From the sequence record SRR20825019_2818: a DNA stretch of 34,705 nucleotides. One strand, given 5' to 3'. Both the position numbers and the translations under genes were made by a program. This document shows positions 1-34,705 of this stretch, one piece after another. How positions within the stretch are numbered: position 1 is the stretch's first letter; each line of letters opens with the position of its first letter. Below the pieces are notes generated by a model. That model ran no database searches. It saw only the letters and a program-made list of their open reading frames with translations, and was not told the origin of the DNA.

Positions 1-1064
1 CGACAAGGGAGGTGGCAATCGTGATGGACGTGGTGGTGGTGACGATAATGGGGGCAATAAGTTCAAAGGCCAACGCCCCGCTGGGAAGCCTGGGTTGTGG
101 GCGGCGCCCCGGACTGGGAGTCCTGAGTCCGGTCCTCGGGACCGGCAGGCATCGGCATTGATGACTCGAGTGATCAGGGGTACGACAGTACTGATGAATC
201 ATTAGATGGGACTGGCCGGATCGCCACGAGGCATCATCACCGGCGACGGGGAGCTCCCGGGAGCTCCGGCAGCCGGTGCCCGCGGATCCCGGACGACCGG
301 ACTGCCGGTCGCGTCGCGGTCACCGCGGGACCGCGGGGGGCCTCACCCGGCCACTGTCGAGCGGACCGACCAGTCCTGACTCAGCAGTCCGGGCACCGAG
401 TACGGGCCGGGGCGTGCATCGGATGCACTTATCCGTGGGTGGGGCCGGGGGGTCGGTGACACGGAACGGCGGCAGGCATCGCGCCGGCATCGCAGGGATC
501 CCGCCGCAGGCGTTCCGGCCGGTGCAGTCACGGGCGGTCTCATCAGTCACACTCAACCTCGCGGCCACCATCCTGACAGACCCCTTCCCTTGGCCCCGGC
601 CGGGCCCACCTGGCCGCAAGTTGACTTCACCTCCTCCCCACGCCCCCCCAGGCGCCCGTCGCGGCCATACAGCGAGCCCCAACTCCCGGCCACCAGATCC
701 CAGAAGCACCTGGCATACCACTAGGAGGTAGGCCCACCGGTCGGTAAAGAAGTACACGAGATTTCTGCCATCACGCCCTGGCCGCGTACATCGTGTTCCA
801 AACTCAGATGTGTCCCTACCTAACTGCTTTATCGTTGCTGACTGAGATTGTGTCGAATCAACGGGTAGCACCCCGGAATAACTATGGAGCCTGGTGACGA
901 CTTCATCAGGCCAGCCCGCTTACTAGCCTAGCAGAGTCCTCACCAATCGGCTAGCCCGCTGCGAAAAAGTCAACTAACTTGAGGGAATATCACAAAATGC
1001 GACCACAAAAATAACCTTACTGCGTGGCTATAGGTGCCTTCTGTAAATTATTGCTGACAAAGCG

Positions 1065-2104
1065 TCATCCATAGAATGACGGAACTTGCAACGAGATCCC
1101 ACTATCCCGGACGCTTAACCCTAGCAAGAATGGGATAGCTTGCTCTGCCCAGTCCTCCGGGGCCTGGAAACTATTTATACAAGAGATCTTTAGCCATACC
1201 ACTACCTAGTTACAACCCACAACTTACTGGTCAGCTAAGTCATGGGCGTCCGCATTCACACGAAGCATGTCGGTGTTGATGTGCATCCCAGGAACGACAG
1301 GAACTGCCGCCATGTTAGAGGGTAGCTCTGATGATAACTCATTAGGTGAAGTGCACACAAATTGCAACAAAGCCAAGATCACCTGCTGCCAGAGACTTGG
1401 TCATTCCTTCAATGGCCCACTTCGAAGCACTGTAGGCCCCAACGTTACTCGCTGCAACTCGACCTGCGTGCCGGTCCCTCTAAGTTATATTGTGGCACGA
1501 TCGACACCATCACTACACACCGAAAGTACTGGAAAAGTTAATCACAACACCCTTGTTGACTTCCACCATGGGAGGGACGAAATGACGAATCACATTCGCT
1601 ACTCCAGCCACGTTCACATCCATAACTCTGTCGAACTTGGCCACAGTCAATACTGGCACTATTATAGCTCCACCTTACAATACCTCCTTGGCAGATATTT
1701 CCCAAAGCGGCTTCTCCGGGTTAATGACAGCAGCCTGCAAGTATGCAGATTAGCAGGGCACTGCAACTACCATTCGCACGCACATTGTTGATAACATAGT
1801 CCGGAGTCCTTCCATCAGATAAGAGAAGAGTTTCTGCTGCCCACTCCTTCACCTGGTCATTCTTGGTGACGTCTACGCACTTCGCAAGAGTCAGCACACC
1901 TGTAGAACACAAAAGACTTCTCCAACTGGGTCATACCGCAAAATTGTGAGGGCCTGGATATTCTTTCGCCAAGTCAGAGAGCATGCTGGTGTTCAATCCA
2001 CAGCCGTAAACAATGTGACCACGCTTGGCCAATCCATGAGTCATAGCCAGGCCGAGGCCACGAGTACATCCCGTGAGGACGACTAGTTTCTGCCTTAGTG
2101 ACAT
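1065..2104 (-). CDS. Short-chain dehydrogenase/reductase resembling NADPH-dependent pterin aldehyde reductase (folate salvage; At1g10310-like); 7 exons
   Basis: Hand-spliced over 6 GT-AG introns: MSLRQKLVVLTGCTRGLGLAM (TGxxxGxG), PDYVINNAAVIN, FDRVMDVNVAGVANVIRHFVPPM, GVVINFSSTFGR, AYSASKWAIEGMTKSLA (YxxxK), HFQAPEDWAEQA, stop TGA at 1065-1067. Largely missed by the ORF track because of the introns. Confidence 0.85.
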
Positions 2105-2159
2105 TTTGTTTCGTTGTCGGAAATGGGGTGCAACCTGTATTTCAGTAGGTACATGAGTG

Positions 2160-3500
2160 CAACTGGAGCACTGGGGGAGGGTGGGCCACAGCAGTCTTGG
2201 TCAAACGGCTCGCGGTATGCTGGGGGCTCTGTGTCGGCCGGCACTGGGGGTCCGGGGAACTCCCCGGCCGGGCAGGCGCGGACGGATCAATTCAGACGAA
2301 TCAGGATGCCGGGCCCGGGTCGCCGCGCGCGCGCGGGGGGGGTGCCGGTCAGTGGACTGGACTGGGGGCCGTCCCCGACCGCCGCCCCACGTCCGGCCCC
2401 GTTGGGGGACCGGGCCGTCCACCGGGACTGACTGGGTGCCGGCAGCGGGCGCCGGGGGCCTGGCCGCGGCGGCCGAGCCGGAGCAGCCCGGGCCGGGGCC
2501 CTGCGGGCTCGGCCACCCCCGCCCCCGGCTGCGGGCCGGCCGGGGCCACGGCCGGGCGGGTCAGTGGGGCCGGCGGCCCCCCGGGGCGCAGTGAGCTGGC
2601 GGCCCCACTGGCCACCGCGACCCACTGGCAACTGACTTCCCGCACTCGCAGCGCCGCGGGCGGTCGCCCCGGTCCGCTGACCGTGTGAGCCAGGCACCGG
2701 CTCGGGTCAGGCTTACTAGCCGCTGACTTGGGCCGGGGAGGGCGTCCGGGGCGGTCCGTGCCGCCCGGGCGCGGCCCGGCGGCCCAACCAACCTTCAGCC
2801 CAGGCGGGCCCAGCGGCCGGCCCGGGCCTCGGCCTCGTCACGTTGGCTCTGCCGCACTCGGCACTGCTGGTATACCGCCTCGGAACCAGGCACTGACTGC
2901 TGAGCCGTCGTGGTAGGCCTCCTCGGCAGAGATGACGGGGGCGCGGAGGAGAGCACGAAGTGGATACAGGAATAGCGGTAGGGGCGGGGCCGGGGCAGCC
3001 GTCGGGGCCCGGCCGAGCCCGCGGCCCGCGCGCCGCGGGCCCGACTCGAGTCGCGGGGCTCATCAGGGAGGCTGCCGGAATTGATGAGGCCGGGGAGGGC
3101 GACCGGACGGCGGGGATCGACGGAGGCGGTGGGCGTGCGGCGGGGCGGGGGCGCGCCGCCGGGCCTCGGCTCGCTCGACCGCCGGCCCGGGGGCGGGTCG
3201 GTCGGGCCGCCGGCCCCCGCGGCCGTCGAGTCGGAGTCAGTGGCCAGGCCGGACGGCCCGCGGCCGGGCCGGGCCCCGCCCGCGGCGGCCGCCGCGGCCC
3301 CGCGGGTCGGATCCACGCCGTCAACTCCGCTCCGAAGCGGGCACGACCCCGAGGCAGCCAGCGGCCTGCGGCGGCGGGGCGGTGGTTGCACTGGCCGGGG
3401 CCCGCCGGCCGGTTGGTAACTGCACTGGTGCAGCAGGTTCGGTCCTGACTTTGGACAGAGTGCGTCCGTCCTTCAGCGCCTGAGTTTTGCACTGCTGCCT
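2160..3500. promoter_or_regulatory. GC-rich spacer / putative bidirectional promoter between divergent genes
   Basis: Very GC-rich, dense in CCGG/GGCC/CGCG; lies between the SDR ATG (2104, -) and the next gene's ATG (about 3606, +). Confidence 0.5.
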
Positions 3501-3605
3501 AGTCTGCGTTGGCCGTGCGCCACCTTGTCGTTGTGAGAATGTTCACTACCGCGCGCTACACTGTGGCATTTCTGCCATAAAGCAGTGACTATACTATTGC
3601 CCCTA

Positions 3606-4509
3606 ATGGCGAGGTCCAACGACCTATTCACTAACATGTTGAGTGCTGTTCCTCGTGGAGGAACAGCAAGCAGACAGTTCAGGTGTCAAGTCCTGGGCAT
3701 TATTCCTCTTCTCCCCAAAGTCATGCTCAACAAACTTTCGGGGCGCTATATGTCCACTGCAAGTGACCGGAAATTAATCGTTGACCAGGTTATCAAGAGC
3801 ACTCCACAGTGGGAAAGGTACAGCTTCGAGAAAATACGCCCTTCTATGATTGCTCGCTTGTTCCAAACCGGCAAGAAGAGTACTATACCAGATAATTTGC
3901 TTTTTCGATTCCGAAATCCAGTTCGCTACCTTTTTGGTCATAAGGACGGAATCGATGTTTGTATGAAAAGTGCTAGTGATGAAAATAGCGATGAGAGGCG
4001 TATAGAAGTGTCATGGTGGTTATATAAGCAGTCCTTTGATATCCAGAGAAACAATACCACGGGATGGACAGGCTTAGAAGCACCAGTGAAGTTGTTGTTG
4101 GATGTAATGAACGAGGAGAAAGCCATAGTTGTTGAGGTCGACGTTGAGAAGGCTGAAAGAATGAAAGGCAATGGGGAACTGAACAAGGAAACTGCATATG
4201 ATGCATTGAAGCGTTGCTACACCATCAAAGCGGGAACTGAACCAGAAGTGCCCCAGGATGTAAGGGTCCTTGTGCGAAGTTGGCGCTCAACTCATGATGC
4301 ACAATATCAATGGGTCATGGGAGAAGGAGAGGGTCCATGATTTCGCCGTATGTGTTGACTCCGATCTTGTGTGTGAAGAGTTTATGTACAGGTTTGCTCG
4401 AAAGTGTCAAAGTAAGAAGGGACTTCTACTTCGAACCCGCGCTCAAAACATTCGTGTCTCCTTCCCTGTAAACGCAGACAATATTCAGTCAGTACTGCTA
4501 AAAACATGA
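3606..4509 (+). CDS. Uncharacterized protein, possibly mitochondrial
   Basis: Open frame 3585-4340 with ordinary protein composition; first ATG at 3606. N-terminal region is Arg-rich and acid-poor, ending RYMST. A phase-0 donor GTAAGG at 4260 with an acceptor at 4323 or 4326 would join in frame to ...VHDFAVC...VLLKT* (stop 4509); without it the gene ends at 4340. Confidence 0.6.
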
Positions 4510-4569
4510 ATGGACGAAATATGACTCCACACGTCCGCTCTTTAGTCGGTTAGCATAACTCAGTAGTAC

Positions 4570-5141
4570 TTACTTGTATTTCTTATGGAGCACCCTTTTG
4601 TACTCCTCTTGATTATCCCACAAAACCGCCGCGAACCCGTTCAGGGGAGAGTCGTTGTTTGGCTCACCCAAAAGACTCTGCAAAGAGAGCAAAATAGTCT
4701 TGACATCATACAAAGCGGACCAGTGTTCTTTCAAGATATCCAAGCAAATGTTCCCGTATTGATCCACATTAGGGTGGAAGCATGGAGTCTCAAACTTCAC
4801 AGTTGGTGCTTGATAAGGGTAGCTTTGAGGGAACTTCAAAGAAAGCTTATACGTCAAACCCTCATACACTGTATTCTTGGCTCCCTCGATAGTCCCCACC
4901 CAGCAGAAGAGGTTATCTCCCTCCGGAAAGGCCGAAATGCCCTGTACCATAGCCTTCTACTCGACAAGAACATTAGCAAGCGCAAAAATCGAAGAGTTTG
5001 TTCAGGCAATACCATCAAAGTCATAAGCTCCTGTTGCAAGCGCTTTGTAACAGAGTGACCGTCAGGAACAGGGACGCCCTTTGCATCACTGCCAGCCTTA
5101 GCACCTTCTGAAGGTGCAGGAAGAGAAGTTTGCGTATTCAT
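4570..5141 (-). CDS. UBE2C: Ubiquitin-conjugating enzyme E2 C (UbcH10 / APC/C E2)
   Basis: [14 protein letters not shown], intron 4957-5012, then [23 protein letters not shown]...[26 protein letters not shown]...[12 protein letters not shown] motif, catalytic Cys and the N-terminal extension typical of UBE2C. Confidence 0.95.
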
Positions 5142-5399
5142 CTCTAAATATATGAACAGACAGTATGAAAGCTTGAAAATTTCTTGTTTTATTTGTAGTG
5201 TCACTTGCAAACTCTAGTAAGATACTATGGTGGCCGGAAGCCATCGAGTTTGCCAAGAATGACGAAACCACCTGGAACGAGGTGACAAGACGTCGAGAAC
5301 TCTCAAATGGGAGTTGACAAAGACATGGTGGCACAGGCTCATGGATGCCTTATCCAAAGCAGCAGTGCCATAGCGGCACCGTACCGTTGCAGCAGGCGA

Positions 5400-6120
5400 C
5401 TTCGGTCGTGTCGGGCCACAAGCACTGTCAGTATCGGTTTGCGCGCGCTCCCCGACTCGAGCGCACCGCCGAACGGCTCAGTCCAGCCAGTCGCCGGCGG
5501 CAGTGCCGACCGGCCGCCTGAGTCAGTCAGGCGGGTACAGCACCCGCGGTCACTCGAGCGGGTCGGCACGGTGGCGGAAGGGCTGTGGGGACGGTCACGA
5601 GCGGCGGCCGCCGACAGCACGGCTGGGGGGTGGTCGGGGAGTGTACGCCCGGTGTGACGCAGCCCACGCCTTATCCGCTCACCGTTTCAGGGCTAGCCGG
5701 CTTCGCATTGATTGCGCTCCTCCTCGCTCGCTTCGTCAATCCCGGCGGTCAATGGGCCAGCTGGCCGGCGGGCCGTCGTCAGTCAGGTAGCTCTGTAACG
5801 TTCACAGGATTGCCTTTGAGAATTGAGCTACCCTCTAATGAATTTATATCCCGATTGGGGGCCATTATAACAGAGGGCATCGGACTGAGGACCCTTGACC
5901 GGCCCTGGGCCGGTCAACTCATCACTGCCCGCGCGGGATGCCCGCGGATCAGGAGTCACTCACTGATGATTGACATGACGTTCAGCCACCCCCCTGATGG
6001 GGGAAGCGGCACGCAGTGCGGCACGGGAGCGGCAGTGGTCTTGCGGGCGCGCGGTTGACTGACGTGCAAACAACACCAGACAAGCTGAGGGCCGCGTGCC
6101 AAAATAGAACTCGGCTGTCC
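5400..6120. promoter_or_regulatory. GC-rich spacer / putative bidirectional promoter (UBE2C and PECR)
   Basis: GC-rich stretch between divergent ATGs at 5141 (-) and 6184 (+); TGAGTCA at 5519-5525. Confidence 0.45.
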
Positions 6121-6183
6121 AGGAGCCCGACCCAGAGTCTTAAGTGCCCCTTACCTTCCACGAATGAAAGTGCAAGAAATAGC

Positions 6184-7285
6184 ATGTCTCTATCTTCAGT
6201 ATTTCGACCTGGATTATTTTCAGGAAAAGTCGCGCTGGTTTCTGGAGGTGGAAGTGGGATTGGGTTAAGAACCGCTCGTGAACTCAGAGCTCTTGGCGCA
6301 AATGTCATGATTGCTGCTAGGAATGCAGACCGTCTACAGCAGGCCGCAAATTATATCAATAGCGTGGACGAGCCTGGTTTTTCCCCGCTTGGCCGAGTTG
6401 AATATGTTCGGTGTAATATAAGAGAAGAAGAAAGCGTCATCGCTGCTGTACGTGCAACGGTTGAGAAGTTCGGAAGACTAGACTACCTAGTGAACAATGC
6501 CGGGGGCCAATTCCCTTCTCCTGCAGACTCCATTTCAGCAAAGGTTAGACCTCGCACTGTTTCAACAACTAGAGCTTATGTTGTCTCAAGGGATTTCGGG
6601 CTGTAATAGATACGAACCTGACGGGGACGTTTCTAGCGTCAAAAGCCGCTTTCAATGAAGTTTTTCAGGATTGTGGCCATGGAGTCATCGTCAATGTTAT
6701 CGCGAATATGTGGAACGGTTGGGTGGGTGTGCTTGCTCGCTTTCCAGTCACTCACACTTGTAGCAGGATTCCCCAACATGAGTCACACAGGTGCGGCGAG
6801 GAGTGGGTATGTGTTGACATGACGCTACGACAGTGCAGCCTTCATTTAAGTAATGTTCCACAGCGTCGAGAACCTAACAAAGTCTTTGTCAACTGAATGG
6901 GGTCGCTACGGCGTGCGTGTGAATAGCGTTGCCCCAGGTCCCATCCACAGCAGGTTGGTTTGGCTTCTCATGTGAATGCTATCATGTTTTCTAAGAGTAT
7001 CTTAGTGGTATTGCTACGTACCCTGAGGCAACCCAAAACCACTTCTTGAACGAAGTTCCAAAGATGAATCAGGCATCACGTCTAGGTACTGAAGAAGAGG
7101 TCGCCAGCGCAATCATTTATTTGCTGAGTCCTGCGGCACAATTCATTACTGGAGAAACTCTGAAGGTTGACGGAGGAGAGAGTATCTACCACCCGTACAT
7201 GCCGCCGGAGGGCAGCATCGACAAACCATGGCCAGCGCATAAGGATAGCAAAGAGCCGAACCATGGCATTAAGTCAAGTTTGTAG
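6184..7285 (+). CDS. PECR: Peroxisomal trans-2-enoyl-CoA reductase-like SDR; 5 exons
   Basis: SVFRPGLFSGKVALVSGGGSGIG, LVNNAGGQFPSPA, spliced GFPNMSHTGAARSGVENLTKSLSTEW (His/Arg in place of YxxxK, as in the PECR/AtuB group), FITGETLKVDGG; C-terminal KSSL* is a PTS1 variant. First intron 6544-6590. Confidence 0.85.
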
Positions 7286-7403
7286 GACTCCATTCATGAG
7301 CCTGAGAGACTCCTGCAAATCCGCAACAGCCGCGTGAATATCGAGACCGACCCATCGTTGGTCACAATACCGCATCAATCACCACTAGGGATCCGTTCGC
7401 TCC

Positions 7404-8705
7404 TCAGTAAAACACATCTTCGTTCATCACGCATTTCCCTGACAGGGAAACAACTTCAGGATCATCATTGACGATGCACTGAAGCATGACGTTGAAAAGG
7501 TTCTTTGCACTTGGCGCCATGTCATAAAGGATGAGAAGTTTCTTCAGGTGGGGAAGCATCATTGCATTCAATTCCGTATGGTACTCCAACGGCTGGTCGT
7601 AATTCCTCTTCTTGGACTCCTCGAGAGCCTTCCTGGTGTCAGAGCTCTCCAGGAAGTCCAAAATCTTGGCCAATCCATCAGTCATCACATTAACAGGAAC
7701 CACCACCTCCTTGGTGGGCTCATGATCGAAGACACCATGGAACGAACAGTCCAACTGAAAGAGTAGCATCCTGAACTCCGCATCGTTCCACAGGTGATCC
7801 CTGTAATAATCCACGAAGGCCTTATGGTTACGCCACCACTCCCGCGCTGAAGTTGCGGGCATTACCTCAAAACCATGCTCCCTATTAACTTGTTCCTTCC
7901 ACATCGCCTTCAACCTTGACTGCTGATCGACAAAGGCACCCAAGTCCTTGCCACTAACTTTGTAAGCGAGCTCAACCATTTTCTGCCTCTCGGGCGCACT
8001 CAACAAATGAATATACCCCTTCATGACAGACCTCATAAGATCAGGTGTGAGTGTGACCTCCCACAGCTGTCGGAGCTTAGTCGCCAGCGGCCTCGCAACA
8101 TTACTGCAGAGAGAATTCTTTCTGTTGTTCCTGGAAGCCGAAGCCTTTCTCTGAGTGGTGCTTCCTGTGCGGGACGTACTTTTGGTTACAGCTCGGGGCC
8201 TTGGTACACTTTCAGACTCCTTCACATTTTCCAGTTGCTCAGTGGCTGGGCGTTTAACTGACTGCCTTGGCTTCGAAGCCAACCTAGGAGGCATCATCAT
8301 TTGGAATACGGGCGGTGCTGGCAAGATGAAGTCCTGCTCACCCAACGGAGCTGAAGAGGGTGGCTCGAAAGGTAGGGTCGAGGAAGACGCAGATGGGAGA
8401 TACAAACAGCCGTTCATCGCCGGCTCTTGGCAGCTAACAGAGGGATCTTCATACGCCTGCAGATCACGGGCATTGGAAGGCATGTACAGGCAGCCGTTCA
8501 TACACTCCTCCTCGTTCTGGGTATCGTTGCTATTATCGTTCAGCCCAGAAAGCATATCAACAAACGACTGTGTGTCGGACGCAAGGGGCTCGCTAGATTC
8601 ATAATTCTTTCCAAACGATTCCGAGTTCCAATCGTCATCCCACGCACTTTTCTCACAGTGACCTGGGACAGGAACCGCAACACATTTGAACCAGTCTTCT
8701 GCCAT
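7404..8705 (-). CDS. Intronless uncharacterized protein (acidic/Pro-rich N-terminal half, basic linker, helical C-terminal domain)
   Basis: Long stop-free frame 7404-8867; first ATG (MAEDWF) at 8705 with a TATA-like TTTAAATATA about 50 bp upstream on the minus strand. No family recognised. Confidence 0.75.
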   Translation of the reverse strand: MAEDWFKCVAVPVPGHCEKSAWDDDWNSESFGKNYESSEPLASDTQSFVDMLSGLNDNSNDTQNEEECMNGCLYMPSNARDLQAYEDPSVSCQEPAMNGCLYLPSASSSTLPFEPPSSAPLGEQDFILPAPPVFQMMMPPRLASKPRQSVKRPATEQLENVKESESVPRPRAVTKSTSRTGSTTQRKASASRNNRKNSLCSNVARPLATKLRQLWEVTLTPDLMRSVMKGYIHLLSAPERQKMVELAYKVSGKDLGAFVDQQSRLKAMWKEQVNREHGFEVMPATSAREWWRNHKAFVDYYRDHLWNDAEFRMLLFQLDCSFHGVFDHEPTKEVVVPVNVMTDGLAKILDFLESSDTRKALEESKKRNYDQPLEYHTELNAMMLPHLKKLLILYDMAPSAKNLFNVMLQCIVNDDPEVVSLSGKCVMNEDVFY

Positions 8706-9676
8706 ATTCTTTGACACCCCGAACACAGCGATTATTGGCCATGGAACTCCTCTGCATATATTTAAAGGCGTGCAGAGCCTCACACGCTCTAAAATTATTG
8801 AGCTACAGGGAGCAGACTGAGGGCACAAAACTGTGACGATCAAAAGGCATGTCAGCCAGGTGACCATCCACGCAGGTTGGCCGCCACAACAGAGTGCACG
8901 AGTCAGTGCTGTCGCCCATGACGCCCTCGCCAGACTCGGGAGTCGCCGGGATTTTTCGCCTGGGCCGGGCCGGCTTCAGCCCACCGGCTGTCGTAGGGGC
9001 GGGCGTGAGCCGCTGACGAGACAACGTTCCGAGTGATCCGGCCGGCGCCGGTCTGGGTTGAAGCCTTCTTGGGATCCTGACTGGTCGAATGCGCGCCCAC
9101 GCCACGACGCAAATGCCACCGGACCTTGGCTGACCCAATCGTGCCGAACAAGGGGACAAATGAACACCGCGTGCCCGAAATTGGCGCCGAGTTCAATTAT
9201 CGACCTGTCCAACCGCTCCAGGTGGCTACCCTCATTTTGTACCCAAACCGTGTTTTCATAATTGACACATGTATTGAATGGCCTCTTGACACCGATTCAC
9301 TGTTCACAAAAACAGAGCCCACCGAACGGAATGTTACACGACAGCCACGACTATTAGGCCATGCTCGCCAGTATGCTCGCCTGGCCTCCATAGCGTCCCG
9401 GTGCCCGGGGTGAGGCCGGCCGCGCCGCTGTCGACTCCCTGGCCCGTGCGCCTAGGCGGAACTCCACCACTCATGATTTTGGTAAGACAGGCTTCATTTC
9501 AACAGAAACTAAGAAGCCGGTCGGTTGCGAGGACATGATGTGGCGACCAAAGGGGTGTGTAGATTCTGGTCGTACTTAGTGCTGCATAGGATGCCAGGTT
9601 CTCGTACGGTCAGAACGTTGCTTCCTGTTCTTCCCTCAATCTGGCAGCATCCTGCGTGAGCAATCGAAACTCGTCC

Positions 9677-11493
9677 CTAGAGCCTGCCGCCAAATCTATC
9701 AACAGATTGCCATGAAGCAATTATGGCAGAGTAGCTGTCTCCACATGAAATCTCTAATGTCCTCTTGTCTCCTAATGATGGGACACGCGCTGGAAGTTCA
9801 CTGTCCTCACATTAGTACAGTATTTCAAATATTGGGAATCCCTGCTAGATTGTACTCACTGGTCTTTGCCCCCATCGTTCAATCCGAGTTGCCCAAAATC
9901 ACCAAATCCTGCTGAAAAAACTGTCCCTTGCTCCGTCAGAAAGAGAGTGTGTGTTCCTCCACAAGCCACCTGGTCACGAGAGATTAGATACTGGAATAGA
10001 TATAATGCAATATGGAAATTCAACCTGAGAAATCCTCACATTCTCCAATGATTCAACGAGGGTAGGTAGATCCCTCGATTCGCGGTCACCGTGGCCCAGC
10101 TGTCCATACGGGTTTGCACCCCAGGTATACACAAGGTTCGCTTTTGTCAATGCCGCGCAATGGTCTTTGAATGCAGAGATTTGCACTACGGGGTCGCCTG
10201 ATCCATCCGCAAAGAATGGAATTTCCTCTGGCTTCATCCACACCAGCTCCATTTCATTCCCCAAGCGGCCATCAGCACCAGTACCCCATGCCAATACTTC
10301 ACCAGTCTCCAGAAGCGCCATCATATGCCTTTGTGCACACACCAGTTGACAAACGCCCTGGGCTGTAATTAGTCTTGACGTCATTGATAGGTCAGACAAT
10401 ATCAAATACCATTCTCTCCAAACCCTCAACCATTTGAGGCGAAGATCGACTGAGTGTATCATAGTGGCCAAGCTGACCGTCTGATCCCTTCCCCCAAGTG
10501 TAAACCTCGCCAAATGCACTTAGCACGGCTGTATAGTGATTTGAACATGCCACTTGGACAATTCGAGTTCTCTCTATAGTGTTAGTGACTCGGGTCGGTT
10601 CCATCTGCATAGATATATTAGAAGATACCACCACATCCACACCGGAAATCGCAATTACCTTGTCATACCAGTCACCGTGACCAAGCGCTCCATATTTCCC
10701 CTGGCCACAGGTATACACATCTCCAAGAACTGATGAGTCGTTAGCAGACGAAGTCATGCCGAGGCATCGCATAACTCACAAGACAAAAACACTGTGTGTG
10801 AACTGCCACACACAGTTTGACGAATCGATATCCTTTGCAGAGATGCCAGGTTTTTGGGATAATCAAAGCTTTCCATCCCAGTATGACCTAACTGATCATA
10901 GTAACCCCACCCCCACGTAAGGCATTCTCCTTGATCTGCTCAGAGATTAGTGACCTATCAACAACAGCAATGTGTCGATCTTACGCGTAACAAGCGCAGA
11001 GTGCAAGTAACCCAACGATATCTGTCTAATGTAGAGACCATCGAGACGAGTGACTCTAGTGGGGGCAGTTCGACTGATTTGATCTCCAAGTCCAAGTTGG
11101 CCATACGAGCCATGGCCGAACATGTACACTTGGCTTGTAGCTACAAAAGAGTTATTGAGCTCAGACACAATACGGTAGTCGCATACCAATATCAATAAAC
11201 TGTTGCTTCCATGAAACCTTTCTGTCCTCTGCCTCGCTTTCGCCTACTTTGAAACCGTGCGACATGACGTGCTCCCTCCACAAAGAATCCAGCTTTGTTA
11301 AGTGACTCCAACTTTTGCTGTGAAAAAAGGATGTCAAAACGAAGGGGATACCGTTCATCATGAGGTGGCCCTACCAGACTGTGGAGACGTTACACAAGTC
11401 ATGCGGGCTCAAAAATGCCAAGATGTACACCAAAACTTTATCCGGCACATACTGAAAATAGTTTGGCTTTCGGGGTTCCCTCAAATCAACCAT
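9677..11493 (-). CDS. F-box protein with seven RCC1 repeats; 9 exons
   Basis: F-box: YFQYVPDKVLVYILAFLSPHDLCNVSTVCKSWSHLTKLDSLW. Seven RCC1 blades starting QVYMFGHGSYGQLG, GECLTWG, GDVYTCGQGKYGALG, GEVYTWGKGSDGQLG, GEVLAWGTGADGRLG, NLVYTWGANPYGQLG, GTVFSAGFGDFGQLG. Eight GT-AG introns keep the frame; ends FGGRL*. Confidence 0.88.
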
Positions 11494-11589
11494 AGTTAAA
11501 GACAACAAGCCCCGCGCAGGGTTTTACAGGCGAATCGCAATGATATAAGTTCCACACAGTGGTGGTGGTTCTGTTCAGTCTAGTAGAGG

Positions 11590-12200
11590 TCAGCGTCCTA
11601 CCGGTCCTGCCGTGCTACTGCCCGGCCGCCCCGCGGCGGCACAGTTGAGCCAACCTGCGCGCCCGCGGCCCCGGGGCGCGGGGGCCGGGCGGCGGGCGGC
11701 GGGCGGCGCCCCTCGCCGCGGGCGGCGCCCGGGCCCCTCCGCGAGCCGGGCCGGGCCCGGCGGGGGCGGGGCCACGGCCGGCCGGGGGCCGGCCCACCTG
11801 GACCAAACCGCTAGCGAGAAAAAGGGTCGTGATTCGAATGTCCGACTGCTTTTGGTCGTGACGGTTACCGGTGATCGTGAAGTGAAGTGCCGTGCGTCCC
11901 GGGCAGCCGGTGGCGGGGCGCCCCCGGCCAGGCGGCGGGGCCGCGCCGGCGACTGCCGGTCCTGACGAGACTGATGATTGATGACTGTGAGCCACGGAGC
12001 GGCTCCCTCGGACCGTGGACCGGCGCCGTGGTGGCCCGGCTGCAAGGGCCGGGTCGCTGCTGGTCCACGTGCCTGCGATGCGCTGACCCGAAAGATCATT
12101 TCAGTTTGACACCCTCAGACGCCCGAAAAAGGCAGAGGCTGGCTGTCACTGAACCGGCACTGGTCGCGGCTGGTTGGGTCGCAGCATAATCTGGCTGAGC
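11590..12200. promoter_or_regulatory. GC-rich spacer / putative bidirectional promoter
   Basis: Near-pure G/C runs between divergent ATGs at 11493 (-) and 12345 (+). Confidence 0.45.
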
Positions 12201-12344
12201 ATAGTCTTTCACGAAGGTGAGGGGGGCATATCCACTCACATGGGCCAGCACTCAGCAAATGTGACTCACATAGTCACCAAACCCCACTAACCTGTAGTTA
12301 AGTAACAGACCCTGCCTGGAAATAGTTAGGAAGAGACGAAATCA

Positions 12345-12641
12345 ATGCCCCAGGCAAAGAAAGCCGCACAAGCAGGTATGGAAACCTCGGTGATGTGTGG
12401 ACGTGCACTGAGTATAGACACAGAGTCGAGCGCCGACGAGGACATAACTGTCAAGGAGTGGTGTAAGCAAAGGCTGGATCACCATATAGCAGTATGTGCC
12501 CCATGTTCGTTTACGTTGGTCGAATACTCACACAAAACGCAGCTGCTGAGACAGTCAACGGAAGGTCTCATTGATGAATTTGTCAAGATGGCAGAGGAAG
12601 AGAAACAGAAGCTTAAGGGCGGGCTTTTGGCCGAGCAGTAG
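12345..12641 (+). CDS. Small (67 aa spliced) helical protein resembling the Survivin/Bir1/BORI C-terminal helix
   Basis: ATG in AATCAATG context; introns 12376-12417 (GTATGG..TAG) and 12492-12542 (GTATGT..CAG) give MPQAKKAAQADTESSADEDITVKEWCKQRLDHHIALLRQSTEGLIDEFVKMAEEEKQKLKGGLLAEQ. Confidence 0.6.
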   Translation: MPQAKKAAQAGMETSVMCGRALSIDTESSADEDITVKEWCKQRLDHHIAVCAPCSFTLVEYSHKTQLLRQSTEGLIDEFVKMAEEEKQKLKGGLLAEQ

Positions 12642-12716
12642 CCAGTACTAACCAACAGAATATACAAATGAACACAATGCAAAAGGTTTGCTTGCAAAGA
12701 TGACTTATTTTCTAAT

Positions 12717-14435
<1,719 letters not shown>

Positions 14436-14772
14436 ATTGACAGGTATAAGCCCACCAAGACAAGCAAGTGCACATATATATTAGGAACCAAAACGAAGAA
14501 GTAGAGATTGTCGTGATCAAGGCACTCCGGCTGTCCGTGTTCATTTGGCGAGGCCCAACTCGCTCTGACTCGCAGCCGCCAGATCCCGACGCGACTCGGG
14601 ACGGCCCGGAATCCGGGACGACGGTCGAATGATTGGCGATCGGGCGTGGCCCGGGCCGACCCTACATCCGCGGTCACTGCATACCGGCACTGCGCGCTGT
14701 GCTTGCAATTTGTTACCAAGACGTCACACGGTGAGGGCTCAGGGCTCAGGGCTGCTGTAGGGCCCTAATCAT

Positions 14773-14801
14773 TATAACGAATATTTATGTATAACGAATA
14801 T
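14773..14801 (+). repeat. 12-bp direct repeat TATAACGAATAT, two copies
   Basis: Exact copies at 14773-14784 and 14790-14801 in an AT-rich patch inside a divergent intergenic spacer. Confidence 0.7.
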
Positions 14802-15373
14802 CAATTTGAAGGGTTCCTTTTCCTCCTCTCTTTTCCTCTTTGACTCTTAAGACGGCTAGCCAGCCATGACCAGCTAGCTATCAGAGGCTGATGACACCGC
14901 AACTGACAGGCCATCATGACCAGGATCATCATACTGGTGCCAGCGAGTGTCATTGACGCCGCGTCAGCCCCGAGAAGCATAGGCCGGCCACTCGCTCACG
15001 CTGTCACGAGTCAGCCGTACCACAAGGCACGTTTTGAACCAGGTTTAGGGCTGAGTTGCCAACGGTCGTCGTTGTCGTTACTGTCGGCTCGCAATGAGGC
15101 AAGGACTGCGGTCAACCAGCATGATGGTGGTGTGCATGGGAAGGCTGGCTAGTGAATGATCAATCTGCACCCTAGACGCCTCTCAATCGCAGTGTTGCAG
15201 CTCACCTTGCTCTAAGGGAGTACACCTCCTCAGCACTGCCAAACTCACCCACACCACGCCTTTCCAACCATCGCGCTTTTGCTGTTGCTCAGGCCGACAC
15301 TGTTCGTAAGTTTATAAGTAAAGGATTCGTGAAAATGTCAATACTTAGATCGTTACGGCCTCAAAAGTCAACC

Positions 15374-16426
15374 ATGAATGCCAGTGGAGATTTTGCGCTG
15401 CAACGCCTAGATGAAGCTGCTAAGCGTCTTCAGAAGGAGGGAAAGTTTCTTGAAGCCCTGGAGTGTGCCGAACGTGCTTTGCTCATGAGGAAAGATATGT
15501 ACGGGTTCAGCTCAGAGGAGGTCGCTGCCTCCTGCAAGCAGGTCGCAGACATGTGCAACTCTCTAGGTATGGCGTACCTTCAACGAGAGAACTACAGCAT
15601 GGCTCTCGAGCTGCTAAAGAAAGCGGAGATTCTTGCAGAGCGACATGACGCTGTTAGGGCTGTGACCTACAACAATCTGGCCTGCTACTACAGGCGGCAG
15701 GGAAAACTCCGCACATCTCTACAGTACCTTCAGAAGGCTTTGAAGTGCGAAGGACGTGCTTTGAGCAACTCTGCTGATACCCATCTCAATCTTTGTGCCA
15801 TTTTATCTCAGCTTGGAAAGCACAGTGCTGCCCTGGAGCACGCACAAGCTGCTCTGATTTTGCTTCAGGAGGAGTTGTTCTCCCAGCAGTCGAATACCGC
15901 ACAACAGCAGGGCAAGACGGAGGTGAAGTCTACATATATGGATCGTCTGGCCGTTTTGGCCATTGCTTATCACAACATGGGTGTTGAGCAGGAATTTTTG
16001 AAGCGCTATGATCTTTGCCTGGAGTCTTATCGCAAGGCCGTAGAAATGGCCGAGAAGCATCTTGGTCGTAAGAGTGATATCACAATTACTCTCGCCAACT
16101 CATACAACCAAGCTAAGGGACAGGTCGCTGAGGTTGCTATGAAGGCAAGGAAAAAGGGTGGGGTTGTCGGTGCACCGGGTGGTATGGGCAGTGGCATGAA
16201 TGCCGGCCTTGGTGGATCGTACATGAACCAGTCCGGAGGCCGGGGAGGCCCGGGCTTCAACAATCTGAGTGTGAAGGTACCAGGGTCTGGACCTAGCACC
16301 GAGGGAACGGGATCATCACAGAACTCTGTATACTTTGATATCATTTCACCCCGGGGTGCAAATGGTGGGGATGATGGGATGGCCGGCATGAATCACTTGA
16401 GTAACTTCTCTTCCATGGATCAATAA
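15374..16426 (+). CDS. Tetratricopeptide-repeat protein (kinesin-light-chain-like TPRs) with Gly-rich C-terminal tail
   Basis: TPR helices: TYNNLACYYRRQGKLRTSLQYLQKAL, ADTHLNLCAILSQLGKHSAALEHAQAAL, AIAYHNMGVEQEFLKRYDLCLESYRKAV; ATG in ACCATG context at 15374. A possible 5'UTR intron lies at about 15307-15348. Confidence 0.85.
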   Translation: MNASGDFALQRLDEAAKRLQKEGKFLEALECAERALLMRKDMYGFSSEEVAASCKQVADMCNSLGMAYLQRENYSMALELLKKAEILAERHDAVRAVTYNNLACYYRRQGKLRTSLQYLQKALKCEGRALSNSADTHLNLCAILSQLGKHSAALEHAQAALILLQEELFSQQSNTAQQQGKTEVKSTYMDRLAVLAIAYHNMGVEQEFLKRYDLCLESYRKAVEMAEKHLGRKSDITITLANSYNQAKGQVAEVAMKARKKGGVVGAPGGMGSGMNAGLGGSYMNQSGGRGGPGFNNLSVKVPGSGPSTEGTGSSQNSVYFDIISPRGANGGDDGMAGMNHLSNFSSMDQ

Positions 16427-17014
16427 ACTGCATAGAAGCACAACAGTTGCTGAATATGGGCGTGTGGCCCCCGCTTTTCATCAACGCCGAGGGCAGCAAG
16501 CTCGAATCTACTAAGCGGCGGCGCCAGAGGTTTGAGTCATTTTTTTCTGCCCCCCTTGCACTTCATGAAGAGTGTGGTGAAATACGTCTCAGTATACGAG
16601 GCTTAGCATCTTGTTTCTACACACCCGCTTCTAATAATAGCATACCGTAATGATAATCAGTAATCACAGTCAGTGCCCAGCCTCGGCAAAGTTTGACTCA
16701 GCGGTGCCCCCGGCACGGCGGGTGGCGGCCCGACGGCGGCCGCCGGCCCACCAAGGCGTCGCCGGCGGGGCGGCGGATCCGGCCGCTGGCCGGGCCCCGC
16801 GGACCCGGCCGTGCGACTGAGTGTGCGCCCGGGCCCGGCCCGGGGGGCGGCCGGGCCGGCACGGGAGGGGCATGCGGACCGTGGTTATCAGACAGTGCGG
16901 CTCCGGGCGTTGGCGGCCCGCCGCCCCCCGCACCTGGACAAGGCCAGCACATCGAGTTTACTAATAAGAATAAGTCTTAATTTGATTTACTCAGTATCCC
17001 TTTAGCTTACTAAA

Positions 17015-17664
17015 ATGGAGCTCTGGGACGTAACCTTGCTTGGTGCCCTTGTTTTGACCAATGCCATTATTTCTTATGCAATAGCAGTTTCAGTTGTGAA
17101 GTCCGAGGGCGCTACACAAAAACAAAAGGAGTCTCGCAAAACCAAACCTGTTTTCAGAACTATCAGTGACGTTGACGGCTCTATTGATAGGTTGCCGCCA
17201 GTCCCGAACTCCTGCCATGTCGTAACGGATGGGCAATATGCTTTCTTTTCTGGGGCCTTGCCTTTCGTAGATGGGGCTACAGAAGTTGATTCTGATGGTA
17301 AGCTGGTATTTAAGGCGCTCATATGCTCTCTGCTGAGTGTGCAAACGCAGCTGGCGTAACCGAACAAACACATGTTGCAATCCGGGTCATTCGGAGTGGC
17401 CTGGGTTATTTGGGCTCCAGCATGAACAGTATATGCTTTTTGACTGTTCAGTTAGGGGACATCAGCGATCTTGAGGAAGTCGATCGTGCACTTTCTATGT
17501 ACTGGATGGAAGACGAGGTAAGCCATATTCTGTGTGTCAACTCTGTACTTGTCAACGTCTCAAACGGACGCCAGATGCCAGCGCGAAGTGTAGTGGGAGG
17601 GTGCGCACTGCAAGGCAATGCCCTTGTACAATTTTCTGCTATTGCGCGACACAAGTGCGACTGA
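17015..17664 (+). CDS. RidA/YjgF/UK114-family protein with an N-terminal hydrophobic anchor; 3 exons
   Basis: Introns 17298-17350 and 17518-17574; YAFFSGALPF, GVTEQTHVAIR, TVQLGDISDLEEVDRALSMYW, MPARSVV (conserved Arg), LQGNALVQFSAIA. Confidence 0.8.
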
Positions 17665-17748
17665 GTCAGAAGGTGCGATCATTGACCAGAATACCCCAGC
17701 GAACACCGATCTGGGAATACGACGCAGTTTACTTTGTTCGTTCACAAG

Positions 17749-18909
17749 TTATCTTGTGGAAGCACCGTTTTTCTTCTGCTGAACCTCTTCGACAGTGAGA
17801 GGGAGATAGTAAATGGGCGGCTTGGTCGTTGTTTTCCTAAACAGCTCATCTAGAGACACAACCTTGCGACTGGGTTCTGCAGGCTGTGCGACCGGTCGAT
17901 TACCCGTTCCTGACGAAGTCCCACCACCTCCGGCGCGCCTCCGCTCCTCTACACTTCGTAAAACAGCTTCCCGTGCCCGCTGCTCCGCTGAAATGTTGCC
18001 CTCCTTATGTTCCTCCAGTTTCTCTCGAGTGGTAAACTCTGGAAGTAGTCTACGGCCGGTCCGCTCAGGCCACTTCAAATCAAACAACCCTACCCTCGCC
18101 TTTTCAGCCTCGCTTGGCGATGCAAACCTAACGATGCAATGCGACTTAATTTGGTTAAGCCACATATCCTCTACACTACCGTAACTTCCAAGCAGTTCCT
18201 TCAACTGGCCATTCGTGAATGGGCGCACAAAGTTGACGACCGACAGGGCATCCGTCCACTTGCCCTCCTCAACTTCCGGCGCGGCTTTGCGCTCTTCCTC
18301 TCCTGCTCCGCTGTTTCTGTTGCTCCATTTCCCCCTCTTGTTCTCTTCATAGTTGTCGCCATTGGAGTCACGCCCCCGCTTAAGGCCCCGATCTTGACGA
18401 CCAGTATCCATTTCACGATCAACTGCTGAAACCTTCGGTCGTGACGGGGCGGCTTCCTTCTCCTTTTCATGCTTGTCCTTGTTCACATCAGACTCTTTCT
18501 GGTCCTCTGGTGAACTATCATCCTCATAGTCGATCTCGTCCTTGCCTTCGTCAATGAGAGAAACGAGAGGCATTTCGGCATCAACAACAGGCTTATTCGC
18601 TGCTTTCTTTGCAGGACTCTCATCTGCCTTCTTGACTGGGCTTGCTTTCTTTATACTGGCAGCCTTATTAGCTGGACTGGCGGTATTCTTGGCTGCAACT
18701 GAAGGGCTGGCGGCGGCGTCCTCCTTATCCTTAGTTTTATCTTGGTCATCGCCTCCGGAAGTTTGCCTTTCTTTTGACTCAATATCCTCCTTCAAACGAT
18801 TATAAAGATCATTCTTCAAACCGCTGGTATCTAGACCCCTTCTTGTTAGTTCCGCTTTCAGTTCCGCGACTTTCAATTTGCTAGCATCCTTCACGGATAG
18901 CTCTGTCAT
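17749..18909 (-). CDS. ACIN1: Acinus-like ASAP/EJC-associated splicing factor (SAP + RRM + RSB motif), intronless
   Basis: SAP: SKLKVAELKAELTRRGLDTSGLKNDLYNRL. RRM: VVNFVRPFTNGQLKELL...WLNQIKSHCIV. RSB motif: SLDELFRKTTTKPPIYYLPLT. Confidence 0.9.
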   Translation of the reverse strand: MTELSVKDASKLKVAELKAELTRRGLDTSGLKNDLYNRLKEDIESKERQTSGGDDQDKTKDKEDAAASPSVAAKNTASPANKAASIKKASPVKKADESPAKKAANKPVVDAEMPLVSLIDEGKDEIDYEDDSSPEDQKESDVNKDKHEKEKEAAPSRPKVSAVDREMDTGRQDRGLKRGRDSNGDNYEENKRGKWSNRNSGAGEEERKAAPEVEEGKWTDALSVVNFVRPFTNGQLKELLGSYGSVEDMWLNQIKSHCIVRFASPSEAEKARVGLFDLKWPERTGRRLLPEFTTREKLEEHKEGNISAEQRAREAVLRSVEERRRAGGGGTSSGTGNRPVAQPAEPSRKVVSLDELFRKTTTKPPIYYLPLTVEEVQQKKNGASTR

Positions 18910-19079
18910 ACTGAAGCGCGAGATATAGTATTGCTACGGAGATATGCAGTTATATCATACTCTAGCTTCAACTGCGCATTTTTGATTTTGCTAGTCACAC
19001 AAGGCGGAAGGCTGACGAGTGTGAGTTTAATCCGTAAAACAAACCTGACAGGAAGGCTGTTGGCTTGCGGCCACTAGAC

Positions 19080-19960
19080 AAATAGTACACCGCTGCTGGC
19101 AGCGGCCGAGCATCCCATTGAGCTGGCCGCCGACTTGGGCACAACTTTCGCCCAACCTAACCCTGCCGGCCGGGTGTCGGCCGCGGCTGGCATCTCAGCC
19201 TGGGAGTGAGTTGACTCGCCGTCCGGCGTTTGGCGCCGGTCACACGGTCTCCCCGGCGGCACCACGCCCAGCCGGTCTCGGTGCGGCCTGCCCGGCTGCG
19301 GGCGGGCGCCCCGACCGGGGACTGAGGTGGTGCCCGGCTCCGGTTGCAAGTCGCCGCCGGGCCGGCCGCGGCGGGCAGCCGGACCGCCCGGGAAGCGCAG
19401 GGCCGCCCGAGGCGGCCGCGGGCGCGCGGGCCGCTGCGCTCACCTCGCCGGCCGGGCGGCCGGGCCGGCCGGGGCGCGCCGCCCCCGGAAGGACGCGGCA
19501 GGGTCTGCGGGGGCCGGGCCACCAATGCCGGCCGCCGCTGGCGTCTGGGTTTGGCGTCAGCGTTCCTCCCGGAACCTCCCCTTCCTCGTTCCCCTTCCCT
19601 TGAGGTCTTCGAGCTGCTTCTTATCGCTTTGTGTGGATTTGAGGTTATATTGAGAGCGTTCCGATTCGAGGAGGGGCCATGGTTATGATGGTCGGCATCT
19701 TGTCTCTGTTTCGCTGTGGAGGTGCACGGACTGGACCTCCTCGACCTCCTCGTGATTCGGCAACCACGGCACTCAGCAGTGCTAGCGGCCCGGCTCGGAC
19801 GGCGAAGGCTGAACCGTGCCGGCACGCGCCCATACCCCTTGACCACCTAGGCGGCGGCAACGGGCCCGGCGCGGCTGGACAATGAGCTGAGCGGTCGTGG
19901 GGCCCGTCTGTGGGCACGCAGGCCGACCCGCAAAGGCCGTGGCACCGCAATCACTTCGGA
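19080..19960. promoter_or_regulatory. GC-rich spacer / putative bidirectional promoter (Acinus and lectin)
   Basis: GC-rich stretch between divergent ATGs at 18909 (-) and 20024 (+). Confidence 0.45.
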
Positions 19961-20023
19961 AGGATCCTTGCATCACTTTAATTATATCTTTTTTTAACTC
20001 CGAGTGAGGGTCAAGGCAATACC

Positions 20024-21864
20024 ATGGCTGGCAAGTACTTAGCAGGCGCAGTACTGGTCGCTGTCTTGGTGGCAGCTGTTGCTGGACGAGAAGACGTACC
20101 TCTCACTGATCACTCTTTCTATCCTCCTTTCAAGACAGGCACGGGGAGGGCGGATATTCCGAACTGGAACTACGGATTTGACTCAGTCTTGAGTAGGGAC
20201 GCGCTCACTCTTACCCCTCCTTTCGAGGAGAAACTAGGCTTCGTGTATAATGAGAAACCGGTGAAGAACTTGCACTGGGCTGTTGAGATTCAATTTTCTG
20301 TGTCAGGAAGCACAGAAATCACAGACTCAGAGGGTCTCGCCTTTTGGTATGTAGATCAACCGCACAAGATTGTGGCTAGCTCCAACGAGACTCGCGGTTA
20401 CTTTTCCGGCATCGGTGTTTTCTTCGATACATTTGACGACCACCTCCAGATCAACAACTCTTTCGTTTGGACAATGACGAACGATGGCACAAAGGAGTAC
20501 GGCCATCAGCACGCAGAGTACGACGATGAGGATGAGCCAGCAGCCTGCATAATGGACTTCCGTAACCGTCCATTGGTAACTGCTCGTATTTCCTATGTGG
20601 ACCGAACCTTGCAGGTTTCTCTCGATCTTGAGAGCAATGATGACTTCACAAACTGCTTCACTATCCATGATATTGACCTTCCGCGTGGTTTGCACTACGG
20701 CTTGTCTTCATCAACTGGTAAATTTGAGGATAGCTATAGCTTATATAGCTTCAGAACTTTCGAGCGAAGCGGGACTGACAGGGATGCTGATGTGGCTCCT
20801 GGCCACCATCTCCAAGGTGCTATTGAGCCACCCCATATTTCCTCTGTCAAGGAGATTACAAAGCCTCTTGAAGTCGAGATTGAACAGCTCAAGGATGAGG
20901 TGAACCGGCTCCAGGCTGAATTGAGCAGTGCACGCCACGATAAGCACTCTTTGGAGATGCAATTGCAAGAAGAGAAGACTAGACGGGTTAGTTCGTTGAA
21001 TGTATCATATATTTGTATGAAATCTCACAATATGTGCTTTTTAGGCCCACCTCGAGAAGACCGCTGACTTGCACAGGGCAGAGGGTTCCAGTGAAGGAGG
21101 AGATTCTAGCACTATAGTCAAGCAGTTGGAATCACTGTTGAACACTCACTTGGAGAAAGACTTAGAGAACCAACGTGCAAGGTGCGGAACAAGGCCTCTC
21201 TTGGGTGCTTAGGGTCAACTGACTGTGGTATTTTCCAGCATGGATGCTTACGAGCGGGTTTTCAAGTATGAGGAAGAGCTGGATGCGAAAAGGCGCAACT
21301 TCCAGGACGAGGCCACACGCAGCCTGTCGACGTTGCATCAAGAGCTGCGCGAGACTCATGAGATGATCAATCATATCGCGAAGAATTTGGGTAATGCCGT
21401 AGAGAATGTTGGTAGCGGGAATGGTGGTGGTGGTGGCCATCATATCAAGAGTCTGGAGGATAAGTTGATGGCCAAATTGCTGAAGCACACAGAGCACCTA
21501 AATGTCCTACAGTAAGTTGTCAGAAGTGCTAGTACCGTACGGCTTGGGTGCTCATGCGTGCCGCAGTGATACCGTATCCGACATTAAGCACGCCAAGGGT
21601 GGGTCCTTGCCACCTATGGGACCTCAATTGGAGGAGTTCCAGAAGGAGTTTAAGCAAATGAAGGAACACGTGGAACGGTCCAAGAAGCAACAGGAAGAGC
21701 TGGCGGATACTGTCAGAGTCTCGCACCAGAAGATCAGCGAGTCTATTGAGACCCACGGTCGCATTGGGTTCTGGACATACTTTCTATTTATCCAGGTGGC
21801 GTTTGGACTTGGCTATATTTTCTACGCTAAGTACAGGGAGGAGAAGAAGTCCCATCTGTTCTAA
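20024..21864 (+). CDS. L-type lectin cargo receptor (ERGIC-53/LMAN1/VIP36-like), type I membrane protein; 4 exons
   Basis: Signal peptide MAGKYLAGAVLVAVLVAAVAG; lectin motifs LTLTP, GLAFWY, FSGIGVFFDTFD, CIMDFRN, LPRGLHYGLSSSTG; long coiled-coil stalk; TM FWTYFLFIQVAFGLGYIFY; short tail KYREEKKSHLF*. Confidence 0.85.
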
Positions 21865-21955
21865 GTGTGTTGGGGTGTTGACTAGAAAATCAATACAACA
21901 TGCTAATTCACAACCCGTTGTATGTTGTATATTCACTTAATGTTTATCCGCTTCT

Positions 21956-24900
21956 TTAACACGAAGTGGGCCTGTTACCTCCGCCAGGCAAGAACCTTTC
22001 ACTAGTTGCTTCGGGGTTTGATGATGACGATTCCACCGATAATCCACGATAAGGACCCATCGTACCTGATGCTCCGGGAAGTGCCCGAGATTCTCCGATG
22101 GGTGTAGTTCCCTCAGACTCGGGAAGGCCGCCGGCACCTCCCGTGTCCGTAGACTGATTACCCAAGTTAGCACTCTCCATTGCAATCTTCAGATCACGCA
22201 ACGACGACATCTTCCTCGAATTACTAAGGGCATTCACATTTGTCGCAGTTGTTGTTCCCGTACTACTTCCATTAGATTCCCTTGACATCTGGCGGCTCGA
22301 TGCCAACGGAGACTTAATCTCAGCATTCTGGTCAGCCAAAGCCTTCCATTGCTTCGCATTCTCCTCGCTGATCTCAACATACTCTTGGAACAATGGAATG
22401 GCGTTCGCAAGCTTCTCCCACATAGAGTGCAGGAATCGATTGAACTTGAATTGCCCCAGTGCAACGTTGACATCGGCCTCGCTGTACCGATCGAATCCCG
22501 GATCAATTGCAAGGCCCCCCTCCCTTTCAAAGTCACCTTGCTTGAAGAACTCAGCGCTGACTCTCCAAGCCCATTCCTTCGCAATGGGAAACGGTTTCAC
22601 CAAATTCGATACATCGCTGGCTTTTAGAAGCATATTCAAGAGAATTTGCTGATTTTCTTCGGTACCGAGAGGACTGTCCACCAACTTCACTTTCCCGCTA
22701 ATTACCTCCTTCAATTCTGGTACTATTTGCTCAAACATTTGCATGTGACTATTATGTCCTGATGCAAAATCAGTAGCAAGAATCATCTGCTTCACCTGCT
22801 TCAGCACGATTGCGCGAGTATCAGCATCCATATTCTCCAATATGTTGCTCGAAGAATGGGAAAGCAGCCGGAAGGTTTCAACAACGTGCATTTCCTCAAG
22901 GTATGACGTCGAAGAGTAGGCAAAGATCAAAGGAGTGCAGGCCTTCCGCTGATAATTGTTATTTTGACCAGGGTGATTCAGATCATGACAGAGACTAGCA
23001 ATCATTAGTGCCAACACACTGTGAGGCCACAGACAGCTCAGCAGGGAAAGGTCACGAAGAAAGAGGAATGTAGTGTGGGTGATATCTATGGAATGTTCGC
23101 AGTTATGGTAGGGATTATCGTTGTAACACTTAAACACATTTGTAACAAAAGTGTCAAACTTGGCATTATCTGCAAGAAAGGCCTCTCAGCAACCAAGTAA
23201 CAATCACCATGAGTTTCGAAAACACTCACCAATCTTAAACTGGTCCAGGAGGTTCAGATACCTGAACATGCTCACTATCATCACATGTTGTTGAATTGTC
23301 GAATAGTCCCACACCGGAATCGCGCCCTCAATAAAGCTGGTCATCCAGTGAGCTTCCCCTTCCGGCACTTGCGGTACATGATGGCGCTGCACATTCTTGA
23401 AACCATGCGCTGAGCTGGTCAGAAGGCCATTCTCTTCCACATTCATGCACTTGTGTGTTTCAGGATTGCAAGTTGAATTGACTACCGATTCGTACTTGAC
23501 GTGAGGCTTCCCCCGCAAGCTATAAGCCATAACTTTTCCCTTTCCCTTGATGTCTATTTCTTCGTATTGCTCAGTCTCGAACATCCTTTGCACTCGAACT
23601 CTCAGCTGCAAGTGTACCATTAGAATCAGCACGTCCCAACCACAGTCATGCCACCAACCTCCTCTGAGACCAAAATTGTGCCAGGGGTTGACTTGGACTC
23701 AAGCACCGAAGCAATATTGACCGCATCTCCCCAACAATCATATGCGAGCCTTCCCCTCCCGACAATCCCAGATGCCATTGCCCCCTCGGCAATCCCAAAC
23801 CGGGCTTGTATGACTTCCCCATACAACAACTTCGTTGACTGCGCACCTAGGCGTAAGGAAATGCAATCGCACTACACGAAACCACCATACCTTCTCATTT
23901 AACCTGCTATTCATTTCCAGCGCCATCAAACACATCCTTAACGGATGGCAGTAGTCATCATGCGCCAGTCCGCCCACAGCCATAAAACAGTCTCCCACTG
24001 TCTTGATCTTCTCGATATCATACCGACTTGCAACATCGCTGAACACTTCGAATACATCATTCAACATGAGCAATACAGTCTGCGGAGAGTGCTTGCGAAG
24101 CAATCCAGTGAAGTTCACGATGTCGGCAAAGAGAACAGTAACATCTACGGCTTGTCAACAACGCAGTTTCACATGAACACATGCAACTCACTTGGATGGG
24201 TCCTTGCCACAATTTCCCCGGGGTCATCAACGACTTGATCAATAAGTCTCGTGGGAATAATGCTTGACAAGAGCTCAGTAGTCTTGTTCTTTTCAGCTGC
24301 AAGTTTTGTTGAAAGACTGATGTTCAGCTCACTCTCGTGCTCCAATCTGTGAAATAACATAAGGTTCCAAAGTCTAGACAACTTCAGCATTTCTTACTTG
24401 ATGCATTGAAGCTTTTCATTTTCCCGAATAGAAGCGTTCTCTGCCTTGTCTCTCAACCAGCCAATAGCATAAGCACAAGAGTGCATCACAGGTTCCAAGA
24501 AAGACACATCCGCTTCGGTGAACTCGCGTTCACAGTTGACTAAAGCCGCCATTCCAACAAGCTCCCCCTTGCAGTAAAACGGGAAACCCAAGTATCTCCT
24601 GACTTCCGGATGGTGGGGGGGAAGACTGCCGAAGTTGGGGTCGTTCGGTGCGTCGTTTGTAAGGAGAACCTTGCCCGTTTTCAAAGTGTACCCATACAAC
24701 GTATCCAACTTAGTCATGACAAACCCATTCAGGAAGCTATTGTTATAGACTGCTTCGGACTCTTCATCCCATGATATATTCGAGACACAAAACGTCCGAA
24801 TATAATTCTGAACAGTCCCAGTCTTCTTCGGGTCGCCCCTTTTAATCTCGCCGATCCACCCAACTAAAACAGACACATCAGCCCATATTCATGTTCACGA

Positions 24901-25374
24901 CACCTTGAACTTACACTCGCACTTCATCAAAGCTAGAAGATTTCCAAGCATATGCGAAAATATGTTATGTGGACTGTCATCATTGAGAATCAAAAACTGC
25001 ATCTCACAAAGAGCAGAAAAAAGGGCCAAGTTCTTCTTTGTGAGAACCTCAGTCTTGTAAGGTGACTTGGTGCTGCTACCCACTCGACCTCTTCGAAGAA
25101 CACTTTCCGAGTCCGCCGCCCGCACCTTCGGTTTCAACGGATACTTCAGGATAGTCTTGCTGTGCGAAGTGCCAAACTGGGGCAAAGAATGTTTAGGTTT
25201 GTTCTCAAGGGACCACCGCATCGGATCTGCTCCCTCAGCAACAAAATATGTCACTTCACTAGCAGGCTCGCAAGAAGCTGACCGAGTTTTCTGCATAGGA
25301 GGTGCATTCGAAATGTTTGGCAGAGGTCCAGGGGAATCACTGCCACTCGATTCGCCTGAATCAGTTGACGCCAT
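21956..25374 (-). CDS. GAF - class III adenylyl cyclase - class I cyclic nucleotide phosphodiesterase fusion protein (about 1034 aa; 7 exons)
   Basis: Six GT-AG introns (24864-24914, 24347-24397, 24145-24191, 23839-23890, 23606-23658, 23170-23229) give a 3105-nt CDS. GAF: EFGWIGE...LDTLYG...LPPHHPEVRRYLGFPF..GELVGMAALVN. Cyclase: VTVLFADIVNFT, EKIKTVGDCFM, YDCWGDAVNIAS, IKGKG. PDE: NPYHNCEH, LCHDLNHPG, ILATD, KASDVSN, EFFKQGD, LGQFKF. Confidence 0.9.
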
Positions 25375-26724
25375 ATTTCACTATCTTTCCAGGAACCTAT
25401 TGTTTTCACTCCAAGCTAAGCTTCCATATAAACACCGCCCTCTCTCTTTACTTGCTGTAACTGGCTATCACCCATACATAACGAGGGGCTGGACCGTCCA
25501 TGGGCAGGCATGGCAAAAACTTTAGAGACAAGGCGGTTGCGTTCATGAACCTCGTCGTGGTTGCGGCTTGTTGGCCTCAACCAGGTCCTGCTCTGCCAGC
25601 CAAGAATCTGTGATCAAAACGCGATTACGCTCCATCTACAGTCCATTGGTCATCGGGTGGGCGTCCGGTTGCGCAAGGCTCCGATCACTCAGAATAACGC
25701 CGGACACGTGGGGTGCCCCTCACAGTTTCCCCAGAGTGGGCTGGCTCGGTTTACGCCGACCATGGACGCCAGCCACCCGGTTGACGATCTGAATGGGCAG
25801 GGTTTTGTGGCCGCCCTCACACCGCAAAGACCCACGTTGCCGGGCTGGCCAGCCACTGGGGACCGTACATCACCCGATCGCCATCCAGTTGACAGGGGCC
25901 CAGGCTATCATCAATTGTCAATTGAGACATGAGCCAACCACTTACGGCCGCACTAACCTCGTGACCTTCCTCGCTCATGGAAACGAGATTCTTCTTCATC
26001 AACCTCAACAACCAAATACCGAATTGCCTACCCTCAACCATGGATATAACGAAGAATTCAAATCCCCCCAAAAATTGAGTGCCCCACACCAGGCTCCCAT
26101 GCGGGTCGCGTTCTTGCCTCTGATTTGATTGGATGAGTGGGCTTATCGTTCCGAGTCCACACAACCCTAATCAGCCGTGCACCGGCCGCCATGCCAGCGC
26201 CGGTGGTCCCGCCGAGGAGTCGGGTGGACGCGTGAGTGAGCAACTGCCACCGACGAGTCGGCCCCGCGGATCGTCCCCATCGCACCGTGCGCACCCTGCT
26301 CGGACTGATGAGAATCAGTGCCGAGGTGGCTCGTCTCCCACAACAGTACCTGCCGCACTGCTGCCAGCGTCGTCGCTCCTGACCGTCGTGGTTGTTGGCA
26401 GCTTCTGTACCACGTGGCTGCCGGCTCTCCTGGTCACACGGTTGCCGCGGTGCGCTCACTGCCACTAGCTTTCGCGCTGCCGCGCCTGGACTGGTCATCC
26501 CGACAGTATCGCCTCAGAGGTGGTCTCTGCCTTCACTCACGTGCGGTACAGTGCCGTTCAAACTCTAGTCAACTTCGGTGGACTGCCCTACTGGTACCAC
26601 ATTATTGGACAGGAGTGCCCACAGCATGATTTTGTTTCGCAACTATCTCACGCCATGAAAGCAGTTCATCGATATTTCTATTCAGTCGCTTTGACGAAGA
26701 GTATACAGTGAAGGTTGGGGATAT

Positions 26725-29136
26725 ATGGTGAAGCGGGCCGACAAACCGGGTAACGGGAAGGCCCGTCGCCAAGTGGCAGGCATTAGGCTCCCGGCGGCAT
26801 TCCATGCTGCCCTTGAGGTAGTCCATACCTCTCAGCAAGAAGGCGGCGAAGATGATATCGAAACACAGTTTGAGGGGGGTGCGGTTGGTTTTGAAGAAGA
26901 GGGCCCTAAAGTCGTGGAGGCTGATGGCTTAAATAATGTGGCGGGGGAGCCTCCCTCACAGACCGAACCAGAGCTGGACGGAGGCGAGGCGCCTGCAAAG
27001 AATGATTTCTATAGACAAAACGTGCAGCTATTCAAGTCTATCGAGGAGAAAATGAGGAAATCGAAACACTTTGACGAAAAAGCGGATGGGGCGCCCCCAT
27101 GGATTCGTGAGCAGTTGGGGGACTATGAGAACAGTATCGAAGCAGGTGCTGGACTAGTGAAGTCACCTGAAGAGATCGCGGCACTGAAAAAGGCGCGCGA
27201 TGAGGGGAAAGGAGGCAGTGAGGAAGTCAAGACCAACAAGAAAATGTCAATCAGTCAATACATGTAAGGGGTTTCTTTAAGTCTTTAGTCTTTATCTAAC
27301 TCTTTCCTTCAGGACTAACACTACCAAGACAAAAGTGCCCCCAGAGCAACAAGAGGCATGGCGGCGAAAGAAAGAAAGGGAAAAGAAAAGCGCGGAGCTC
27401 CATAAGCGGCACAAGGCTGCCAAGGAGAGGGAAAAGAAAGAGCAAAGAGAAAAGGCGCGGAAGGAGCGCGAGGACAAGAAGAAGAAGAAAGACATCACTG
27501 ATGATGCGGATGCCGTTGTGGGGAAGGTTCGGGAAGACGCTGAACAGAGGGAGGCTGACGAGAAGTTAACCATTGACAACCTCCCATCTGAAGTGACAAA
27601 GTCACTAAGTGTGAACTACTACAAGAAGATCAAGCAGAAGTCAAACTATGTGTTTGCGGTGGCATTTTTGGGGATTATTCTTTTAGTTGTTGAGGTAGGG
27701 ATGGCATATATGTCCCGTGTTTCATGATCCTGACTCCCTGATCTCAGCATGAACTGCTATGGCGGAACGATTTTAATCATAACATATATACATACGGATT
27801 GAAGACACTCATTAGCATCTCTACGCTGTGCTTGCTGATTTTGCAGGTATTCCATTACCGTGATATGGCGGCTCAAATGGTTCACATGAATCAATTGCCG
27901 CCTGGTTCACGGTTCTGGTCTTCACCATCACTGTTGCGCGAGTTCATCTTGGAAATGATCGCCCTGAGTTATCATATCCCCCCAGGTGTTGGGGACTTCA
28001 CATTCGAGGTTCGCGATGGTATCAAGTACCCATTCGACATATTTGGGCTTTTCATGTTTGTGCGCTTTTATTTATTTACTACTCTGGTTCGGAATTTCTC
28101 TGGAATCTTCACCCAGAATGCTGCCTTCTTTGGTTCATATACAAATGTGAAAATCACAACCTCGTTTGCGGTGAAGGCTTTCTTGAACAATAAGCCGTTC
28201 ACTATGCTTGTCCCTGCTTATGCGGTGTCCGTGTCTACGATTTCTTGGTGGATATATCTCTGCGAGCGCGGATATAACGATGGTATTGAGAACTACTGGG
28301 ATTGTATTTGGTTGACATTCATTACGATGATGACTGTGGGGTATGGTGATGTATCGCCCGTAACGGACTTTGGGAAGGTTGTAACATTCGGGTCGTCATT
28401 CACTGGTGTGATTCTTGTCGCTCTTATTACGGCTGTTGTGTTCAAGAATATTGAACTTTCACTTGATGAGCATCGAGTAACGGACATGTTGGAGCGAGCA
28501 AGCTATAATATTGCATTGCGAAAATCAGCCCAGAAGGTTATTAAGCGGGCATGGGATCACTATTATGTGCGTACCTCACGAGGAGGTAGGAGGTACAACC
28601 ATTGGATTATTGATAGAAAGCACATCAAACTGTATTCTGCGTTGAACACTTTCCGCAAGATGAAGCGCTCCAATCCATATACTGAGAAGTCTGATCTCAA
28701 GTCTCAAATGAATGTCATTTTGGAGGTGAAACGCAAACAGGATGACTTGTTGACGCGTATGAAAGAGCTTGAGAACAAGTTGAACAACATCGTAAAGGAA
28801 TTGGTTGGTGCTACGGAATTGACGGTGTTTTCGGCAACGGAACTACATGCCGATAAGACTGTCAGTGATCACAAGCTCATTCGGGAGGATGGTGTCAATA
28901 TCGACTTGGAGGGTAGCCGCGATGACCCCCCAAGCCGACCTTCTGGGCTGTTTGCTCCCCAGCATCCCAGGCGGGAATTTGATCCCATGGATGTACAAGC
29001 TAGTACAAGGAAAAACAACGACTTTGATATGGCCGGACTTCCAATCGAGGAGACGATGGAAAACCTTGGTGTGGTGGAGGCAGAGGGTGCCGCCAATGAC
29101 GCTGATCAGACGTTTGGTCCATCCTTGCCTCACTAG
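26725..29136 (+). CDS. SK/KCNN-type (small-conductance Ca2+-activated-like) potassium channel; 3 exons
   Basis: Introns 27264-27312 and 27695-27747; multiple TM segments; pore CIWLTFITMMTVGYGD; post-S6 IELSLDEHRVTDML...LRKSAQKVIKRAW resembles the KCNN calmodulin-binding domain, followed by a coiled coil. Confidence 0.85.
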
Positions 29137-29482
29137 CTTGGTGGTAGGCGTGCAAGCCGTTGACGATGCGCGGTGGTTCGTTGGTGGTGTCGCGCTGGTA
29201 TGCCGATGCGCAGGGTGCCGCAGCCCCATTTCGGATACTATTGGATGCTAGATAGGCATGCCTTAAATATGTGGTAAATGATGGACAAGGGATATGCACA
29301 AGGTCCACATGCCCCTGGCGCAAGTATATCTGCCAAAATGTGTTTCCTCTTAGATAATAAACCATTTCATCTTAGATATACAGCCGCTTCCATTCGTTTT
29401 GGGAATTTGAATCAACAGGCGGCACGACCACGCCGACGGGGCCATTGCAACCATGTCTATGATCTGAACAATACAACGAGCT

Positions 29483-30150
29483 TTACTTCCTCTTCTTCTT
29501 ACCCTTATGAGCTTGTGATGGCAGGTATTTGGGTGGGTCATTCAACATACGCAGGCCTAGCGTATCAATAACCCATCTGTAACGATCATAGTCGGAAGCC
29601 TTCAAATACGACATCAGGGCCCTACGATCGTGCACCATTCCCAATAACCCCCGCCTGGAATGCTTATCCTTATTGTGCACCTTCAAATGCTCATGCATGT
29701 AGGCAATTTTCTTTGTCAAAATTCCAACTGTGGAGACGTGAGCAAGACATGAAGATCCATGTCATGGTTTCAAAACATACTCTGCACTTCAGGCGACCCC
29801 GTATCGACCTCATGCCGGCGCATGGTCTTAATCACTTTGTCAATTTCCATCTTGTTTTTATCCATTTGGCTCCCGCTCTCCACCCGAAAAAGCCTTTCAA
29901 TATCGGGACTTACATTCTTGAAGTCCTCTGCAGTAAAATTACCCTTATAGTAAACCTCCTCAACTGAAAGAGTGCAATTAATAACTCTTCAAGACTGTCT
30001 AACGCAGAACGTACCCTGAGTCCGTTCTGTACTCATCAACCGAAGTCCTCCAAGACCCCAGGCTGGAACGAAGCTGTTTGCCCGAACAGAGCCTGCAGAT
30101 GCAGCCGTCCGTACCAGCCCACCCAACGACCGCAACATGACTCCACGCAT
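29483..30150 (-). CDS. MRPS15: Mitochondrial ribosomal protein uS15m; 3 exons
   Basis: Presequence-like MRGVMLRSLGGLVRTAASAGSVRANSF; S15 domain [56 protein letters not shown]...YRWVIDTLGLR. Confidence 0.9.
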
Positions 30151-30229
30151 ACCGGAAAATAGTCCAGCTCCGGACTGATATACAGAAACTCGTATGCAAC
30201 AGCTAGCCGGCTTCTGTTGGGTAAGTTAG

Positions 30230-30920
30230 AGATGCGCCCGGCCGGTTGCCCGTCGGTTGCTGGCGTGCCGCGGCGCCCGGCCGGCGGCCGGTGGCCCGGC
30301 GCCGGGGCGGCAATGGGTCCGGCCCGCAGCCGCAGGTTCACCAGAGGGTGCCTCTAGCCGTGGCCGCCCTTGTCCGTGGTCGGCGACGCCGGCAGACGGG
30401 GCGGCGGCGGGCGCGGGGCCGCCACTCCTACTGGCCCGCCCTGGCGCAGCCGCCCGCCCCGGACCAAGTCGTTGCCCAAGCCCGGGCGGGCCATCCGGCA
30501 GGAGTCCCGGGCACCGGGGCTCGCAACCGGCCGAGGCGGGCGCACCGGCGACGGGTCGGCCGCCCGCCGGCTGCCGTCGCCAGTCACTAGTTGTCACCAC
30601 CAGGGACGGAAGGCGCGGTGGCTCACCGGCTGCCAGACATCAAGTTCGATTGAGATGTTTGGATATCTGACACGTGACAATTACAAGCATGAGCCCTCCT
30701 CAAGTGGCGTCGGAAGTAATTTCTATTTTTAGCCGATAGGGTGTATTCTCAATGGGGCGCTGCACTGGAACTCCGCCGCAACGCCGTCAGTCCCCCACCC
30801 CACTTCAGTGACGCCGCCGCCCGGGCCCGGCGCGGGACGGATGTCAGATCGTCCCCTCGCCCGGCCCCTGCCCCCCGCCCCCCCGGCCGTCCCCGCCGTC
30901 GCCCAATGGCAATGAACTGC
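30230..30920. promoter_or_regulatory. GC-rich spacer / putative bidirectional promoter (uS15m and thiolase)
   Basis: GC-rich stretch between divergent ATGs at 30150 (-) and 31151 (+). Confidence 0.45.
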
Positions 30921-31150
30921 TCCCTTCATTGTCAGCTCAATTGATCCAGTGTCAGTCTGGTGAGTGCTGTCGGGCTTGCAAGGTTCCGTCGCGTCGTTTA
31001 ATCACCGAAGAGCCGTGAGTCAAGCCATACCACGCCCCTTGGTGAGGGCTTCACAGCTGGCCTGGGCTGGGCTCCAGTGGCACGGGTACACGTTAGTCGT
31101 CAATAGGGTTACAAGACTGTTTTTCAAACTTCAAGCTGTATATATAGCTC

Positions 31151-32597
<1,447 letters not shown>

Positions 32598-32652
32598 CTG
32601 AGCAGAGAAACGCCCATGTCATTGCTGTAGTTCTATCATAAATGTGTAGCAA

Positions 32653-34385
32653 TCATGCACTCGAGGGTCTCTTCACGCTCTTGCTAAGGTCCGACCTCAG
32701 TTGGGACCTCAGATTGTCAACTTCTTCCTCTAGTCTCTTAATAGTCTCAGTTTTCATCTCATTGTCCTTCTGGAGAGCATTGATGACGGGCTAGATGCGT
32801 TCAAGTGAGAACTAAAGCGAGTACACCACCGAAACAGGCAACAATACCTCATTCGACGCAGATCCGGTAGATGACGAGCCCCCATTATTATTGGAATTGG
32901 GCTGCGCCAGATCCCGGGTGGATTCCTTCATTACTTCGCGTAAAGCACCATCTTCACATCGATGTTAAGGGTCACAAAATGTTCAGCTGCATCAATGCCT
33001 CACCTTTCAGTGCGAGCTCTCTTCTGGCAAGTGACAATCGGCCCTCCAAGGAGTGGATCTGAGATGCCAGCATGTTGATCTCAGTTGCGCCAGCCTCAAC
33101 TTGTCGGCGGACAATCTGAAGAGAATAGGCAACCTCTTTGGCCAAAGACGCACCGTTTGCAAGATCAGCGGATGCGGAGCTCCCAGACGCGATCTTCGTA
33201 AGGGCTTGCTGCAATGGTTCCTGGAGCTTTGTGATTTTCTCTTGTACATCTGCCAACTCCTGGCGGCATTTGCGCATGTAGTTGTCAACCCTTTGCTCAG
33301 CGTCGGGACGTGGGCCTCCATAATTGCTTTTGGAGGTCTCAATTTCCATTCTAAGCTCGTCATTCTGCTTCTCTGGGGAAAGGCTTCAGACTCATCAAGA
33401 GGGGGCATCCTGTTACCAATACCTAGAGCGGATATCCGGGCCTTAAGGTTCTCAACCACCTTTTTTTGCGATGGCTTTTCTGATGAAGGTTCGGAAACAA
33501 TGGCATCTTTGAAAAATTGGACAATGCCCCGCCCGGAACCCTTGTGCCCAAGCTCCTTCCCGGTACCAGACTTGTCATCATCTTTCGAGTCATTACTCCT
33601 TGTCTTCTCCTTGATATCAGTCAGCTCGTCTGATCGCTGCGACAGCTTTAAGTTCAGCTCAAACATGGCCGTATTCAAAGACTCTGCCAGCGCAATATGA
33701 GTGAGTTCGTTGACTTCTATTATTAGAACATGTACCTTTTTCTTCAACAGACTCCGCCAACTGGCGGCGCCACCAGTCGCACATAGTGGCGTCGTCCAAG
33801 AAATTGCGAATTTCGACCGTCCATGTAATCCCAGGAATCTCCAACAGCGTCTGGAAGGATTTCAGAAACCAGGCCCATATCCAGCAAACAAGCACGCATT
33901 CGTACTGTAAGGTACAACTCAAGCTGCGCTTGGCGTTGATGAACAAAGTTTTCAGCCATATTTCCCACCACTTTCTTCCCAGGAAGTGCCGGGTACTGCC
34001 AAAGCAAGATGAGAAGGGATCTGTGGAAAATCTCATTCAACACATACCGAAGCCTCCTTAGGATAACGCTTCTTGAGCTGCAGAGCACACAAATTAGCTC
34101 ATACCGTCCCAGCTAGACTAAGCGACATCCTCACCTTTTGGTCGAGGGAAGCGAATTCGCTGTATCGCCGAAAAACTGTCCACGCCCTGTCATCAAAGCG
34201 CGACGATTGCACTTTGATACGGTACACCTGAAGGTCTTTAGTGAGACTACATCGACAAGCAATGTTACACTCACCGTGAAGTTATTGTTATCTTCGTCCA
34301 CTCTTTTCTCGGTTCCCGGGATCTTTATTGTTAGCGTCTCGTTGACCTTTTTCATCAACTCTACGTGTGCCTTCCAGGACGCCAT
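32653..34385 (-). CDS. PX-domain protein with long C-terminal coiled coil (sorting-nexin-like), multi-exon
   Basis: Spliced PX domain: NNFTVYRIKV...WTVFRRYSEFASLDQKLKKRYP...YPALPGKKVVGNMAENFVHQRQAQLELYL...EIRNFL; coiled-coil exons follow; ends KRPSSA* at 32653. Confidence 0.85.
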
Positions 34386-34705
34386 TTTCGCTTGTATACC
34401 TTGATATCACCCCTCGGCGCCATATAAGTATTGCAGACGGCCAAGGGGGGATAGGTTGGGAGGAAGTTTGTTGGTTCTACCAACCGCGCACTCCGGGTCA
34501 CGCGCTGAGGCCGCTGCGGCAGTCGGCGCGGCGGCCCGCCCCAGCGCATCACCGCACGACTGTCGCCGGTCCGGCCGGGGTGGGACCCGCGACTCGGCGG
34601 GGCGGGGCCGCGGGGCGGGGCGAATGACACCCGTTCCAGCCTTGCTGCACCGGCCGGCGTCGCTGCGAACTCCTCGGGGCGGCCGCCCCCCCCCCCCCCC
34701 CCCCC

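Follow-up and report, generated by a model that had tools for sequence, protein, structure and literature searches.

An expressed gene for a predicted soluble GAF-cyclase-phosphodiesterase protein with valine in place of the transition-state arginine of the cyclase

The stretch of DNA analysed in this study (sequence record SRR20825019_2818, 34,705 nucleotides; hereafter the window) comes from a marine single-celled eukaryote and carries a gene in which a GAF domain, a class III cyclase and a class I phosphodiesterase (PDE) are joined in one reading frame. The coding sequence lies on the minus strand (25374..21956), at the position given in the first-pass annotation, and its seven exons encode a protein of 1034 residues, which is arranged as an N-terminus without a named domain, a GAF domain, a signalling helix, the class III cyclase, the class I PDE and a low-complexity tail. 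This is one expressed gene with a single spliced transcript, and not two genes mis-joined. As for the protein, we see an even chance that it is a soluble, GAF-gated bifunctional cAMP enzyme, in which an adenine-type cyclase would be tethered to a cAMP-preferring PDE. Cyclase-PDE fusions as such are known; this one is a predicted soluble, GAF-headed form with direct transcript evidence, and no other protein with a GAF ahead of cyclase and PDE was found among those searched.

The introns were first derived as frame-keeping GT..AG candidates and then compared with the joints of cDNA contigs. Scripted joining of the exons yielded 3105 bases with one terminal stop, i.e., 1034 residues, and an in-frame stop is found immediately upstream of the ATG at 25374. 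The six derived introns on the minus strand (intron 1, 24864..24914, 51 bases; intron 2, 24347-24397, 51 bases; intron 3, 24145-24191, 47 bases; intron 4, 23839-23890, 52 bases; intron 5, 23606-23658, 53 bases; intron 6, 23170-23229, 60 bases) are exactly the six joints of a cDNA contig of 3240 bases from a public run (run X2, record 5). All six joints read CT..AC on the plus strand, which corresponds to GT..AG on the gene strand. This single spliced contig, aligned in seven pieces, defines a transcribed region of 21942..25449 on the minus strand, including a 5' leader (25449-25375) and a short 3' end beyond the coding sequence, and five of its letters differ from the window, none of them in the codon for Val 490 described below. 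The hand splicing of seven exons into a single frame at first pass, for which cDNA across all exons had been proposed as a check, is thus borne out by the X2 contig, and the order then read from the sequence (GAF, helical linker, class III cyclase, class I PDE) agrees with both Pfam and splicing. Two of the joints were found in run X3 and one in run X1, and a marine metatranscriptome contains two of the six exon junctions. Run X1 covers a 0.08 share of the stretch with three contigs, and the coverage gaps of X1 and X3 are uninformative on absence. The window was also searched for tRNAs, Rfam families and tandem repeats, and none were found. The fusion gene is neighboured by a lectin gene, for which the nearest Protein Atlas clusters are chordate (0.91), as well as by SK-channel-like and Acinus-like genes; these neighbours hint, weakly, at a holozoan-like protist as the host.

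When the seven stop-to-stop reading-frame pieces were searched against Pfam, five carried a family at E <= 0.01; exons 1 and 6 matched no family at this threshold. The coding part of exon 1 (24915..25374, on the minus strand as are all features below) begins with the start codon at 25374 and Ser/Pro-rich residues 1-110 without a named domain, after which the first part of the GAF domain would lie within the same exon. Exon 2 (24398..24863) encodes the GAF domain, with a Pfam-matched stretch at about 24463-24708 (piece 24394-24888: GAF_2, E 2.3e-13; GAF, E 4.6e-10, second half of the profile). The NKFDE pattern, the signature of cyclic-nucleotide-binding GAFs, was not found in a search of the whole protein, and the exon matched solved GAFs weakly (PDE10A GAF, E 0.55); judged by its sequence, the GAF is not of the cyclic-nucleotide-binding type. 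Exon 3 (24192..24346) would, from its position ahead of the cyclase, encode a helical linker or cyclase transducer element, and the order GAF, helix and cyclase is that of known GAF-regulated cyclases. An HNOBA tail in this region (piece 24169-24393) is weak (E 0.0067; 16.4 bits vs a cut-off of 23.4) and covers the last 35 profile positions. No membrane segment was found by hydropathy over the whole protein, as 19-residue windows above 1.6 start at residues 671-673 only, inside the PDE core; the first-pass annotation had likewise seen no obvious transmembrane segment. On this hydropathy profile the protein is soluble. Of the description "soluble, sensor-gated" the first half stands; as for the second, a GAF domain without NKFDE does not point to a cyclic nucleotide as the gating ligand.

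The cyclase was recognised by Guanylate_cyc (PF00211) in two pieces, 23738-24154 (E 6.3e-23, profile 8-90) and 23626-23871 (E 9.2e-13, profile 97-151), and shares up to 42% identity with cyanobacterial-type cyclases, the highest value among the sequences compared. Exon 4 (23891..24144) encodes its first half, in which alignment to AC8 and AC9 identifies Asp 368 and Asp 412 as the metal ligands and Lys 408 as the substrate Lys. Exon 5 (23659..23838) encodes its second part, in which alignment to the C2 domain of AC9 identifies the substrate Asp as residue 479 and the Asn as residue 486. Class III cyclases are specified for ATP by a Lys/Asp pair and for GTP by a Glu/Cys-type pair, and both metal Asp and the adenine-selecting Lys and Asp named at first pass are all aligned with solved enzymes. 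Hence, five of the six canonical cyclase residues are kept. The sixth, the transition-state Arg of the Asn-Arg pair, is replaced by Val 490 (codon 23704..23706), where the aligned residue of AC9 C2 is Arg. This replacement, which is absent from the first-pass annotation, is identical in the genome and in cDNA, the codon being covered by both the X2 and X3 contigs. Among 357 aligned cyclase domains, Arg occupies the position in 248, Lys in 52 and Val in 39, and only two others lack the Arg while retaining the Asn and the two metal Asp, namely the Diphylleia proteins P0164 and P0165 (both Lys). According to PMC4215837 and its reference list, the Asn-Arg pair is strongly conserved in mammalian adenylyl cyclase and indispensable there. 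Since the transition-state Arg is Val in the window protein, its cyclase domain may have weak activity or serve in regulation; the retention of the other five residues would be odd if nucleotide and metal binding were unused. Of the claim that this polypeptide may both make and destroy cAMP, destruction is backed by an intact PDE site and synthesis becomes uncertain with Val 490.

Exon 7 (21956..23169) encodes the catalytic domain of the class I PDE, the tail (residues 906-1034, Ser/Gly/Thr-rich) and the stop codon. PDEase_I (PF00233) was matched almost over its full length (E 3.7e-61, profile 1-236 of 238, piece 21956-23185), with the Pfam stretch ending near 22373. Matches to PDE4C and PDE4D ranged from E 1e-35 (PDE4C) to 1e-34, and a residue-by-residue comparison with both found all His/Asp metal motifs and the invariant Gln in place; the catalytic and metal-binding residues listed at first pass (YHNxxH, HD and ASD) and the substrate Gln each have their PDE4 counterpart. 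The nearest solved PDEs are the cAMP-specific PDE4 and PDE8A, followed by trypanosomal PDEB1. The domain probably prefers cAMP, sequence being an unreliable guide to PDE substrate preference and cAMP-specific relatives only suggestive.

The two enzymes meet in exon 6 (23230..23605). Here the cyclase runs on for its final 35 residues or so, a linker of about 60 residues (541-600) follows, and the PDE homology region then opens with about 30 residues. An HMM built from the collected cyclase domains matched the frame of this exon (E 7.5e-05, profile 152-187). Cyclase alignments ended at residue 530 or later in 243 of 362 cases, and 155 of the 171 PDE alignments started ahead of the exon 6/7 junction at residue 631, those of P0029 and P0084 beginning at residues 602 and 601 of the window protein. 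Because the alignments of both kinds reach into the exon, it carries parts of both enzymes, and the shared exon proposed at first pass proved to be exact in its boundaries, holding the end of the cyclase as well as the beginning of the PDE. Of the 60 linker residues, 3 are Pro, 4 Gly and 5 His, and the linkers of relatives are not all equally long, that of P0029 having about 32 residues. Given this composition and variable length, the linker looks more like a tether than a rigid relay.

Cyclase and PDE are also joined in other predicted proteins. P0159 of the glaucophyte Cyanophora paradoxa (1417 aa) is a predicted PAS-cyclase-PDE protein with all six cyclase residues, and P0405/P0062 of the ancyromonad Fabomonas tropica are predicted to share this architecture, having lost both Asp, the Asn and the Arg (two of six residues kept). 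The MMETSP transcript P0029 encodes a predicted cyclase-PDE protein with its N-terminus cut, and further predicted sensor-cyclase-PDE proteins come from a euglenid and marine eukaryotes. The Cyanophora, Fabomonas and P0029 proteins resemble the window protein in that the cyclase precedes the PDE, with the sensor first where the N-terminus is present, and no Pfam membrane or channel families were found in P0159, P0405/P0062 or P0029. The sensor is a PAS domain in Cyanophora and Fabomonas, whereas it is a GAF domain in the window, and the PDE of the window is 31-38% identical to those of these fused relatives. With such relatives, cyclase-then-PDE fusions of diatoms and the characterised CAPE (see below), the novelty claimed at first pass was overstated.

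A full HMMER search with the PDE exon against 1.84 billion representatives gave 10714 matches at E <= 0.001. No orthologue was found, none of the HMMER matches listed exceeding 41% identity, and no GAF-cyclase-PDE protein in that order was found among the proteins searched. A word-based protein search with the PDE exon returned five matches among longer proteins (best 36% identity), none of which had a cyclase (0/5), and a metagenome scan gave 139 pattern matches and four confirmed loci at 27-34% identity, none of them close. The searches with P0029 listed PF00211 and PF00233 together in 2/120 and 1/120 proteins, the one being P0029 itself; the remaining proteins listed were animal or cyanobacterial cyclases. 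A Protein Atlas cluster of 130 mostly diatom proteins (PF00211 in 100% and PF00233 in 97%; score 0.84) is taken as a lead only. In FastTree trees of the PDE domains (156 rows) and the cyclase domains (358 rows), the window domains belonged to no well-supported clade and sat on long branches (PDE, 1.03; cyclase, 1.81 changes per column vs a median of 0.091), and the fused proteins were scattered (4 rows needed 4 changes, and 3 rows needed 3). Since the window domains are on long, unplaced branches, neither the independent assembly asserted at first pass nor a common origin is singled out by the PDE and cyclase trees. A join between the window cyclase and P0062 was flagged as a long-branch join and set aside.

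In the bifunctional reading that we prefer, the N-terminal GAF would bind a small ligand and signal through the helical transducer to the adenine-type class III cyclase domain, which the flexible linker of about 60 residues would tether to a fully equipped class I PDE. The enzyme would probably work as a dimer. Synthesis and breakdown of cAMP would be co-located at a fixed 1:1 ratio, giving rise to short-lived or local cAMP signals. Because the cyclase is without the transition-state Arg, we expect slow synthesis in the absence of activation by the GAF, and hydrolysis would dominate at rest. What we infer for this protein is that it dimerises, that both domains are active, which substrate is used and in which direction regulation runs. 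P0159 of Cyanophora, which has the same domain order and a complete set of cyclase residues, supports this reading; the replacement of Arg by Val, the very long cyclase branch and the dead cyclase in the Fabomonas relative count against it.

The alternative that survives best, although we consider it somewhat unlikely, is that the protein only destroys cAMP. GAF-containing PDEs likewise only destroy cyclic nucleotide, and the cyclase domain would here be a dimerisation and signal-relay module, perhaps ATP-binding, between the GAF and the PDE of a GAF-regulated PDE protein. The non-basic Val found in place of Arg in both genome and cDNA and the long cyclase branch argue for such a degenerate domain, as do the Fabomonas proteins P0062/P0405, in which an intact PDE (E about 1e-72) stands beside a cyclase with four of six residues lost. 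Nevertheless, the window cyclase keeps both metal ligands and both specificity residues among its five catalytic residues, and the stretch between cyclase and PDE looks flexible, unlike a relay helix. Moreover, an active cyclase with Ala replacing the Asn is reported in PMC4215837, so that a departure from the canonical transition-state residues need not abolish cyclase activity.

A GAF ligand might instead flip one soluble polypeptide between making and breaking cAMP, with the sensor perhaps being a haem-type gas or redox GAF, but such a reciprocal switch, as opposed to a simple tether, seems improbable to us. The best match among solved GAFs, a marginal one, is to DevS GAF-A (E 0.022), and a His of the window protein aligns there with the haem-ligand His of DevS. 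If this idea were true, the protein would do in a eukaryote, with cAMP, what gas-sensing messenger switches do in bacteria. It is very unlikely that a partner cyclase subunit supplies the Arg, like the C1/C2 halves of animals, to give one active site per dimer: most of the Arg-less domains among the 357 are complementing C1-type halves, e.g., that of mouse AC8, but, unlike C1 halves, the window domain keeps the Lys, Asp and Asn that normally come from the partner, and no second cyclase gene was found within the window. Least probable of all is a PDE-only (or half-cyclase plus PDE) protein made through an internal start or processing, with the full-length fusion as a minor product, because the X3 contig that covers just 21935-23833 and stops inside exon 5 in adaptor-like letters (presumably those of a template-switch adaptor) ends within the cyclase domain, as expected of a truncated cDNA, and not between the domains, where a transcript end would have spoken against the fusion proposed at first pass, while in X2, from the same sample, the spliced contig is full-length and ends at 25449 in similar adaptor-like letters, and RNA starts cannot be established from contigs. 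The end of X3 in exon 5 counts against the bifunctional reading as a possible shorter transcript form.

Proteins that combine a maker and a breaker are a natural way to keep second-messenger signals brief and local. In the literature on the exact GAF-cyclase-PDE architecture, as far as available to us, only CAPE and the diatom GC/PDE proteins were found, and CAPE is the sole biochemically tested eukaryotic cAMP/cGMP maker-breaker protein found there. CAPE (COMBINED AC with PDE) occurs in Marchantia polymorpha and other streptophytes with motile sperm, and both of its activities have been shown, according to PMC5159850; it is also treated in PMC8115329 and PMC11032487. Like the window protein, it combines the two enzymes, class III adenylyl cyclase and class I PDE, in one polypeptide, and this precedent shows that joining them in one chain need not cost either its activity. 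In contrast, CAPE has the reverse order, with the PDE N-terminal, the AC C-terminal and two membrane helices between them (PMC5159850), has no GAF and is confined to streptophytes; the window protein has the cyclase before the PDE and is predicted to be soluble. CAPE had been described correctly at first pass (PDE first, membrane spans, AC last) and is indeed characterised, but it is not the sole published fusion. The diatom GC/PDE proteins, in the portion of the print record available, have the cyclase before the PDE and two predicted membrane spans, and are read there as guanylyl cyclases; the published evidence consists of expression data, and the published idea is tight cyclic-nucleotide control. 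They share with the window protein a class III cyclase followed by a class I PDE in one chain of a marine protist. Compared by description only, they differ in lacking a GAF and in carrying, ahead of their catalytic domains, an extracellular stretch along with the two predicted membrane spans, whereas the window protein appears soluble and GAF-headed and has the Lys/Asp adenine pair. The cyanobacterial GAF-regulated adenylyl cyclases CyaB1 and CyaB2 (PMC4411481, in part) and the GAF PDEs (PDE2/5/6/10/11) are similar in that a GAF lies upstream of a cyclic-nucleotide enzyme; their GAFs bind cAMP or cGMP and each has a single enzyme, while the window protein is without NKFDE and has both enzymes. 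As a soluble protein, it is likely to pose fewer difficulties in expression and assay than the membrane-bound proteins of diatoms and plants, and a compact natural sensor-cyclase-PDE module may interest cAMP tool builders. Finally, the residues kept in Cyanophora (6/6), the window (5/6) and Fabomonas (2/6) suggest a series, in which the cyclase half would drift from enzyme to regulator. This is comparable with the bacterial GGDEF-EAL proteins, in which a maker and a breaker of c-di-GMP are fused behind a sensor and one domain is often degenerate and regulatory, although the likeness is an analogy only, the messenger being different, the folds unrelated and the proteins bacterial.

Our frame scan detected seven stop-to-stop pieces on the minus strand between 21956 and 25377, and a splice-site search found that short, frame-keeping GT..AG introns can be set between all of them. 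Scripted joining of the exons yielded 3105 bases with a single terminal stop, encoding 1034 residues. The minus-strand pieces matched GAF_2 (24394-24888; Pfam E 2.3e-13), Guanylate_cyc (PF00211; two pieces, E 6.3e-23 and 9.2e-13) and PDEase_I (PF00233; E 3.7e-61), together with a weak match, under Pfam's cut-off, to the last 35 positions of HNOBA (E 0.0067), the end of which is the helix preceding cyclase domains. The exon 1 and exon 6 frames (two of the seven pieces) matched no Pfam family at E <= 0.01. The single spliced frame with GAF, cyclase and PDE read in the first-pass annotation was thus borne out, as was its statement that no transmembrane segment is obvious: no membrane segment was found in the protein by 19-residue hydropathy windows, and those above 1.6 were confined to starts 671-673, within the PDE core. 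Its key argument, that exon 6 (23230-23605) is shared by both enzymes, also holds, as (i) the exon 6 frame was matched (E 7.5e-05, profile 152-187) by an HMM trained on the cyclase domains collected in the present analysis, (ii) exon 6 begins at residue 506, and 243 of 362 cyclase alignments extend to residue 530 or further, and (iii) 155 of 171 PDE alignments start upstream of the exon 6/7 junction (residue 631). The linker between the two enzymes comprises ~60 residues (541-600), including three Pro, four Gly and five His.

The stretch is present in three public sequencing runs (X1-X3). Support for the proposed fusion came from X2, in which a single 3240-base contig covers 21942..25449 in seven pieces with six introns removed. 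The six joints, which skip 51, 51, 47, 52, 53 and 60 bases, coincide exactly with the predicted splice sites; all read CT..AC on the plus strand and hence GT..AG in the direction of the gene. Loose letters flank the contig at both ends and resemble a template-switch adaptor on the 5' side of the gene (25449) and a transposase adaptor on the other (21942); given these adaptor-like ends, the contig represents cDNA, not genomic DNA, and because five letters differ from the window, it is not merely the window's own assembly. X3, which shares its sample with X2, contains a contig that spans 21935..23833 and includes both of the 3'-most joints. In X1, a marine metatranscriptome from another study, a 193-base contig crosses the 24346/24398 joint, and a 219-base contig begins at 23230 with eight loose letters that match window 23162-23169 and thus mark the exon 6/7 junction. 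As far as the contigs show, the fusion gene is one transcript, albeit RNA starts, ends and abundance are not provable from such assemblies. The 75-base 5' leader of the gene carries a four-codon upstream frame (25416-25427, minus strand; a start, two codons and a stop).

An ERGIC-53/VIP36-like lectin gene (19982-21883, plus strand; PF03388, E 1.3e-42) is convergent with the fusion gene. An X2 contig ends at 21883, 58 bases short of the fusion cDNA contig end at 21942, which leaves the two 3' ends almost adjoining. A plus-strand frame with a potassium-channel pore (27742-29136; Ion_trans_2, E 1.4e-13) lies some 2.4 kb upstream of the start of the fusion gene and also matches an SK channel weakly, under the cut-off (E 4e-06), and an Acinus-like frame with SAP, RRM and RSB-motif matches occupies 17749-18933 on the minus strand. 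Taken with the SK-like channel and a lectin resembling those of chordates, the Acinus-like frame weakly hints at a holozoan-like host. Islands of 67-73% G+C occur at 2001-3000, 19001-20000 and 30001-31000, against a 45-58% background; no tandem repeats were found in the window.

Among solved enzymes, the PDE aligned best with PDE4C (E 1e-35) and PDE4D (E 1.4e-34), with all His/Asp motifs, as well as the substrate Gln, facing their counterparts, confirming the intact catalytic and metal-binding residues noted previously. The closest solved relatives were PDE4, PDE8A and trypanosomal PDEB1, with PDE9 and PDE7 behind, a ranking that mildly hints at a preference for cAMP. In the cyclase, the two metal Asp and the adenine-type Lys and Asp recognised before are all in place: alignments with AC8/AC9 and of 357 domains located Asp 368, Lys 408, Asp 412, Asp 479 and Asn 486, which, judged from these alignments, are the adenylyl-type set. 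Val 490 (codon 23704-23706) stands in place of the transition-state Arg, and the cDNA contigs covering this codon have no listed difference from the window there. This position is Arg in 248 of the 357 domains; among animal cyclases with two domains, the complementing first half accounts for most of the non-Arg cases and lacks further residues too. The only other domains that lack the Arg yet retain the two Asp and the Asn are P0164 and P0165 of Diphylleia, both with Lys here. A passage of PMC4215837 describes the Asn-Arg pair as highly conserved, refers to a paper calling it essential, and reports an active cyclase with Ala replacing that Asn. With Val 490, the cyclase is likely, albeit unproven, to be slow or inactive. 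Of the suggestion that the protein makes and destroys cAMP, the destroying half retains its motif residues, but the making half is doubtful.

Only the latter half of the GAF profile was matched; the end of exon 1 probably encodes the remainder. The NKFDE pattern, a mark of cyclic-nucleotide-binding GAFs, was not found in the protein by pattern search. Solved GAF domains aligned only marginally (DevS GAF-A, E 0.022; the GAF of an HD-GYP protein, 0.024; PDE10A GAF, 0.55). In the marginal DevS alignment, one window His faces the haem-ligand His of DevS; we regard this as a lead, not evidence.

No orthologue of the fusion gene was found by HMMER, a word-based search or a metagenome scan. HMMER with the PDE exon against 1.84 billion representatives gave 10714 matches, of which the 150 listed reach at most 41% identity; the word-based search gave five matches, and the metagenome scan four loci of 27-34% identity. 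The cyclase HMM detected a cyclase domain in six of 155 PDE relatives. The combinations are cyclase-PDE with a cut N-terminus (P0029, an MMETSP transcript), PAS-cyclase-PDE (P0062/P0405, Fabomonas tropica), GAFs-PDE-GAF-cyclase (P0084, Entosiphon sulcatum), cyclase-AAA-PH-...-PDE (P0116 and P0120) and PDE-ion channel-cyclase (P0148). P0029 as query retrieved two further cyclase/PDE proteins among 120 matches listed, namely P0159 of Cyanophora paradoxa (PAS-cyclase-PDE, 1417 residues) and P0216 from ENA. In the Protein Atlas, 130 proteins, most of them from diatoms, form a cluster (score 0.84; taken only as a lead) with PF00211 on 100% and PF00233 on 97%. Judged by these predicted proteins, the domain combination is not unique. 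P0116 and P0120 are large, with soluble-adenylyl-cyclase-like N-termini (cyclase, AAA_16), PH and a C-terminal class I PDE, P0116 having C2 besides PH between the N-terminal part and the PDE; they represent a further undescribed cyclase/PDE combination.

The best reading, to which we give an even chance, is a soluble dimeric GAF-set cyclase with a tethered PDE, its activities, ligand and dimerisation being putative. The GAF, via the helical transducer, would set the activity of an adenylyl-type cyclase whose step would be intrinsically slow because of Val 490, and the flexibly tethered, competent PDE would remove the product, so that cAMP signals would be brief or local. The main rival, possible but clearly less probable, is that the cyclase domain now serves solely for regulation or dimerisation in a PDE controlled by the GAF. 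This is suggested by the Fabomonas relative, whose cyclase (~599-762 of P0405) lacks the two metal Asp as well as the Asn and Arg next to an intact PDE and looks like a pseudo-cyclase regulating the PDE. Of six cyclase positions, Cyanophora keeps six, the window five and Fabomonas two (P0029 five, all that its cut sequence covers). A heterodimer with another cyclase supplying the Arg seems improbable; searching the whole window found no second cyclase or PDE. Separate products via an internal start are likewise improbable. The X3 contig stops at 23833, five bases inside exon 5, and its ~22 loose letters there are adaptor-like in the same way as those at the X2 5' end (25449); this stop reflects either cDNA truncation or an internal start that gives a shorter form.

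In FastTree domain trees (PDE, 156 rows; cyclase, 358 rows), the window domains of the fusion protein sit on long end branches (1.03 and 1.81, respectively) in no well-supported clade, and fused proteins do not cluster in either tree. Well-supported branches of the PDE tree require that the four other fused proteins arose at least twice; the cyclase tree pairs the window with Fabomonas P0062, flagged by the program as a long-branch meeting. The long unplaced branches and scattered fused proteins make independent assembly plausible, not more. The first-pass annotation gave the layout of CAPE, the one precedent that it named, correctly, but diatom fusions have been published and further protist architectures are predicted. 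Marchantia CAPE (PMC5159850) has a PDE, two predicted membrane helices and then an AC, with both activities measured, and later papers extend it (PMC8115329, PMC11032487). Moeys et al. (2016) describe a pheromone-induced diatom protein in which two membrane spans precede a cyclase and a PDE domain, a combination restricted to diatoms to those authors' knowledge; Bilcke et al. (2020) found eight diatom cyclase/PDE genes induced, and Basu et al. (2017) mentioned a Pseudo-nitzschia homologue. No description of a GAF-cyclase-PDE protein was found in the literature searched. The gene with this architecture is real and expressed; what was already known is the cyclase/PDE principle, present in CAPE and diatoms, with related predicted architectures scattered over protists.
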